A DNA stretch of 63,201 nucleotides, counting the filler, from Stramenopiles sp. TOSAG23-2 (taxonomy: Eukaryota): the NCBI GenBank assembly GCA_900128395.1. It is 18 parts of 18 records of this genome, joined end to end, with 100 filler letters (N's around TTAATTAATTAA, not from the genome) between each part and the next. Parts side by side here need not be neighbours in the genome. Positions count along the whole stretch, not along the records: positions 38,768 to 42,179 come from LT651219.1; 17 more parts are not named here. One strand, 5' to 3'. The translations under genes were made by a program, and so were the position numbers. Numbering within the stretch: the stretch's first letter is position 1; each line of letters begins with the position of its first letter. The notes below the pieces were generated by a model. The model did no database searches. It saw nothing but the letters and a program-made list of their open reading frames with translations, and was not told the DNA's origin. Shown here piece after piece: positions 1-63,201 of this stretch.

Positions 1-2
1 GA

Positions 3-290
3 AAAGTTCGACTTCGTCAAATTGCAAAACGACAACAACAACAACGGAATAATAATAGTAATATCAATAGTAATAACAACGAGGGTGAAGAAGATGATGA
101 TAATACAACAGCAACGACAACAACAACGACAACAACAACGGGTAGTACAAATATGATGAATAACAATTATAATGATGATAACAATCCATTTAGTCAAGAT
201 ATTTCAAGTGCAACTGTACAAGGTCAACAACAACAACAACAACAACAATCGTTTGAACAAACATTTGAACAAGATTTTGAAGATAGTTAA
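3..290 (+). CDS. 3' end of a low-complexity (N/T/Q-rich) protein, 5' truncated
   Basis: Frame 3 is open from KVRLRQIAKRQQQQ to FEQDFEDS, with TAA at 288-290 followed by an AT-rich 3' flank. Confidence 0.55.
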   Translation, partial: KVRLRQIAKRQQQQRNNNSNINSNNNEGEEDDDNTTATTTTTTTTTGSTNMMNNNYNDDNNPFSQDISSATVQGQQQQQQQQSFEQTFEQDFEDS

Positions 291-863
291 AAAAGAAATA
301 TTTGTATATATACATATTTATACGGTCTCTACTTAATAAAGATACTTGGAGAGAAGGGAGTAAAACATTTGGAGAGTATAATTGTATTTTTACATTTCGT
401 ACGTATTACGAAAGTATCTAGTAGTGTTTTAAAAAAAAAAAATTTGAAAATTACAAAAAAATGTGGCGGCACTAAGCGGTTTAATGCTGTGTCTATGATA
501 TATGTATATGTACATATCCTCGTACTATCAAGTCAAATATGCCTCCTATTAAAATTCTCCAAGTTAATAACCCAAATCTAAATCCCAAATGCACCGTTTC
601 ACATTAACAACAGAACAATATAGGCCCGGGTGGCCAACTACATGTAGTCTTACAGGTACTTGTAGAATCTTCTTCTAGAAATACAGAAATACGTTAACAA
701 CAAGAAACACACAAATATTCATTAATCTCTTCGAAAGAGAGAGGAGAAGAGAAATACAAACATATACAATAATATACAGGGACAACATTATATATATATA
801 AGCATATTGTAAAGGTTATTATTATATATATATATTCATACACATACGCATTTACCATTCATC

Positions 864-2924
864 ATGTCAGACAATGATATTGAAAAAGTTATTTCAGAAG
901 TGATAAAACAATGTAAAGTATCTGGCGGTGGAGATGTCTCACCAACATTAGCTGCTTTTATTGCACGTACTGTTATCTATGAAAATGCTGATATGTTTCA
1001 AATGGATCAAGAGATGACAGAGACGGACATTGAAGATTTAGTAGATATGTGCGTGCAGAAGTTATGCGTTCAAGATTCTCCAGGATTAGAAACGATTAAA
1101 ATACAAGTAGCGTTTGATTTATCTTACATGGAGCATTCCAGATTAGTTGAGGACAAAAAAGCAATATTAAATAAAAAATTAAACAATTTAATAGCAATGA
1201 TAGTAGAAGTAAGAGCAAAAAGTAGTAGTGACTTTGAAAGTTTAACAATATTGTATAGGCAAATTTTTTCATATTTAATGGTACACGCACAACGTGATGC
1301 TGAGAAACAGCCTAGTAATGCCGTAGAGCTTGAAGTGGCTGCTGCATTAGAAAGTGTATTCCCACGTATTGGTTTAAAAGCGTTTATTGGTATGACACAA
1401 CGTGAGAAAGAATCACAATTGCAAGAGTTAGCAAATATTGTATTAGGCATACGTTTGTTTAATAAAGAAATTGGTAAGGGTGGCGCTGATTTAGAAAATG
1501 AATCGTTGCTATCAAAGCAAGATGCTAGTGGCTTTGTTAACGGATTGAGGCGTGAGATAAATGAAATGGCTGCTTTATGTCAAAAATATACCGATGTACT
1601 TCAATTTTTATTTGAGAAAAAAGATGAAGATGTATCCCAAGGGCAAATTAAACGCTTTCAAGATGAGTTAACAAACAGACGCCAATATTTATACAACTTA
1701 CAAAGTTTACAAGAAGATGCAATGATTGCGCAAGATAAAATTACATCCACAAATGGTGATTACATTCGTGAAATGACGGATTTAAAAGCTATCGTTGGTG
1801 CCAGAGCATCCGTACCAAAGGATCAAGTATATCCAAAATTTGATATCTTAGCAAATTTATATTTAAATTTAGCAGATGAACGTAAAATGTTAAATGCGAA
1901 AGTTGCAACATGGAAAGAATTGCAAGCATTAAAAACTACGTTTACGCCATCCTTAACTGATGAATGGGTTATTGCAGCAAGAGACCATTCCATTTCAAGA
2001 CGTGAACGTCCAACATTTAGTGGTGGCGAAGGAGATGATGGTGAAGGATTTGAAGGTAAATATGAAGAAAATAAAACCGAGGGGAAAGTACAGGAAAATG
2101 CTCCACAGCAACAAGATGCAACTGCATCACCATCGAATCAATTGCCAAAAGTTTCAAGCATGATGGATGAAAATGTTAATGATGAGACGCCAATACGTTT
2201 ATCCATTGATTCGACTCCGGAATTTATGCAACTGCCATTGGAATACCAAGGATATTGCTCACATACAGTTGTACATCGTGATGCATTGTTATTACCAGGT
2301 AATCCAGCATTAGGTGTTATTAGGTATCGTGGTGGTTATTACGTCTTTACATCGGAGGAAGGTTTAACTGCATTTGAAGAAGATCCTGGTAGATATGTTA
2401 ATGGTATACTTGATGCTGCGCGTAGATCACCAGAGTTGATACATTTATTACGTTTACAAGATCATTTCCCAAAAGCCAATTTAACTCAATTAATATCAAA
2501 CAAAGCGCAATCAGATGGTGTGCATCCATTACTTTCCGATGCGCCTCCTGTCATGGTAGATAAATCAAACGAGACTCCAGTACATTTTATTGAACGCAAT
2601 ATTGACCCATCGTATTCATGGAATGAGTGGGAATTACGTCGTCGTGCATTGCAAGTAGCAAATTTAAAAAAGTGCAAAACGACTTCAATGCAAACTGATA
2701 TGAGTGCATATCGCCGTGAAATAGAAACACAAGTATATTTACCAAAAACAAAAACCACTCAAACAAGAGTGGAAAGGGGTACAAATCCAAAACGAGTACA
2801 TACATATATTGCAGGACTTCGTAATGGTTTAAATACAAAAGCTGCAAGTAAATATGCTAAAGATAAAAATGGACAGCCTACTAAGAAAAAGACAACGGTC
2901 GTAAACTTGACTTTTGAATTGTAA
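864..2924 (+). CDS. CFAP206: Cilia- and flagella-associated protein 206 (C6orf165/UPF0704 family)
   Basis: Motifs VSPTLAAFIARTV, SPGLETIKIQVAFD, AALESVFP, QLQELANIVLGIRLFNKEIGKGG and YSWNEWELRRRALQ match the family as I recall it; single exon. Confidence 0.9.
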   Translation: MSDNDIEKVISEVIKQCKVSGGGDVSPTLAAFIARTVIYENADMFQMDQEMTETDIEDLVDMCVQKLCVQDSPGLETIKIQVAFDLSYMEHSRLVEDKKAILNKKLNNLIAMIVEVRAKSSSDFESLTILYRQIFSYLMVHAQRDAEKQPSNAVELEVAAALESVFPRIGLKAFIGMTQREKESQLQELANIVLGIRLFNKEIGKGGADLENESLLSKQDASGFVNGLRREINEMAALCQKYTDVLQFLFEKKDEDVSQGQIKRFQDELTNRRQYLYNLQSLQEDAMIAQDKITSTNGDYIREMTDLKAIVGARASVPKDQVYPKFDILANLYLNLADERKMLNAKVATWKELQALKTTFTPSLTDEWVIAARDHSISRRERPTFSGGEGDDGEGFEGKYEENKTEGKVQENAPQQQDATASPSNQLPKVSSMMDENVNDETPIRLSIDSTPEFMQLPLEYQGYCSHTVVHRDALLLPGNPALGVIRYRGGYYVFTSEEGLTAFEEDPGRYVNGILDAARRSPELIHLLRLQDHFPKANLTQLISNKAQSDGVHPLLSDAPPVMVDKSNETPVHFIERNIDPSYSWNEWELRRRALQVANLKKCKTTSMQTDMSAYRREIETQVYLPKTKTTQTRVERGTNPKRVHTYIAGLRNGLNTKAASKYAKDKNGQPTKKKTTVVNLTFEL

Positions 2925-3226
2925 ATAAAATTCTTAGAAAAGGATTTTATGTATTCGTATACGTATATATATACGCATATATGTATTATATTCTTCGTAT
3001 TCATTTACGTATAATGAATTATTCTAAAACAGTAAAAAAGATTGTTGAGTTTATATTGAAAATATAATGATGGTTATATCAAAATATGATTTTTTTACGA
3101 ACTTCGTACGGTTCGTAAATAAAAGAGTATATGTGTAAAAAAAGAAAGAGTTTAAATTCATTAAAACGCGCGTACGCGTACAAATTAAAAAAATATGAAA
3201 AACATTTTTTTTTTATTAAAATAAAA

Positions 3227-3441
3227 TTACAGCTCATCACTTTGCCGTGTTTTTTTCTTTTTTTTTCTCTTTTTCTCCTCTTTTATTAATAAATCAAATG
3301 CATCGTCTTCACTTGCATATTCTTTCCTGTCTTCAATCATGTCATTTTCTAAGTCTATATGTTTTGGCAATTTGACTAATTTTGTGTTTCCTGATAATGA
3401 TGCAAATAAAAATTTATGCATTGGTTCGATCTCTACTGGAA
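3227..3441 (-). CDS. C-terminal fragment of a hypothetical protein cut by the contig end
   Basis: Open frame runs from the gap to the stop at 3227; basic tail. Confidence 0.4.
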
Positions 3442-3541
3442 NNNNNNNNNNNNNNNNNNNNNNNNNNNNNNNNNNNNNNNNNNNNTTAATTAATTAANNN
3501 NNNNNNNNNNNNNNNNNNNNNNNNNNNNNNNNNNNNNNNNN
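3442..3541. other. Artificial contig spacer N44-TTAATTAATTAA-N44 (first of 17)
   Basis: Identical 100-nt spacers begin at 3442, 6978, 10513, 14043, 17572, 21091, 24610, 28128, 31643, 35156, 38668, 42180, 45692, 49200, 52708, 56216 and 59712. The 12-mer has stops in all six frames. Contig lengths fall from 3436 to 3396. Confidence 0.98.
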
Positions 3542-3815
3542 TGATTATTATACGGATATACTTTGTTTTTTTATAAATCATTTTTGATTATTATATGGAT
3601 ATATAATATTTGTTTTTTTATTATTGATTATTGATTATTATACGGATATACTTTGTTTTTTTATTATTGATTATTGATTATTATATATATATATATGTAC
3701 TTTGTTTTTTTACTATTGATTATTGATTATTATAACGGATATACTTTTATCTTTCCACCATACTCTATACGGATATGATAAACTAAAAGGTGATATGTAC
3801 TTTTATCTTTCCATC
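3542..3815. repeat. Degenerate AT-rich tandem repeat, core TGATTATTATACGGATATACTTTGTTTTTTT
   Basis: About 5-6 diverged units directly at the contig end. Confidence 0.75.
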
Positions 3816-3978
3816 AAGTCTATATATGTATTGTATTTATATAGATATATATATCTAATATATCTGTAATAGCTAACGTTCGTGAGTAAAGGGTATATAT
3901 ATAGACACAGCATTGTACCATAGACACAGGGGGTGTTATAATCAAGGAAATTGGCTCAGCAACATACCCTCTTCAATT

Positions 3979-4323
3979 ATGGATACTAGGGTATCAATTC
4001 GGAATCAAAAGAATGAAATTGAAATAATAAAATTATCGGAGCTAAAATTAGAAGATAAACAACATATAAATGTAAAAATCAAACACAGGTGCTGGTGGGA
4101 CCAATACAACTGCAAGATCTGCGACCAGAAGGAGTGCCATGCACATGACAAGGTTTTTTCCGAAAGAAAATACAAGGTTTACGAAAAAGAGGGGGAATTT
4201 AGAAACTTGGGTTTTTACATGAAGATTCTTGAACCTTTTAAAGATACAAACGAGAAATACGTTAAAAACGCCAACATTGAACCTTTCCGGTACCTTAGTT
4301 GGATTAATTCTCCCTCTACCTAA
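3979..4323 (+). CDS. Small hypothetical protein with a C/H cluster (C-x6-CxxC-x4-CHxH)
   Basis: ATG at 3979 lies inside the tracked 136-aa ORF; no family recognised. Confidence 0.3.
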   Translation: MDTRVSIRNQKNEIEIIKLSELKLEDKQHINVKIKHRCWWDQYNCKICDQKECHAHDKVFSERKYKVYEKEGEFRNLGFYMKILEPFKDTNEKYVKNANIEPFRYLSWINSPST

Positions 4324-4641
4324 TATAATTGCTATCATCTGGTAAATTTCTTTCGACCTAGTTAAACAACAGTTTTTGTAAGCAAATCTGTTATGTAACT
4401 CACCGCACTCTAAAACCAGGTTTCGTAATTTTCCATATAGTAGAAGAAAGCTCCAAATTCCCCCATCTCGCTGATGCTTCTCCATCAATTGAACCTCTCT
4501 CTCCAAACACATATGAGATGCATTATCACTTTTCTTCGTCCTCTTTCTTTACACGATACACGAGATACATCCTCCCAACACCATCGCTTTTTCCAAGAGA
4601 TGCGCGCGAGATTATTTTTATCCACGCACACACGACCTTTT

Positions 4642-5958
4642 TCACAATTTAGAAGAAGATGATGAAAAAAACCAACGTAAATGCTCAGCAAACATACTTG
4701 AACCCATTAATAAATTATGTCCACCGATACCAAAATCATAACGATAATCATATCCAGCAAAACGGAATGCATCTGCCATTGCATGATTTGCTATTGCCCA
4801 ATTACCATATTGATTATCCATATCATTTGAACCAGATGTTAATACAACTTTAATATCTTTTGGTTTTGTACGTCTTATTACATATGGAAAATTTTGACCA
4901 CCATTTAATGCAGTAAATGAACCACACTATATATTAAAATAAATATTTATATATATATAGTAAAAAATTTCAAATAATAATAAAAAGTTGTTAGTCATCT
5001 TGTTAAAATACATATACATACATCAGATTTTAAAAAAAAAACTTACATGTGATAATACTTTGCCCCATAAATGTGGATGATGCCATGCTGCAGTAAATGC
5101 TGCATTACCACCGCTACTAATTCCAACGATCATTCGTTTCTTTGGATCAGTTGTAAATGTTTTACCAACATAATCTTCACAAAATGGTATGACTTCATCA
5201 TTTAAAAAATTTGAATATGCATCTGTACAACGATCATATTCAACTTGCCTTTGTAATGAAACACGTGGATCATATGGAATTTTATCCAAACTGCCATATT
5301 TTTGTAACAATTCACGACTTGATAAACATTCAATTGGTCTACCAGGCATTAGAAATATACCAACCGAAATTGGTATTTCTTTATTTGCTATCATAGTATT
5401 CATTACTTCTGGTGCATGAAATATTCCTTGTCTTGCCATATAACCTAAACCATCAGTAAAAAAAAAAATACCAGGAGGCGGTGGTGGTGAATTATTATTA
5501 TTAGTAGTAATATTGGTTTCTACCATTAATTGTTTTGGTGTATATATAAATAAATCCCATTTCATATTTGGATAATATTTTGATGTAATTGTAGGCATCC
5601 AACTACGAAACGATTTGATACCACCTATCGGTATTGTTGATGAATCATTAATGGATTCTGGGCATGGATGATATGGTTCATTACGATAATCTTGCATTGG
5701 ATCCCAATTAATTGATTCACGTTTTATAGGTGGATAATATATACTACGTTCATATTTTATTCGTCGTTTATACATTTCTTTTTCTGTTATACTTCTTTCA
5801 CTAACTGCATTGTAACCTGGTTTCTGTGAAGATGGATTAGATGGATCATATCGTTTAATCTCTTGATGATGATTCCATTCTACTAACGAACCTGTTAATT
5901 TCGATACGTTGAATAATAATTTTTCTTCTTCATCATTATCTTTTGTATTGTTTTCCAT
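4642..5958 (-). CDS. Enterochelin-esterase-like (Fes/PF00756-type) alpha/beta hydrolase, 2 exons (5958-5047, 4926-4642), ends in SKL
   Basis: GISSGG nucleophile elbow and QRQVEYD motif. A GTAAGT..TAG intron at 5046-4927 joins KVLSH to CGSFTALNGG...SNDMDNQYGNW...GGHN...LRWFFSSSSSKL*. Confidence 0.85.
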
Positions 5959-6435
5959 AATACTTTGTTGGTTTTTTTTTTTTGGCTATAATATAATTTA
6001 TTTTTTAAATCTTCCGTATTATCTATATCTACGTATTAAAATCTTTTTATATTTTAATATTGTTATGTGTAAATTTAGTAGATATTGTTATTATTATTAC
6101 TACTATATATATCTAGGTATGCCTTGTTTTGTCGTTTTTTTTCCTGTAATAATCTATATGTGAAAAAGTTGAATTAATAAATGAAATATCTGATAATAAT
6201 TCAGATTTTAATTATATAATCCTAATAAAAATATTTTTTAGAGAAGAATAAATATCCAAGTTATTCAAAATGAAAATAAATCTTTTAATAAGGATAATAG
6301 AAAATTTATTGATTCTAATTTTGAAAATAGTCCTTCGATTAAAACACAAACACTTAGAATACCTTTTTCGTATGTATTACATGTTTTTTCTTTTTTTAAA
6401 ACCATGATGTATCAACCTTTATATACAGATATAAT

Positions 6436-6874
6436 AATAATTTAAAAGGATATGGTTTGAACTCGACACTTTATTTTAATTTTCAATCCATCTTCGTCAA
6501 ATGAATAACACTACACAGGATAGAGAAAAATCAGTAAAATTAATTAAAAATCCAAAATGAAGACCCGAGTGTAATATATTAGAAAAATAATTTAAAAGGA
6601 TATGGTTTGAACTCGACACTTTATTTTAATTTTCAATCCATCTTCGTCAAATGAATAACACTACACAGGATAGAGAAAAATCAGTAAAATTAATTAAAAA
6701 TCCAAAATGAAGACCCGAGTGTAATATATTAGAAAAATAATTTAAAAGGATATGGTTTGAACTCGACACTTTATTTTAATTTTCAATCCATCTTCGTCAA
6801 ATGAATAACACTACACAGGATGGAGAAAAATCAGTAAAATTAATTAAAAATCCAAAATGAAGACCCGAGTGTAA
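6436..6874. repeat. 150-bp tandem repeat, about 2.9 near-identical copies
   Basis: TTTAAAAGGATATGGTTTGAACTCG starts at 6441, 6591 and 6741; one A>G difference in copy 3. Confidence 0.95.
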
Positions 6875-7079
6875 GGTAGGAGTGACACGTTAACTCTTTA
6901 TCTTGTGTATACTACTGTGTGATTTTACAAATTTACTACACATTATCGTCTTTCAAATTTCAAAGTTAACCTTTAAANNNNNNNNNNNNNNNNNNNNNNN
7001 NNNNNNNNNNNNNNNNNNNNNTTAATTAATTAANNNNNNNNNNNNNNNNNNNNNNNNNNNNNNNNNNNNNNNNNNNNAG

Positions 7080-7208
7080 AAATTAAAAGACAAACGCCAC
7101 AAACATTATTCCAAAGACGTGGTGTTGACGGGAACGCAATATACAGTGAAGAGTTCGCATGTGAGTAGGAAAAGGCGGTTGTTACAGTACGGTAAAGGTG
7201 GTTGTTGA
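7080..7208 (+). CDS. C-terminal fragment of a hypothetical protein (...SRKRRLLQYGKGGC*)
   Basis: Open frame from the contig start to TGA at 7206-7208. Confidence 0.35.
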   Translation, partial: KLKDKRHKHYSKDVVLTGTQYTVKSSHVSRKRRLLQYGKGGC

Positions 7209-8041
7209 AAAAGTGTGTAGGTTCCTCGGGAAGACTCTGCGCTTGCCAGAGTAGTGTAGGTCACTTTGTAAAATTATATTTTTCTTACGATAGGAGGTGA
7301 AATGTTCCAATATAAGTACAAAAAATACTATTCCAGCAGAATATTCTTAGCGAATTCTGTACCTTATTTTCTAGAATAAAATTCCAACATCTCCTTTTCT
7401 CAAAAGTATACGAAATAATAACATGTAAGTACAATTTTTCAATCATTTGATAGGCTTCCGACAGGTTTTTAGGAGTTTAAGGAGTTTGGTGGAAAAAAGC
7501 ACGAAAGGACGGTGAAAATAAATGTCATAGCATACAAATAGGCTTACGATGTTGACTTTATTTTTGGTATTTATTATTACCGAGGGAGCCCTCACTCTCT
7601 ACGAGGGAAATACCATTGAGAGAGGGGCTATTAGGGTTGGGGACACAGCACAGGAGCACAATAGTGGACGGTTTAGCGACTCGGAGGAAATAAAGCTATT
7701 AGACTATACAGTCCTGTACTAGCTTCTGGGCTATTATACTGTATGTTCGAGGTTCGCGAGAGTTCGAGATCATTTTTGAACTTTTGTTATTTTGTTGTTG
7801 TGTTGTTGTTGTTGTTGTTGAAAAAAGGTATAAGTTAATAAAAATAAATAATTTAAAAAATAAAAAAATAGAAAAACTAATTGATAACACATTTCTATCT
7901 CTCATCAAGAACAAACTTATAGACGTCATTGATTGAATATATATATATATGTAAGTAGTTAAAACTTCATACTAAAATTAATACGACAATTTTATTCTAT
8001 TTTTTTTTTTTAAAATATAAAGATAATAAAAAATTAATAAT

Positions 8042-10348
8042 ATGTCAGAAGTACGTATATCAAGACAAGGAAGTATTACAGTAACTACCCCATCTACCTC
8101 TTCAAATAATAATGATAATAATAACGATAATAATAATAGTGTATTAAAAAAATATCAAGATCCTTCCCCAAATAGATTAGATGTATCAAAAATAGATTTA
8201 ATAGATGATCCATTAGACCGTATGGTAGATAGCATGTTATTGTCTAGTAGGTTATCAGAACAACAGAAAGAAGATGGTGGCGTTAAAACGAATATGATGT
8301 TAAATACTTCCACTGCTTCTTTATTACGAACACAAGAGAATATGAAAAATATGAATAAAAAATTTGATAATCAACCAGAGGTAGATAATTTATTGTACAA
8401 CGATTTAGTCAGTGGCGTGATTGGTGGTTACAATAGTACGAAAAAAGTACATAATGGCAGGGCTACATTAGAACAGTCTTCACATGATCAATACGTAGCA
8501 TTGTTGGAAAAAGAAAATTTAGAACTATCAGAAAAAGCACTTCATTTAGAACGAGAGTTAGCTGATTCAGATAGTCGATATGATAGAGTTAGTTTAGAAA
8601 ACAAACATTTATTAGATGAATTGCGAGATGAAATTGCTCGTAGTGATTCACGTGCAAAAGAAATTTCAACATCATTGACAGGTGTAAGGCGTGAAACGGA
8701 AGAACAAGCAAATAAAGAAATGGCATTGTTGCGAAATGAATTAGATTTAGCAGTTGCAAAACGAGTAGAATTAGAAAATGCATTTCATGTACAAACACGA
8801 ACAATAGCTGAATTGAGTGGGGAAAATTTAGAATTAACGGAAGAGATGAAAAACATTCAACAATCGAGTGAAAATGAAGCTGTTTTAAATAAAAAAGTAA
8901 ACCATTCATCAGAAACTATCATGGAATTGCAAAATCGTTTAAATGAAGCACAAGAAAATTTATTAAAATCGCATAGTGAAATGCATGCATTAAGGCGTGA
9001 ATCGGAAATGTCACAAAATAAAATTATAGAAGAATCAAGGATTCATAATAAATCGGAATTACGATTAAATGAAACGATGGAAAATATGAAGCGGGAAATG
9101 AAGCAATTGGAACAAAGAGAGCGTCAATTGCGTGATGACGTGTTGAAGAAAGAAGGTGCATTAGGTGCTATGTCACATGATCGATTAAAAGCCGTCCATG
9201 AATTAGTATTAAAAGAAGAGGAAATAGAAAAATTAAAATTACAATACGAGCTAGAGGAGAAAAAAGAGACAAATATGGAATTAGAATATAAAAAGAAAAT
9301 AGAAACGATGAAACAGGAGCATGCGGAAAAAATTGAAAATCTACATAAAGAATTTGAATTAAAAACAAATCGATATATTGAAACAAATCGTAAAGCAGAA
9401 ACTACAATACAACAATTGAATAATTTAATAAATGAAAAATCACGTGAAAATTCCAATTTACAAATTAAATATTCATCCCTTGAGCAAAAAGCAGCTACAC
9501 TTCAACATGAATTAAATACACTCCGTGAAATAAGTGAAGCAGCTCGTGCGGATTTATCAGTTTCAAAATCAAATGTCTCAACTGTCAAAGGTGAATTAAA
9601 TAAGTCAAAATTACGTATATCAAATTTAGAAGAGACAAATATGCAAAACCAAAATCAAAATAGAAAATTAAAAAATAAAGTCGGTGAAATGGAAAATGAA
9701 CGATCAAAAATCATAAGTGTAATCAAGAATCAAGGCGAGGCATTGTCGAAGTTGACACTTCAAAATAAAAGCATGAAGCAAAAATTACGTAAATTAGATG
9801 ATACAATGTTGGAACAAAATAGCGATTTTCAAACTATTATTAACCAGATGAAGCAAGCTAGAAATTTGTCCTCAAAACATATAGAAAAATTAATTGTTCA
9901 AGAGCGAACATTGGCTACTCAAGAAGTTGAAATTGAAGATTTAAGACAAAATGTTGCTAGAGCAGATATTGAACATAAAACCATTGTAAAATTAAGAAAA
10001 GAGGTAAATGAATGGAGAAATAAATTTATGGGCATGGAAAAAGCAGCAGAAAGTGCAACGGAGATATGTAATGAATTGAAGCGTGAATTTGGTCTAATAG
10101 AAACAAAGTATACAAATGAGACTGAAATGCGTAAAGGTGTAGAAATTGAATATGAAAGATTGAAAGATTTAGTAAAACCTCAAACAGAAACCATGGAACA
10201 AATGGCCATAGAGTTGAAACGTGCTTTAGAACGGGAACAATCTGTACGAAATGAGTTAAGATCTGTACATGCAAGATTTGCACATTTTCACTCCTTGCAA
10301 ATTGGTTCAAGTAGAGGGAAACAACAACAATCATTTGATGAGCGATGA
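8042..10348 (+). CDS. Long coiled-coil protein (possibly centrosomal or cytoskeletal)
   Basis: 768-aa ORF, E/K/L/Q-rich heptad pattern, nearly proline-free after the N-terminus. Confidence 0.7.
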   Translation: MSEVRISRQGSITVTTPSTSSNNNDNNNDNNNSVLKKYQDPSPNRLDVSKIDLIDDPLDRMVDSMLLSSRLSEQQKEDGGVKTNMMLNTSTASLLRTQENMKNMNKKFDNQPEVDNLLYNDLVSGVIGGYNSTKKVHNGRATLEQSSHDQYVALLEKENLELSEKALHLERELADSDSRYDRVSLENKHLLDELRDEIARSDSRAKEISTSLTGVRRETEEQANKEMALLRNELDLAVAKRVELENAFHVQTRTIAELSGENLELTEEMKNIQQSSENEAVLNKKVNHSSETIMELQNRLNEAQENLLKSHSEMHALRRESEMSQNKIIEESRIHNKSELRLNETMENMKREMKQLEQRERQLRDDVLKKEGALGAMSHDRLKAVHELVLKEEEIEKLKLQYELEEKKETNMELEYKKKIETMKQEHAEKIENLHKEFELKTNRYIETNRKAETTIQQLNNLINEKSRENSNLQIKYSSLEQKAATLQHELNTLREISEAARADLSVSKSNVSTVKGELNKSKLRISNLEETNMQNQNQNRKLKNKVGEMENERSKIISVIKNQGEALSKLTLQNKSMKQKLRKLDDTMLEQNSDFQTIINQMKQARNLSSKHIEKLIVQERTLATQEVEIEDLRQNVARADIEHKTIVKLRKEVNEWRNKFMGMEKAAESATEICNELKREFGLIETKYTNETEMRKGVEIEYERLKDLVKPQTETMEQMAIELKRALEREQSVRNELRSVHARFAHFHSLQIGSSRGKQQQSFDER

Positions 10349-10882
10349 ATAAAAATAGAGAGTTCAGAGAGAGTATCATACAAATATATATTTCGTATTT
10401 TTTTGAATTGTGTTTTTTTATTTACGTACGTGTTAAATTGTGTATTACCGTGTCATGTGTGTATTTTTCTCTCTCTGATTATTTTTAAAAAATACGAACG
10501 GGATGTGTCTCTNNNNNNNNNNNNNNNNNNNNNNNNNNNNNNNNNNNNNNNNNNNNTTAATTAATTAANNNNNNNNNNNNNNNNNNNNNNNNNNNNNNNN
10601 NNNNNNNNNNNNATTTGCCCCATCGTTGTTGTGACAAGTATTTATCTATCTATATTTGTATATATATGTGAATTGTATATCTGTCTCTGTTTTGTAGATT
10701 TAATCAATTTCGTATATATATATATATATATATATGTATAATATTCTTCTTCTATAAATAAAATATATAACGACTACTAGAAATTATTAAAATTAACATT
10801 ATAAATAGGATACCTTTTTTCGTACTTTACGAGGAGCTGTACTTGTAGAATATAAAATATTTTTTTTAACCCCACCCCAATA

Positions 10883-11632
10883 TCAAACTCGATTGACCGA
10901 TTGGCCATTATAATTATTCAAGATATGATGAAAGAAATTATGAAATTTCATTTTATATTCTTGATTATTATTGTTATGATGATTATGATTATTATTAGGA
11001 TCCTTAGCATTATTAATTAATGTGGAAATTTCAATTGCATTGTAAATATTAATGTTTTTCATTGATTGTTTATGTTCTTGTTTTCGTTTATTATTATTTG
11101 CACGATGTTTTGTATTTAATTTATCTAATTTATTTCCAACAAGCAACATTGGGATTTTATTACATATCGTCGATGATTCACCGCCATTTGCGAATGCAAA
11201 TTCGTCAATCCATTTAAATAAATTAGAAAATGATCGATTGTTGGATAAATCATGAACCAATAGAATAGCATTGATATCATAAGTATAAAATACACTACGA
11301 CTGGCGGCATATCCATGTGAACCACCACCGATATCTATAAATTCAATTAAACATTTTCTATTTCTACCTGTGGAAGAGGATTCAAAAATAATTGCTTCTA
11401 AATGACAACCAACCGTCCACCCACTGGAAGCAAATTCTCCACTTTTATCGCAAAGATAATTGACAACAGATGTTTTTCCAACACCACTATCTCCAAGTAA
11501 TAATATTCTAATTGTTTGCATACCATTATCGTCCGATAAATTTAAATTATTATTCAAATTGTTGTTATTATTATTATTATAATTACTATTACTACCTGAG
11601 GTACGTCGTACTGTAAATGGTGAATTCATCAT
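10883..11632 (-). CDS. RABL3: Rab-like protein 3 small GTPase
   Basis: GDSGVGKT P-loop, WTVGC, DIGG in place of DTAGQ, RSVFY, VHDLSNNRS and GNKLD; no prenylation motif. First ATG is at 11632. Confidence 0.8.
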   Translation of the reverse strand: MMNSPFTVRRTSGSNSNYNNNNNNNLNNNLNLSDDNGMQTIRILLLGDSGVGKTSVVNYLCDKSGEFASSGWTVGCHLEAIIFESSSTGRNRKCLIEFIDIGGGSHGYAASRSVFYTYDINAILLVHDLSNNRSFSNLFKWIDEFAFANGGESSTICNKIPMLLVGNKLDKLNTKHRANNNKRKQEHKQSMKNINIYNAIEISTLINNAKDPNNNHNHHNNNNQEYKMKFHNFFHHILNNYNGQSVNRV

Positions 11633-12455
11633 CTTGTTATCGAAAAACAATGTTGCAAAATGGAATTATTGTTATTATTGTTACCACAAAAACAATTAAA
11701 AATAATAAATGAATGTAAATAAGGAATACTATTATTACTACTACGAATATACCAAAACATACATCAACACATCAATATAATTTCTTTGAAACTTTTTTAT
11801 GCCTATAAGAAGTTGCCCAAAATTTGCAAAACACAACAAGAATATAGCATAGACATAGTATTAGTTCAGTAAGTAACATAGACACAACAGGTGTTACGAT
11901 GTAGGCTGTTTAAGAAGTTGATAGGGCTTGGACCAAATAGGATATCTTACTATACTTTCTGTGCATAATATTCCTTCACAGCTGTAATGCTATGTCGATG
12001 TATTATAATATTGAACCAGTTTCTTTTTTGGTTTGTACTTGGTTTTTGGCAAATTTGGCACTTTGCGACGCGAAGAAAAAATTGAAAACAAAACGTTGAA
12101 ATGATATACCTGGTACCATAGCCATACGCCTGGAAACAAATAGACGCATTTTTACCAGTGCACAACAACGACTTTTATACCTTTCAAATATATATATATT
12201 ATCACATACACAGAAAGAGAACAAAGAAAGAAAAGAAAAAACAAAGAAACATTTATAAATACTTTTTTTACAATCATCTTACCAATAACACAGGAAAAAC
12301 GAATAAAAAAAGCGTATATATTATACATTCTCCAGTTTTATTCATTTGATTTTTCTTATCTTTTCTTCTTCTTTTTCTTTGATTGAAATTTATTATAGTA
12401 TTTATACAAAGAACAACATATATACTACACACATAATCTTTATTTTAGTATTATT

Positions 12456-13391
12456 ATGTTGAACATAAATAGTAACCAAGTTACGCATTTGTTGGATCGA
12501 AAAGGTTTAGAAGAGCATAGGGACTATGTGTATCCAATATGCAGCCCAGATAGACGCACATTAAGGCGTACTACTGCTACGAGGGTAGAAGCAAACAACA
12601 ACAACGTAATGTCTGGTGCACGATATGGTTGGGGAAATGAAAATAATGATGAAAAAAAACAAGCACACGATAGGGAACAACAAGGTGAGGAAGAATCGAA
12701 ATATATGGACGATTCGGAAATCACAGGCAATTTTGCTACCCTTGGCAACTTTGATTCATCACATTTTCAAATACCAAGTTCAGTCATGTCTGAACTATCC
12801 AGAAACAATCAGTATACAAGCCCAACGCGAGAATTACAGCAACAAAGTCGTAATAGTAACAATTCTGATTATCAATTAAAATCCCCACAAAGGACATATA
12901 GTAGTGGCAACGGTAATGATGAAAATAATTATGTCATGCCTGAATCACATCCACAATCTTCCCCTTCACCAAGACGTCGTGCTTCTCCAATTCGACAAAT
13001 GGGGAATCAACAACAACCACAACAACAGACTTCACCATGGAGAAGACGTAGAACACATGATAATTTTGGTCGAAGGGATCCATTTGCTGATAATAATAAT
13101 AGCAATAATAGTAATAGAGGAATTAGACAACATTATCGTAATTTTGATCAAGGTGAAAATACAAATCCAATGAGAAGAAGACGCCAACAACAGCAACAAA
13201 ACAACAACAATGAAAACATGGATTCAAGATTTGAAGATGAAAATATTACTAGATTCCATAACAACAATAGAAACAATGTACAATATGATAATGAAAACCA
13301 TACGCAAAGAAATCGTCAACAACAACATCAACGTAATAGACCATCGTTGCATCAACGATTACGTCCATTCGATTATGAAAATTCACAATAA
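12456..13391 (+). CDS. Hypothetical intrinsically disordered N/Q/R-rich protein
   Basis: 311-aa ORF with coding-like composition in AT-rich flanks. Confidence 0.6.
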   Translation: MLNINSNQVTHLLDRKGLEEHRDYVYPICSPDRRTLRRTTATRVEANNNNVMSGARYGWGNENNDEKKQAHDREQQGEEESKYMDDSEITGNFATLGNFDSSHFQIPSSVMSELSRNNQYTSPTRELQQQSRNSNNSDYQLKSPQRTYSSGNGNDENNYVMPESHPQSSPSPRRRASPIRQMGNQQQPQQQTSPWRRRRTHDNFGRRDPFADNNNSNNSNRGIRQHYRNFDQGENTNPMRRRRQQQQQNNNNENMDSRFEDENITRFHNNNRNNVQYDNENHTQRNRQQQHQRNRPSLHQRLRPFDYENSQ

Positions 13392-13887
13392 ATAAAAAAA
13401 ATAATAAAAAATTCACACACAGTGTGTACATATACCAAGAAGAAAAAGGGAGAAGAGGACAAAGCTTATTTTCAATGGAATATATATACATAATTATGTA
13501 CATTTAAAACACACACATTATTATATATATATATAATATATATATTATACAACTTGTATTTTTGTAAAAACAACTTTCTCCCTCTCTCTAATGTACAACT
13601 CTGCTTTTATATTTTTCAACTAAAAAACCACCAACATTAACTACATTTTTTCTTATTATTATTAGCATTGAATAGCAGTATCATAAATATATATATTACT
13701 CATAGTACAATAATAACGGTTTGCACGTTTGATGTTGTCAATCAAATAATCAATAAATAAATAAATTGGGAGAAAGACAAAACAGATCAAGAAACAAAAG
13801 GTATAAATTGTAACAACTAGAAAACCAATCGTTTTGTATAAAGATAAAGAACATATAATAATAATAATAATAATAGTAAAATAAAAA

Positions 13888-14042
13888 ATGGATGAAATGA
13901 TGGCAGAACCGCCATCTAATCCATGGGTGTTTTTTGATATGTCAATAGATGGTAAACCAATAGGTCGAATAGTATTTCATTTAAGAGCAGATTTAGTCCC
14001 TATTGCAAGTGAAAATTTTAGATCATTATGTACAGCAAACAA
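13888..14042 (+). CDS. Cyclophilin-type PPIase, N-terminal fragment
   Basis: [39 protein letters not shown], cut by the gap. Confidence 0.85.
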
Positions 14043-14142
14043 NNNNNNNNNNNNNNNNNNNNNNNNNNNNNNNNNNNNNNNNNNNNTTAATTAATTAANN
14101 NNNNNNNNNNNNNNNNNNNNNNNNNNNNNNNNNNNNNNNNNN

Positions 14143-14903
14143 TTGCTAAATGGAAAGATTAAAATTGTTATAAGAAGCATTGCAGATGTACTTACAAACC
14201 ATAATTCATAATCTTGTAAATTTGTATATGCAAGTATTGCTCCACAACCTATATTTGATAAGCCCATTCCAAGGCTTAAAACACCCCTTACACGATCATA
14301 TGTATAATTATTTGGTTTGGGTGAATTTCGACATACGTCCATCACAGCAGAATCTCGAACACTTCCACTAGCTCTTCCAAATGCACTTAACAATACACCA
14401 GCAAACGTTAAATACCACAAACGTTTTATTTCAACATTGTCTCCAGATACTGGTAAAAAATCACCCAACAATATTTTTAAAGTATAAAAAACATTTGTCT
14501 CTGATATATTATCATCATATGCAAAAAATTGAATTAACAATAAGCAACTAGAAATAACAGTACCAATGCTTAATAATTTAAGAAAAAATGAGAACATACG
14601 TGTTCTCTCAATTAATATACCAAATAATGGAGTTGCCACTGCAATTCCAGCTGCCGTAACCGCAAAATAAATGCCAATTGAAGTATATGACAAATCAGCA
14701 TCTTTCAAAAATATGGCTAAAAAGGACCTTGCACACGCACCATTGATTCCAACACAAAAATATATAACTTTTGCAATTGAAATAAATGTTACAGCTTTGG
14801 CTCTTAAATATTTCTTTTCTTCCACAAGAGTATCATTCAACGATGTATACAATATATTCTCATCATGGTAATTATTATTGTTGGAAGGAGTCGAGGATGA
14901 CAT
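14143..14903 (-). CDS. Major facilitator superfamily transporter (MFSD6/MFS_1-like), 3' truncated
   Basis: Multiple TM segments; FLAIFLKDADLSYTSIG and YDRVRGVLSLG motifs. Confidence 0.7.
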
Positions 14904-15007
14904 TATAATTTCTTTTCTTCCACAAGAGTATCATTCAACGATGTATACAATATATTCTCATCATGGTAATTATTATTGTTGGAAGGCGTCGAGGATGACA
15001 TTATAAT
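14812..15007. repeat. 98-bp tandem duplication of the MFS gene start with one SNP
   Basis: TCCACAAGAGTATC at 14821 and 14919; GGAGTC versus GGCGTC. Confidence 0.9.
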
Positions 15008-15581
15008 CCTTGTGTTGAATTGAGGAAAACTCCACTACGCTGTAATAACAACACATATGTACACATATACACGCCGTTGTACTTGTTCTATCCTTTGTCA
15101 AATATCTTGCCACCTTGTTGGGTTTTTGGCCTTTTTCTTCTTTCTTGTTGAATATTGTGCTATTATTGTTTTTGTTGATGCGTGTTTTTTTTTAATGTAT
15201 AAAACCTACTATTATTACATATGTATTATTATCCCATATCCTTATTATTAATGCTATTCATATATTATACTAAATAGTAAATAAATAATTTGGCCACAGC
15301 CTTTTTCACAGGCTGCTTTTTTTTTCTTTCATTTTTTTGTTGTGCTTGTTGTTGCTGGTTTGCTGGTTGTTGTTTGCCAGTTTAAGAAGTTTGCTTATCC
15401 GTTCTAATTTTTATTATTTATACCAGGTATTGTGTAATAAATAGTAAAGTTAAAGTCAAACATTAATAGTATAATATTATAATATAATAATATATATCTT
15501 CTTTATATATACATATATATTAAATTATTATCATTTTCGTGCGCGCATCCGTCCGTATATATATTTTTACATTTCACGTCC

Positions 15582-17345
15582 ATGGCTAATTTACAAACCT
15601 CTCCTGTAAAGACTAGGAGAAATCCTAAAACACCGCCACCTAAAAAGTTCACGTCAGATGGTAAACCAATACCTGGTATACCAGAGTTAATAAAAAACGA
15701 TGCACTAGAAGTTAAATATGGCAGACAAAAGTATCGGCCAATAGTACAGGAAGATCCACGTTTTGGCATCGTAAGCCCATTAAAACGTGTAACGACGGCG
15801 CAGGCACGACAGAATACCGCTGTTTATAAAAGGTCTGATATGTTTCCACAGTGGCTAACAAAAGATGCTGATTTTAAACGAATATTTAAAACGAAATTTT
15901 TACCGGAAGATGTTGGTATACGAAAAGATCCAGATCAACGGACAGATAAGAATTTGCGGGATATGGGAGCGTGGTTCAATACCCATATTCTATTTAAGCG
16001 TTTTAGTTTGACACGATGTAAAGAAATTGCAAGAATTGCTGTTGCTAATGTATATAAAAACAATCAAGAGTTTGCTTCACATGCTGATACTAGGAATCAG
16101 CTATATATAGTACACCAAGGCGAAGTATTAGTACGCTCACCAACTTTAGGTGTATTGGGTGTATTAAAAGCTGGTGATAGCATAGGATACGTTGAAGGCA
16201 CTCCAGCAACATATCGAATGGCAAAAAGTCATGAAGGGGAATTTAATGTCAAATTAATTGCAATGAAACCCCATACAAGGGTTGTCGTAGTCAAACGTAG
16301 TGAATATTTATCTCGCATGCGCGTGTTTCAAGAAAATGAAATATTTAAAAATATGAAATTTTTTGAGAAACATGTCAAGCTTTTCAAGGAGTGGACATTG
16401 GGAAGGATATTAGTTTTTGCAAAGCAAGTATCAGAATGGAATGTGCCAAAAGGAGATTTCATTGTGCGCCAAGGTGAAGATAGTGATAAAATTTTCTTTA
16501 TCCGCGCCGGATCATGTGCAATTCAAAAGAGGGTAAAATATACAAAGACAAATGCAATACCAACACCATCTGGATTTACATACGAGGAGGTAACAATTGA
16601 TAAAAGCGTTGAGGTACTTGAATGTGGAATTGGCGATTTCTTTGGACATCAATCTATGCTAGATGGTGCTGCTAGTTACATCACCGCAGTTGCTTTAACC
16701 AATGTACAACTATTAGTCGCATCAAAGGAATTTGCTTTTACTATGTTTGGTTTTCGTGGCACCATGGAAAAATTAAGACAAGATGCTAAGCGCTTTTTAA
16801 CTGATCCGCAAATAATTGATACGTTAGAGCGATCAATAAAACAAAGATTAATGTATGCAGAAGCAATCAGTCACGTTCAAATGGAAGGCCATGTAAAAGA
16901 TGAAGGAACCATCATGAAATTCGAAGACGCTATACCGCAGCCATTAGCACATACGGTACATGGCAAAGAAAGATATGATGGTGGAACACTAGGCCATCAT
17001 TTTGACATACATAAAGCAGTCAACTTTAAAAAAGCAGAGAAAAAGGAAGCAGAAAGAAAACGAAGAATTAAAGTCATGTCTGGAGAAATTTCGTTCGATT
17101 TGGGTCAACGTATGAAGGCATGGGGGACAAAAGGTAAAAAATTAGTCCGAAGGAAATCAATGGTTATGTTTCGAGAACAAAAGAAAAAATTAGAGCGCAG
17201 AGGATCCACCACAAAGATTGATGATATGAAAAATTTAGAATTGCCACCAGCTGAAAGAAAAAATACAATTAAAGAAAATTTATTTAAAAAGAAAAGTAGA
17301 CCAAAAGGTATGAAGCGGTTAAGACGAAGAAATAGTGTAATGTAA
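15582..17345 (+). CDS. Cyclic nucleotide-binding domain protein (two cNMP-binding-like domains)
   Basis: LYIVHQGEV..LKAGDSIG and IVRQGEDSDKIFFIRAGSC..GDFFG..TAVALTNVQLL. Confidence 0.8.
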   Translation: MANLQTSPVKTRRNPKTPPPKKFTSDGKPIPGIPELIKNDALEVKYGRQKYRPIVQEDPRFGIVSPLKRVTTAQARQNTAVYKRSDMFPQWLTKDADFKRIFKTKFLPEDVGIRKDPDQRTDKNLRDMGAWFNTHILFKRFSLTRCKEIARIAVANVYKNNQEFASHADTRNQLYIVHQGEVLVRSPTLGVLGVLKAGDSIGYVEGTPATYRMAKSHEGEFNVKLIAMKPHTRVVVVKRSEYLSRMRVFQENEIFKNMKFFEKHVKLFKEWTLGRILVFAKQVSEWNVPKGDFIVRQGEDSDKIFFIRAGSCAIQKRVKYTKTNAIPTPSGFTYEEVTIDKSVEVLECGIGDFFGHQSMLDGAASYITAVALTNVQLLVASKEFAFTMFGFRGTMEKLRQDAKRFLTDPQIIDTLERSIKQRLMYAEAISHVQMEGHVKDEGTIMKFEDAIPQPLAHTVHGKERYDGGTLGHHFDIHKAVNFKKAEKKEAERKRRIKVMSGEISFDLGQRMKAWGTKGKKLVRRKSMVMFREQKKKLERRGSTTKIDDMKNLELPPAERKNTIKENLFKKKSRPKGMKRLRRRNSVM

Positions 17346-17497
17346 AATATTAGTTAGAGATACGATCCGTATTAATATATACTCTCTTCGTAATACTTGT
17401 TTTTTGTATTTTTAAAATAAGCCGTTGTGTGAAAAATCTAATTTAAAATAAATCGTATTCGTACATATAAACTCTTTTTCGTCTCTCCTTTTTTATT

Positions 17498-17571
17498 TTA
17501 ATTTGAACCAGGACAGTCGTCACATTTCCATTGATTATGAGGAATTATAGTACATGGAACTTGCATACATT
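17498..17571 (-). CDS. C-terminal fragment resembling the end of a PHD finger
   Basis: Minus strand reads CMQVPCTIIPHNQWKCDDCPGSN*, cut by the gap. Confidence 0.5.
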
Positions 17572-17671
17572 NNNNNNNNNNNNNNNNNNNNNNNNNNNNN
17601 NNNNNNNNNNNNNNNTTAATTAATTAANNNNNNNNNNNNNNNNNNNNNNNNNNNNNNNNNNNNNNNNNNNN

Positions 17672-18040
17672 TTAATTTACTCATGATAATTCCTACTCTC
17701 CAGAAAGAATACAATAACTGAGACAAATCTATCTCACTACACTGAAAGATGGACAATGAATCGTAACATTGCGATAGAGTTCATTGAAATCCACAGAATG
17801 TGCCAATATTTTTAAGATACAAAAATGTTGGTGGAGGTAAATAGATGCAATTAACGCATTATAAGCATCAATTGAAAACTGTGTATTGTTCAAAGGTGTG
17901 TGATACATCGTACCGTGGTAGAGTATATCATGAGCCGTCTTGCATATACAGTTTAAAGTGCAATGAATATGACTCGCATCAGAGTCAGTAATCGGCACAA
18001 GGTTGATTAAAGATATTTGGGCATCAGAACTGCGATTACA
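17672..18040 (-). repeat. Dispersed repeat family A, longest copy
   Basis: Minus strand ends CAGTTATTGTATTCTTTCTGGAGAGTAGGAATTATCATGAGTAAATTAA; about 150 nt align with 59310-59460. Confidence 0.85.
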
Positions 18041-18252
18041 CCGTATAATAAAAATATTTTTTTAAAAAAATATGTAATACTTCGTATTATATTACGCGCT
18101 TCGTACGACACACAACGCAAATTTTCATATTTTTTTTTATACCAACGTAAAAAATATCAATATCGGTGTTCGTGTACGAACGGTGGGAATATTTTACTCC
18201 ACACTCTTTTATACGATCGTATCACAATATACTTTTTAATTTTATATTTTTT

Positions 18253-20450
18253 TTACTTTTTTCCCTTCCATTTTAAATGTCGCTTTTCGTGCTGAATTAA
18301 AAGTTTTTTCAATCGTTTTATTTTACTTTTAGTTAAAACTTGGCCATTATGATCTTTAATTGGAAACCCATTGTCATCAAATTCACTATATGCACGATCA
18401 TTTAAAAATAATTTGTCAGGTGGTATTTTAATTTTCTCTGCAATTTTCGATTTCATTAATACATTTGTTTCGTAATCTCGTTTTTGTTTGGTATTTTTCC
18501 TTTTGATACAATTTAATTCGCTTTGTAAATTAGTAATTTCATTATTTAAATTCAATACCTTTTCTTGATCCATCAACTCCTTATACTTTGTGGACCAACG
18601 TCGTATCAATAAAGTGACTGCTAATAATTTCTGTTTCAATTTAATTTCATTTAAATTATTGTTCTTTATTGTTGTTGCTAATAAATCGGTTATAATATCT
18701 TTTTGTTTTAAAACATTTTGATATGCTTTTGAAGCATTACCTCTTCGAATTTCCATTTTTCCTATTTCTCCATATGTATTTGCAACATCTATATCGTTGT
18801 TACCATGTAATTTTTTTTGTATAGCTAATGCAGCTTCAAAATGTTGTTCAGATTCTTTAAATTGATCTAAGCGATAATGAACAATACCTAATTGACATTC
18901 TATGCCAGAAACATTGACATGAAGGGAATTGCCTTTCCCATAAATAGCATCGTATATTTGTCGTGCATCTTGCAAACATTGCAATGCGTCTTTTAATTTA
19001 CCACGTCTATCTAGTACACGTGCAAGCTGTCGTAACGTAGCAGCGCGGCCTCCACTACCAGCTTCTGAATCAACTGATAATGCAGATCTAAAAAACTTTT
19101 CTGCTTCGCTTAAATTATTTTCTTTCAAATTTACCACAGCAAGCTGATGCAATGTAGCAGATTCATCAGAAAATGCCAATACGATTGAATCACTTTCCTC
19201 TTCTTCTTCTTCTTCTTCTTGCTTATTGTTGTTATTTTGTATACGTTTTGTTTTACATTTCGTTTTAAGATTCAAAGACTTTATCAAGGCCATTTTTGCA
19301 TGTTTAAAATTATCTTTTTTCAATGCTAACACACCAATCTCATGATAGATAGCTGAAATATCAAATACTGATGTTGCATATGAAAGTGCACGTTTCATAT
19401 TTTCATCTGAATTATCATATTCTCCGCAATACCTTGCAACTTTTCCACGCGTTAAATATGCACGAGCAAGTGCATTTTTAACATTTGCTTCATCATGATC
19501 TTTTTTCAACGGTATGTCCTCCAATGTACCACATGCAATGTCAAGCAATGATAATGCAGCGTGAAAATGGCTTAATACCATTGACATGTACAATGCACAT
19601 TCGCACAATAATGTTGCTGCATCCACTTTTAAAGAAATTGAAAATTGTAATTTTGTTTGCAGTTTAGGGGTGCAAATATACATACAAATACTCTTTGCAT
19701 GAGCCAATATTTTTCCTGCCTCTTTCCATGTTACTGTTTTGGAAGGATTGAAAATCCATAGCGAACAGATAGACTTGTAGCAGCAATAAATGGATTTTTC
19801 TTGTTCTAAATTTGTTTGCGATGTACGTAGAAGAGATTGTAAAAGTCGATGAATGGAGGACGTATTATGTTGTCGTACTGTAAGCATCGAAAATGTTTTC
19901 AAATTAGCCCATATTTCATTCGTAGTCATCATTACATCAATGCCGTCGGGTGGAACAGCAACGGCAGCACTACTAGTAGTATTTGTTGCTGTGCCATATA
20001 ATTGCGTGATTCCATCTTTATTCTTCAATTTATTATTCTTGTTCTTTGATTTTATTGCTGCTGCTGCTGTTGCTGCTACTACTGTTGCACTTCCAGCTCC
20101 TACACCTATAGATAATAATAAACGATTTTGATTTGAGAGATTTAAATTACTATTCATTGAGGCTGCTTGTTTTGATGTAAAATACATACCAACACATGCA
20201 GCAATACCAGCTAATAATATAATTGTATTATTATTGTTTACAATTTTCGTTATTATGCTAGTATTATTATTATTATTATTATTACCTAAGCTTACGTCAC
20301 TATCATCATTATTAATATCATCAATCAATATTTTATTATCAAAAAAGATAATTTTTTGTAATATTTCTTTTGTAATATCATCTGGTGCCAAATAAGATAT
20401 ATTATGTAAAACACGTTTACTTAATTCTCCAACTTTAGCTATGGACAGGG
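18253..20450 (-). CDS. TPR-repeat protein resembling the C-terminal half of NB-ARC/STAND-TPR proteins, with a CysRS-like C-terminal tail; probably 5' truncated
   Basis: SYLAPDDI and SIHRLLQ winged-helix-like motifs, about 8 kinesin-light-chain-type TPRs, tail KIPPDKLF..YSEFDDNGFP..LTKSKIKRLKK. Confidence 0.75.
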
Positions 20451-20451
20451 T

Positions 20452-20856
20452 TTGGCGAATATACCAGCTGGATGTTTTCATCATAGTGGTGCTAATAATT
20501 TGAAAACTTTTCCGGATGAATCGTTAAAATATCAGTTGCGGGATTTAGGCGTAGCACGGTGTGGATTATTGATACTTCCACCTCACTTATCTAATTTTGA
20601 AAAGTTGATATATTTAGACGCTAGAGACAATAATATTACACTGGTTGATGATAATTTAAAAAAATTGGTGAAAAGGAATAGCATGGAGTCGTATTTTTCT
20701 GGAAATCCTGTTTGTCAAAACGACGAAGAACTAGATTGCCAACCGTTATGTTCAAAATATTGTTGGAGTAGAAATGTAGGTGGTAATGGATATTGTGACA
20801 TATTTTGTAATTCAGAGAAATGTCAATATGATGGTGGTGATTGTGGCCAAAATTAA
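20452..20856 (+). CDS. 3' fragment of an LRR + LNR (Notch-repeat-like) protein
   Basis: LRRs NNLKTFP and LIYLDARDNNITLV, GNPVC cap, then GNGYCDIFCNSEKCQYDGGDC; no ATG start. Confidence 0.75.
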   Translation: MANIPAGCFHHSGANNLKTFPDESLKYQLRDLGVARCGLLILPPHLSNFEKLIYLDARDNNITLVDDNLKKLVKRNSMESYFSGNPVCQNDEELDCQPLCSKYCWSRNVGGNGYCDIFCNSEKCQYDGGDCGQN

Positions 20857-21244
20857 TTTTTTTTTAACAACCGTGATATATAAATACTAATTTACCTTGA
20901 TATATACCGTGATATATATAATATTTTATATTTTATACTAATACTAGAGAAGTGTAAAATTCATATTTACTTTGTATCAATTAAAATGTACGAATAATTT
21001 ACACAGGCATAATTTATTTTTTTTAGAGTTTACTTAAGTAGATCAAGTGTAACATAATAGACTTCGTACTCAGTACACAGAGTATGATTANNNNNNNNNN
21101 NNNNNNNNNNNNNNNNNNNNNNNNNNNNNNNNNNTTAATTAATTAANNNNNNNNNNNNNNNNNNNNNNNNNNNNNNNNNNNNNNNNNNNNGGTATCAATC
21201 GTAGTCAAACGTATTGATACGATACACACACACACACACACGAT

Positions 21245-21330
21245 GGAACAAGGTAGAAGGAACAAGGTAGAAGGAATAAGGTGGAAGGAACAAGGTGGAA
21301 GGAACAAGGTAGAAGGTAGAAGTAACAAGG
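21245..21330. repeat. 14-bp purine-rich minisatellite GGAACAAGGTRGAA
   Basis: About 5-6 units following a (CA)n tract. Confidence 0.8.
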
Positions 21331-21656
21331 AGGAAGAGAAGGTACAGTACCCAGAGTATTAGAAAAGGAATGGTTTGTACAAAGGAACGAAAACGGAGTT
21401 GAAAAAAATTTATGAGATGAATATTACATCAATATTATATATTTTATAAGATATATAGGTATTTATACTTACTACATTATAGCTTAAAATTATTACTTGT
21501 ATGTCCAACACCCCACCAAATCCAACCCAAAAAAAAAGGCCAAAAAAGCCAAAATAAATAGGTTTCCATTCCATGGCCGGACTTATATATGTGTATATAC
21601 ACAAAGATTATCACACTCTTAAAGATAACCATCTCTCTATATACAATCAATTAAGA

Positions 21657-24008
21657 ATGAATAAGATATTTGTCCATCTCCCATGCCCTAATCGACGAGG
21701 TTTAAAAGTTGTAGTAGTAGTTGTAATAATTGTTAATATTTTTTTTCTACCATTCTCATCATGTGGTGTAAAATTAAATAATAATACTTGTAATAATATC
21801 AATGATCAATATTGCACGTTATTACCACCAAGAACAAATCTTGAAAATATCCATTATCAAAATAATAATAATAATAATGGTGGTTTGGAATCATCAACAA
21901 CATCACGTCCTATAACAAGTTCTCCCACATCTGCTAAAACATCTTCCGCAGATGGGACTACTACTACTACTACTAGTACATCTTCGAAACAACCACATTT
22001 ATTATTAGTTTTATTAGACGATGTTGGTTGGGCAAATTTAAAAGGCTACAATAATGGTGCATCAGGAGATCAATACCCAACGACACCAAACTTTGATGCT
22101 TCGATTGAAGCTGGAATACGTTTAAAAAATATGTATGTACAACCAATGTGTTCCCCAACACGCGCGTCTATGATGACAGGTCGATTTCCACATCGTTATG
22201 GTTCCAATGTATTTGTTCAAAGACCATATCAACCAACGTTTTTAAAGGAAGATGAAACAACATTAGCGGATAAAATGGTTGATGCTGGATATTTAACTTC
22301 ATTGGTTGGTAAATGGCATCTTGGGTATGGATTGAAAAAATATACACCATCAAGTCGTGGATTTCAACGATATTTTGGTAGCTATGAAGTAGGAGGTGGG
22401 CATTATAACCATACTGTTGGCCCTGGTACCCATGCGTTTGGATCCTTATTCACATGGGGAGCAGATGGTGTTCAACAAACACTTGATTTACATCGAGAAA
22501 CTAGTATTGATGGTGGTAAAACGATGGCAACACATTCATACGTAACCGATCAACGGGGAATATATTCATCGGATATGTTTTCAAATGAAGCTATTAAAGA
22601 AATTGATCGTGCTGCTATGATGACACCAACTAAACCATTATTCTTATATCTCGCCTATACAACGGTTCATACACCAGTGCAAGTTCCTAAAAAATATATG
22701 CATATGAATTCTCATTATGTAAAAGGGACAACGCTTGAAGTAGTTGAAAGTGCGGGAATGATGACAGCAATGGATGAAGGTTATGGTAGAGTTGTCAATG
22801 CATTGAAACGCAATAATATGTGGGAAAATACTATCGTCATGTTATTTTCAGACAATGGCGCGATGACGACGCAAGGTACATCGAATTATCCTTTACGTGG
22901 TATTAAAATGGGACCATTTGAAGGTGGAATTAAAAGTGTTGCTTTTTTAAGTGGTGGACATCCTGATATTGTAAAAAATCGTGGAAAAGTCTCCAATACG
23001 ATGCTTCATGCAGTTGATGTACATACGTTGTTATTACATTTTGCACAAGGTAACCCGGATCATGTACGTGCCGGTTTGCCATATAAAAAATTAGATGCTG
23101 TTAATGGTAAAGATTTATTCCAAAGCATTATAAGTAGTGATACGATTGGTTCACCAAGAAAGGAATTTATAGCATTATTGGATCCATTAGGTTATTTTCC
23201 ATCGACATTACAAGAGCAAGGTAATATATTACTTGGTATATGTTCTGCTATACGTGTTGGAAAATATAAATTAATATCTGGTCAACCTGGTCGAGATGAT
23301 TGGTGGCCCGTTGACGCGGGTAAATGCCATAAACGACTTTATCGTGAAGGTACTGCACGTGCTCCAACGTTTGAAAACAAAGATTGTATTCGTGGTGATT
23401 TGAGATATGAATATATTGGACGGAAAAAAGGATTTGTACCAAAAAATACATGGTTATTTGATATTGAAAAGGATCCATTCGAGAAAAATGATTTATCGGA
23501 ACAAATGCCAGACCTGGTGAAGCAATTAAAATTACGCTTAGAGGAAGAACATAAAATCGCATCGGATCCATTACCAGATCGTTGGGATTCATTGATGGGA
23601 ATGATGAAAGGCAATTATGCCGTCAAAATCAACGAAAATGGATATGAAATGGCATTAGGACATTGGCAAGAACCTGAACATTTAGCAAAAATTAGTTTTT
23701 TTCGTAAAGCATCTTCATGGTTAAAATTGACACAAATGGATCTTGAATCAAAATGGAATGGAAGATCATCGCAAGTACATTGGAAGGTAAAACAAAATCC
23801 AACTAGTGGTAGAAGTGGTGATGAATTTATAACAATGGAAGAAAAAAAGGAAGTAAGCGAAGCATTGCGTCTTGCATATGGTATGTCATCGGATGAGGAT
23901 TTTAATGAATTACAATTGAAACAAATGGCTTATCGTTTGAATGTATTAGAAGCGGAAGTGATGATGGGAGGAGGTAGTAATCATAATTTTGGTCGAGCAA
24001 AAATGTGA
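21657..24008 (+). CDS. Formylglycine-dependent arylsulfatase (ARSB-like), probably secreted or lysosomal
   Basis: LLDDVGW, CSPTRASMMTG, GKWHLG, FSDNG and LFDIEKDPFE motifs; hydrophobic N-terminal segment; alternative start at 21573. Confidence 0.9.
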   Translation: MNKIFVHLPCPNRRGLKVVVVVVIIVNIFFLPFSSCGVKLNNNTCNNINDQYCTLLPPRTNLENIHYQNNNNNNGGLESSTTSRPITSSPTSAKTSSADGTTTTTTSTSSKQPHLLLVLLDDVGWANLKGYNNGASGDQYPTTPNFDASIEAGIRLKNMYVQPMCSPTRASMMTGRFPHRYGSNVFVQRPYQPTFLKEDETTLADKMVDAGYLTSLVGKWHLGYGLKKYTPSSRGFQRYFGSYEVGGGHYNHTVGPGTHAFGSLFTWGADGVQQTLDLHRETSIDGGKTMATHSYVTDQRGIYSSDMFSNEAIKEIDRAAMMTPTKPLFLYLAYTTVHTPVQVPKKYMHMNSHYVKGTTLEVVESAGMMTAMDEGYGRVVNALKRNNMWENTIVMLFSDNGAMTTQGTSNYPLRGIKMGPFEGGIKSVAFLSGGHPDIVKNRGKVSNTMLHAVDVHTLLLHFAQGNPDHVRAGLPYKKLDAVNGKDLFQSIISSDTIGSPRKEFIALLDPLGYFPSTLQEQGNILLGICSAIRVGKYKLISGQPGRDDWWPVDAGKCHKRLYREGTARAPTFENKDCIRGDLRYEYIGRKKGFVPKNTWLFDIEKDPFEKNDLSEQMPDLVKQLKLRLEEEHKIASDPLPDRWDSLMGMMKGNYAVKINENGYEMALGHWQEPEHLAKISFFRKASSWLKLTQMDLESKWNGRSSQVHWKVKQNPTSGRSGDEFITMEEKKEVSEALRLAYGMSSDEDFNELQLKQMAYRLNVLEAEVMMGGGSNHNFGRAKM

Positions 24009-25023
24009 GGATATGTGTGTGTGAAAATGGTGCGCCGAGATGTCCAATCAGATTCTCTCTGGGAGGATTTTAAATTGTGTGCGTGAAGTGTGAAGAGTTA
24101 CAATATGGAACAAGTACATCGCATATATTTGATTTTTTTTTTACAAAAAGTACCTGCGTGTATGTGTGACTGTAGGACCGCGAGGTGTGTACATGGTGGT
24201 TTTACTAGAATGGTCTAGAGAACTTGTCATTACACTATGATATGACTATCATATGATTAGGTTTTTACAGAGTACAATTTTTTTAATATTTTTTATAAGA
24301 GACAAAAAACTTAAGTTCTTTATTTTTATGGTGTGTAATTTTTTTAAATACGTGTGTGGTATATTTTTAAAACAAACACACTATCACATGCTACACATTA
24401 TAATATACTTCTCTTTTTCTTTTCTTTCCAATCACTCTTTTCTCCTAATAATTTTTTTCTTCTTCTTCTTTTCTTCGTTAATGCACCGCTTCACACCTTG
24501 TTAATAGTTCATCGCGTATATATGTGTAAATATACGAAACATCTACTTTCCATATACGTACAAAACTTTTAACCACAAGTGTTTGCAAATTATTTCAATT
24601 CTATCCCAANNNNNNNNNNNNNNNNNNNNNNNNNNNNNNNNNNNNNNNNNNNNTTAATTAATTAANNNNNNNNNNNNNNNNNNNNNNNNNNNNNNNNNNN
24701 NNNNNNNNNCTAACAAAATTGTTTGTATTAAAATAAACCATTTTATAATGAATTTTTAAAATACCTGCTGCTTCAATGGTAGAAACACTTGCACAATATT
24801 AAGGTAATATAAAAAGATTGCCGGCAGCGCTTCTTTTTGATGATTGCACATTTATTATGAATAGTGCAATAGGCACATATAGCAACAATAGTAAAACAGA
24901 AAAAAGATATATACTGTGACTGTATATATGCATATATATCCATAGGTAGCACATAAACAAACATACATATATATATATATACAAATAAACAACATAATAC
25001 AATAAATATAGTATCATACAATT

Positions 25024-26292
25024 ATGAGTGATATTGACGAATCATCACAAGGTGTTGTATTTGAAGCGGTTACATCTTTAGAAGGTAAAGTATTAGGTGA
25101 AATATTAGAAGGAATTAAACCAGAAATTAAACAAAAACATAATAGTCCAGATGTTATTAGTGAAAAAATTGATGCAACAGCTGCTTTTGAAATATTTGCT
25201 GGACGGCGTTATTGGGGTAATAGCAAAGATGAAGATGCATTTAAAAATGAATTAAATAATCGTATAGCTAACAATAATAATACAAAGATAAATAATAGCC
25301 CTGCATTACAACGAATTGAAAGTCCCATGGAAAGATATCAACGTTTAAGAGTGGAAATGGCAGAGTTTGAAAATGATATACGTGCAGTGGAAAGTGCTGT
25401 TAAAAGTGGTAAAGAGGATAACAATAAAATTGTTGATGGTTTTTTACCAAAAGTAAAAACTGGTATTAACGAGCTTATGCAGCAATTAGCATCATTAGAA
25501 GGAAAACCTGCTTTAGGGCCATTGTTATTATCTCAAACAAATTCTTCTATTTTACATGAAATACAAAATGATTTATCAAATAATATTAAAAACAATATTG
25601 AAGAGTTAAAACAAAAGGATGGGGGAGATAGTAATGATGATAGCACGAAGAACGTCTTGAACGATACAGACAGAAATCAAATGTTACAACACGCCGCATT
25701 GGAAGAGCGTATCAATCGGCTTGAAAAGTTTTTAGGAAGTCAAAATAACAGCAATAGTAGTAGTAGTAGTAGTAGCAGTAACAACAACAACAACAACAAC
25801 AATAATAATAATAATAGTAATAGCATCAACAACAATAGCAGTGTTTTGAAAATATTAAATGATTTAGAACAAAAAATGAATGCATTGACACCTGGATTTT
25901 TGGATTCAATCCACCGTCGTTCAAAAACACTTGCACAAGAATTAGATGCCGTATCAAAAAAAATGAAACGATATGGGTCAGAGAAAAAAGGTGAAACAGA
26001 TCAAGAAAAAGAAAAAATTATTAAATTATATGATAAAATGGCAAAATATGACCATGTTTCAGAGGAAATACCTGTTATTGTAGATCGTTTACAATCAGTT
26101 GAACGACTACATAAACAAAGTTTAAATTTTGATCAAAAATTAATGCAACTGGAACAAGCTCAATTATCCTGCCTAGAATATTTGAAACGCGATGAGGAAA
26201 TTCTGAATAATTTAGAACAATCAATGTTAGATAATACAACTATTATGGAAAAAAATATAAATATGCTTGATCAGAAATTTCAAAATCTTTAA
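25024..26292 (+). CDS. DCTN2: Dynamitin (dynactin subunit 2, p50)
   Basis: ESPMERYQRLRVEMAE, LEERINRLEKFLG, KIIKLYDKM and IPVIVDRLQSVERLH motifs. Confidence 0.8.
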   Translation: MSDIDESSQGVVFEAVTSLEGKVLGEILEGIKPEIKQKHNSPDVISEKIDATAAFEIFAGRRYWGNSKDEDAFKNELNNRIANNNNTKINNSPALQRIESPMERYQRLRVEMAEFENDIRAVESAVKSGKEDNNKIVDGFLPKVKTGINELMQQLASLEGKPALGPLLLSQTNSSILHEIQNDLSNNIKNNIEELKQKDGGDSNDDSTKNVLNDTDRNQMLQHAALEERINRLEKFLGSQNNSNSSSSSSSSNNNNNNNNNNNNSNSINNNSSVLKILNDLEQKMNALTPGFLDSIHRRSKTLAQELDAVSKKMKRYGSEKKGETDQEKEKIIKLYDKMAKYDHVSEEIPVIVDRLQSVERLHKQSLNFDQKLMQLEQAQLSCLEYLKRDEEILNNLEQSMLDNTTIMEKNINMLDQKFQNL

Positions 26293-26730
26293 AATGAAAT
26301 GATATTCATCCTCCGTACCTTTGCATGACTTTTGAAGTGTCCATTTTTGGCATTATTCTTGAGTATTTGATGATGGAGGCCGAGAGTAAATAACGACGTA
26401 GAAGAGTGTTCGTTAAAAAGTCGTAAAAATTTATAATATATACGTTTTATAAAATTAAAATATATTTAAAATATATTGTTTAACTTAAAACTGGTGCATT
26501 ACCTGTATATTTTTAACATATATGTTAAAATATTAATATTATACCGAACTTCGTATTATATATGTACGACACACATAATATATCATACCACACAAAATAT
26601 ATCTCCAAATAATTATTTATTTTTATTTACATATCCCCCAGAATAATCATACTCCTCGTAGTAATATTTATTTTTTTTATTTTTTATTTTTTTTTATTGT
26701 TGCACTTTTCACATTTTTGAATGTACACAT

Positions 26731-27441
26731 ATGGGTGGAGGTGCAATTAGTAAATTAATTGGAGAAGATGATTGTAAAAAATTAGAATTCATTTTGAGTG
26801 AAGAAGCAAAGAAAGATCTGGAAGGTAAAGATATATTAAATAGTGATGATGCCATTAACGAAGTGAAACGATTAAGAATTATTTTGAAACAGAATTATGA
26901 AGCAGTACAGGCTGGTATTGAACGCGAAAAAGAATTAAAACGGAGACGAACAAATGGTAAAATAAAAGTTATTTATGAACAATATGATGATAAATTTGCC
27001 ATTGTAGATGGAAAATTAAATGTTAAAGCATTGGATGAAGAATATTGCTTATCTGATATCATGCCAGGGGTGACATTAGAATTAATATCATGTACACCAC
27101 AAGATAGAATTAATCAAGAAATCAAAGGTATAGCTGTACCATTTAATAAAAAATCAGATGACAATACAGATTTCATTGATTTATTTTGTTATATTGATGG
27201 TGAAATCAAATCGTATTGGGTATTGGCTTTTCAAGATGCAAAGCAACGAGAAGAAGATTTAAAAAAAACACGTGAGCGATTAGCGATAGAAAAGAATAAT
27301 ATCAAAGATGATGGAGGTGTCAGAGTTGAAGGTTGTAGTTGTCTTGAAGGAAATCCATGTACAGAAGCAAATAAATATAATTGTAAAAATTGGAATAATC
27401 GGTTTGAAATTGCGAAACAAAATGGATGGAAGGGATTTTAA
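26731..27441 (+). CDS. Hypothetical protein with possible N-myristoylation (MGG) and a Cys-rich C-terminus
   Basis: 236-aa ORF ending GCSCLEGNPCTEANKYNCKNWNNRFEIAKQNGWKGF. Confidence 0.7.
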   Translation: MGGGAISKLIGEDDCKKLEFILSEEAKKDLEGKDILNSDDAINEVKRLRIILKQNYEAVQAGIEREKELKRRRTNGKIKVIYEQYDDKFAIVDGKLNVKALDEEYCLSDIMPGVTLELISCTPQDRINQEIKGIAVPFNKKSDDNTDFIDLFCYIDGEIKSYWVLAFQDAKQREEDLKKTRERLAIEKNNIKDDGGVRVEGCSCLEGNPCTEANKYNCKNWNNRFEIAKQNGWKGF

Positions 27442-27940
27442 CACCGGTACATAAATAGTACTTTGGACTTCGTATATATTTTTTTACTTGCCGTAATACT
27501 TTTTTATTTTACGTTTCTCGTAAAAATGCATTACATGTACGAACAGTATATATTATATATGCATCATTATAATATAAAAGTATAATTATGCATGTATATA
27601 TATATTCGTACAGCTACCGGGAGAACATATGATACAGTACACATATCATATTTATCATAATTATTAATATACAAAGCGCGTGATAATGATATAATATTTT
27701 TTAAGGTCATGGATATGGATATGAGTAAGAGAATAATATGGAGATATACTCTTATCGATATACGTCGTATTACCTGGTAATACTTATGCGTAAATTAAAA
27801 TAATATTATATAATATATACGAAGACAAACGTATGTTCATAAATAATATTACGACGTACGTATATTAATACTTTCGTATTTATGATAAATCTCTTAAATC
27901 ATATTCATAATAATCATACTCTAGATGATATACGAACGTA

Positions 27941-28127
27941 TCACTTTTTCTTCCCCCAATTTTCTAACACTAATGCAACTTTCAATTGTTTTTCACCAAT
28001 TCCACCACCGACATCGCAACAATTTATTGTTTTTCCCATAACCTGCAATGAATATGGCAAACTATTTTTGTTACTACTACTACTACTACTAGAAAAATCC
28101 TTGTTATCATTGTATATAGGAATTGCA
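27941..28127 (-). CDS. C-terminal fragment, probably an amidase-signature family enzyme
   Basis: AIP...LPYSLQVMGK...GEKQLKVALVLEK resembles the amidase LP.GLQ..G...E..LL.VA..LE ending. Confidence 0.5.
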
Positions 28128-28227
28128 NNNNNNNNNNNNNNNNNNNNNNNNNNNNNNNNNNNNNNNNNNNNTTAATTAATTAANNNNNNNNNNNNNNNNN
28201 NNNNNNNNNNNNNNNNNNNNNNNNNNN

Positions 28228-28585
28228 GATTAAATTTCAAGAAGGTCATGTTGAAAAAGCAGGTGGTGGAAAAACAAAGGAGAGAACAGATGATAGTGAT
28301 CCAGGTGCAGATATGGTTTTACGTATGAGAACTTCTATACGTGAAATTGAGATGAAAGTAAATACACATCAAAATGAAAGAGTGTGTACATTAAAAAAAA
28401 TATTAGCGGAGGCGACAGCAAATTATAAACCAAAGTCAGATAATGAAGTACCTAAAGAGTTTCCACTTGAAGTTAGCAAAATGCGTTTTTTATGTCATGG
28501 ATATGAATTAAAAAAAGACAATGCAACATTGGATATGTATAATATAAAAGATAATGATGTTGTTCAAGTCATGGTGCGGCAATGA
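28228..28585 (+). CDS. C-terminal ubiquitin-like domain protein, 5' truncated
   Basis: KMRFLCHGYELKKDNATLDMYNIKDNDVVQVMV. Confidence 0.75.
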
Positions 28586-29038
28586 TATATTTTTTATATA
28601 TTTTCATTTAAAAAAAATACGACGTATACGTTGTAAGAATTTTGAAAAAAGTGGAACGAAGATATGTCGAAAATTACGTGTGTGCGAGATATGTGTGTGT
28701 TTGCGTTTGAGTGTATTTTAATATTCCCCCACAATAACATCCTCGTATCAGTATAATATTGATATGTGCATATCGTAAAATATACGGAGCGTATAATATT
28801 TTTACGGAAGTAAAGAATAAAATTTTATGCATATCATATCATATCTCTCAGGGTGTTAAAGATACACACACACACACACACACACTTACGATCGTACTTT
28901 TTCATCCTTTGTCATCTTTAGATGAGATAGATATCATATGATAATATATATTCAAATAATATAATGTATAATTATACGTACACATATATATATATTAACA
29001 TATCATACTACTCTGTAATATATCATTTTGTTTCTTTC

Positions 29039-31088
29039 TTAAGTAAAATTTGGTTTCTTTCCCCATACACCTTTAGTAGCAACAACTTTTTTCTCATCTT
29101 TCTTTACTCCAATAGATGGAAAATCCATTGGTTGAAATGATGGCGCATCAACATTAAATTTAGGAGATATTTCTTTCTTAATGTTATCATTATTATTATT
29201 ATTAGGTGACTTCTTTCCCCATGATGGTGATGATTTAAGATTTGTAGCTAATACAGTTTTACTTGTTATTTCAGAAGTTGTCGTTGTATCTGCAGCTACT
29301 TTTTTACCCCATGGTGAGGAAGATGCAATTGTTGTTGTTGTTGTTGTTGTTGCTGCTGCTGCTGCTGCTGTTACTGGTACTGGTGGACTAGATTCCACTT
29401 TTTTTCTACCCCAAACTCCGCCACCACCCGTTGTTATACTACTACTTTTACTTTTATTACCACCCAAAGTAGGAAAATCCATTGGTTGAAATGCTGGTGC
29501 AGTAGTATTAAATTTCATTGCACTATTCCTTTCCACACTTGGTACTTTGGCTGTCGTTGTTGTTGATGGTGGTGGTGGTGGCAAGGTTGTTTTAGATAAT
29601 TGTGAAGTAGGTTGAGATGGTACTGCTACTTGTTTCGATATGATATTTGCAGGGTTGCTACTAGTAGTGTTATTAGTAGAAGTTCGTGCAGCACCCCATG
29701 CTGGCCGACCAGATGAAGATGGTGCTGCACCCCATGGTGGACGATTTGATGATCTCATGGATGGTTCCATCGATGATTTTGGTTTCTCCCAACCACGACC
29801 GCTTGATATTCCATTATTATTATTATTACTATTATTATTACTGCCTTCGTTTTTCTTCTTTAATTCTGCTTCCATGTCTGCTAATGTACGCCTTGGTCGA
29901 TTTGTCGCATGACGGTTTAATAATCGATTTATTCCACCATTAGTAGTAGAAGACGAGCCAACATTTGCTCGTCTATTATTGGTATAATTATAATTATTAT
30001 TATTATTTCCCGTAGGTTCTGGTTTAATAGACGATGGGCTTGATATTAATGGTGATGATCGTCGTTGAAATTTAACATCATCTTCAATTTTTTTCACTTC
30101 TTCCTTTGCTTCTAAAGCCGTAATTTCATTCTTACTTAATTGTTTTTCCTTCTTTCCTAAATCATTATTGTTTGTTTCTGCGTTATTATCACTATTATCT
30201 TTTACCACGGCATCGCCGTTTTCTTTTTCTTTTGCATTTGGTGTATAATTGATTGGTCGTGTGCGATTTGTTTGAATGCATATTTTGCATACTCTTCGTG
30301 GTCCGCGTTTCATTTGTGATCTTGAATAATCAGATTCAGGCAATTGTTTTAAACAAACACTGCATTCTTTCATGATAATTTTTTTCGGTACAATATCTTT
30401 TTTATCTATTACTGCTGCCTTCGGCAATTCCAAATTTGTCATTTCCTCAACAGTAATAGTACCATCACCACCACGATCATCTATAACATCTTCAACAACT
30501 TCACTTCTACTATTACCACGTTCACGTTTATAATGCATATCCATAAAGCTTTCATCTTGCCATGAAAAACCACGAAATAGTCTTGATGGGGAGCTGTTAC
30601 GACCATCTTTGCTAGGTTCTTTAAAACTTGGTTTTGGGGAATCTAATACAGAAGACCTTGTAAACTCTTCATCAAAATTACTAGTATCTAACTCGCCATT
30701 CACAGTTGGTACGTGTGGTGCTTTTCGCTTCCGTTCAAAAACATGTACCCAATTTGTACCTTGGAAAAATCCATCGTTCTTCAATTCTACAACACCTCTT
30801 GTTTCAAACATGGTTGATTTTTGAGAACCTAAACGTCTTTCTGGATTCCGCTGCAATAATTTTTTAATAAAACTACATGTTGAGCCAGATAAATATGTTG
30901 GAAAAACTGGTTTACGATTTAAAATTTTCTCATGTAATTTCTTTCTATTTTTATCACGAAATGGTGCCTTGCCACAACACATTTCAAATACTAAACATCC
31001 AAATGCCCACCAATCGACTGATTTACCATATCGTGCACCTTTAATCTATATATATGTGTGTGTGTGTATGTGTGTATGTGTGTATGTA

Positions 31089-31119
<31 letters not shown>

Positions 31120-31642
31120 GCATGTATATGATGATTATTTAAAATTGTTAGTAAAATGTCGTCTATTTGTATTTGTGTAAAAAAAAATTGTAGTAAGAGA
31201 AAATAAAACATACCATTTCAGGTGCCATGTATTCATCCGTACCACATATTGTTTTACAAGGTGTTTCATCTGTTGTTCCATTATTTTCAATTGTACTTTT
31301 AGCCAAACCAAAATCAGTTATACGCAAATGTCCTTTATCATCCAACAAAACATTTTCAGGTTTTAAATCACGATGTATAATACCCATTTTGTGTAAATAT
31401 TCCAATGCCAATACAACTTCAGCTGCATAAAACCGTGCTTCTGGTTCTAAAAAAAATGCACGATTATTTAAATGTGAAAATAATTCACCACCTATAATAT
31501 ATTCCATAACTAAATACACTTTACTTTTTGTTTGAAACGCTGCTAATAGTTTAACTAAGAACGGATGTTCAATACGAGCCAATGCATCTCTTTCTTCAAT
31601 AGTACAATCAATTGCCGTCTTTGAATGTAAAAATTCTTTCGT
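29039..31642 (-). CDS. AGC kinase, ribosomal S6 kinase-like, with a long C-terminal extension; intron 31213-31046; 5' truncated
   Basis: HRDLKPEN and DFGLAK; TICGTDEYMAPEM joins IKGARYGKSVDWWA across a GTATGT..TAG intron; AGC tail DTSNFDEEFT, VLDSP, FRGFSW. Confidence 0.88.
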
Positions 31643-31789
31643 NNNNNNNNNNNNNNNNNNNNNNNNNNNNNNNNNNNNNNNNNNNNTTAATTAATTAANN
31701 NNNNNNNNNNNNNNNNNNNNNNNNNNNNNNNNNNNNNNNNNNTTGAGAAACAAACATTGTCCAGGGGAATGGATGATATTACACGTTTT

Positions 31790-32060
31790 AATTTATTATA
31801 TGGGATAATAATAATTTAAATTACGAATATATGTAATTTTTTAAACTATCAAAAGATAACATATATAGTAATATAAAGGACTTCTATATATGGCACCTGC
31901 AATTTATTATACGGGCATAATAATAATTACGAATATATATGTAATTTTTTAAACTATAAAAAAGATAACATATAGTAATGTTGCTAATATAAAGGACTTT
32001 AACTTAATTGATACGGGATAACAATAATTACGGATATATGTAATTTTAAAAATTATAAAA
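31790..32060. repeat. Degenerate ~110-120 bp AT-rich tandem repeat (about 2.5 copies)
   Basis: AATTACGRATATATGTAATTTT recurs at ~31818, 31924 and 32026; TAATATAAAGGACTT occurs twice. Confidence 0.75.
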
Positions 32061-32533
32061 TGGTAAAAGTAGTAATTTAATGTGTGTTTTCTAGGATGGG
32101 AAATCAGCTCGTCACTTATTCAACCGAATGTGTGGCGGATTTGTGGCAGCGATGAGTTCCCGGTAGCGAGAGTGAATATCGGAATATGCGCACTATTTCG
32201 GAAGGCCGGAACTGGTTCATATCCTTATTCATGTCAGCTAATATATTAATAGAGCATTACATAGCACGGAAATACCAAGAGACCGAAATTACAAAACTAA
32301 TAGATAATATATACACAGCACTATTACATCATGATTACTTCACACATATTTTTTTTCCGGAATAGTGCGTATTTTGGTGGATTTGGAGCAAAGCAAACCA
32401 ACATATATACTTTACCGTGTGTGATAAAAGAGAAAGGTGTGGAAGGGGAAGGCGCATTCATATATATATATAGATCAACATTTTTGAACAAAAAAGAATC
32501 AATACAAATCAATACGACAAAATTCAATACAAA

Positions 32534-33379
32534 ATGTTTACAAAATCAACCCTTTTAAAACGCGCAATTACAAATAATGCACGTACTTGCTTCTTTTCCA
32601 CAGGACGTACACCAATTGTTGGTGGAAATTGGAAATTAAATGCTGGTAATGGTACTACATATTCCGAAGTGGAAACGTTAGTAAATGATTTAAACAACGC
32701 ACCAACACCAAAAACAAATGTAGAAATCATATGTGCACCACCAGCATTGTATTTAGATCGTGTCAACCAAGGATTGGATTCAAGTAAATTTAGTGTCTCT
32801 GCACAAAATTGTTATCATGAAAACAAAGGTGCATATACTGGTGAAAATTCTGCAACTATGTTGAAAGATTTAAATATTAATTGGACTTTAATTGGACATT
32901 CAGAAAGACGTGATATCTTTAGTGAAACTGATGATATGTTGGAGAAAAAAATAACTACGGCATTGGATGAGAATTTATCTGTAATTGCATGTTGTGGTGA
33001 ACATAAAGAAGATCGTGAAAATGGCACGACTATGAATGTATTGATTCCACAATTACAAGCTATGGTAAACGGCGTTGCAAATTCTTCCAGTAAATCATGG
33101 GATAATGTCGTTATTGCATATGAACCTGTCTGGGCAATTGGTACTGGTTTAACTGCAACACCAGAACAAGCACAAGAAACACATTTGAACATACGTACAT
33201 GGTTAAAAGAAAACGTTAGCGAATCTGTTGCCAATGCTGTACGTATTCAATACGGTGGTAGTGTAAATGATGAAAATGCAAAAGAATTAGGTAATATGGC
33301 AGATATTGATGGATTTTTAGTTGGTGGTGCATCATTAGATGCAGGTAAATTTAGTACCATTTACCATGCTTTCGATTGA
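32534..33379 (+). CDS. TPI: Triosephosphate isomerase with a mitochondrial-type presequence
   Basis: GGNWK, GHSERR, AYEPVWAIGTG and LVGGASL motifs; N-terminus MFTKSTLLKRAITNNARTCFFST is basic, S/T-rich and has no acidic residues. Confidence 0.96.
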   Translation: MFTKSTLLKRAITNNARTCFFSTGRTPIVGGNWKLNAGNGTTYSEVETLVNDLNNAPTPKTNVEIICAPPALYLDRVNQGLDSSKFSVSAQNCYHENKGAYTGENSATMLKDLNINWTLIGHSERRDIFSETDDMLEKKITTALDENLSVIACCGEHKEDRENGTTMNVLIPQLQAMVNGVANSSSKSWDNVVIAYEPVWAIGTGLTATPEQAQETHLNIRTWLKENVSESVANAVRIQYGGSVNDENAKELGNMADIDGFLVGGASLDAGKFSTIYHAFD

Positions 33380-33723
33380 AATATTATTTTTTTTTAAAAT
33401 CTTCTGAAAGACACACATGTGATCTTTGTTGAGAGATGCGAGAGTAAGAAATATAAGATGTGTGTGACGTGTATGTGTGTATGAACTGGGATAAAGTTAT
33501 TCGTAAAACATCATAATATACTCGTATAAATTAAAATTTTTACAGTGTTTTTTTTAAAAACCCTCACATTGTAGTGTTACCTCTATTATGACGACGATGG
33601 TGATGATGATCTGGATTATTGTTATCCCGTATAATCAATTGGATCTTGCCAAGATAGTAAATACATTCTAAATATGCTACTATACTGGTAGTTATCCATT
33701 TTGAATTTTCATATTTTACGTCA

Positions 33724-33741
33724 TAACCCTAACCCTAACCC
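33724..33741. repeat. Interstitial telomere-like (TAACCC)3
   Basis: Exact TAACCCTAACCCTAACCC. Confidence 0.7.
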
Positions 33742-33976
33742 AATCATCCCCTCGCTGAAAATGTACATCAAATACAACTATATATACAAGGAAATGCCAG
33801 AGAGAGACGGTGTTTGTTGTAAACATTTTAAAAGAAACAACAAAATAACCTTTTTTTTTTATTATTTTCTATAGACATCAAGAAATATATATATATATAT
33901 CGTTTTCAATACAAAAAGATATACTTAACAAAACAATTTTTTTAGAATAAATTTTTACATTCACATTTTTAATTAA

Positions 33977-34996
<1,020 letters not shown>

Positions 34997-35255
34997 GTGA
35001 GAGTGTGTGAAGTTTGTTTCGAGTTAAAATATTATGATATATATTGAAATATGTGTGTTTTGGAATATATTGATTTTTGACTTTAGTGTGGAGAGATTTA
35101 AAATGAGAGAGAGCAATATGGAGTGTGGTGTTTAGATCAATCCAAATTGTTTTGTNNNNNNNNNNNNNNNNNNNNNNNNNNNNNNNNNNNNNNNNNNNNT
35201 TAATTAATTAANNNNNNNNNNNNNNNNNNNNNNNNNNNNNNNNNNNNNNNNNNNN

Positions 35256-35310
35256 TGAAGAGTAGGAATTATCATGAGTAAATTAAAACAATAAATTATG
35301 CGTAAATTAA
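35256..35310 (+). repeat. Dispersed repeat family A, 3' end at the contig edge
   Basis: GAGTAGGAATTATCATGAGTAAATTAAAA..TAAATTATGCGTAAATTAA, nearly identical to 49391-49443. Confidence 0.85.
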
Positions 35311-35385
35311 TTTATAATATTTATAATTTAATATATATGAAAGTATATATTATATTTTTTATGTACACACATCATATACATATAA

Positions 35386-36114
35386 TTATGGCGCATCATT
35401 ACCATTAAATTCGACGTATCTAGGATGTTGTTTTCTTGCTGGTCCTCTTCCTTCAATATATTTTGAATCTTTTGCTGCTCCAATATCAAGAACTTCCCAT
35501 CCTTGTCCAGCTTGATTACATAACATAGTAACTACTTGTTTCGCAAAACCATCACCAGTAATTTCAATCGGCTGTTGTTTATTATTAGAAATGGAACTTG
35601 CGTTTACATGACAAAAAGCTTTTACCCATGTTGTTGTATTTGGATCTGCACCTCCTTTTACTGCAAGATCACTTAACCACGTTAATTGAGATTGATAAGG
35701 AGCAGGTGCTCGTTGTGATTCATTTGACCATCTACTATAAGATGCAGACATTTCACAAATTCCTTTCCCAGATAGTTGTTTCGCATATTTTTGTACAAAT
35801 TGTTTTGCTGGAGGGCCGGATGGAGTACATAGAAAGATAAAGTTAGCTTTTGAAAACATATCATCATGTGATGTGCCTATGACATTTTCACGCCCAATAC
35901 GTTTTGCTAATTGTTGGGCTCTTGACGGTTCCCTTGAGCCAATGATTATCGGAATAGAATATGTTGACCACCTTGCAGCATGTGCAGTTGCCATCATGCC
36001 TGTACCGACAATTCCTATCACAATATCTTTAAATTGTTCTGGCAAAGCAATTTGTTTTTCTAAAGACATATTACCCAAATAATATTGTACTGAATTTGAT
36101 AACCTTGCTCCCAT
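35386..36114 (-). CDS. NADP oxidoreductase, F420-dependent-like (FNO/STEAP N-terminal type) Rossmann protein
   Basis: IGIVGTGMMA, IIGSREP and WVKAF motifs. Confidence 0.75.
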   Translation of the reverse strand: MGARLSNSVQYYLGNMSLEKQIALPEQFKDIVIGIVGTGMMATAHAARWSTYSIPIIIGSREPSRAQQLAKRIGRENVIGTSHDDMFSKANFIFLCTPSGPPAKQFVQKYAKQLSGKGICEMSASYSRWSNESQRAPAPYQSQLTWLSDLAVKGGADPNTTTWVKAFCHVNASSISNNKQQPIEITGDGFAKQVVTMLCNQAGQGWEVLDIGAAKDSKYIEGRGPARKQHPRYVEFNGNDAP

Positions 36115-36495
36115 TTAACACACAATAAGATACACAACACACGATGGAGTTTGAATAATAATATGTGTTTTATCACTATTCTCACGTCGTTAATAATATG
36201 TGAAGAGATAAAATGTTTTGTGTACTATATACATGGATGTTTTGGGTGTTGGACATTAAATACCACACCGTATTAAAATTTAAATATTTAAATTTAGGCC
36301 AGTAAGGAGGAGAGGACGAATACACATATATTTAAGGAAAATAACACTGGATTACCATTGATATAGAATTTTTACATCCCCATCACCCCCTTACCCTTTT
36401 TTTCTTCCTTTTCTTTTTCCCTCTGTTTATTTTTCAAACATATACTATATATATATAGATTCATTAACATATATATTATATTCATTTAGTATCTT

Positions 36496-37360
36496 TTAAT
36501 TTCTACCATTGGCCCCATAGTATAAAATTTGCCATACCAATGTACCATTCACTAGAAGGGAAGTCGATTGTGTTGTTATCATCAATGCATCTCCAGCTAA
36601 TTGTTTAAATACTGTGGAGCGAAGCGTATGAATGTGTGATGTGTTAGAGAGGATATCTAGTGTGGTTTCAGGGGAATAGAATTTTACGTTACCTGTATAA
36701 ATACGAACTAAACTACCAATAACTGTGAAGCATAGCGTATATGAATGTGTGATGTGTTAGAAAGGATATCTTATTTTCGGTTTAGGGGAATAGAATTTAC
36801 TTACAATTTAACAAAGTAGTAGTAAAACTTAATTCACCAACAGCTTGTGCACGGAAATTTTCAACAACTTGTGGCAATTTACCAGTTAAACCAAGTATAA
36901 TTGTGATTGTTTTTGATAAATTCAATATTTGAGTACCTAGAGCATTGCCAAAAAATTCTTTTGCTTTCGACATAACAACACCAGATACACCAACACCAAA
37001 AATAAATTGTGATATGTAAGCCATAGAACGTCGTCGTTCAAAATAAAAAATTTGAGAACTAATAATTAATGTACCTAAACCTTGAAACAAATTTTCACCA
37101 TATGCAGAGAATGGATGCTTTTCACTATATGAATATGCAAATGCAAATATATACGCAGCAAGATCTTGCAAGTTTGTCAACAAATTTACACCCCTTGCAG
37201 ATCCAGCATTATGTATTTGCATTATCTGTGGGATTTTATATACCATGGAAAAAAATATTACAATATAACCTAATACAATAGCAATTTGTGATTTTGGTTT
37301 TTTTTGTATCGCCATCTCATTTTTTTTTGTTGACGGTGTAACTTTCGTTGATCCAGCCAT
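36496..37360 (-). CDS. MPDU1: PQ-loop protein, MPDU1/Lec35-like, 3 exons (37360-36805, 36722-36693, 36611-36496)
   Basis: KIPQI, FSAYGE and KLPQV motifs. Splicing out two introns restores GELSFTTTLLNFIGSLVRIYTVFKQLAGD...LVNGTLVWQILYYG, matching the MPDU1 C-terminus. Confidence 0.85.
36612..36692 (-). mobile_element. 81-nt spliceosomal intron, introner-like copy 2
   Basis: GTAACG donor, CTAAC branch site, CAG acceptor; shares TTCTATTCCCCT, GATATCCT and TCTAACACATCACACATTCAT with copy 1. Confidence 0.75.
36723..36804 (-). mobile_element. 82-nt spliceosomal intron, introner-like copy 1
   Basis: GTAAGT donor, CTAAC branch site, CAG acceptor; homologous along its length to intron 36612-36692. 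Confidence 0.75.
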
Positions 37361-38129
37361 GATATATATATATATATCTATATATCTTATATCTTTGTTG
37401 TCAACACACTAATATATCCTTTATGTAGATATAATTAAATTTTTCCACCAATATGTTTATATACACAATTATAAAGCGCCACCGAGAAGCAAAAATACAC
37501 ATCCTCATATCTATAAAACAATATATTTATTATTATTATATTTATTTTTCGTTCTTCCCATTCAATCTACTGTAAATCTCTTCGTCGTGTTAGACCGACG
37601 ACGACGACAAAAAAATTAGATGTTGTATAGATTGAAAAATTTGATATAATTTTTAAGGATATTATATAAATAAAATTGTGTCAATCAGTATATTAATTAA
37701 CATGGATTTGTCGTGCTTACAAAAAAAGAGAAAAATATTATACCGCCTATCAAAGAGTCTAGGGATTTCCGTAGTCTCAACGCAAAAATGTGACAAAAGG
37801 TGTGAGGATTTTCAAGGAAGAAGTTTTACAGTCGTCTGCACGTCTTGTTGAAAGACCATAAAATGGAGTTGAACATTTCATCAAAGTTTTGAGATAATTA
37901 TATTATTCGTATAAAAAATATTTGACATAAAAATATACGAAGCGATGAATTTTGCAATTCGAGATGAATAATACAAGAAAAGTTCGCTAAAAATTGTTTT
38001 TTACACAGTACTCCTGTGTCTGTGTGGTGTACCCGACACAATCGTGTATACTATTGTTCTTTTCCTTTTTGCATACCTCGCACAAATGCTCATAAATGTG
38101 TAGAGCAAACCTATCTCAACAAACACTAC

Positions 38130-38520
38130 TCACAATTTACTTTGAAGAAACAATCGATTTTGTATTTCCTTCCTTACATTTGGTGCAAAACGTGATAATA
38201 TGACACTTAATCCAACGACGGATAGGCTTGTCAAAGGAAAGACAGTGGCCAATCCATACATGCCTAGATAATATTCTAAAAAATGAAACCAATCTGCACG
38301 TACTACTTCATAATTCATATCTTCCTCCGTCGTACCTAAACGTCTTGAAACAGAAGAATGTATTCTTGTATAAAATCGATCATAATTTTTTAATGATGGA
38401 TGCATATGCATATTTTTTAACCATGTCCATAAGTTTGGATATTCATCAATAATTGGAATTACTTCTTCGCTTAATGGTCCAAATGATTTAGTACCACTAA
38501 ACATGCATTGAAAATGCCCT
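38130..38520 (-). CDS. Last exon of a probable GST-C-terminal-like protein with a TM segment and C-terminal SKL
   Basis: AG acceptor at 38522-38521, then GHFQCM...IDEYPNLWTWLKNM, hydrophobic tail, QSKL*. Confidence 0.5.
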
Positions 38521-39145
38521 CTATATGCATATGATATACCACCGTAGAGTAATGTTTTTTTATTTCATATATACAAAAATATTTTGTGTTGTTAGATGAT
38601 CTAATTATTATAATTTTTTTTTGTTACAATAGATATTCATATATATGTATATAAATGTATATATATANNNNNNNNNNNNNNNNNNNNNNNNNNNNNNNNN
38701 NNNNNNNNNNNTTAATTAATTAANNNNNNNNNNNNNNNNNNNNNNNNNNNNNNNNNNNNNNNNNNNNTAATCGTAAAATAAAATCAAAACGTGAAAAGAT
38801 ATTGTATGGTGCATATAATTTTAGTTAAAATAAAATAATATGATAAGTAGAAACACCTGTTTATTCTATCATATCTCAGTATCAGTATTATATCTCATAT
38901 TTTGATAGAGATATGATTATGATACTCGTATATATTACGAGTATATCTATCTATCAATAAATATTAACTCTATTATTTCTGAGATAGAGTATTGAGCACA
39001 TATCATAGTATTCATCACCGGATGATGTCATACGATTGTACTCGTACATGTTCGTAAAAATTATTAAAAAATTATGTGGCTTACTCGTAGACTTTAACTA
39101 TTATTATCTAGAATATTGCATATATGTATACCATGGCTCCGTCAC

Positions 39146-39180
39146 TGTATTCTTTTGAGAGTAGGAATTGTCATAAGTAG
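39146..39180 (+). repeat. Dispersed repeat family A, diverged short copy
   Basis: TGTATTCTTTTGAGAGTAGGAATTGTCATAAGTA. Confidence 0.7.
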
Positions 39181-39578
39181 TATATAATAAATTTCTGGTA
39201 GTGATTTAAGGATTTTGTTTTTAAGGGATTTTTTTCTGTTTCTAATGCTATTATGGTGCTAAACAGAAAAAAAAATATAAATTTTGTTTTTTTATCCTTA
39301 AAATTAGGTTCAAAAAACCGAAAATTTTGAGATTTTTTAGTGCTATTCCTATGCTAATTAAAAAATCGCATAAAAAACCTTAAATCAACAATATCAAAGT
39401 TGGGATTTCACAAAACCAACTTGAAAAAGTTCGCAAATCACTTTTTATGTTTAGTGGGGGGAACAAAATTCATTTCTGTATAAGAGATAAAACACTACAC
39501 ATAATGAAGAAACAATAATAATAATAACAACAACAATAACAACAACAACGAAAAACAAAACAAAATTAAGAAACAAAT

Positions 39579-39788
39579 ATGGCTTCTAATGTAGTAGCAA
39601 CCGAACAAAAAAGAAATGAAACCACATCAAAAAAAGCTTCTAAAGAAAAGGTTAAAAGGGTTTCGTTGAAAGAACGAAAAGTTTTAATTCAAAAAAAAGA
39701 GAAAGAACTTGAAAAAGAAAGACGAGAAGGCAATATATCTATGGACGAGTTAATGAAAAAATACGGTGAGTTGGTTTTTAGTTTTTAG
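39579..39788 (+). CDS. Small basic hypothetical protein
   Basis: 69-aa K/E-rich ORF with an A-rich leader. Confidence 0.4.
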   Translation: MASNVVATEQKRNETTSKKASKEKVKRVSLKERKVLIQKKEKELEKERREGNISMDELMKKYGELVFSF

Positions 39789-40067
39789 TTTTTGTAAATA
39801 TTAAAAAAGACCAACATTTAACTTGAAGCTTCATTTTTGGTAATAGTGTTTTCATCGTAGCAAAAAATGAGTGGTGAAGTTTTTCAAATTTCAAATAGAA
39901 TAAAAATATAGGAAGGAATTTTAGACTACTTTTGGTTCTATACTCATTATAATTATATATGTAATGAACTCTTTAAGTCCATTTACTAAATAATATAAAT
40001 TAAATAAGTTATTAAATAATTTTATTCTGCTTCAATTAAATTTTCAATTCGTTGAAGCTTCATAAAA

Positions 40068-40268
40068 TTATGCTATATTATCTTCCAATTCTTCCTTTTC
40101 TTCATCTGTTAAATCGTCCCAATCTTTATCATATTGAGATACTGCTTGTTGTTGTCTATAACAAACATAACATAAATCAGCCTCGCAATATTTATAAAGC
40201 TCATCACATTCTTCATAACAAAACGGACATTCTATACATTCATAAGAGGAACTATCTGTATCACTCAT
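40068..40268 (-). CDS. Small acidic CxxC...CxxC zinc-binding protein, virus-like, possibly frameshifted at the 3' end
   Basis: ATG at 40268 downstream of GACTTAAA; CPFC and CYVC motifs. Confidence 0.55.
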   Translation of the reverse strand: MSDTDSSSYECIECPFCYEECDELYKYCEADLCYVCYRQQQAVSQYDKDWDDLTDEEKEELEDNIA

Positions 40269-40323
40269 TATATTTAGATATATACTCAATTGTTTAAGTC
40301 CTTTTACTAATTAATATTTATTC

Positions 40324-41556
40324 TTAACACATATCATTAGTAGTAAATTCACATTCATTAAAAAATTCATTTACAGTTCCAGTAGCACATAACTTTATTT
40401 TTTTTACAAGAAATTTTTTATCATACTTTTTATATCTATATTCTATGCTTTCTAACTTCTTCATAAATTCAATATAAAATTTATCAAAAGTAATTAGTTC
40501 TTTTTGTGTAAGTATCTCATTTGGATTGTTTGGATTTAATTTTTTTATTTCACTAAAACTTTTTTGTTTAATTAATATACAAAGTTTTGGATACAAACTT
40601 CTAATCATATTTTTAAAGTCATCTGTAAATTTAGATTTTGTATGAAAAAATTTATATCGTTTCTCTTGTATATCTAAATGAAAATCTAACAACTTACATA
40701 CATACTTATTCATTTTTTCCCAATTAATTTCATTTGGTGATATATCTGTATAATAATTAATTCTTGAATTATGTATTTGATTATCATACTTATTAAATCC
40801 AGCTTTTCGCATATTTTCAAACTCTTCTATATGATGGCTACGCCTATATAAATTTTTTACATTTGGTGCTTCACTCTTATTAAACAAGGCAACGAGGAAT
40901 TTTTCTATATTTGTAAAATCAAAATGTATGGAAGAATTATCAAATATACCATTCCATTTATAAGAACTTAAATTTCTATATTTATAAATTTGTAATTGAT
41001 ATGTAGTATCTGGAATATTCCTTGGTGTTATTGATGTTGAAGCATCTTGTAATCTAACTATTTTTGTTGTATTTCCATATTCAAATTTGGCTCTTCCTGA
41101 ATTTGTTAATCCAATAAATCTGTATCTAATATCACAATATTTATGCTTATACAATTTTCCAATTTTAAAATATATTGGAGGTGGAACAGGAAAGTTAATA
41201 TCAGCAACCGCAAAAGATTTAATTATTCCCCATACATCTTCAGGAAAATAATAACCATCTTTATGAAAAGCTTGAAATAGTTTATTACTTAAATCAATCA
41301 TTCCAAAGGCTAAATCATTACAAATAGATAAATCTTTTTTTAAATTATAATATCTATCTCTTTCAGCTGTTAAACATTTATCTTTAACACCTTTTATATA
41401 AACATTTCTGTTATTAAAGCCTTTGTCTTCACCATTTTCATTAATATATCTTTCTTGATTTACTTCGTTATATGGTAAATTTAAATTATCTAACTTTTTT
41501 TGGTAGTTGCTTTCACTATTAAATGCTTTCTGTAAATTCTCTTGTATGCTTAACAT
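40324..41556 (-). CDS. Virus-like hypothetical protein with a possible F-box-like motif
   Basis: 410-aa K/N/I/Y-rich ORF; FPEDVWGIIKSF. Confidence 0.6.
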   Translation of the reverse strand: MLSIQENLQKAFNSESNYQKKLDNLNLPYNEVNQERYINENGEDKGFNNRNVYIKGVKDKCLTAERDRYYNLKKDLSICNDLAFGMIDLSNKLFQAFHKDGYYFPEDVWGIIKSFAVADINFPVPPPIYFKIGKLYKHKYCDIRYRFIGLTNSGRAKFEYGNTTKIVRLQDASTSITPRNIPDTTYQLQIYKYRNLSSYKWNGIFDNSSIHFDFTNIEKFLVALFNKSEAPNVKNLYRRSHHIEEFENMRKAGFNKYDNQIHNSRINYYTDISPNEINWEKMNKYVCKLLDFHLDIQEKRYKFFHTKSKFTDDFKNMIRSLYPKLCILIKQKSFSEIKKLNPNNPNEILTQKELITFDKFYIEFMKKLESIEYRYKKYDKKFLVKKIKLCATGTVNEFFNECEFTTNDMC

Positions 41557-41592
41557 ATTATATTTATATATGTAATGAACTCTTTAAGTCCA
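41557..41592 (-). promoter_or_regulatory. Repeated putative viral promoter TGGACTTAAAGAGTTCATTACATATA
   Basis: Identical block at ~39955-39982; core GACTTAAA also at 40293-40300; each lies about 23-34 nt upstream of an ATG. Confidence 0.7.
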
Positions 41593-41605
41593 TTATATAT
41601 ATATA

Positions 41606-41932
41606 TTATTTTCGTATGTTCCTACGACATATAGCACATTTGTCTATTTTATTAAAACAATTCTCACAAAATTTATGTCCGCACCCTGTAATTTTTAATT
41701 TACCTTCATCTATAATTTCAAGACATATAGGACACTCCAACTTTTTCTTCAGTTCTTTCATCATATTTTCTATTTCATTAACCAAATGATTTGGTAATAC
41801 ATCTAATATAGGTTGAATTGTATTATATTGTTGCTGGAATAAATAATGATTAATTGTTAATTCCTCATAGTATTTAGCCCACGCATACGCTTTTTGTTTT
41901 CGTAATTTAGTAATTATATTTTGATTACTCAT
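41606..41932 (-). CDS. Small C3HC4 RING finger protein (putative E3 ligase)
   Basis: CPIC-x11-CGHKFCENC-x6-CAIC. Confidence 0.88.
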   Translation of the reverse strand: MSNQNIITKLRKQKAYAWAKYYEELTINHYLFQQQYNTIQPILDVLPNHLVNEIENMMKELKKKLECPICLEIIDEGKLKITGCGHKFCENCFNKIDKCAICRRNIRK

Positions 41933-41958
41933 CTATAAATATTAATTCAAAGATATGT

Positions 41959-42179
41959 TTATATTGTTTTTGTTATTAATTTATTTAATAGTTGTTGTTG
42001 TAAGAAATATTGTTTTAACTGTTTTAATTCTTCTTCTTTTTTTGTGTCTATTTTTTTTCTAATTATTACTCTTTTTGGTTTCATTTTAAGTTTCTGTTTT
42101 AAATCTACAATTTCTTCTTTTAAGTTTTTTATCAATAAATCTTTTTTGTTGTCTAACTCTAAATAAAACTGTGTAGCTT
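41959..42179 (-). CDS. C-terminal fragment of a K-rich virus-like ORF
   Basis: Open frame from the gap to TAA at 41961-41959, only 26 nt before the RING start codon. Confidence 0.5.
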
Positions 42180-42640
42180 NNNNNNNNNNNNNNNNNNNNN
42201 NNNNNNNNNNNNNNNNNNNNNNNTTAATTAATTAANNNNNNNNNNNNNNNNNNNNNNNNNNNNNNNNNNNNNNNNNNNNATTTTTTGCGATTTCTCGTCG
42301 ATTTCCTATCAATTAGTTAACTTATAGTATACTAATGTTGTATTTAAATAGAAAATTTTAGGGTGTGTAAAAAATCGGAGGGGGTTACATAATTCTTCAA
42401 CCATATATAATAAAATTACAAGTAATATATTCATTTACCTGGTAAGGGATATAGAAGAAATACAAATAAATTTAACCAACATCATGTAAATACAAAATAT
42501 AGAAGAAAAAATAGAGGGACAACTGTTGTTACAAATAATATTATATATAGAAGTATTCATATCGTCGTGTTGAAAGATCGTAAAAGTCTACGCAAAAAAA
42601 TAAAATAAATTATTATAAATTATAAATTATTATTAAAATA

Positions 42641-45003
42641 ATGAGAAATAGAAAAAAAAAGAAAACAACATCAACAAATAATAATAATAATACATTAGTG
42701 AAATATTATACGAGAAATGAAGTTGCAAAGCACTCCACCGAAGAAGATTGTTGGATCATTATCAAAAATAAAATATATGATATTACAAAGTTTCTAAAAA
42801 GACATCCTGGTGGTTCTGCACCATTACGGTATGCAGGAATTGATACGACAAAGGTATTTCATAAAATACATTCACCAACTGTTTTGCAGAAAATGGGAAA
42901 CAAATTTCAAGTTGGACTGTTAAACCCAAGGGAAGGGGTTGAATCAGAAAGGGATGATGATGATGATGATGAAGATATAAATAAAAGTGTATATGATGTA
43001 CAAGCAGATCCAGATGGATATAATGAAAGAACACGTAAACTTAGCATTGGTATAGCGGAAAAAAGAGAATTTGGTGATTTAATGGCTAATGAAGGAGAAG
43101 TATCTAATATTCCAACAATTGTATTATGCCTTTATTTTGCTATAATGGCATGGTCCTATTTAACTTCAATTGTTACAGGTTGTTCCATTTTAGTTGTTCC
43201 TGCATATTACATTGTTGGAATGATTGGATTTTACAATTGGCATCGAATGGCACATTCAGAATGGTTACACGGGATATTTATGAAATATGGTTTAACATAC
43301 TTGGCTGAATTGCATGAAATCCATATGGAACATCATTTAGAACGTTATCCACCTGCAGATTTTTATGGTTCAGCAAAGTTATTTGCTAAATTATATCCTG
43401 ATGGAAAACCAACTATTTATTCTTTAATGGATCTTACAAAGACAACAAATATTGCAGATGGCACTGCAATGGAAAGTACAACGGCAAAGTTAACGAAGAA
43501 AAAGAAGAAGGTATNNNNNNNNNNNNNNNNNNNNNNNNNNNNNNNNNNNNNNNNNNNNNNNNNNNNNNNNNNNNNNNNNNNNNNNNNNNNNNNNNNNNNN
43601 NNNNNNNNNNNNNNNNNNNNAGAAGAAGAAAGAGACAATTGATAGAACTGCCCCAGCACATTCTTTTTTAGCTCATGAGTGGCCTGTAATCGTCACAGGA
43701 TTAATGATATTAATTATTGGAATGTTTCCACCATTTAATACATCTAAAGCTACAACATTCTTTATTTTTATTGAATATTTTTTTCAAGCAAGTATAATGA
43801 ATGCTTTGCATATGAGTTTTCATGTTCGAAATTTTCACTTGGAAAAATATGCATGGTATCGTGAACTTCGTACATTGCATTATATACACCATTTAGGTGA
43901 TATGAAAACAAATTTTGGCATGATAAATCTTGGAATTGATGGATTTTTCCATTCTTTGGCGGTTGAAGATCATCGTGTGAAGAAAAAGAAAACGGCAAAA
44001 GGATATTATCAGCAAGTTGTGCATGGGAAAACGGATGATCATTTTCCAATAGGAATTACAAAAACAAACGTCTTGATGTCTGCTCAACATGCTGGTATGG
44101 TATCTCAAATGTTGGGGTTTGATATGCCAATGGACCAGGAAGATTCAAAAGCAGCAAAAATGAAGACAAAGAAAAGTTTTCCTGCGGTACTCCTTCGCAT
44201 CATTTTAACTTGTACCACAATGTACATGTGGTGGCATGTTTCGAATCACTTAGATGCAATAATGATCAATAAAAGGCCACCTAATACTTTAATGGATGGA
44301 AATAAAAACGTTATTTTGTTGAGTGATATCACTCCTAATCCTGATATTGGTCACGTATATTTGTCCAAAATTACAAAATGGTTGATGGAAGGAGCTGGTG
44401 CACCACGTGCAGTATTTTTCTGTGCGTTAAGTGATTGTATTGGAGAAATCATGTGTCTCATCGTTTGTCTTATTTCTTTATTTGGTGTTTCATTTCGGCC
44501 AATGTTGAGTGGAATGTTCATACTTATTATAAGCATGCTTTTAAAGATTTTAGGAGCAAATACATTAATCATTCCAACAAATAAAATATCGTTTTGGCAA
44601 GAAACTCCAGGATTTCTTGGTGGGCATTTTTTTGTTAAACCTTATAAAGGTNNNNNNNNNNNNNNNNGAAACTCCAGCATTTCTTGGTGGGCATTTTTTT
44701 GTTAAACCTTATAAAGGTTATAGTTTTCTTTCCGCCCGTGTTGCATATAGTGCTGTTGTGGTTTTAGAATTACTATCTATATCTGTATATAGTCAAGGGG
44801 AACAGTTTTTTGGGAAAATTCAAGCAAAACATAAAACGTTTGCTGCATTGCTTGGTATATTATTATTGTTCTTTCAAGCAGGAATTAGTATTGCATTGCG
44901 TGAAACATGGACATTTGATGTAATAATAGCGTTGGTAATTGCACGTTATTGTGGTATCATTGCTGATAGATATACACCATGGGTTGATGTATTTGTTCCA
45001 TAA
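42641..45003 (+). CDS. Cytochrome b5 + fatty acid hydroxylase/desaturase-like + sphingomyelin/IPC-synthase-like multidomain membrane protein (spans two N gaps)
   Basis: HPGG heme motif; His boxes HRMAH, HMEHH, HMSFH and HYIHH; then PDIGH, SFLSARV and LRETWTFDV. Gaps at 43515-43620 and 44652-44667. Confidence 0.7.
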
Positions 45004-45343
45004 ATAATTTTTTAATACAGTGTTGTAAAAACTATTTGTGTGCGCGCGTGTGTGTGTAATATGTATAATAATGATATTAATACTTCTCGTAAAACTGAAA
45101 TCACAAATCACAAAATCCTTTTCTGAAATTCATTTTTTGACCCAATTTGGGTCCGCTTGATTTGGACGACGCAAAAACTTTTTTTTTCTTTAGTAAGAAG
45201 TTCGTAAGAGATTAAAAAATATTACGCAGTATATTATATATATATGATGTACACATGTAATAAAAAGTTTTTTAATGCTTTTTATCTTTTTTGTGTTTTA
45301 TTTCTCTCTCCCTCCCCCACCTCTCCTTCACTCCTTCACTCCT

Positions 45344-45691
45344 TCATTTTTTCAATGGATTTGCAAATTCCATCTGGAATTCCTCTGGCTGTTCCCATTG
45401 CACCTCATTTGTTTCCTTATTGCAATAATATGTCCTTCCACTGCTTTCATCTACCAAGGAGAACCATGTGGTGCTTTCTAATTTCCCCCTCTTGTCCACC
45501 TGTGATGTTGCCACGGTATTCGGTGACTTATTCTTCCTAATATTCTTACGATCATTGGTCAGCTTTGATAATCGTTTTAGTCGATTATCTTTTATTTTTC
45601 TAAGTGCATTTTCTTGCCTATTTGATTTGTTTTTTGCAACTATTTTCCCGTTTCTCCTCCCTGCGATTGTATCCGTTTCCCCCCGTTCCTT
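45344..45691 (-). CDS. C-terminal fragment with a WW domain (not in the ORF track)
   Basis: Minus strand reads WFSLVDESSGRTYYCNKETNEVQWEQPEEF...LKK*. Confidence 0.75.
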   Translation of the reverse strand, partial: KERGETDTIAGRRNGKIVAKNKSNRQENALRKIKDNRLKRLSKLTNDRKNIRKNKSPNTVATSQVDKRGKLESTTWFSLVDESSGRTYYCNKETNEVQWEQPEEFQMEFANPLKK

Positions 45692-45843
45692 NNNNNNNNN
45701 NNNNNNNNNNNNNNNNNNNNNNNNNNNNNNNNNNNTTAATTAATTAANNNNNNNNNNNNNNNNNNNNNNNNNNNNNNNNNNNNNNNNNNNNAATTGAAAC
45801 AAGCAGAGGAAAATCAACGTAAATCAACATGTGTGATATCGTA

Positions 45844-45875
<32 letters not shown>

Positions 45876-46251
45876 TTTGTGGTGTGTCTCTGGTGCTGTA
45901 CATAGTGTGTGTGTGTGTGTGTGTGATTAAATTTAAAAAACATATTAAAATTTTTATTATATGAAAGTAAAAAAATTAGATATATCATATCATACAGACG
46001 GTGTACTTTATATTCGTATGATGTAGAATGAAAAGCAAAAAAAATCACACTACCCACACACACACAGGTTTTAACGCAGGTGGTAATGCCTTCTACGTAC
46101 ATATTTTAATAAACGACGACACGTTTTCATAAAATACTTTTATTAGATACGACTGAAAGCACTTTCATTTGGAGCCAATGCTAAATGATCTACACCTCCA
46201 ATATGTCTGCAACTGACTCTACCATTACCAAATATTGTAAACAACGATTTA

Positions 46252-47231
46252 TTAGATACGACTGAAAGCACTTTCATTTGGAGCCAATGCTAAATGATCT
46301 ACACCTCCAATATGTCTGCAACTGACTCTACCATTACCAAATATTGTAAACAACGATGTTGCTGAATTTGGTGTACCAAATGAAACTGCTTGAACATTAT
46401 GATCATTTGTTGTTGACGAATCTAAATTTGGATCTTCTGGTATATTTAATATTGCTTTTTGTAAATGATCAATAAAATTACCATGCATAACAAATACAAC
46501 AAAATGACTATTATGCATATTACGAAATTCATCACTTTTGATCCAATTTGATACTTTATATGCACGTTCTCTGCTTTTCGTATCATTTTCCCATCCATCA
46601 ACATACCACGGACCTTGTACAGGCAATAAAGATGTGTCATAACCTTTATATAAACTACTTATATCAGCCGCGGAAAAACATTTTCCAGGGCCATCCCGTA
46701 AATTTTTATCATTTATTATATAAACACCACCAGTTTCAAAAATATCTGGTCTGACTTGAACTTTATATTCATCAGCATCAAAAGATTCAATAATACCTTT
46801 TGTAGTATCAAGGGTTCGTTTAAATGCGGATGTATAAATATGTAGATTCCTACTTTTACTTTCTCCAAAATTCAATGTCTGACTTGAACTTTATATTCAT
46901 CAGCATCAAAAGATTCAATAATACCTTTTGTAGTATCAAGGGTTCGTTTAAATGCGGATGTATAAATATGTAGATTCCTACTTTTACTTTCTCCAAAATT
47001 CAATGCTTCTTTTAAATATTTTCCTAATGCCCTAGCTTCTTTAACACCTTTTCCCGTTAGTTCTGGATCATCCACACGATTTTCACCCCATAATCGTTCT
47101 CGTTCGTCACGTGTTATTTCCCCACGTGCTTCTTTCATAAATAATGGTTCCAAAATGGTATTGTTCGTAGATTGTCCATGACGTACAAAAATGACTGGTA
47201 TCCCACGTATATGCGCTTGTGATCCTGCCAT
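46252..47231 (-). CDS. Histidine phosphatase (phosphoglycerate mutase family); frame broken by a 128-bp tandem duplication
   Basis: FVRHGQS, DPELT..G, TSAFKRTLDT and VMHG motifs; removing one copy within 46750-47005 gives a single ORF. Confidence 0.85.
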
Positions 47232-47564
47232 AATTATTAATTAATTTATTACTGTTATATTTTTATTCAATTATTGTATTCGTTCATATACTAATGTTAT
47301 ATATGTCACATACATCCAGATATCAATATCAATTTGATGTATAAAGATTTGGATTTATTGATTTTTTATATATTATAGATAGATTTAGATTTATGAGAAG
47401 ATGATTTAGATTAGACAAAAGAAAACTAAAACAATAGTAATACGTGTTAATATTAATTTGTTGTAACCCCTTCTCTCAATGCAACCAATCCTGGCATGGC
47501 AATCAAATATATATTGTTGAATTGAATAATAGTTTTGAAGCAAATTAATGTCATATATATTGTC

Positions 47565-47762
47565 ATATGATAAGAGTATAGGACTCCAAGTAATAAATCT
47601 TATTGGTGTACAACTATTGTGAAATACATAATATATGGAATAACGTACAAAAACATAAGAATTATATGATAAGAGTATAGGACTCCAAGTAATAAATCTT
47701 ATTGGTGTACAACTATTGTGAAATACATAATATATGGAATAACGTACAAAAACATAAGAATT
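47565..47762. repeat. 99-bp exact tandem duplication
   Basis: ATATGATAAGAGTATAGG at 47565 and 47664. Confidence 0.9.
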
Positions 47763-47793
47763 TTGTGTCTGTCTGCGTGTATATATAATTATA

Positions 47794-48708
47794 ATGGAAA
47801 ACACAGTGTTGTTATTGAAAAATCAACAACCAAATGATAAATATATTAGTGAAGGAAAGTTACATGGTTTTAATGTATCTTGTTTGCCTTTATTCCAATT
47901 TGAATATGAAAATATAGATTCAATTGGAGATATATTACAACGTATGATTGGCCAAGCGTCGTCATCATCTTTTTTTGGAATCATTTTTACTAGCCCTCGT
48001 GCAATAAAAGCATTTCAAATGGCAATGGATTCTGACACCAATTTGTTTTCAATTATTATTACTAAGAATATTATTTTATATTGTCTAGGAGAATCATCTT
48101 CAAACAAACTTATTAAATGTTTCGAGGGTGATAGCCAATGTCCAATAATCAAAGGCCGAGAAAGTAACAATGCGAAGGAATTAGCACATTTTATCTTAGA
48201 TGATTTAAAATGTAACAATACAAATGATAGTGGTGAAACTTTACAGGATCATTTGAAAGAGAAACAGCTATTATATTTGTGTGGAGCAACACGTCGAGAT
48301 GAATTACCAACCATATTAAGTTCTCAAAAAGGATTATTATTAAAGTTAAATGAACTTATTGTATATAAATCTGTACCCATACCAAATGTAAATTTTCCAA
48401 AGTATGACAATTTACCGAAATGGATGGTATTCTTTAGTCCAAATGGTGTAGATATTATTGTGAATTTATTACTTGGAAAAGATAATGTAAAATATAATGG
48501 TGAAAAAGAAGAAGAAAGAAATAGTGTGAAGAATGATAATAACAATAATAATATATTTTCCAAAATGAAAATTGTTGCGATTGGTCAAACTACGAAAAAA
48601 CGTCTTGAAATGCATAATATAATTGTAAATAAATGTCCATCTAAACCAAATGCATCTTCGTTGTTTCTTGAATTAGTTGGAGGCGAGGGAAAGATGACGA
48701 AGAAGTAA
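47794..48708 (+). CDS. UROS: Uroporphyrinogen-III synthase
   Basis: GIIFTSPRAI, LYLCGATRRDELP, VFFSPNGV, VAIGQTT and KPNA motifs; 3' end duplicated with a 104-bp period (48622-48835). Confidence 0.9.
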   Translation: MENTVLLLKNQQPNDKYISEGKLHGFNVSCLPLFQFEYENIDSIGDILQRMIGQASSSSFFGIIFTSPRAIKAFQMAMDSDTNLFSIIITKNIILYCLGESSSNKLIKCFEGDSQCPIIKGRESNNAKELAHFILDDLKCNNTNDSGETLQDHLKEKQLLYLCGATRRDELPTILSSQKGLLLKLNELIVYKSVPIPNVNFPKYDNLPKWMVFFSPNGVDIIVNLLLGKDNVKYNGEKEEERNSVKNDNNNNNIFSKMKIVAIGQTTKKRLEMHNIIVNKCPSKPNASSLFLELVGGEGKMTKK

Positions 48709-49299
48709 CAACTTAATAAATAAAGATTGTAAATAAATGTCCATCTAAACCAAATGCATCTTCGTTGTTTCTTGAATTAGTTGGAGGCGAGGGAAAGATG
48801 ACGAAGAAGTAACAACTTAATAAATAAAGATTGTATTTATGTACTTTGTACATATCCCTTACACATCTGTTTACCGTGTGGTTTATCCTCTTGCTTTGAT
48901 CTATCTCAACTTTTTTCTTCACAACAATCATTCAATCAAAAAAGTATACATTAACATATATATCGATATATAATTCAGAATAATATTAAACAAACAAAAT
49001 AAAACCCGTATATATATTATATAATATTAGACTTGTAAAACAGACATATATACACACTTCAAATACACCCAAGGATATTCGACCCATAGCAAAAAGCAAT
49101 TGTCGAATAAAATTATATCAATAATAAAGCATACTGTATATATAAATAAAAACATATTATCATACACAACAAATAACAATATAAGCAATAATGCAATCAN
49201 NNNNNNNNNNNNNNNNNNNNNNNNNNNNNNNNNNNNNNNNNNNTTAATTAATTAANNNNNNNNNNNNNNNNNNNNNNNNNNNNNNNNNNNNNNNNNNNN

Positions 49300-49445
49300 G
49301 ATACTATCTATTTACCTTCATTGGTATTTTCGATTATGAGAATATCAACACACTTGTGTGAGATAGATTATTTCAGTTATTTTATTCTTTTGAAGAGTAG
49401 GAATTATCATGAGTAAATTAAAAATAAATTATGCGTAAATTAAAT
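49300..49445 (+). repeat. Dispersed repeat family A copy
   Basis: ATCTATTTACCT, GTGAGATAGATT, CAGTTATT and GAGTAGGAATTATCATGAGTAAATTAA shared with the 17672 copy. Confidence 0.85.
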
Positions 49446-49460
49446 ATATAAGATATATAT

Positions 49461-49664
49461 AAGAATTCGAAACGTGCAACTGCTATGTTGAATTATGTTA
49501 ATTGGGGCCCACCTGGCTGCGGAAAATCACACACTGTCGAACAAGACGTGGCAAAGTTAATAGCTGATAATCCGCACCTCAGAGTTTATTATAAAACGAT
49601 TCAGAAATGGTGGGATGGATATGATGGAGAAGAAATCGTCGTACATTTATACGAATCGTATTAA
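49461..49664 (+). pseudogene. rep: Endogenous CRESS-DNA virus (circovirus-like) Rep SF3 helicase fragment
   Basis: Translates to KRATAMLNYVNWGPPGCGKSHT...VYYKTIQKWWDGYDGEEIVV; Walker A plus the WWDGY.GEE motif; similarity ends just before the Walker B DD. Confidence 0.85.
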
Positions 49665-49700
49665 AAATTTTTAAATATAATATTACAATATTATAAATTT

Positions 49701-50909
49701 TTATACAATTGGTAAGCCCTGCGTTGATTTTTTTCTTCTTATATTTTGATCTCTTCGTTTCATCATTTCTTCCTCTTGAAATTTTCGATTTAACTCTGCT
49801 TTTTTCTCAGCACTCATTTCTTGAGGACCTTCTGCTTGTTGTTTTTCATATAACTCATTCAATTCTTGCTCTTCTCTTAATCGCGCAGCTTCAGCTTCTT
49901 CTAAATATTTTCTCTCCGCTTCTTCTCTTTCTTGCTGTTCTTTCAATGCTTGATTATAGTCTTCCTCTTCCTTTTGTTGCATTAAATCTCCATGCCAATC
50001 TTCGTAATCATGTTCCGTAATAGTCTCACCACGTGCAATTGCTTCCATTTTTGCATTGATTTGTGCTTGTAACTTTTCCATAGCATCTGTGTTATTTATC
50101 AAATCTAATTGTTTTTCTCGTTCCTCTAATTGTTCCCGTTGTTTCAATTCATCATAATATTTAATTCGTTTTCTTTCTTCTATTTCATCATAAATATGAT
50201 TTAATAATTTTCTAAATTGACCTTTTACGTCTTTAGCAGCAAGTGCAACTTGATTAAATGGTTTTGGATTTCGATCTATGGCATCTTTACAAATTTGTAC
50301 CATATTACGACCATATCCATCTAAAACACTTATGTCAAATTCAATTTCATGGTTCTTATCAAACAATATCTTTAACATTTCTGGAGGGTGGGCGTTTTGA
50401 CATATTACATGCCCGACAGTCATATGATTAGGTCCAAGCAGATTAAAATCACAACCTTTCTGTACTAATAATTTAAAAATGTCGATGTAACCAAATTCAG
50501 CAGCCGTAAACAAAGGGGTAAAATTATCCATGCATTTATCATAATGTATGTCTGCCCCACTTTCTATTAAAAATTCAACGGTTTCTAAACTTCCACTAGT
50601 TATAGCATATAACAATGGTGTCCGCAGTATATCATCTGTTTCATTTACATCATCTCCAGCATTTATAAGCGCTTCAACAGCTTGAAGTTTACCATGTATT
50701 GCAGCAACGTGTAGCCAAGTACGACGAAAAATTTTCTTCGGTCCACCCTCGACATACTTTTTTGGTTCCTTTATAATTTGTTTTAGTAAATCAAATATTT
50801 CTAACTTTAGTGCCTCCGTCCTTGGTTTTAGTGACGTTGTACGTATTGCATCTGCACGTGTTGTTTCAGCTCGAAAAACATGTTCAGTTGCACCATGTTT
50901 CTTCGACAT
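49701..50909 (-). CDS. Ankyrin repeat protein with an E-rich coiled-coil C-terminus
   Basis: TWLHVAA..G, TPLLYA..G and TPLFTAA..G repeats. Confidence 0.88.
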   Translation of the reverse strand: MSKKHGATEHVFRAETTRADAIRTTSLKPRTEALKLEIFDLLKQIIKEPKKYVEGGPKKIFRRTWLHVAAIHGKLQAVEALINAGDDVNETDDILRTPLLYAITSGSLETVEFLIESGADIHYDKCMDNFTPLFTAAEFGYIDIFKLLVQKGCDFNLLGPNHMTVGHVICQNAHPPEMLKILFDKNHEIEFDISVLDGYGRNMVQICKDAIDRNPKPFNQVALAAKDVKGQFRKLLNHIYDEIEERKRIKYYDELKQREQLEEREKQLDLINNTDAMEKLQAQINAKMEAIARGETITEHDYEDWHGDLMQQKEEEDYNQALKEQQEREEAERKYLEEAEAARLREEQELNELYEKQQAEGPQEMSAEKKAELNRKFQEEEMMKRRDQNIRRKKSTQGLPIV

Positions 50910-51150
50910 GATGTTATAATGTTTCTTCTGACAATGCTTTGATCGTTCAGTTTATTATATATAATTAGGATGTAGAATTACACTGTTACAGCGTTTACTT
51001 ATATATATATATATATAATAGTCGTCTATTATATAAAATAGGTTTTCGAAATTCGAAGTAAGTGTATAATAAAAGTAAAAGTGCAATAATCATAATATAA
51101 GTAACGCTTCCTTTTATTACTGTACCTTACTCGTTGCTCACTCCAAATTT

Positions 51151-52478
51151 GATCACAGAATCTGTGATTGTGCTATGCTGTGTCCATGGGGAAATGTATC
51201 TTAAAAACACCAAAATGCAACGACACTTCATACATGGGAATATCACTACGCCATCACAGATTCTGTGATGAAAGCAACATCTCGTCACAGATTCTGTGAT
51301 CAATCACAGAATCTGTGATGGCATCGTGCTATTCCCATGTATGAAATTTAATAAAAATCTACTATGAACATACCATTACAATATCACAGAATCTGTGAAA
51401 GTTTTTCACCAAAAAGTTTTAGTCAAATAGGCATTTTTACATCCAAATTTATTAGTATACTATCTATACCTTTTAAGTACAAAATAGTTAAGGAAAATAC
51501 AGAATTTTCTTCCATATTTCTAATTAAAAAAATTGAGATTAGTGATACCCAAAAATTTTATACTTAAAATATCCATATTAGTAGTCTAAAAATTTGATTT
51601 TAAAACCTATTTTGCAAAATATTTATTTCATATTTCAAAAATTTCCGACATAATAAATTTGTTATAAGAAAACATGGCATCACTTACATAAACATTTGAT
51701 AGAACACGTAATTCAAATTTAGAACCAATAAAACTCTATATATAAAATATTTATATATATTTGTATACAATTAAACTACTATTCAAATATTTAGATTAAA
51801 ATTATGATTAGCTTGAACATTTCAAAGTCTTTGATAATTCTAGTCTAATGCTATTTCAATGCTATTTTTAGCATCATAATAACACTAACAATGCTATTTA
51901 TATACTAACACAACAATACATAACAGCTCTTTGTAAAATGTACACACCGATGCAATATGATATATAAAGCTTTAATGAATTAAAATATATATATTCTAGC
52001 AATATCGATTGATATAAAGTCATAATTTGAATTTTGAGTATGTTTTTTTTATGTTGTATGTTTAGCAATTTTTACAAAATTTGTAACACTATTTCCCTGC
52101 TAGAACTTTTTTGTGTGTATGCTGGCACAAACTTAGTGCTATTGCATCGTAATTTGCTGTTTTGAACAATTACTCAGTAAATGATTAGAAACAACCATTC
52201 CAACATGTATATTATATATATTTTTGTACATCCCTTTTTGGTTTTTTATTAGCAGATATGTATGCCAAATATGTTAATGTAAAAAGGGAGGCACAAATTC
52301 AAATACGAGTTATTTTATGTTTAATTATATGTTGTATCTTTAAATTGACTGAATATTTGGATGAATGGGTATTTAACTTCAAGTTTTTGTTGTAGAAAAG
52401 CGTGTTTAGTACCTTTTTTTTGTTCATTTTTTCCTTACAATGAACACAGCATTACAGCCCGTCACAGATTCTGTGATC
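51151..52478. mobile_element. Putative non-autonomous TIR element with repeated palindrome TCACAGAWTCTGTGA
   Basis: About 40-bp imperfect terminal inverted repeats, an internal hairpin with 43-bp arms, and no long ORF. Confidence 0.6.
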
Positions 52479-53318
52479 ACTCAAAACAAGTACTGCCCGG
52501 GTGATATAAGTAGGTACCATTATAAAATGTCAAACAAATATATTCTTTGTATGATAATTTAATTAAGTAAAATTTCTAATTTTATTATCTTTAATTACCC
52601 CTGCTAAACATATGGTGTTGAAAATTTATTTTAACTTTAAAATTTGGAATACTGTTTTGAAATAAGCAGAATAAGCCTGTGTTCACTGTAATGTGAAAAG
52701 ACATGGANNNNNNNNNNNNNNNNNNNNNNNNNNNNNNNNNNNNNNNNNNNNTTAATTAATTAANNNNNNNNNNNNNNNNNNNNNNNNNNNNNNNNNNNNN
52801 NNNNNNNATTACCTTTACTTATAATAATAGCTTTATAATAAATAAGGTATTAAATTGATATATATGTATTTTATAATGCTAACGGACACAAATAATTTAT
52901 CATCATGTTTTTGTTCAATATTTTGTTGTGTGCTTGTCTACAGTGTTTTTGTTTTTGGTTAGTATTAATATAAGTACCTACGAGGAGCTGGCTACCACGG
53001 TGGTAGGTAATATGTGGAATTAATATTATAATAACAACACAATTGCAAAGAAAAAACGTCAGCAGGGATGTATAACAGCAGCATGTATTAACAGTCTAAT
53101 AGCAGTTAAATATTGATATTTCCTAATGATGATGGTAACTATTTTATTAAAAAAAACAAAACAACAACAAAAACAACAAAACGTTCATGCTTTCTAAATA
53201 TATATAAATACATATAATAGTAAATATACTTTTAAAATTGTTATAGACATCATACATTAATTGAAACTTTTGATGATTTTTGTTTATCTCTATACCTTTG
53301 TTGATATTCGTAAATTAA

Positions 53319-54383
53319 ATGACCGGTTTTAATCAAGTTAAAAACAAAATGAAGCGAGCAAAGGTGGTAACTCACTCCAAAGATGCGAAAAAACCTTCAT
53401 TGGCAGTTTTAAAATATCGTAAGGCACACTCAAGTGTTTCAATTTTTGAAAATAAAAGCGGACCACGACATAAAGGATACAAAAGCATGTCGCTTGGTAT
53501 GTCCCAAACACAAAAATTTTTGATAGGCAATAGTAAAGGGAATAATAAGGCGATAAAACATAGTCAAAGAACAAAAGTTATTAAAAGTGCTTCAAGTCCA
53601 AACTTTAGAAATCATATAAAACAGCAAAAACAACGAAATGGGAATAGAAATAATCGATTATCTGCTATGGATATGTTACCAGTGTTGCGGCCTGAATCTT
53701 TAAAACAAAGCCCCCTCATAAAACAACAACAGCAATTCAATTTGGATGTTCAAAATGCAATGTCATTAGCAAAAGAGTCGATTCGAAGACAAAGAAATTT
53801 GAAAAATAGTAATAGCAAAGGAGCTTTTACTAGTAACAACAATAATAATAACAATAATAAAGCTAACAATGTAAATAATATGATAAAAAAGCAAAAGAAA
53901 AGAAGAAAACAGCAGGAGGATGAATCTCTCATGGCAAATTCATTTTTTGTATCAAAGAAAAAAGTAGATCCGAACGAAGTAAAATTAAAAAGAGAGCAAC
54001 AAATTGAATATGAGCGTTCTCAAATGGTTGATAGGATAAAAAATATAAGCATGAAAACGGCGAAGAAATATAGAGATCGTCAACTTCGAAGGAAAGATTC
54101 CGGATCGATAGATGATAATAACGATAATAAAAAGAAGAAACAACGATCGAAAAAAGTTTATACAAACGTAACAAAAGCTATTACACCACGTTTTGGCAGG
54201 GGGAGAGGAAAGACAATTAAAAAAAGGAAAAATGATGGCTTGAAATCACATGTAAAAATCAAACCATTTGTAAGTGTTGAGGATGCAGGTGAACATGGTG
54301 ATCCATATGAAGCACAACGATGTCAACTTTGTCTAGCCGTTCCAAAAGCATCTGCTGGATATAAATTAGTTTGGATGTGGTAA
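53319..54383 (+). CDS. Hypothetical basic, disordered protein
   Basis: 354-aa K/R/N-rich ORF with a short CxxC-containing C-terminus. Confidence 0.6.
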   Translation: MTGFNQVKNKMKRAKVVTHSKDAKKPSLAVLKYRKAHSSVSIFENKSGPRHKGYKSMSLGMSQTQKFLIGNSKGNNKAIKHSQRTKVIKSASSPNFRNHIKQQKQRNGNRNNRLSAMDMLPVLRPESLKQSPLIKQQQQFNLDVQNAMSLAKESIRRQRNLKNSNSKGAFTSNNNNNNNNKANNVNNMIKKQKKRRKQQEDESLMANSFFVSKKKVDPNEVKLKREQQIEYERSQMVDRIKNISMKTAKKYRDRQLRRKDSGSIDDNNDNKKKKQRSKKVYTNVTKAITPRFGRGRGKTIKKRKNDGLKSHVKIKPFVSVEDAGEHGDPYEAQRCQLCLAVPKASAGYKLVWMW

Positions 54384-54530
54384 AAGTAAGAATATCAAAA
54401 TATGATCGAATATTTTTTTACACATTTTTTATTTAATCCACATTTATACTTCGTGTTATAATACGAAAACAGTATATATATATATATATATACTATATAA
54501 TACAATCATATAAATTTACGTACACATATA

Positions 54531-55640
54531 TTATATTTTTTCTTCATCAATAGATTCTGACGTTTTAACTCCAAGTGACGATTCCTCTGAAATATTAGTA
54601 GCAATGAATATTTGATTATCAGCACCACCTCCACCATTCTTTGGACCAGCAAGTCTTTTTTGTATTTCTGAAATTTCCAACTTTCTTATTTTTGGATATC
54701 CTTTTTTAAATTTAAGAACAACTAAACCAATGTAAATATCTGGGTTTTCTTTGTCTCTATTCACAGCATCATAATCTAAAACATTTGCTTCGACACATTC
54801 AGCTACAATACCTTTTTTCTCCCATTTTTTGCTTATTTCTTCCTTTTCTAACCATACATTTAAAACTTTACCTTTTTCTTTCTTCTTCTTATCTCGTTTA
54901 AACCATCCTAAATAAAATGCTTCTTTTTCGCATTTCTTAATGCATTTTTGTCTAATTTTTTCAAGATCATCCAGATAAGTTTTATATTCTTGTGGTGTTA
55001 TCATTGGTTTAAGTAATTGTCCACATTTATCTATCTTCACTTTCTTTCTAGTAACACCATGAGTTGTTCCACAATCTTCAATTTTTTTCAATATATCACT
55101 TACATTTAAAATTTTACCAAATGCAACATGGGTATTGTCTAGCCATTTCGTATCGGTAAATGTAATAAAAAATTGTGATCCATTTGTGTTTGGCCCTTTA
55201 TTAACCATAGATATAATGCCTCTTTCAGCATGGCTCACTTCATGATTTTCATCGTCAAAAAATGTTCCATATATAGATGGACCACCCACCCCGCCACCAG
55301 TAACAAAATCACCACCTTGACACATAAAACCTGGAGTAATATTATGTATATATGTTCCTAAATAATGCAATCGATATCCGCCTATTCCTAAACCTTTTTC
55401 TCCTGTACATAAAGCTCTAAAATTCTCACAAGTTTTAGGAACAATATCGTCAAACAATTTAATAATTAATCGTCCAATTGCTGAACCATCAATTGATACG
55501 TCCATAAAGACTCTTTTATTTTTATCCGATGGTGCCCAAAAAATTTTGTCTTTCAATGGTTTTTTCTCTTTCTTCTCGTCATCTGTGGTATAAACACCTT
55601 CTGGTGCTTTTGCCGGCCGTTGTAATTTATTATCTGACAT
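54531..55640 (-). CDS. Cyclophilin-type PPIase domain with a K-rich C-terminal extension
   Basis: VPKTCENFRALCTGEKG, FMCQGGDF, NGSQFFIT and WLDNTHVAFG motifs. Confidence 0.92.
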   Translation of the reverse strand: MSDNKLQRPAKAPEGVYTTDDEKKEKKPLKDKIFWAPSDKNKRVFMDVSIDGSAIGRLIIKLFDDIVPKTCENFRALCTGEKGLGIGGYRLHYLGTYIHNITPGFMCQGGDFVTGGGVGGPSIYGTFFDDENHEVSHAERGIISMVNKGPNTNGSQFFITFTDTKWLDNTHVAFGKILNVSDILKKIEDCGTTHGVTRKKVKIDKCGQLLKPMITPQEYKTYLDDLEKIRQKCIKKCEKEAFYLGWFKRDKKKKEKGKVLNVWLEKEEISKKWEKKGIVAECVEANVLDYDAVNRDKENPDIYIGLVVLKFKKGYPKIRKLEISEIQKRLAGPKNGGGGADNQIFIATNISEESSLGVKTSESIDEEKI

Positions 55641-56537
55641 TGTACAATTGCAGGGTATGTGTATACATATGTATATAAGAAGATTCTTTATATCGACGGT
55701 GTTGCATTAGTAATAATACATTTATGGGTGGGTACAATAGAACGGAAATCTTGTATTATATATTGTACTTCAGTAACGTGCGAACGAACCAATAATAATA
55801 ATATTATACTATTATACTAATAATAATAATACATTATTATTAGATAATAACGTTTCTTCTTCTTTGTTGAATTATACCACCGGTGGTGGTATGTTGTTGT
55901 GGTTTTTGTGCAACAGGACATATAATACCATCACCAGGTGGTAGCCAGGTAGCCTGGAGATTGGAGGACTAAACTATACCAGGTCTAGTACGTTGTAATA
56001 CAATACCACCAGGTCGTCTAATTAAAAAACCTCTTCTTCTAAAAATCAAAAAAAGTCTGAAAGTCTGCTGGCCCAACTTGCCGGGCTATTATACTGAATT
56101 TACTGTACTCATAGGCTCTCCAGCTCTCCCCTTAAATTAAGGCCTTCCGTACACAGACATGGTCTCAAATTGGCTACTATGTAAATAGCACTGAAAAAAG
56201 GACTAAAATTACAAANNNNNNNNNNNNNNNNNNNNNNNNNNNNNNNNNNNNNNNNNNNNTTAATTAATTAANNNNNNNNNNNNNNNNNNNNNNNNNNNNN
56301 NNNNNNNNNNNNNNNAAAAATATAAATTACAAATAATACATGTTAGTGAAGAGAGTAAAGTAAATCATATACTAAATAAAATACAACTACATACAAATAT
56401 ACAATTACCACCACACCTTTTTCATGCTTCCTGGTATACAAATATATTTATATATATATTATTTGTATATGAGTAGAAATCTATCAATCAATACAAACGA
56501 AAAAGCTTACGTATATATACGCTTTGACAATCATAAT

Positions 56538-57096
56538 ATGTTCGCCATTAGTCGTATAGCATCCAAGTTAAATGCAGTTAATAACCTTGTACGAAAAAAT
56601 CTTAGTAATAATAACAATAACGACAATAATGATAATAATGATAATACAAATAGATGGTCTTCAGACTTATGGAGTGATTCGACACCAAAGTCAATAACAA
56701 ATAAGCTGCTAAAATTATTAGATTCCAGTGGATTAAAAGGAAAAATGCAAATAAGAAAATCTAGTAGATCATCTTCCTCATCATCATCATCAATACGACG
56801 ACAGCGTGCACACACAATAGAATATAATTCAAATAATAAACCATCAAATATATTGGACGAAATCAACTCAAACTGTCTTTTATTAAAAAAATGTTTACGT
56901 AATAGACGTAAAATAATATTTATGACCAAAAAAGAAAAGACAAATGCAATCTATAATCTTCTAGATTGTGGTATAAGATTGTGCCAATATCTTTTATTAA
57001 ATGGTTTCGAGACGTCTATTGGATCGAGAGGAGTTGGTATTTATGATTTTATTCTCAACCTATTATCACGTCAAGAATTTGACCATGTACATGTAC

Positions 57097-57127
<31 letters not shown>

Positions 57128-59204
57128 TAGGAATATTAAAACTCTTGATGAGGTATTAAATTCATTAGGCGAAACATACTTTCAATTTGCTACAAATGCA
57201 ATTAAAGTAGCTGTAAATAATTGTTATTGGGGGCAAGATCTTGCATGTGGTTTTAGTGGCAAAGTATTTGCTAAATTAATTTGGAGATTTCCAATTTTAG
57301 GTGGATATGTAGTAGATAGTTTTCCAACACAACATGTAAATCATTTATTAAAATTATATAAAAGTTCAACATATACACATTATTATAAAAAAAAAGAAAC
57401 TATAATGATGAGGGAAGAAGAGGAGAAACGAAAAAATAAAGCAACAAATAATAATGACAGCATATTAGTTGATGTTATGGCTGGAAAAAAAAGATATGCA
57501 CCATCACTACTTCCTCCTCCTCCTTCGCCCATGAAAAAATTTATTCTTGATTGTCCTGATTTATTTTCATGGACATCAAGCTTCAGATATGCACCATTAA
57601 CGAAAATTATATTTGATCAAGCAAAAGAGTATTCTATTCGCAACAATAGGGAAGAGATATGGAATTACAAATTAAAAATGGATGTTGTTTTTTCTTTTTC
57701 GTTTTGTACTACATTTATTCGACATGTGAAAATGGTGTTTGATTATCGTCGCAATAGCCATAAATACAAAGACACTGTTATAGTTTGGAATCAATTGCCT
57801 TTGTATACTTTTCTTGCAGATCATATATGTGTGTTACTACGAGATTATCTAAGATATCTGAAAAAAAAAGTGCATAGAGATAAGCAAGTTGAACAGGAAG
57901 TTACTAGACGTAGTAATAGCATCGGCTCTCAAAATGATTCAAATAATAATAATAATAATTCCAACAATATATTAAATTCAAGTGCATTGTTTGAAAGATT
58001 GAAAGAATTGGAAGATGCTGAATATTATTCAAATCTTGCGGAGTCAGATAAAAAAACTGGAAATAGGAAACGCAGAGGAGATCCGGTATCATTACCACCA
58101 CATGGCAATGACAAGAATGACAACAGCACTACTAGTAATAATAATGTTTTTAATAAGAATAAAGCCAGTCAATTTCAAAAAAATGTCGTTTCACCAAGAT
58201 CATCACCGGTATGCCCTCCACCTATAATATATGATCAAAAATTTGTAAAGATGTTAACTGATGTATGTGTAGTTTTTGCTGAAAATGATCCAGATGTCGG
58301 TGTTACGATTGTGACTATATTATTGAATTATTTTGATTATACTGACTATGCATCCTTAGAATTTTATTGTGATACGTTAGTTAAAATATTACAATGTATA
58401 AATAATAAAACAGTTGGAAAAATTATGAATTCAAAACTCTTTCATAACTTTGTTAGTACATTAATCCATGCTAGAAGCATAAGTGTAGCTTGTCATGGAG
58501 TCGCCATTGTGTTTCAAACTCGCATGAAATTGGAATATCACGATCGATTAAAATTTACACGTTGGTATTTAAATGAGCATTTTTACTATTTGTTTTTGCA
58601 TTGGAGTTCTTTAGTCCGTCAATTTTTTTACCATTATCTATTCCATGGTATATTCACAGTGCAAAGAAAGTTTTTAACAATTACTACTGATGAGTTTATA
58701 TTGAATAATGAGCATTTAAACTTTTTTAAACAACGAAAATTGAGAAAAAGCATGCAAAACAACACACCGTTGAATCATAGCTCATCAATGGACGGGGGAA
58801 AATTAACTATTTCAGTTGAGAAAATTGAATTTTTACAGAGTAAAGCCCCATATGATTTATCCATATGCAGTTTAGTGGACACTTTTATGCATGTGGTATT
58901 ATCAGCCCATTACAATATTTTACTAATGGAAGATAGTAATGATTTAAAGTATAGCCAGGATGCACGATTTAGAAAGAATAAAAATGACGGTAGCAAAAAA
59001 TCCGAGGGAGTTATCGGAGTAGATGTAACTGCCTTTTTAACCAAAAATCAAATGAATTATGTGAAACCGGGATTAAGCGAATACGAAATAACATTGAAAA
59101 ACTCCTATGCACATGAAAAAAGACATGCTCAGAAAAATACCTATCAAGCACCAATTCCATTGCCATTAAGAATACAAAATATTAGGGGTTTACTTCATCA
59201 TTAA
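56538..59204 (+). CDS. Large alpha-helical protein, DUF1765-like C-terminal region
   Basis: FYYLFLHWSSLVRQFFYHYL resembles the F.HW...VR..F motif I recall for this family; poly-N inserts; start could also be 56424 or 56469. Confidence 0.55.
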
Positions 59205-59309
59205 AAAACTAAAAAGTGTGTGTACATGTATGATATCATATCTTCCTTACAAATAATGTGTAAGAGTAGTATGGCACATTTTTAGGATACATATATCATA
59301 TAAAAAAAT

Positions 59310-59460
59310 ATGGCACACTCTGTAGATTACGATGAACTCAATCGCAATGTTACGATTCATTGTCCATCTTTCAATTTAGTGAGATAGATATATCATTGCC
59401 TCAGTTATTGTATTCTTTATGGAGAGTAGGAATTATCATATCTAAATATGAGTAAATTAT
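59310..59460 (+). repeat. Dispersed repeat family A copy
   Basis: ATCGCAATGTTACGATTCATTGTCCATCTTTCA is identical to the minus strand at ~17742-17774; ends GGAGAGTAGGAATTATCAT. Confidence 0.88.
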
Positions 59461-60032
59461 ATAAAAAAATAAATTTATAAATGCATCATTTAAATATTCG
59501 TTCGTCGAACAACTTATTGGTATTGTCAGTTGTATCTTGACGCATCACAATAAGTAGTAGTAGTAATAATAGTAGTAGCACGCACAAAGCAAAATGGAAA
59601 AAAAAGAAAAAGTAGCAATAGCAGCCCTGTTGGTATGATAGTAGCAGCTCCAGTGCGATTGAGTATTGAGCATATTACTTAACACGAGAAGTGTAAAATT
59701 ATTATAACTTCNNNNNNNNNNNNNNNNNNNNNNNNNNNNNNNNNNNNNNNNNNNNTTAATTAATTAANNNNNNNNNNNNNNNNNNNNNNNNNNNNNNNNN
59801 NNNNNNNNNNNGGAGCAAATATATTTTTTGGTAGACTTCTTTGCTAACTGCTGGTCTACTGTTTATTGAGCAACTTGGTTGGCTTATTCGTGGGGGTTTT
59901 TTCTAGTGGATTGGTTAGTAATTGCATTCACGAACTAGTTGCCACGATTATTGATTAGGATAATAGTTACACAAGGCTCTCATTGACTACTAAAGGAACG
60001 TTTTTAACGGCTGGCAAACGGTGACAAACGTT

Positions 60033-63000
60033 ATGAACCGCCAAACGCTTGCTGTTGTTTGCTGTTGTTTTTTGCTGACTGTTTATGTGCGTGCGGTGGA
60101 GTGGGATTGTGCTTCCACTTCCAATACTGGGACGTTTACTCGTTCATCAGACTGTACCATATCCGGTAATAATCATGTTGACGTCACAAATACGTTAGAA
60201 ATTAATGGTACAAACACGGATATGAATAATTTAATTACAATAACAGCTGCAACAAATAACCGTCACTTTTATATCAATGGTGATAATGCTAAGTTGATTT
60301 TACGTTATATCAAGTTAGTGGATGGGGATGTTAGTAGTTACAATGACTGGCCTGATAATGCTGGTGGGTCGATATTATACCATAAGGGTGGCTTAAATAT
60401 ATACTCATCTACTTTTGATGGCAATCAAGCAGATTATGCTGGTGCAGTATATATCCGCTACGGTTCAGATGCAATAATAAGACGTACAAACTTTATTTCA
60501 AATACAGCTTACGACGGCGGTGCTATCTATATAGCAAAGGATAGTAGTGATGTTGTTTTACATCAAACGTCTTTCATTTCAAATTCAGCATCAAATAATG
60601 GTAATGCAATATGTACATATGTATCACCAACAATATCAATAGTAAATACATATTTCGATGATAATAATAAGTATATATATAGCAGTGGTACAACAACATG
60701 GAAAACATGTTCAGACAATTTATGCACTGAGTCACCATTTACAGGTACATGTTCTGCTGTTAATAATACCAATAGTAAATTAGGCGTATTATGTGATTAT
60801 AAATGTGCAACAGGATTTAGTCCAATTGGTTCTGTATCGGTTGCAACATCTGCGCCAGAATCTACGTTTCAATGCCAATGGGGTTGGGGTTGCTCTGCAA
60901 CATCCAATATGGGAATATTTACTTGTTCCACCAATTGTACCATATCAGGAAGCAACCACGTCGATGTTACGAATACGTTAGAAATTAATGGTACAAATAC
61001 AGATATGAATAATTTAATTACAATCACTGCTGCAACAAGTCAACGTCATTTTTATTTAAATAATGCAAATGCTAAATTAACATTACGTTATTTAAAATTA
61101 GTTGGTGGTAGTGCCGATTCTGGTGGATCAATATATGTTAAGTATGGTAGTTTGGACATATTTTATTCAATTTTATCAAATAACATCGCCGATTGGGGTG
61201 GTGGAGTGTCTGGTGAATCTCCCACCGAGATCATTTTCTTTAATTCTTCAATTGCAAATAACGTAGGGACCAAAGATGGCGGGGGTATCCACCTTTCAGG
61301 AGGTGGTCATATGAAAATTGTCGACACCACTGTAGCTAATAATACGGCAGATATTGGTGGTGGACTAAGTATAAAAATCCACCAAACAATTCCAACTAAC
61401 GTAACTATGAGACAGTGCAAAATTAAATATAACCGTGCAACTAGTGGAGGTGGAGTTTACTACCACAAGGCACAAACTGGTCCATGTGATGGTAACAGTA
61501 AGGGAGATGGATGGTATGCTGAAATTGGTACAGTCTTGCAGGTTACTTGGCCAGGCGGAGATACAGAATATGTATGTAAAGTAGATACTAACTGCGATTC
61601 TAAAGCGAATGCAGCTGTGTGCGAAGTTGCTTTTGATTATAGAGATGGAGCAACCAGTTGTGAGCGGGTTTCTGATGATGGCATTTCTAACCTCATTGTA
61701 GCTGATAATCAAGATCCTAAAACATGTGCTGATGAACTTGTGCCGTCTGAAGATTATGTTGCTATTCGTGAAACTTCATTCATATCAAATATCGCAACAA
61801 ATAATGCCGGGCATGATATACATGACGATTATGGTTTTGGCTCCCTTATGTTGGCAAATGTATTTTTTCTCAATACAACGAAAGGAAACAATGTTTATGG
61901 TGATGCTGCTTATATTTCCGGGTGCACAGACAATCCATGCACACAATCACCTTTTACAGGCAGCTGCGAACCAGTTTCCTCTTCAAATGCTAAGCTGGGT
62001 GTCAAATGCTATTGTAAAAGTGGAAACTATATTACCTCCCTAGGAGCTGATGCAGCTTGTAACCCATGGCAAACCTGCAAGTCAGGGCAATATCGCACAA
62101 ATGGTACCGGTTCAATCGATGCCACATGTAACACCTGTCCCACTGGAAGATACCAACCAAGTGACACTTACACAGGGGAAACTTGCTTGCCATGGAGGAT
62201 TTGCGATCTTGCAGAAACTCGAGTGAATGGGTCCAATATTTCCGATGCATCTTGCCTTCTCAATCCATTTGAAGGCGTTCAATTTCAACGCTATTCTGAT
62301 GGTTCTGATGAAGCAACAGCGGGTAACCAACCCTTAGCCTACCCAATGTTTAACGCGTATGTGCTCGACTGGAGTGCAGTTCAAGAGGGTGTGTATGACA
62401 GTGGGAAGGTATTTTCAACCTGCTCTATTTGTAATAACAAATCGCTAGATGTCGCAATTTCCGGTATTCGATATGTACGTTCGCTGCAAAAACAATTTAT
62501 TCCAATATCCATAACCTCTGGCGAGTATATTCGCTACGCCAGCATTCTCAGTAATTTTGCGATGCGTGAAGCACCGGGGTCGATTATTGTTACTATTGAA
62601 GGACTTCGATCAGGGAGATATAAACTTATATTATTCCATCATGGAGCGCAAATAAATCATGGTATGAATATTTATGTGTCTGATTATAATAATACATGGT
62701 CAAGACGACAAGTGGCGACAGATTTTATCGGCTCTTATGGTGCTACTGCGGACAATAGTTTGTTTTCTACATTGGTGATAGTGAATGGCTCGCATCCTGT
62801 AAGCCTTGTTCTTGAAGTAGAAATGGTAGATAAAGCTGGTAGCGCTGTATCATGGGCCAATTATCTTGTGTTTAATGGGTTTCAGTTGGTTGAAATCGAA
62901 AGATTCATAACTACAAGCCCAATAGAGATTACCACCACAACTACCAGTCTCCCAATAGAAACGACCACCACAACAACTGTCAGTCCCCCAATAGAAACGA

Positions 63001-63201
63001 CCACCACAACAACTACCAGTCGCCCAATAGAAACGACCACCACAATAACTGCCAGTCGCCCAATAGAAACGACCACCACCAGGGTTAGCTCAACAGAGAC
63101 AACCACATTGATGTCCACCATGGCAATTGATACTAGCCCTGTGATGACTACTACACCAGTGTTAGCCACCACTACCATATTCCCACCGTTGCTCAATACA
63201 A
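60033..63201 (+). CDS. Large secreted/surface protein (>1050 aa, runs off the window): duplicated Pmp-like beta-helix modules, Cys-rich repeats, Thr-rich stalk
   Basis: Signal peptide MNRQTLAVVCCCFLLTVYVRA; GGAI/FxxN motifs; the frame is the same at the PIETTTTTT repeats (62919-63080). Probably absent from the ORF track because no stop is reached. Confidence 0.8.
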   Translation, partial: MNRQTLAVVCCCFLLTVYVRAVEWDCASTSNTGTFTRSSDCTISGNNHVDVTNTLEINGTNTDMNNLITITAATNNRHFYINGDNAKLILRYIKLVDGDVSSYNDWPDNAGGSILYHKGGLNIYSSTFDGNQADYAGAVYIRYGSDAIIRRTNFISNTAYDGGAIYIAKDSSDVVLHQTSFISNSASNNGNAICTYVSPTISIVNTYFDDNNKYIYSSGTTTWKTCSDNLCTESPFTGTCSAVNNTNSKLGVLCDYKCATGFSPIGSVSVATSAPESTFQCQWGWGCSATSNMGIFTCSTNCTISGSNHVDVTNTLEINGTNTDMNNLITITAATSQRHFYLNNANAKLTLRYLKLVGGSADSGGSIYVKYGSLDIFYSILSNNIADWGGGVSGESPTEIIFFNSSIANNVGTKDGGGIHLSGGGHMKIVDTTVANNTADIGGGLSIKIHQTIPTNVTMRQCKIKYNRATSGGGVYYHKAQTGPCDGNSKGDGWYAEIGTVLQVTWPGGDTEYVCKVDTNCDSKANAAVCEVAFDYRDGATSCERVSDDGISNLIVADNQDPKTCADELVPSEDYVAIRETSFISNIATNNAGHDIHDDYGFGSLMLANVFFLNTTKGNNVYGDAAYISGCTDNPCTQSPFTGSCEPVSSSNAKLGVKCYCKSGNYITSLGADAACNPWQTCKSGQYRTNGTGSIDATCNTCPTGRYQPSDTYTGETCLPWRICDLAETRVNGSNISDASCLLNPFEGVQFQRYSDGSDEATAGNQPLAYPMFNAYVLDWSAVQEGVYDSGKVFSTCSICNNKSLDVAISGIRYVRSLQKQFIPISITSGEYIRYASILSNFAMREAPGSIIVTIEGLRSGRYKLILFHHGAQINHGMNIYVSDYNNTWSRRQVATDFIGSYGATADNSLFSTLVIVNGSHPVSLVLEVEMVDKAGSAVSWANYLVFNGFQLVEIERFITTSPIEITTTTTSLPIETTTTTTVSPPIETTTTTTTSRPIETTTTITASRPIETTTTRVSSTETTTLMSTMAIDTSPVMTTTPVLATTTIFPPLLNT

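Follow-up and report, generated by a model that had tools for sequence, protein, structure and literature searches.

When two introns of one gene resemble each other from end to end but the exons around them do not, the question is how such a pair came about: by insertion of a mobile, intron-generating element (an introner), by copying of one intron from the other, or by some process that keeps non-mobile introns alike. Such a pair interrupts an MPDU1-like gene in the 63,201-base stretch of DNA analysed here, referred to as the window, and had been taken for a candidate introner family in a reading made from the sequence only. We examined the gene and its splicing, searched for further copies, and compared the intron positions with the protein products of relatives. 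Each of the two introns is very probably an insertion in its own right, of a multi-copy, non-coding introner 79-97 nt long, in an uncultured, AT-rich marine protist.

The MPDU1-like gene and its two introns

The window has a G+C content of approximately 30% and consists of 18 separate contigs, the longest of 3,441 nt and the shortest of 3,390 nt, with N-TTAATTAATTAA-N spacers between them (for example at 35156-35255 and 38668-38767), so that contigs side by side in it are not necessarily neighbours in the genome. Its largest repeat family (D1) is made of these inter-contig spacers, and was discarded as not being a genomic repeat. The intron pair and its host gene lie in the contig at 35256-38667, which carries three genes, all on the minus strand (Table 1). 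Tandem duplications of 98-150 nt, perfect or near-perfect, were noted at 6430-6879, 14810-15005, 46139-46356, 46736-46991, 47565-47762 and 48622-48829, the last four within the single contig at 45792-49199. Either genuine minisatellites or artefacts, from amplification or from assembly, could account for them.

Table 1. Position of the host gene, its introns, the neighbouring reading frames and the two further intron copies (window coordinates unless a locus is named)
Feature	Position	Length	Strand	Phase	Remarks
Oxidoreductase-like ORF	35386-36114		-		same contig as the MPDU1-like gene
Exon 3	36496-36611		-		stop TAA at 36498-36496
Intron 2 = introner copy 2 (i2)	36612-36692	81 nt	-	1	GTAACG start, CTAAC 32 nt from 3' end, CACAG end
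Micro-exon	36693-36722	30 nt	-		original coding sequence, middle of second PQ-loop region
Intron 1 = introner copy 1 (i1)	36723-36804	82 nt	-	1	GTAAGT start, CTAAC 34 nt from 3' end, CACAG end
Exon 1, MPDU1-like (PQ-loop) gene	36805-37360	556 nt (185 codons + 1 nt)	-		open frame, ATG at 37360
Third ORF	38130-38564		-		same contig as the MPDU1-like gene
TauD copy	L002, 2302-2398	97 nt		1	3' part of TauD-family dioxygenase gene (PF02668, E 3.3e-42)
Methyltransferase copy	L004, 3947-4025	79 nt	-	0	follows a frame open to the contig end and precedes a methyltransferase-like ORF (PF08242)

The host gene has PQ-loop repeats, detected by Pfam in two stretches of exon 1 (PF04193, E 3.2e-18), and full-length similarity to homologues that are 59-85% identical and bear in their source the name mannose-P-dolichol utilization defect 1. 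The three exons together encode 233 aa, uninterrupted by any stop. Over 223 aligned residues, 85% of this product is the same as in the homologue P0002, and the match is closest at the end, where 50 of the last 52 residues are the same and the junction region, as shown in the alignment, is free of gaps. The residues encoded by the micro-exon are contiguous with both neighbours in the homologues P0002, P0003 and P0004. The anatomy proposed by the sequence-only reading, namely two phase-1 GT-AG introns of 82 and 81 nt around a 30-nt micro-exon, whose removal restores the MPDU1-like C-terminus, was therefore correct in its coordinates and in its consequence for the protein. So were two smaller points, the presence of a CTAAC branch site in both introns, and the absence of in-frame stops from intron 2, which is crossed by an 86-aa frame (36496-36756).

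The two introns align over 72 of 85 columns (85% identity; 68 of 84 when aligned with MAFFT). Their alignment scores 119, whereas 2000 shuffles in which the splice-site ends were held fixed averaged 45.7 (sd 6.1, maximum 70; z 12.1). By contrast, 30-nt stretches of the exon flanks agree at just 7-10 of 30 positions. The flanking exons being unrelated, the pair is not a segmental duplication, as had been argued from the same comparison. On the sense strand, the introner copies contain 26-33% C and 7-10% G, and a 21-mer core taken from them occurs in the window in these two introns only (chance expectation 0.01).

Splicing was followed in contigs mapped onto positions 36420-37100, from two DNA runs (X1 and X5) and two marine metatranscriptomes (X15 and X16). 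One polyA-RNA contig of 151 nt (X16, record 19) matches the window without mismatch from 36914 to 36805, then from 36722 to 36693, and ends with 11 letters that correspond to 36611-36601. The joint 36722>36805 skips exactly the 82 bases of intron 1. This RNA thus runs from exon 1 through the micro-exon into exon 3, and both introns are removed at the predicted sites, contrary to the unspliced transcripts that the sequence-only reading had named as a refutation. An 887-nt contig from the other RNA library (X15, record 9) keeps both introns unspliced, and may reflect intron retention, retained pre-mRNA or DNA carry-over. No weight was given to the stretches of 36420-37100 that lack RNA cover in X15 and X16, nor to the high depth of X5 at 36443-36488, which corresponds to an AT-microsatellite of the 3' UTR. 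The RNA proof of splicing covers the two MPDU1 copies; for the TauD and methyltransferase copies described below, in-silico removal of the intron restores conserved or open frames.

Further copies in other genes and on other contigs

A metagenome scan with the 21-mer core returned four loci, L001 to L004. L003 is the MPDU1 locus itself in a second assembly, 98.9% identical over 3.4 kb, with both introns present and each 98% identical to that of the window. L001 and L002 are one locus. The copies that can be read as sequence are therefore four, at three loci (the two MPDU1 introns, L001/L002 and L004), and those of L001/L002 and L004 come from other assemblies, perhaps from other species.

In L004, the relative P0037 is matched at residues 113-151 by the frame upstream of the copy (E 0.007), and at residue 179 by residue 44 of the methyltransferase-like ORF. 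The two matches being collinear, the L004 copy interrupts a coding sequence, as an intron in phase 0. A long open frame of 884 aa, its 5' end open, lies elsewhere on the same contig, on the plus strand (1-2655), and is convergent with the methyltransferase gene; it looks like an ABC transporter of the ABCC type, from Walker-type motifs recognised by eye only. In L002, an ordinary phase-1 intron of 101 nt (2054-2154; GTAAGT, ACTAAC, a CA-repeat and CAG) joins the TauD ORF to a 49-codon exon, and this exon precedes the introner copy. This ordinary intron and those of the window at 4927-5046 and 31046-31213 were tried as decayed family members and rejected. Their scores were at shuffle level, except for 31046-31213, where the excess is an effect of a CA-microsatellite. 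The GTAAGT, ACTAAC and AG signals are the sole likeness of the ordinary introns of these contigs to the family.

The methyltransferase copy is 88% identical to intron 1 and 87% to intron 2. Overall, copies differ by 12-15% where no large indel is involved, and by approximately 25%, indels counted, for the 97-nt TauD copy. Over the 20-nt flanks of the four copies, mean pairwise identity is 0.27 and 0.31, versus 0.75 over the last 40 intron bases (three copies), so that the similarity is confined to the intron. Four similar introns are thus found at non-homologous sites, in genes for unrelated proteins (PQ-loop/MPDU1 twice, TauD and methyltransferase-like), in sequences from three assemblies.

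Contigs of the DNA runs indicate that the family extends beyond these four copies. In X1 (6.9 Mb), the probable origin of the window's DNA, 17 contigs were mapped, of which 16 fit in part only; among the contigs listed, seven (182-15,985 nt) match 36611-36687 or 36724-36804 and nothing else, with 0-9 mismatches. In X5 (913 Mb), which also contains the whole mapped stretch with one mismatch, 80 of the 125 mapped contigs fit in part only. Among the contigs listed, the partial matches are confined to 36724/36729-36795/36804 on intron 1 and to 36611/12-36684/87 on intron 2. Loose ends of contigs cluster at 36611-36613 and 36798-36806, that is, at the intron ends, and the agreement of the flank consensus there is low (0.43-0.70), which points to different loci. 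Several copies map with a 5' arm on intron 1 and a 3' arm on intron 2, with a middle of their own; the element thus consists of two conserved arms and a variable centre. A copy number in the tens is a fair reading, the figure being rough since the core is CA-rich in part and a single genomic copy can give rise to more than one contig fragment. The partial contigs, and the two further loci available as sequence, support the proposal of an introner family that had been made from two adjoining introns.

Two observations were made on single contigs of these runs. A 182-nt contig of X1 (record 8), which matches intron 1 at 36740-36798, has a word depth of 11,036, while that of the window's contig is 684; many copies of the family may have collapsed into this one unitig, or amplification may have been uneven. 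In each DNA run, one contig goes back by 46 within the 3' arm (joints 36656>36611 and 36658>36613), which suggests that the 3' arm is doubled in tandem in some copies, or that two partial copies lie end to end.

Elsewhere, searches were negative. Two motif scans, blastn-short and an nhmmer profile of the four copies gave chance-level matches and no further copy in the other 17 contigs of the window (approximately 58 kb). Among viral contigs, an 18-mer core had two matches, in contigs of 46% GC and with no wider similarity, which were taken as chance, and the 21-mer with one Y had none. Both core motif scans of a genome-contig collection gave 0 matches. A protein search with the frame that runs through intron 2 (region 1-49, E up to 10) gave no candidate among proteins of 47-151 aa.

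Age of the insertions and origin of the pair

Relatives were compared as protein products and not as DNA. Among 22 related proteins, 16 are unbroken over both intron sites, including P0013, P0006 and P0029, encoded on contigs of 37, 47.5 and 50 kb, and the IMG gene calls P0015 and P0016. P0012, from a 10.8-kb contig, is continuous over site 1 and frameshifted after it; P0001 and P0005, which are related at the same species level, end two codons into intron 1; P0009, P0010 and P0011 reach neither site. The frameshifted and truncated proteins suggest that ORF callers had worked on genomic DNA, and if so, relatives at 57-79% protein identity are without both introns. From these protein products, in which the two positions do not appear as ancient and shared, we infer that both insertions postdate the split from the relatives whose MPDU1 proteins read across both sites. 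In one of the unbroken proteins, P0021 (78 aa, from the 82% group), the first eight residues have no likeness to P0002, with which the protein agrees from QVYSNF on; its ORF seems to have been begun inside an AT-rich intron of that relative, upstream of the two introner sites.

How recent the insertions are is another matter. The sequence-only reading had called the element recently active, which is too strong: the copies have diverged by 12-25%, and both insertions are common to the window and to the L003 assembly, 1.1% apart. Current activity of the family is thus not established.

Even in a real family, the second MPDU1 copy could have been made locally from the first, or vice versa, by reinsertion of the excised intron into its own transcript or by local hopping of a DNA element. 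The two introns are 112 nt apart in one gene, with the same orientation and the same phase, and independent insertions so close together would, on a rough estimate, be unlikely in a genome with tens of copies. However, the family was noticed only because two copies adjoined, so that the argument from closeness is partly a selection bias. Moreover, the two introns (85% identical) are no closer to each other than either is to the methyltransferase copy. A 2-nt indel in the 3' arm groups intron 1 with the L001/L002 copy and intron 2 with the L004 copy, and the variable middle of intron 1 resembles that of L004 and L001 and not that of intron 2, in a comparison of four short sequences only. On this small sample, the two MPDU1 copies look like independent arrivals, and local copying is an unlikely origin for the pair. 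In Oikopleura dioica, homologous intron pairs within one gene have reportedly been taken as evidence for intron transposition. The pair described here is similar, in that two homologous introns occupy different sites of the same gene, but it belongs to a family present in other genes, and its two members are not mutual nearest relatives.

A different explanation would be that the shared sequence is a functional RNA or regulatory module, such as a snoRNA, hosted and kept in several introns without being mobile. Two blocks are indeed strongly conserved among the copies, and in 36612-36655 every variant stays below a tenth of the depth. Yet the homology spans the whole intron, both splice sites included, and ends there, and the host introns are absent from relatives, as judged from protein products. 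No Rfam family, rRNA included, reached the gathering score anywhere in the window, and no C/D or H/ACA box motif was recognised by eye. Nor do the four copies have a stable predicted fold: minimum free energies are -0.2, -0.6, -2.8 and -5.8 kcal/mol, with z scores of +1.24, +0.94, +0.29 and -1.26. We regard such a module as very improbable. Finally, homogenisation of two old introns by gene conversion, with no mobile family, is favoured by the close spacing and by the lack of a third copy in the 63-kb window, but it is excluded as the whole story by the presence of the family in other genes and on numerous further contigs, and by the relatives that read straight over both sites.

Anatomy, movement and relation to known introners

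The structure of the element was considered for marks of its movement. Each copy starts with GTAAGT or a close variant, has CTAAC 32-34 nt from its 3' end, and ends with CACAG in three cases out of four (ATATAG in the TauD copy). The element supplies its own splice signals, and splicing therefore takes nothing from the flank. The diversity of the junction contexts agrees with this independence: the bases before and after the intron are TT and TT, AG and TA, AG and GT, or GT and AT.

No target-site duplication (TSD) in a fixed register was found at the boundaries of the four copies, where the longest shared words differ in word and in register in every case (GTTA/ATTG, ATTTA, TAGGT and ATGT; n=4). 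The ACAG on both sides of intron 2, proposed earlier as a possible TSD, was rejected, as ACAG is part of the conserved end of the element itself. For terminal inverted repeats (TIRs), the first 35 nt were compared with the reverse complement of the last 35 nt; the local score was 4 in all four copies, a value reached by 461-500 of 500 shuffles, in keeping with the earlier remark that no clear TIR is visible.

A scheme can be drawn from these features. An element with a GTAAGT-type 5' site, CTAAC and CACAG would land in sense orientation within an exon, the spliceosome would cut it out exactly, and the reading frame would be restored, the two MPDU1 introns being derived from different source copies. 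Movement would occur either by reverse splicing of the spliced-out RNA, or as a DNA element without the classical marks, and we lean slightly towards the RNA route. RNA-based intron gain is a long-postulated and disputed route. The family, having neither TSD nor TIR, is therefore a candidate for it. In its complete form, this route would make the family an RNA-mediated introner outside the ascomycete fungi, in which an 80-nt, unstructured, G-poor intron is reverse-spliced into transcripts, then reverse-transcribed and recombined into the genome. We offer this full version tentatively, as possible but rather doubtful. It would explain why the element is exactly the intron, why TSDs and TIRs are absent, and how two copies came to lie 30 nt apart in one transcript.

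Introner-like elements of fungi are reported to have a stable predicted RNA structure, which is missing in the four copies here. The host differs as well, a fungus in the case of the ascomycete elements and an uncultured marine protist here, for which a protein atlas gave no finer placement than Eukaryota. In other respects, the closest likeness is to these ascomycete elements (Alternaria alternata family 1) and to the non-TSD, non-TIR families of Micromonas pusilla, as described by Gozashti et al. 2022 (PMC9860276): near-identical short introns lie at unrelated sites, element and intron are coextensive, with both splice sites included, TSD and TIR are lacking, and mRNA length is unchanged after insertion and splicing. 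For the ascomycete families, reverse splicing is proposed (PMC9860276). The families of Micromonas, Aureococcus, Chrysochromulina and Symbiodinium are described as DNA-transposon introners with TSDs of 3-9 bp and/or TIRs (PMC9860276). They share with the present family a marine host, a short non-autonomous element, many copies and precise splicing; in contrast, the present family has no TIR and no consistent TSD, and borrows no splice site from the flank.

In two surveys, 548 introner families are counted in 175 genomes (PMC9860276), and 1,093 families in 201 species out of 8,716 genomes surveyed (Gozashti et al. 2025, PMC12130899), with a strong aquatic bias. Outside ascomycetes, 78.5% of the assessable families have a TSD and/or TIR, and about a fifth have neither (PMC9860276). 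Approximately 72% of the families of the larger survey are without a mechanism class, for example the dominant family of Parmales sp. 'scaly parma' (PMC12130899); in their description, these resemble the present one in having no recognisable transposition mechanism. The features of the present family fit the minority of introner families without TSD or TIR, and the unclassified 72% (PMC9860276, PMC12130899). A literature search found no report of introners in single amplified genomes; published family lists lay outside that search, so the family may be listed already. Introners combined with heterotrophic stramenopiles gave one match, which concerns Amoebophrya.

This kind of element is already known from many aquatic eukaryotes, and the present family is a further example. 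Introners are described as the sole known mechanism for bursts of intron creation, and as commonest in aquatic protists (PMC9860276). The 2022 survey filtered out assemblies without annotation (PMC9860276), so a genome such as this one was probably missed there, and the family adds an uncultured marine protist with a fragmentary assembly to the introner hosts. Two insertions, as this pair shows, are enough to create a 30-nt micro-exon. Of the 24 runs listed, 20, from 15 studies that comprise marine metagenomes and polyA metatranscriptomes, contain the stretch in whole or in part. Because of this wide occurrence in marine runs, presence/absence polymorphism and splicing efficiency are open to study without culture, in a cosmopolitan host that is abundant in public metagenomes and metatranscriptomes. 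If the RNA-mediated reading were true, intron gain by the RNA route could be followed in a natural population of this cosmopolitan marine protist.

Follow-up and report, generated by a model that had tools for sequence, protein, structure and literature searches.

Within the window analysed here, a stretch of 63,201 nucleotides (filler included) from Stramenopiles sp. TOSAG23-2, one compact cluster of AT-rich genes raised the question whether viral DNA is present next to nuclear DNA of this protist, and, if so, from what kind of virus it came. A first-pass annotation had suggested part of an endogenous Polinton-like virus (PLV), virophage or giant virus that carries ubiquitin-pathway genes and has a promoter grammar of its own. 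Endogenous virophages and PLVs are thought to be inducible defences of protists against giant viruses, and most of the known pairs of host and element come from a few cultured species.

Source contig and sequence composition

The 63-kb window is not one molecule and consists of 18 unplaced contigs of ~3.4 kb each, chained by N44-TTAATTAATTAA-N44 linkers. The gene cluster was confirmed; the contig of which the first-pass annotation had spoken is that of 3412 bp at 38768-42179, which has such a linker on either side, and the finding is confined to it. Contigs placed next to it in the window do not adjoin it physically. With 24.3%, its GC content falls below that of all the other 17 (28.5-39.8%), and in the gene cluster itself (39921-42179) the value is 23.3% versus 29.8-39.9% in 12 long open reading frames (ORFs) on the other contigs, which agrees with the AT content above that of host genes that had been ascribed to the cluster. 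Ordinary eukaryotic genes are encoded on the other contigs of the window, among them FAP206, TIM, GAPDH, dynamitin and cyclophilin. The absence of introns had been counted as a viral sign as well; this character does not discriminate, because uninterrupted ORFs of 600-1000 aa are also present on other contigs. Neither Rfam nor tRNA scans gave a match on the contig or in the window.

Gene block and predicted products

Five minus-strand starts were found on the virus-like block, with spacers of 26, 49, 55 and 120 nt, in line with the compact, co-oriented cluster first described. This arrangement might represent an accessory or early-type block. It would encode, besides a putative coiled-coil protein and a RING protein, the 410-aa product, a 66-aa product rich in Cys and the beginning (seven codons) of a fifth gene. 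At the right end, an ORF call and Pfam search yielded the 72-aa C-terminal part of a Lys/Glu-rich, predicted helical product (41962-42177, minus strand) that runs off the end of the contig. No relative of this product was found among 82 fetched loci; the last part of the ORF is conserved in a relative in sequencing data set X3 (record 24). The 66-aa protein (40071-40268, minus strand) contains seven Cys residues and has a Cys-rich N terminus and an acidic C terminus. It matched no Pfam or PHROG family, and neither a homologue nor a relative in the 82 loci was found. Of the fifth gene (39921-39947, minus strand) only a stub is left, which has an ATG and a full copy of the putative promoter block described below, is cut after seven codons at a breakpoint and reads MSIEPKVV followed by a stop codon.

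The RING protein and its family

The 108-aa protein encoded at 41609-41932 (minus strand) was identified as a RING (C3HC4) protein that has a helical hairpin at its N terminus by Pfam, family alignment and a structural model with a pLDDT of 92.9. The RING finger that had been recognized among the cargo genes was recovered with zf-RING_5 (5.4e-07) and zf-C3HC4 (7e-07), and zf-C3HC4_3, zf-C3HC4_2, zf-RING_2 and zf-RING_UBOX likewise scored above the Pfam cut-offs. The Cys and His positions of the C3HC4 cross-brace pattern were invariant across 22 aligned sequences, and in the alignment conservation of the family spans the full length of the protein, beyond the RING domain itself. The protein may be an E3 ubiquitin ligase whose target belongs to the host or to a giant virus. 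Of the ubiquitin-pathway genes proposed for this cluster, this RING protein held up, and the F-box protein did not.

A search for homologues assigned 47 of 50 candidate proteins to the family at E <= 0.001, all of them metagenomic, about 104-142 aa long and with at best 92% identity. In IMG/VR, relatives were encoded in 234 of 291 candidate stretches; the 80 that were kept lie for the most part on contigs of 15-30 kb. Full-length relatives (residues ~1-108) are encoded on such 15-30-kb contigs, many of which also carry a virophage capsid gene, whereas contigs of giant-virus metagenome-assembled genomes (MAGs) match the RING domain only (residues ~29-103). In two RING contigs, L016 and L018, Pfam detected a Sputnik-type major capsid protein (MCP; 2e-71 and 2e-74, respectively) with the domains Sputnik_MCP_1st and MCP_V20_C, together with a penton protein, and in L007 an MCP was found at 1.1e-78. 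Across the parts of the 82 loci that were covered, jackhmmer with two MCP seeds detected an MCP-like ORF in at least 26 loci. The searched parts of the four closest RING loci (L003-L006) yielded no Sputnik-type MCP, and the A32-like ATPase matches in these loci fall below the Pfam cut-off. In L003, L005 and L006 the gene beside the ATPase codes for a family of 860-1000 aa, which was considered as a Sputnik-type MCP and rejected (hhalign probability 0.1). A fold search of the RING model against BFVD gave generic RING-domain matches (TM 0.33-0.49), all to RING proteins of giant viruses or other large DNA viruses and none to a named virophage. The gene content that the element here has in common with bona fide virophage genomes is one gene, that for the RING protein.

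The 410-aa protein and its relatives

According to homologue search and BLASTP, the 410-aa protein (40327-41556, minus strand) belongs to a rare, unnamed family from marine virus-like contigs, with six hits at E <= 0.001 in 1.84 billion representatives. A full-length collinear BLASTP match (26% identity, E 1e-22) was obtained with positions 874-2244 of JAAHTH010000915.1 (L001), a 27-kb marine virus-like contig on which the relative is the first gene; the TARA scaffold L002 is a near-twin. These two were the sole loci among the 82 to encode a full-length relative. They also resemble the element here in that a conserved block of ~50 nt lies directly before the ATG of the first four consecutive genes, but their block is GC-rich and unlike the sequence here, and no RING-family gene was found in the parts of both loci examined. 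L001 differs further by encoding an SF1-helicase fusion protein of 1212 aa with the helicase at its C terminus, and three other genes of L001 are also found in RING-bearing IMG/VR loci. Polinton-like viruses of the PgVV/TVS group typically encode fusions of a polymerase/primase with an SF1 helicase. A Sputnik-type MCP was not found in the 45% of L001 that was searched, nor was a capsid gene of any other type recognized there, and in none of the 82 loci were the 410-aa and RING families found together. Searches of the ORFs against viral protein sets, one of the checks suggested at the outset, gave viral kin for the RING family and for the 410-aa ORF.

For this ORF there was no match in Pfam, PHROGs or a word-based homologue search, nor in IMG/VR with either the single protein or alignment A2 as query. 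An F-box-like motif had been reported among the cargo, yet no F-box family was matched at E <= 1 by the 410-aa ORF or by nine members of the alignment; the conserved stretch FPE.(I/V)W..I..FA of the family presumably just resembles the start of an F-box. An AlphaFold model from nine sequences reached a pLDDT of only 40. The nearest clusters in the ESM Atlas were Nucleocytoviricota hypothetical proteins with a best score of 0.82, scores below 0.9 being leads only.

A positioned upstream motif

A block of ~27 nt had been noticed upstream of the ATGs at 41556 and 39947. The quoted 26-mer was found exactly twice (39956-39981 and 41567-41592; 0 of 100 shuffles had two matches), and the exact repeat is in fact 31 nt long (39953-39983 and 41564-41594). 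It sits in a 60-nt block that is present in three minus-strand copies with 80-82% identity. The distance from the core ACTTAAA to the ATG that follows it is 31 nt in the first copy (39942-40001; ATG at 39947), 31 nt in the second, which is a GGACTTAAAC variant (40263-40322; ATG at 40268), and 33 nt in the third (41553-41612; ATG at 41556). A degenerate ATATAAA is located in register before the RING gene, 32 nt from the ATG at 41932. The longer motif GGACTTAAA occurs three times in the 63-kb window, each time on contig 38768-42179 (2 of 100 shuffles reach three copies); a scan of the other 17 contigs, which might have revealed it as a common host motif, found none. ACTTAAA was counted seven times in the 3.4-kb contig versus five times in the other 58 kb.

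The same core was found at a similar position in the virus loci. Within the upstream-100 regions of 1115 genes from the 82 loci, 29 of 43 sense hits of ACTTAAA lay 30-49 nt before the ATG (binomial 1e-10), compared with only 4 of 26 antisense hits. After dereplication (940 upstream regions), 27 copies were in this zone versus 14 elsewhere, and 27 was the top value of 105 same-composition permutations (mean 4.6, next best 15). This motif, which was specified beforehand, was positionally conserved in 20 of the 82 independent virus loci. It precedes RING genes in L006 and L011 as well as ORFs of 856-1000 aa, and those behind the motif in L011 and L038 belong to families with primase or D5 matches in the scans of other loci. 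In the fetched giant-virus MAG loci, only single positioned copies were noted (L053, L080), and the exact 20-nt motif was absent from IMG/VR. A close relative of the 410-aa protein, P0001, was called from an ATG inside the motif, and its N-terminal residues, MNLKTSLHSILD-MLSIQD, result from translation through the motif; the motif is therefore conserved upstream of this orthologue. Since the ATG in the motif is followed by a stop after nine codons, transcription most likely starts downstream of the motif, as far as the sequence indicates.

The promoter grammar proposed for the cluster thus has a counterpart in the repeated block here and in the recurrent positioning of ACTTAAA in virophage contigs. 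The promoter would consist of the core (G)GACTTAAA(G/C), at 31-33 nt upstream of the ATG, and an ATATA-like stretch behind it, and might be recognized by the transcription apparatus of a giant virus infecting the same cell and not by that of the host. Known virophage promoters are used in this way, and giant-virus-dependent promoters are found in Sputnik, mavirus and PgVV. If the motif is a promoter, it would provide a means of identifying the helper giant virus. One could go further and regard ACTTAAA(G) at ~30-45 nt before the ATG as the early-type promoter of a still unknown marine giant-virus lineage, used by a clade of RING-bearing virophages for replication and host-manipulation genes and also by the element here, the integrated copy of which would be inducible by a giant virus in the manner of mavirus. 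We offer this as a speculative proposal that we would not expect to hold in full; if true, the motif could serve as a probe for pairing uncultivated virophages, giant viruses and protist hosts.

Host flank and breakpoint

The left 1.15 kb of the contig is host-like. A dictyostelid was considered as the host and rejected, since the sequencing runs that contain the sequence are marine. It contains the host repeat that the first-pass annotation had placed in this part, a dispersed repeat of ~55 nt (39127-39193, plus strand) with copies on three other contigs (17678-17725, 49383-49430 and 59389-59440; 81-83% identity). In run X1 the repeat reached a word depth of 751 versus 27-103 beside it and had many different flanks; its 24-nt core was absent from IMG/VR. 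A small Lys/Glu-rich ORF (39579-39788, plus strand; 69 aa unspliced) with a GTGAGT at 39766 is host-like as well. Each candidate splice acceptor leads to a stop within 3-26 codons, and no Pfam family was matched; this ORF is probably a host gene.

Host-like DNA on the left and virus-like DNA on the right meet at 39926/39927, as seen from contigs of X1 and X3, and the joint interrupts a viral gene after seven codons. In X1, record 6 bridges positions 39566-39982 at a depth of 27, with flanks at 27-38, and there was no loose end near 39927 among the matches listed. In X3, record 22 is identical to 39566-39926 (0 differences) and then continues into 413 nt unlike the window, which could mean either an empty site or an artefact. 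Neither a second junction nor a terminal repeat (TIR) or target duplication was seen on the contig, and the sole junction lies inside a gene. Uncovered parts in X2-X4 and the small shares of words in X4-X20 were left out of the evidence. Integration had been suggested on account of the host repeat, the presence of which was confirmed. We regard integration as likely, on the basis of one junction, which cuts a viral gene and is bridged in X1.

Origin of the element and alternative explanations

A viral origin of 39927-42179 is well supported. Our favoured explanation, to which we assign a probability of roughly 0.6, is that a piece of a virophage or PLV is joined to nuclear DNA of a marine flagellate, most likely as a truncated integrated copy, the promoters of which would be read by a giant virus. 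The piece would derive from the genome of a small dsDNA virus of the virophage/Polinton-like kind and be linked at 39926/7 to nuclear DNA of a flagellated marine eukaryote. Among the virus types named initially, the small ones are favoured by the RING family and by the relative of the 410-aa protein, and a giant virus is not. Genes for capsid (MCP), penton, packaging (A32) ATPase, protease, polymerase and integrase, several of which had been named as markers to scan for, were found neither on contig 38768-42179 nor on the other 17 (ORFs of at least 100 aa on the latter); assignment of the element to a class therefore depends on two accessory genes.

The viral block might instead stem from free virophage or PLV DNA, present inside the sampled cell or attached to it and joined to host DNA by an amplification or assembly chimera at 39926/7; this is a possible explanation, although not one we consider probable. 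In its favour, the viral gene at the breakpoint is interrupted after seven codons and no terminal repeat is seen there, and X3, which is from the same study, contains besides the left flank that continues into other DNA a ~93%-identical RING region at a depth of 199 versus 23 for that flank. Identical pieces of the viral block (39938-40296) are present in the marine metagenome X4, another contig of which diverges before 39990, and a 92%-identical RING protein was found in an unrelated metagenome assembly. A late chimera, however, would be expected as a minority branch, whereas the bridging contig in X1 has a depth (27) like that of its flanks (27; 31-38), and no uninterrupted host or viral version ends loosely at 39927 among the matches listed. 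An early amplification chimera is compatible with these values, because the depths are those of assembled contigs and not of reads, and because the likely source run, which is also the best-matching one, comprises only 8 million letters.

A fragment of a giant virus (Nucleocytoviricota), endogenous or infecting, would account equally for the high AT content, the close packing of genes that lack introns, the common upstream motif and the hairpin after a gene, and both the BFVD hits of the RING model and the ESM Atlas clusters nearest to the 410-aa ORF point to large DNA viruses. The BFVD hits are however confined to the RING domain and the Atlas score is a lead only, and it is on small contigs, many with a virophage capsid gene, that the RING protein has relatives over its full length, so that we hold a giant-virus origin to be improbable. 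Still harder to reconcile with the data is a host gene cluster or non-viral transposon that has its upstream repeat by chance, an explanation we judge very improbable. The contig does carry a dispersed host repeat and a host-like small gene, and two of the four products are without any relatives. Against this stand the co-occurrence of the RING family with virophage capsid genes, the relative of the 410-aa protein on a 27-kb virus-like contig, a GC content 6-16 points under that of host ORFs, and the restriction of GGACTTAAA and enrichment of ACTTAAA on this contig.

Returning to a virophage or PLV piece in nuclear DNA, the contig ties DNA of a marine flagellate to widespread, unnamed, RING-bearing virophage-like viruses, and, if the joint is real, it would name a host for that virus group. 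The element is of an expected kind, a short truncated piece that adds an example to the known virophage and PLV elements and does not represent a new system.

Comparison with known systems

Likeness is found with the EMALEs of Cafeteria burkhardae, for which Hackl et al. 2021 (PMC8547959) describe virophage DNA in nuclear DNA of a marine heterotrophic-type flagellate, with compact, AT-shifted genes and truncated copies. They also report promoter motifs upstream of ORFs that are specific to the type of element and were read as dependence on particular giant viruses. EMALEs differ in comprising complete elements of the 20-kb class with capsid, ATPase, protease, polymerase, integrase, TIRs and target duplications (PMC8547959), whereas only 2.26 kb, four accessory genes and a single junction are seen here. 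The motif of EMALE type 4, the one type compared, is TCTA versus ACTTAAA(G) here (PMC8547959).

Among the IMG/VR virophages with a Sputnik-type MCP, some share the full-length RING family of ~110 aa (L007, L010-L024, L034 and others) and some share ACTTAAA upstream of part of their genes, at a distance of 30-49 nt from the ATG (L006, L011, L056, L061 and others). They differ by RING identities of at most 57%, and the 410-, 66- and 72-aa products were found in none of the parts examined. A motif on a subset of genes is also known from PgVV-14T, a small Polinton-like virus of Phaeocystis, in which, according to Roitman et al. (10.1101/2022.07.28.501842), only some genes carry the early promoter of the helper giant virus; in contigs related to our element the subset includes ORFs of replication-gene size. 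The PgVV-14T motif differs and is AAAATTGA (10.1101/2022.07.28.501842). RING genes are a known common accessory of the endogenous virophages and PLVs of Halocafeteria seosinensis, as described in 10.64898/2026.07.28.741278, and the likeness to the element here is that of a RING accessory gene.

Transcript coverage and a hairpin after the 66-aa gene

Contigs of the marine metatranscriptome X2 cover 41221-41485, 41715-42008 and 42055-42179. These were not counted as expression, because carry-over of DNA is possible. Each gene of the block might form a separate transcription unit. A hairpin at 40016-40071 (minus strand), which starts at the stop codon that ends the 66-aa ORF, has arms of 20 nt with 85% complementarity and a folding energy of -14.7 kcal/mol (z = -4.67), a value equalled by none of 200 shuffles. 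The hairpin is a candidate signal for formation of the transcript 3' end, and might possibly set the 3' end of the transcript of the 66-aa gene.

Window composition and host sequence

The linker N44-TTAATTAATTAA-N44 occurred 17 times (3442-3541, 6978-7077 ... 59712-59811), splitting the 63,201-base window into 18 pieces of 3390-3441 bases, longest first. The window is thus not a single molecule but a string of unplaced contigs, in which the order carries no meaning and genes on either side of a linker are not physically adjacent. Our finding was confined to a single contig (38768-42179, 3412 bases). The other 17 contigs carried ordinary eukaryotic genes, encoding FAP206 (a cilia/flagella protein), a sulfatase, TPR and ankyrin proteins, Ras, a protein kinase, triosephosphate isomerase beside GAPDH, dynamitin, cyclophilin, HemD and a cytochrome-b5 fusion; the scan for viral hallmark genes suggested in the first-pass annotation found none among them. 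The genes for triosephosphate isomerase (32534-33376) and GAPDH (33992-34993) lay head to tail on the plus strand of one contig, and a fusion or pair of these two is typical of stramenopiles.

Sequencing run X1 (8 million letters) contained 0.93 of the sampled words of the contig, and a second run of that study, X3, which bears a different organism label, contained 0.21. Each of 18 metagenome and metatranscriptome runs of marine or seawater origin contained 0.06-0.22 of these words, so the organism is marine. The left part of the contig held no ORF of at least 40 codons in 38768-39578. A dispersed element of ~55 nt at 39127-39193 recurred at 81-83% identity close to the ends of three further contigs, showed a depth of 751 in X1 versus 27-103 alongside, with many different flanks, and was absent (24-nt core) from IMG/VR, which confirmed the host repeat proposed for this region. 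It was followed by an (AAC)n-like tract and a Lys/Glu-rich plus-strand ORF at 39579 that contains GTGAGT at 39766. All candidate acceptors led to a stop within 3-26 codons, so the ORF is a gene that is either small or truncated. The left end (38768-38999) was overlapped by contigs of 3712 nt (X1, DNA) and 3583 nt (X2, a marine metatranscriptome library), which reach ~3.4 kb past it and make a leftward extension of the assembly possible.

Gene cluster and upstream block

The right part of the contig contained five minus-strand starts with spacers of 26, 49, 55 and 120 nt, as had been noticed from the sequence: the 72 final codons of an ORF truncated at the edge of the contig (42177-41962), a 108-aa RING ORF (41932-41609), a 410-aa ORF (41556-40327), a 66-aa ORF (40268-40071) and a stub of just eight codons with its ATG at 39947. 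The higher AT content ascribed to this part was also found, with 23.3% GC versus 29.8-39.9% in 12 long ORFs of other contigs. The lack of introns held no discriminating value, because uninterrupted ORFs of 600-1000 codons were present on other contigs too. The stop codon of the 66-aa gene opens a hairpin of -14.7 kcal/mol (z = -4.67), a fold that none of 200 shuffles equalled. Mimivirus-type transcripts terminate at hairpins of this kind.

The 26-mer reported upstream of the ATGs at 41556 and 39947 occurred exactly twice, and two matches were found in 0 of 100 shuffles. The exact repeat is 31 nt long and forms the core of a 60-nt block with three copies (80-82% identity) directly preceding the ATGs at 41556, 40268 and 39947, where ACTTAAA starts 33, 31 and 31 nt upstream, respectively. 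Before the RING gene, an ATATAAA lies in register with these copies. Searching the other contigs, as had been advised, placed all three window occurrences of GGACTTAAA on this contig, which held 7 copies of ACTTAAA versus 5 in the remaining 58 kb. Because the motif contains an ATG with a stop nine codons further, a transcript from upstream of it would carry a false start; transcription would start between the motif and the ATG of the gene.

A RING protein shared with virophages

The predicted RING finger was supported by six Pfam RING profiles and a confident structure model (pLDDT 92.9) in which a long helical hairpin precedes the RING. The protein belongs to a populous, unnamed family of ~110 aa, with likeness among members spanning the whole length and 47 matches, all in metagenome assemblies (best 92% identical); BFVD contained no named full-length relative. 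In IMG/VR, 234 of 291 candidate stretches encoded a relative. We analysed the best 80 of these 234, in which full-length matches lay on contigs of mostly 15-30 kb, often near the contig end.

Pfam was searched with 77 of 93 ORFs of at least 150 aa from eight loci, the others being 11 ORFs of locus L034 and 5 overlapping ones. Sputnik-type major capsid proteins were found in L016 (2e-71) and L018 (2e-74), both also with a penton protein, and primase or D5-type replication proteins in L018 and L038. L003 and L006 each matched a D5-type or DUF5906 helicase and, slightly below the Pfam cut-off, an A32-like ATPase. The record behind L007 carried a capsid gene (1.1e-78), and jackhmmer from two capsid seeds detected a capsid-like ORF in 26 of the 82 fetched loci, within the parts examined of each. 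Since capsid-bearing loci carry it, the RING gene belongs to the accessory repertoire of virophages and related elements. Passages of the Halocafeteria preprint (10.64898/2026.07.28.741278) report a RING finger protein cluster common to most members of several virophage and Polinton-like virus (PLV) subtypes.

In the loci closest to the window RING gene, the A32-like ATPase gene adjoined a gene for a protein family of 860-1150 aa (L003 3014-5629, L005 3621-6380, L006 4886-7462, L038 13188-16202, L032 6183-9152, L051 4914-8381), which matched nothing in Pfam and whose profile was unlike that of the Sputnik-type capsid protein.

A rare 410-aa family

The 410-aa protein matched no Pfam or PHROG family, and a word-based homologue search was empty. 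An exhaustive search of 1.84 billion representatives returned 6 matches at E <= 0.001, all from nameless short ENA or Logan contigs. Full-length relatives were encoded in two metagenome loci, L001 (JAAHTH010000915.1, a 27-kb contig) and the near-identical L002 (a 10-kb TARA scaffold); the pairwise match to the L001 protein was end-to-end (26% identity, E 1e-22). L001 is virus-like: its ORFs are closely packed on both strands, and it encodes a 1212-aa protein with a C-terminal SF1 (PIF1/AAA_30) helicase, methyltransferase-like products and DUF5754. Three of its genes had relatives in the RING-bearing IMG/VR loci, and the 45% of the contig that was examined showed no Sputnik-type capsid. An F-box-like motif had been reported among the cargo; this is probably the conserved FPE.(I/V)W..I..FA stretch of the 410-aa family, of which none of 9 members matched any F-box profile. 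The predicted structure (pLDDT 40) was uninformative. A 79-aa ORF of L001 (8136-8372, plus strand) begins MDKLPIELLHKIF, resembling an F-box start (Pfam F-box-like, E 0.22).

Conservation of the motif in virus loci

The motif was fixed from the window before other loci were inspected, so the virus loci provide a fair test. In the 82 loci, 1115 non-overlapping ORFs of at least 75 aa had 100 nt of upstream sequence available; these upstream regions contained 43 sense copies of ACTTAAA, 29 of them 30-49 nt ahead of the ATG (binomial 1e-10), and 26 antisense copies, with 4 in this zone. The promoter-like motif noticed in the window recurs in these virus loci. After removal of identical upstream regions and of L001/L002 (940 regions left), 27 copies lay in the zone versus 14 elsewhere, the highest zone count among 105 same-letter permutations (mean 4.6, next best 15). 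The 29 genes were spread over 20 loci, usually two or three per locus, and included RING genes (L006, L011), ORFs of 856-1000 aa, among them a 1000-aa ORF of L038 with a Prim-Pol match, and small ORFs. As in the window, an ATA-rich stretch usually followed the motif.

In P0001, closely related to the 410-aa protein, the gene call begins at an ATG within the motif and reads MNLKTSLHSILD ahead of the true start MLSIQD; the motif is therefore kept before this orthologue. In X3 the flank past a related RING gene (loose end at 41606) was again AACTTAAAGAC. The first four genes of L001/L002, beginning with the 410-aa relative, each had a different GC-rich block of ~50 nt ending at the ATG (ttcgctcgt.ctctacatatcgtagggggcgggcgcgcaggtagtaacaag; L001 ~820-873, 2290-2341, 2772-2823 and 3755-3806, same in L002), and the remaining upstream regions of L001 were plain AT-rich. 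These three observations are consistent with a putative promoter. Upstream of the genes of L003-L082, further TTAAA-type words were also concentrated in the 30-49 nt zone, with zone versus elsewhere counts of 82 vs 86 for ATTTAAA, 35 vs 14 for TGATTTA and 18 vs 4 for GGTTTAA. A wider family of putative promoters, NNTTAAA, may include ACTTAAA as one of its variants.

Passages of Hackl 2021 (PMC8547959), on endogenous virophages, and of Roux 2017 describe type-specific promoter motifs and take them as signs of different helper giant viruses. The PgVV preprint (10.1101/2022.07.28.501842) reads its motif likewise; that motif is AAAATTGA, in contrast to ACTTAAA(G) here. A full-text search for ACTTAAAG with virophage returned no paper, the supplementary motif tables of these three papers lying outside its scope. 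If ACTTAAA(G) is a promoter, it would point to a helper giant virus.

Class and probable integration of the element

Judged from its sequence, the block is kin, through two genes, to virophage or Polinton-like elements and would work like them, with a putative promoter role for the motif. No morphogenesis gene lay on the fragment, so it is at most a candidate member of the virophages proper. An origin from a giant virus is unlikely, since contigs of giant-virus MAGs among the best 80 of 234 IMG/VR stretches matched the RING domain alone and not the full length. Endogenous virophages and PLVs that carry promoter motifs of their own and RING genes as accessories are already known from protists; new are the particular marine host-element link, the rare 410-aa family and the finding that ACTTAAA(G) keeps its position in many uncultivated virophage contigs.

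One X1 contig spanned 39566-39982 at a depth of 27, similar to its flanks, and others broke at the 31-nt repeat (39954-41593, 41565-42154). X3 matched 39566-39926 with zero differences and then continued with 413 nt unlike the window, which places the breakpoint at 39926/7, within codon 8 of the stub. The marine metagenome X4 matched 39938-40296 with zero differences. The joint is possibly an early chimera, as the data are contig-level and the sample was small and probably amplified; we consider integration roughly twice as likely as such an artefact, the block then being a truncated integrated copy, polymorphic between cells. The RING region of X3 (41606-42099, ~93% identity) had other flanks and a depth of 199, versus 23 for the shared host-like flank, which could reflect many copies, a replicating virus or amplification bias alone.

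Follow-up and report, generated by a model that had tools for sequence, protein, structure and literature searches.

A 180-nt piece of the Rep gene of a CRESS-DNA virus is lodged beside a host gene in the genome of the marine stramenopile TOSAG23-2. The insertion recurs in several datasets, its donor falls in a clade of ~4-kb viruses, and further pieces of that clade occur elsewhere in the same genome. We consider it probable that the fragment is a non-functional relic of a virus clade with MAST-4 as its host, taken up during repair of a chromosome break. The element itself is ordinary, and its value lies in the host link: most marine CRESS viruses have unknown hosts, this donor lineage has so far been seen only in seawater sequence data, and the pieces point to a probable host.

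A truncated viral Rep gene

The window, the whole 63,201-nucleotide stretch of DNA that was analyzed, is a chain of unrelated ~3.4-kb contigs of one genome assembly (G000; 32.8 Mb, 9,146 contigs). Because the contigs are joined by N-linkers, the sequence left of position 49300, where the 3.4-kb contig C5478 starts, is no true neighbor of the viral fragment, which lies 164 nt from the contig end. The features of the locus are:

49200..49299: N-linker between unrelated contigs; like linkers recur about every 3.5 kb
49300..~49450: high-copy host repeat, truncated by the start of the contig so that its 3' part is left
49451..49463: left-junction spacer of A and T only, differing in length between alleles
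49464..49643, + strand: endogenous CRESS-DNA virus Rep fragment (part of the SF3 helicase that starts shortly before Walker A and stops short of Walker B), by DNA and protein matches
49485..49664, + strand: 59-codon ORF starting at an internal Rep methionine, with six non-viral residues at its end
49506..49529, + strand: Walker A motif GPPGCGKS
49605..49643, + strand: KWWDGYDGEEIVV, ending directly before the Walker B acidic pair
49644..49700: right flank, rich in AT (10.5% GC); alleles differ here by small indels
49678-49686: chance TAATATTAC in the right flank
49701..50909, - strand: host ankyrin-repeat gene, 402 aa (Ank_2, E 1e-21), 3' end toward the viral piece

The plus-strand frame 49452-49661 is open over 70 codons and reads as the initial annotation described it, with WGPPGCGKS, YYK, and KWWDGYDGEEIVV in turn. 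Against Pfam PF00910 this frame reaches 33 bits, above the cut-off of 21.5 (E 9e-8). In the PDB, two Rep chains of viruses match it best (E 1e-5 and 3e-5), and cellular AAA+ proteins, the other candidate source of such a peptide, appear only at E >= 0.29. Homology to the closest virus ends with two valines, immediately short of the acidic pair of Walker B, where a truncation had been placed. From the SF3 set of Walker A, Walker B, motif C, and arginine finger, the fragment retains Walker A only, and it contains no HUH part (as had been noted), no origin, and no A-tail. It cannot act as a helicase, because everything from Walker B onward is missing, and it cannot move itself, because it has neither an HUH domain nor an origin. 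The 59-codon ORF is probably not a working gene.

The element was originally delimited as 49461..49664, and its viral part spans about 49464-49643, with the left end uncertain by a few bases; positions 49644-49664 are non-viral flank. It was also described as an island of higher GC content, and at 41.7% GC it does stand out from its immediate flanks (7% and 10.5%), but GC content alone is a weak signal, because 4.6% of the 2,890 windows of 180 nt in the stretch reach that value.

Integration beside an ankyrin-repeat gene

The fragment is almost certainly integrated in the host genome. The ankyrin-repeat gene ends with its stop codon 57 nt from the viral piece on the opposite strand, and its protein belongs to a cluster of 33 members, one of which is a EukProt gene model and one of which is encoded on an 83-kb contig. 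We compared four (X2, X3, X5, and X14) of 24 listed sequencing runs with the locus. X2, a run from the organism, yields one contig over 49444-49772 with 0 differences and equal depths on insert and host gene (5.7 vs 5.65). X5, a marine metagenome from another study, yields one contig over 49453-49688, also with 0 differences; its depth is 4.5 on the insert vs 7.0 on the gene, a gap that could hint at empty alleles, though contig depth gives no share of cells. The right junction is thus bridged in two of the four runs; in X3 and X14, neither the insert nor the bulk of the ankyrin gene is covered by any contig. By a 31-letter bridging rule, the left junction is covered too briefly in X2 (20 letters) and X5 (11 letters), and is bridged in L077 only.

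L077 (MDTB01000802.1) is the one locus that the ankyrin C-terminus, as a metagenome query, recovered from 335 candidate stretches. The 180 nt are the same there (0 differences) and lie between the ankyrin gene and a second host gene, with 1.4 kb of host sequence on each side and with flank indels unlike those of the window allele; since this sole locus was filled, the scan of 335 stretches yielded no empty allele. The right junction therefore occurs in runs of two studies and both junctions occur in L077, so that the concern of support from a single amplified library largely falls away, although library methods are unrecorded. Because the same junction recurs on different haplotypes, a chimera is hard to sustain.

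Additional alleles are found in protein databases. Seven database sequences on 38 contigs (not all independent, and possibly including the source) share the non-viral tail, and a frameshifted copy of the fragment lies on an 83,378-bp contig, with a member of the ankyrin cluster on an equally long contig. Three database alleles have residue changes in the fragment, one of them inside Walker A, and the upstream frames of P0074 and P0077 differ, reflecting variation at the left junction. Fourteen runs of eight studies contain 0.81-0.95 of the words compared; the share without the insert would be ~0.78 at most if words are evenly sampled, and the higher values are no more than a hint that the insert is present in those runs.

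Identity of the 180 nt between alleles does not bear on selection: the ankyrin gene itself has 3 differences between the window and L077 in about 1,209 nt, a rate at which 0 of 180 is expected, and purifying selection on the insert is unsupported.

The fragment had been placed between a host repeat and the 3' flank of the ankyrin gene. The gene, on the minus strand, adjoins the fragment in the window and in L077, but the repeat is variable, being present in the window allele and absent from L077; as it is missing there beside the fragment, it is not part of the viral insertion. The repeat has at least 47 other matches in G000 (40 of 587 candidates scored), and its copies sit on dozens of contigs of up to 56 kb. 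Its dispersed copies end at a fixed 3' point, vary in their 5' modules, and are 91-100% identical to one another. We considered the repeat as a carrier of the fragment and rejected it, both because none of 19 copies examined continues into viral DNA after the repeat end and because in L077 the fragment occurs with no such repeat beside it. Integration by Rep at a cryptic origin, suggested by the TAATATTAC 35 nt right of the insert, was likewise rejected: the window has 4 copies of this motif vs 2.57 expected, at least 4 occur in 25 of 100 shuffles, and the copy right of the insert is missing from the L077 allele.

Two side observations concern the surroundings. A second repeat, with palindromic units, lies at 51124-51400 in the window, and C1819 carries one copy of it at 97%. 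C4220:4130-4841 (L108) of G000 also contains the 3' end of the gene on the left side of the L077 insert, joined directly to a short signal-peptide-like ORF; most of the middle of that gene is seemingly missing there, as in a deletion allele or an amplification chimera.

The donor clade and its other traces in the host genome

The fragment has few close relatives. Of 1.84 billion protein representatives, three match below 1e-10. Two of these are the fragment itself in frameshifted form, and the third, P0005, is a full Rep. Nine relatives of P0005 are at 52-84% identity and two sisters at 36-38%, followed by a gap; outside this 12-member group, Rep identity is at most 35% (alignments of more than 120 residues). 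The fragment matches the ten clade Reps at 39-50 of 60 residues, with 50 of 60 for both P0005 and P0042, and in a quick tree of 38 rows it joins these ten with SH-aLRT 97 (the fragment fills 14% of columns); the 13-row group has SH-aLRT 99. The viral assignment that had been made from the peptide is thus borne out by both search and placement. Five of the 60 residues are absent from all ten clade Reps, two of them in columns that are invariant there, which fits either decay or an unsampled donor.

The ten clade Reps come from contigs of at most 4.3 kb and carry HxQ, YCxK, Walker A, Walker B, and an arginine-finger-like motif, as expected of a Rep with HUH endonuclease and SF3 helicase parts. 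PF00910 is above cut-off in these Reps and PF02407 is weak (13-15 bits), reaching 26.1 in the sister P0049. The nearest clusters in the Atlas are Cressdnaviricota Reps (score 0.97-0.98). Judged against Reps that bear no family labels, the clade is compact and apparently unclassified; structure matches from BFVD are at 16-25% identity and bear generic names. We note that P0005 (residues ~445-465) and its clade relatives have a long Rep tail with a conserved CxxC...PCYIH, also present in P0049, which is possibly metal-binding.

An IMG/VR scan gave 30 loci, of which two are close, L022/L075 (84% of residues) and L023 (66%); among the matches listed by another IMG/VR scan there are distant Reps only, and queries with P0047 and P0049 gave no further clade genomes there. 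L075 is a 4.2-kb marine virus circle, and the fragment is identical to L022/L075 DNA at 129 of 153 nt (84%); over 61 codons compared with L075 there are 14 silent differences and 14 residue changes, none of the latter in the last 30 codons. Terminal redundancies of 123 and 107 nt in L075 and L023 indicate circles of 4,187 and 4,088 nt, and in both the TAATATTAC sits in the loop of a 10-11-bp stem. Their Reps are about 47% identical. In L022/L075 and in L023, rep and cap lie on the same strand, with Reps of 450-510 aa and capsids of 510-545 aa in the donor clade. Short iterated motifs, seen by eye, follow directly after the capsid gene (L075:2940-3110 and L023:3600-3745) and are possibly iterons.

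The predicted model of capsid P0003 (mean pLDDT 55) matches MSV best among 48,161 chains (Z 9.7, rmsd 3.9, 191 residues aligned), followed by AYVV (Z 8.6) and STNV (Z 8.5), with the circovirus BFDV capsid at Z 5.4, all read from a low-confidence model. Its structure matches in BFVD are CRESS capsids. The donor capsid is, with moderate confidence, a single jelly-roll of geminivirus/STNV-like fold, and the Rep and origin suggest that the donor genome would be single-stranded in virions.

These properties qualify the original description of the fragment as circovirus-like. The motifs fit, as Walker A and KWWDGY align with the Circoviridae Rep in PDB 7lar/8xms, which we take to be that of porcine circovirus. 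Genomes of Circoviridae are about 1.7-2.1 kb with ambisense rep and cap; the donor genomes, unlike these, are about twice as long and unisense. With its 4.1-4.2-kb unisense circles, and a low-confidence capsid model nearer to geminivirus/STNV, the donor is a cressdnaviricot and not a circovirus.

DNA of both available in-clade genomes matches G000 outside Rep, on one contig and eight contigs, respectively. L075 matches C5967:487-565 (L073) at 76 of 79 nt (96%) as a single copy; this piece lies on a 588-bp contig, 23 nt from its end, together with a small ORF. L023 gives 12 matches, the Rep piece plus 11 that are 86-100% identical and distributed over the following contigs:

C626, C305, C5787, C3366, C1482, C1951, C8693, C1565: L023-type hairpin repeat, ~145 nt of hairpin

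The source of both the L075- and the L023-type pieces is a long hairpin in the non-coding DNA that lies upstream of the viral origin (folding z -5.8 and -7.4 in the two viruses), and the two viral hairpins are homologous. In the L023-type host copies both arms equal the virus and the loop differs. Long ORFs adjoin hairpin pieces on several contigs. Four unrelated CRESS-like contigs gave no match to G000 (0/4 at E <= 1), and searches of IMG/VR with two exact hairpin patterns each hit the known genome only. Conserved hairpin structure is unproven by covariation, as the one compensatory pair in 11 is equaled in 102 of 500 shuffles.

On C626, two copies lie head to head in a 579-bp element (11323-11901; L122) whose 29-bp terminal inverted repeats are 93% identical and which has ATA at either edge, and C305 has a similar join. 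The C626 element is like a small foldback or MITE-type element, with the reservation that it is one case and that inverted pairs can be amplification artifacts. We favor transfer of the hairpin from virus to host, because it holds the same place in two viruses that are so divergent in Rep; transfer from host to virus would also need host and virus to meet in one cell.

Searches for other Rep or capsid pieces in G000, which had been suggested as a check, gave none beyond the window locus with the queries used, and it was the non-coding DNA that revealed further clade pieces. Two Rep queries recovered no full Rep and only the window locus, two capsid queries recovered nothing, and donor DNA queries did not find the rest of the virus genome. 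A PF00910 scan of G000 gave 33 matches, among which a clade Rep query recovers only the window locus; a PF02407 scan gave 0 matches, with controls also silent and clade Reps below cut-off.

Host, route of capture, and competing explanations

The single 18S match in G000 (L076) contains the NS4 probe site with 0 mismatches, and this probe targets MAST-4 (PMC9303649). We infer the MAST-4 label of C5478 from this one site, which is on another contig. The genes of the window are eukaryotic, with the ciliary FAP206 family among them. MAST-4 engulfs particles and may eat viruses (PMC8237690), and because the host is a particle-eating flagellate, the host link proposed in the initial annotation remains one that we infer, even as it gains support from the clade hairpin pieces elsewhere in G000.

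The most probable course of events is that a MAST-4-type marine stramenopile was infected by a ~4-kb circular ssDNA virus of this clade (Cressdnaviricota, with no close named relative found), and that during infection a 180-nt piece from mid-Rep was patched into the AT-rich spacer between two converging host genes. The most likely route would be end-joining repair of a chromosome break, a capture that fits because the piece is from mid-gene, has no origin or A-tail, and lies in an AT-rich spacer. The single insertion would then have been inherited and now be common in the species. That a virus of the clade infects this host we regard as likely. A fuller combined reading, in which an undescribed family-level lineage of ~4-kb CRESS viruses infects MAST-4 and has left DNA at least three times, with the hairpin piece being a mobile foldback repeat or a host-virus mover, is tentative and commands slightly less than even credence from us.

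The alternative that survives best, although unlikely, is that integration is real and the source was food: a virus of other plankton would have been ingested and captured at chromosome breaks, so that the pieces record diet. As a phagotroph, MAST-4 may also feed on non-infective viruses (PMC8237690), and ingestion rather than infection has been argued for CRESS DNA in protist single cells, where near-identical CRESS genomes occur in cells of different phyla (PMC7541821). The presence in G000 of short pieces only, with no whole virus genome, is also in keeping with food. However, indiscriminate feeding should sample many lineages, and all of the pieces come from one small clade (2/2 genomes match vs 0/4 unrelated contigs, four controls being a small test), with only this locus recovered by a clade Rep query among the 33 PF00910 matches. 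An inherited insertion in independent datasets, together with further clade pieces, makes ingestion much harder as an explanation, and infection is the source of the DNA that we prefer.

A second possibility, quite improbable, is that the locus is giant-virus DNA, free or endogenous, or DNA of a co-assembled other organism, rather than part of the MAST-4 nucleus. C5478 is only 3.4 kb, and ankyrin genes are common in giant viruses. Yet this contig opens in a repeat common to dozens of G000 contigs of up to 56 kb and has (TA)n-rich spacers, the ankyrin cluster includes both the EukProt gene model and the member on an 83-kb contig, and hairpin pieces lie beside other long ORFs on several contigs.

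We give marginally less weight still to retention for a function, whether through antisense read-through from the ankyrin gene into antiviral small RNAs or through a 59-codon interfering peptide. Its place 57 nt past the stop of the ankyrin gene, which reads from the other strand, would suit the former, the sequence is identical in the window, X2, X5, and L077, and small RNAs cover CRESS elements in Entamoeba (PMC7493932). Against this, zero differences are expected given 3 in ~1,209 nt of the ankyrin gene, and three database alleles have residue changes, one in Walker A; a lack of function is also suggested because Walker B onward is gone and 5 of 60 residues lie outside all ten Reps. Finally, an amplification or assembly chimera of a free ssDNA virus with host DNA, for which the fragmented assembly (9,146 contigs), the preference of phi29 amplification for ssDNA circles (PMC7541821), and the location 164 nt from a contig end could speak, is largely refuted by the same right junction in X2, X5 (another study), and L077 with differing flanks, by insert depth equal to host-gene depth in X2, and by failure to find the remaining virus genome in G000.

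CRESS insertions in protists are already known, and the new element in the relic of infection that we favor is the virus-host link for MAST-4. Blastocystis, one of the known carriers, is also a heterotrophic stramenopile. Endogenous elements have been described for Naryaviridae and Nenyaviridae in Entamoeba and Vilyaviridae in Giardia (PMC7493932), and for CRESSV1 (pecoviruses) in Blastocystis (PMC9615429); there, as here, Rep-derived DNA nests in one exogenous lineage and is used to name a host. In contrast to those gut protists, our host lives free in the sea as an uncultured grazer, its Rep piece is 180 nt and single-copy and is linked by sequence, and most other traces are non-coding hairpin that protein searches miss. 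Rep-like insertions are reported across eukaryotes, including Blastocystis and the diatom Phaeodactylum (PMC3198968); these too are Rep fragments of circular ssDNA viruses in non-coding host regions, and some are linked to transposon-like repeats with terminal inverted repeats, although the multi-copy part in our case is viral non-coding DNA and not Rep. The host table in the available part of that paper has no MAST lineages.

Other Rep-bearing ssDNA viruses are tied to stramenopiles, namely Bacilladnaviridae, Oomyviridae (through endogenous elements), and HthCRESSV1, whose hosts, unlike ours, are diatoms and oomycetes (bioRxiv 10.64898/2026.04.22.720165). By their description there, Oomyviridae are linear, whereas L075 and L023 are of circle type, with terminal redundancy and a nonanucleotide stem-loop. 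Among the titles and abstracts searched, none places a CRESS element or virus in MAST-4, and none came to light in the accessible main text of PMC8237690, PMC3998028, and PMC13724720 (MAST-4 genomes), PMC10120064 (a protist EVE survey), or PMC12911909 (a 2026 review).

If the link is true, a free-living heterotrophic flagellate of the sea would have its first ssDNA virus, and non-coding virus DNA could reveal hosts that are barely detectable by Rep searches. MAST-4 is one of the ocean's widespread uncultured bacterivores, and the link would place such a grazer, out of reach of culture, under additional top-down control; it names a specific pair of virus clade and host that is testable. Two other datasets could overlap with ours: Castillo et al. 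(2019) reportedly described viral contigs in uncultured picoeukaryote single cells, and Zhao et al. are said to have surveyed CRESS elements across eukaryotes.

We note two features elsewhere in the window. Within a single contig, at 32474-34996, reading frames for triosephosphate isomerase and GAPDH follow each other on the same strand; stramenopiles are known to have a fused TPI-GAPDH. At 48599-48831, the 3' end of a HemD-like gene is seemingly duplicated in tandem (~100 nt, by eye) right after the stop codon.
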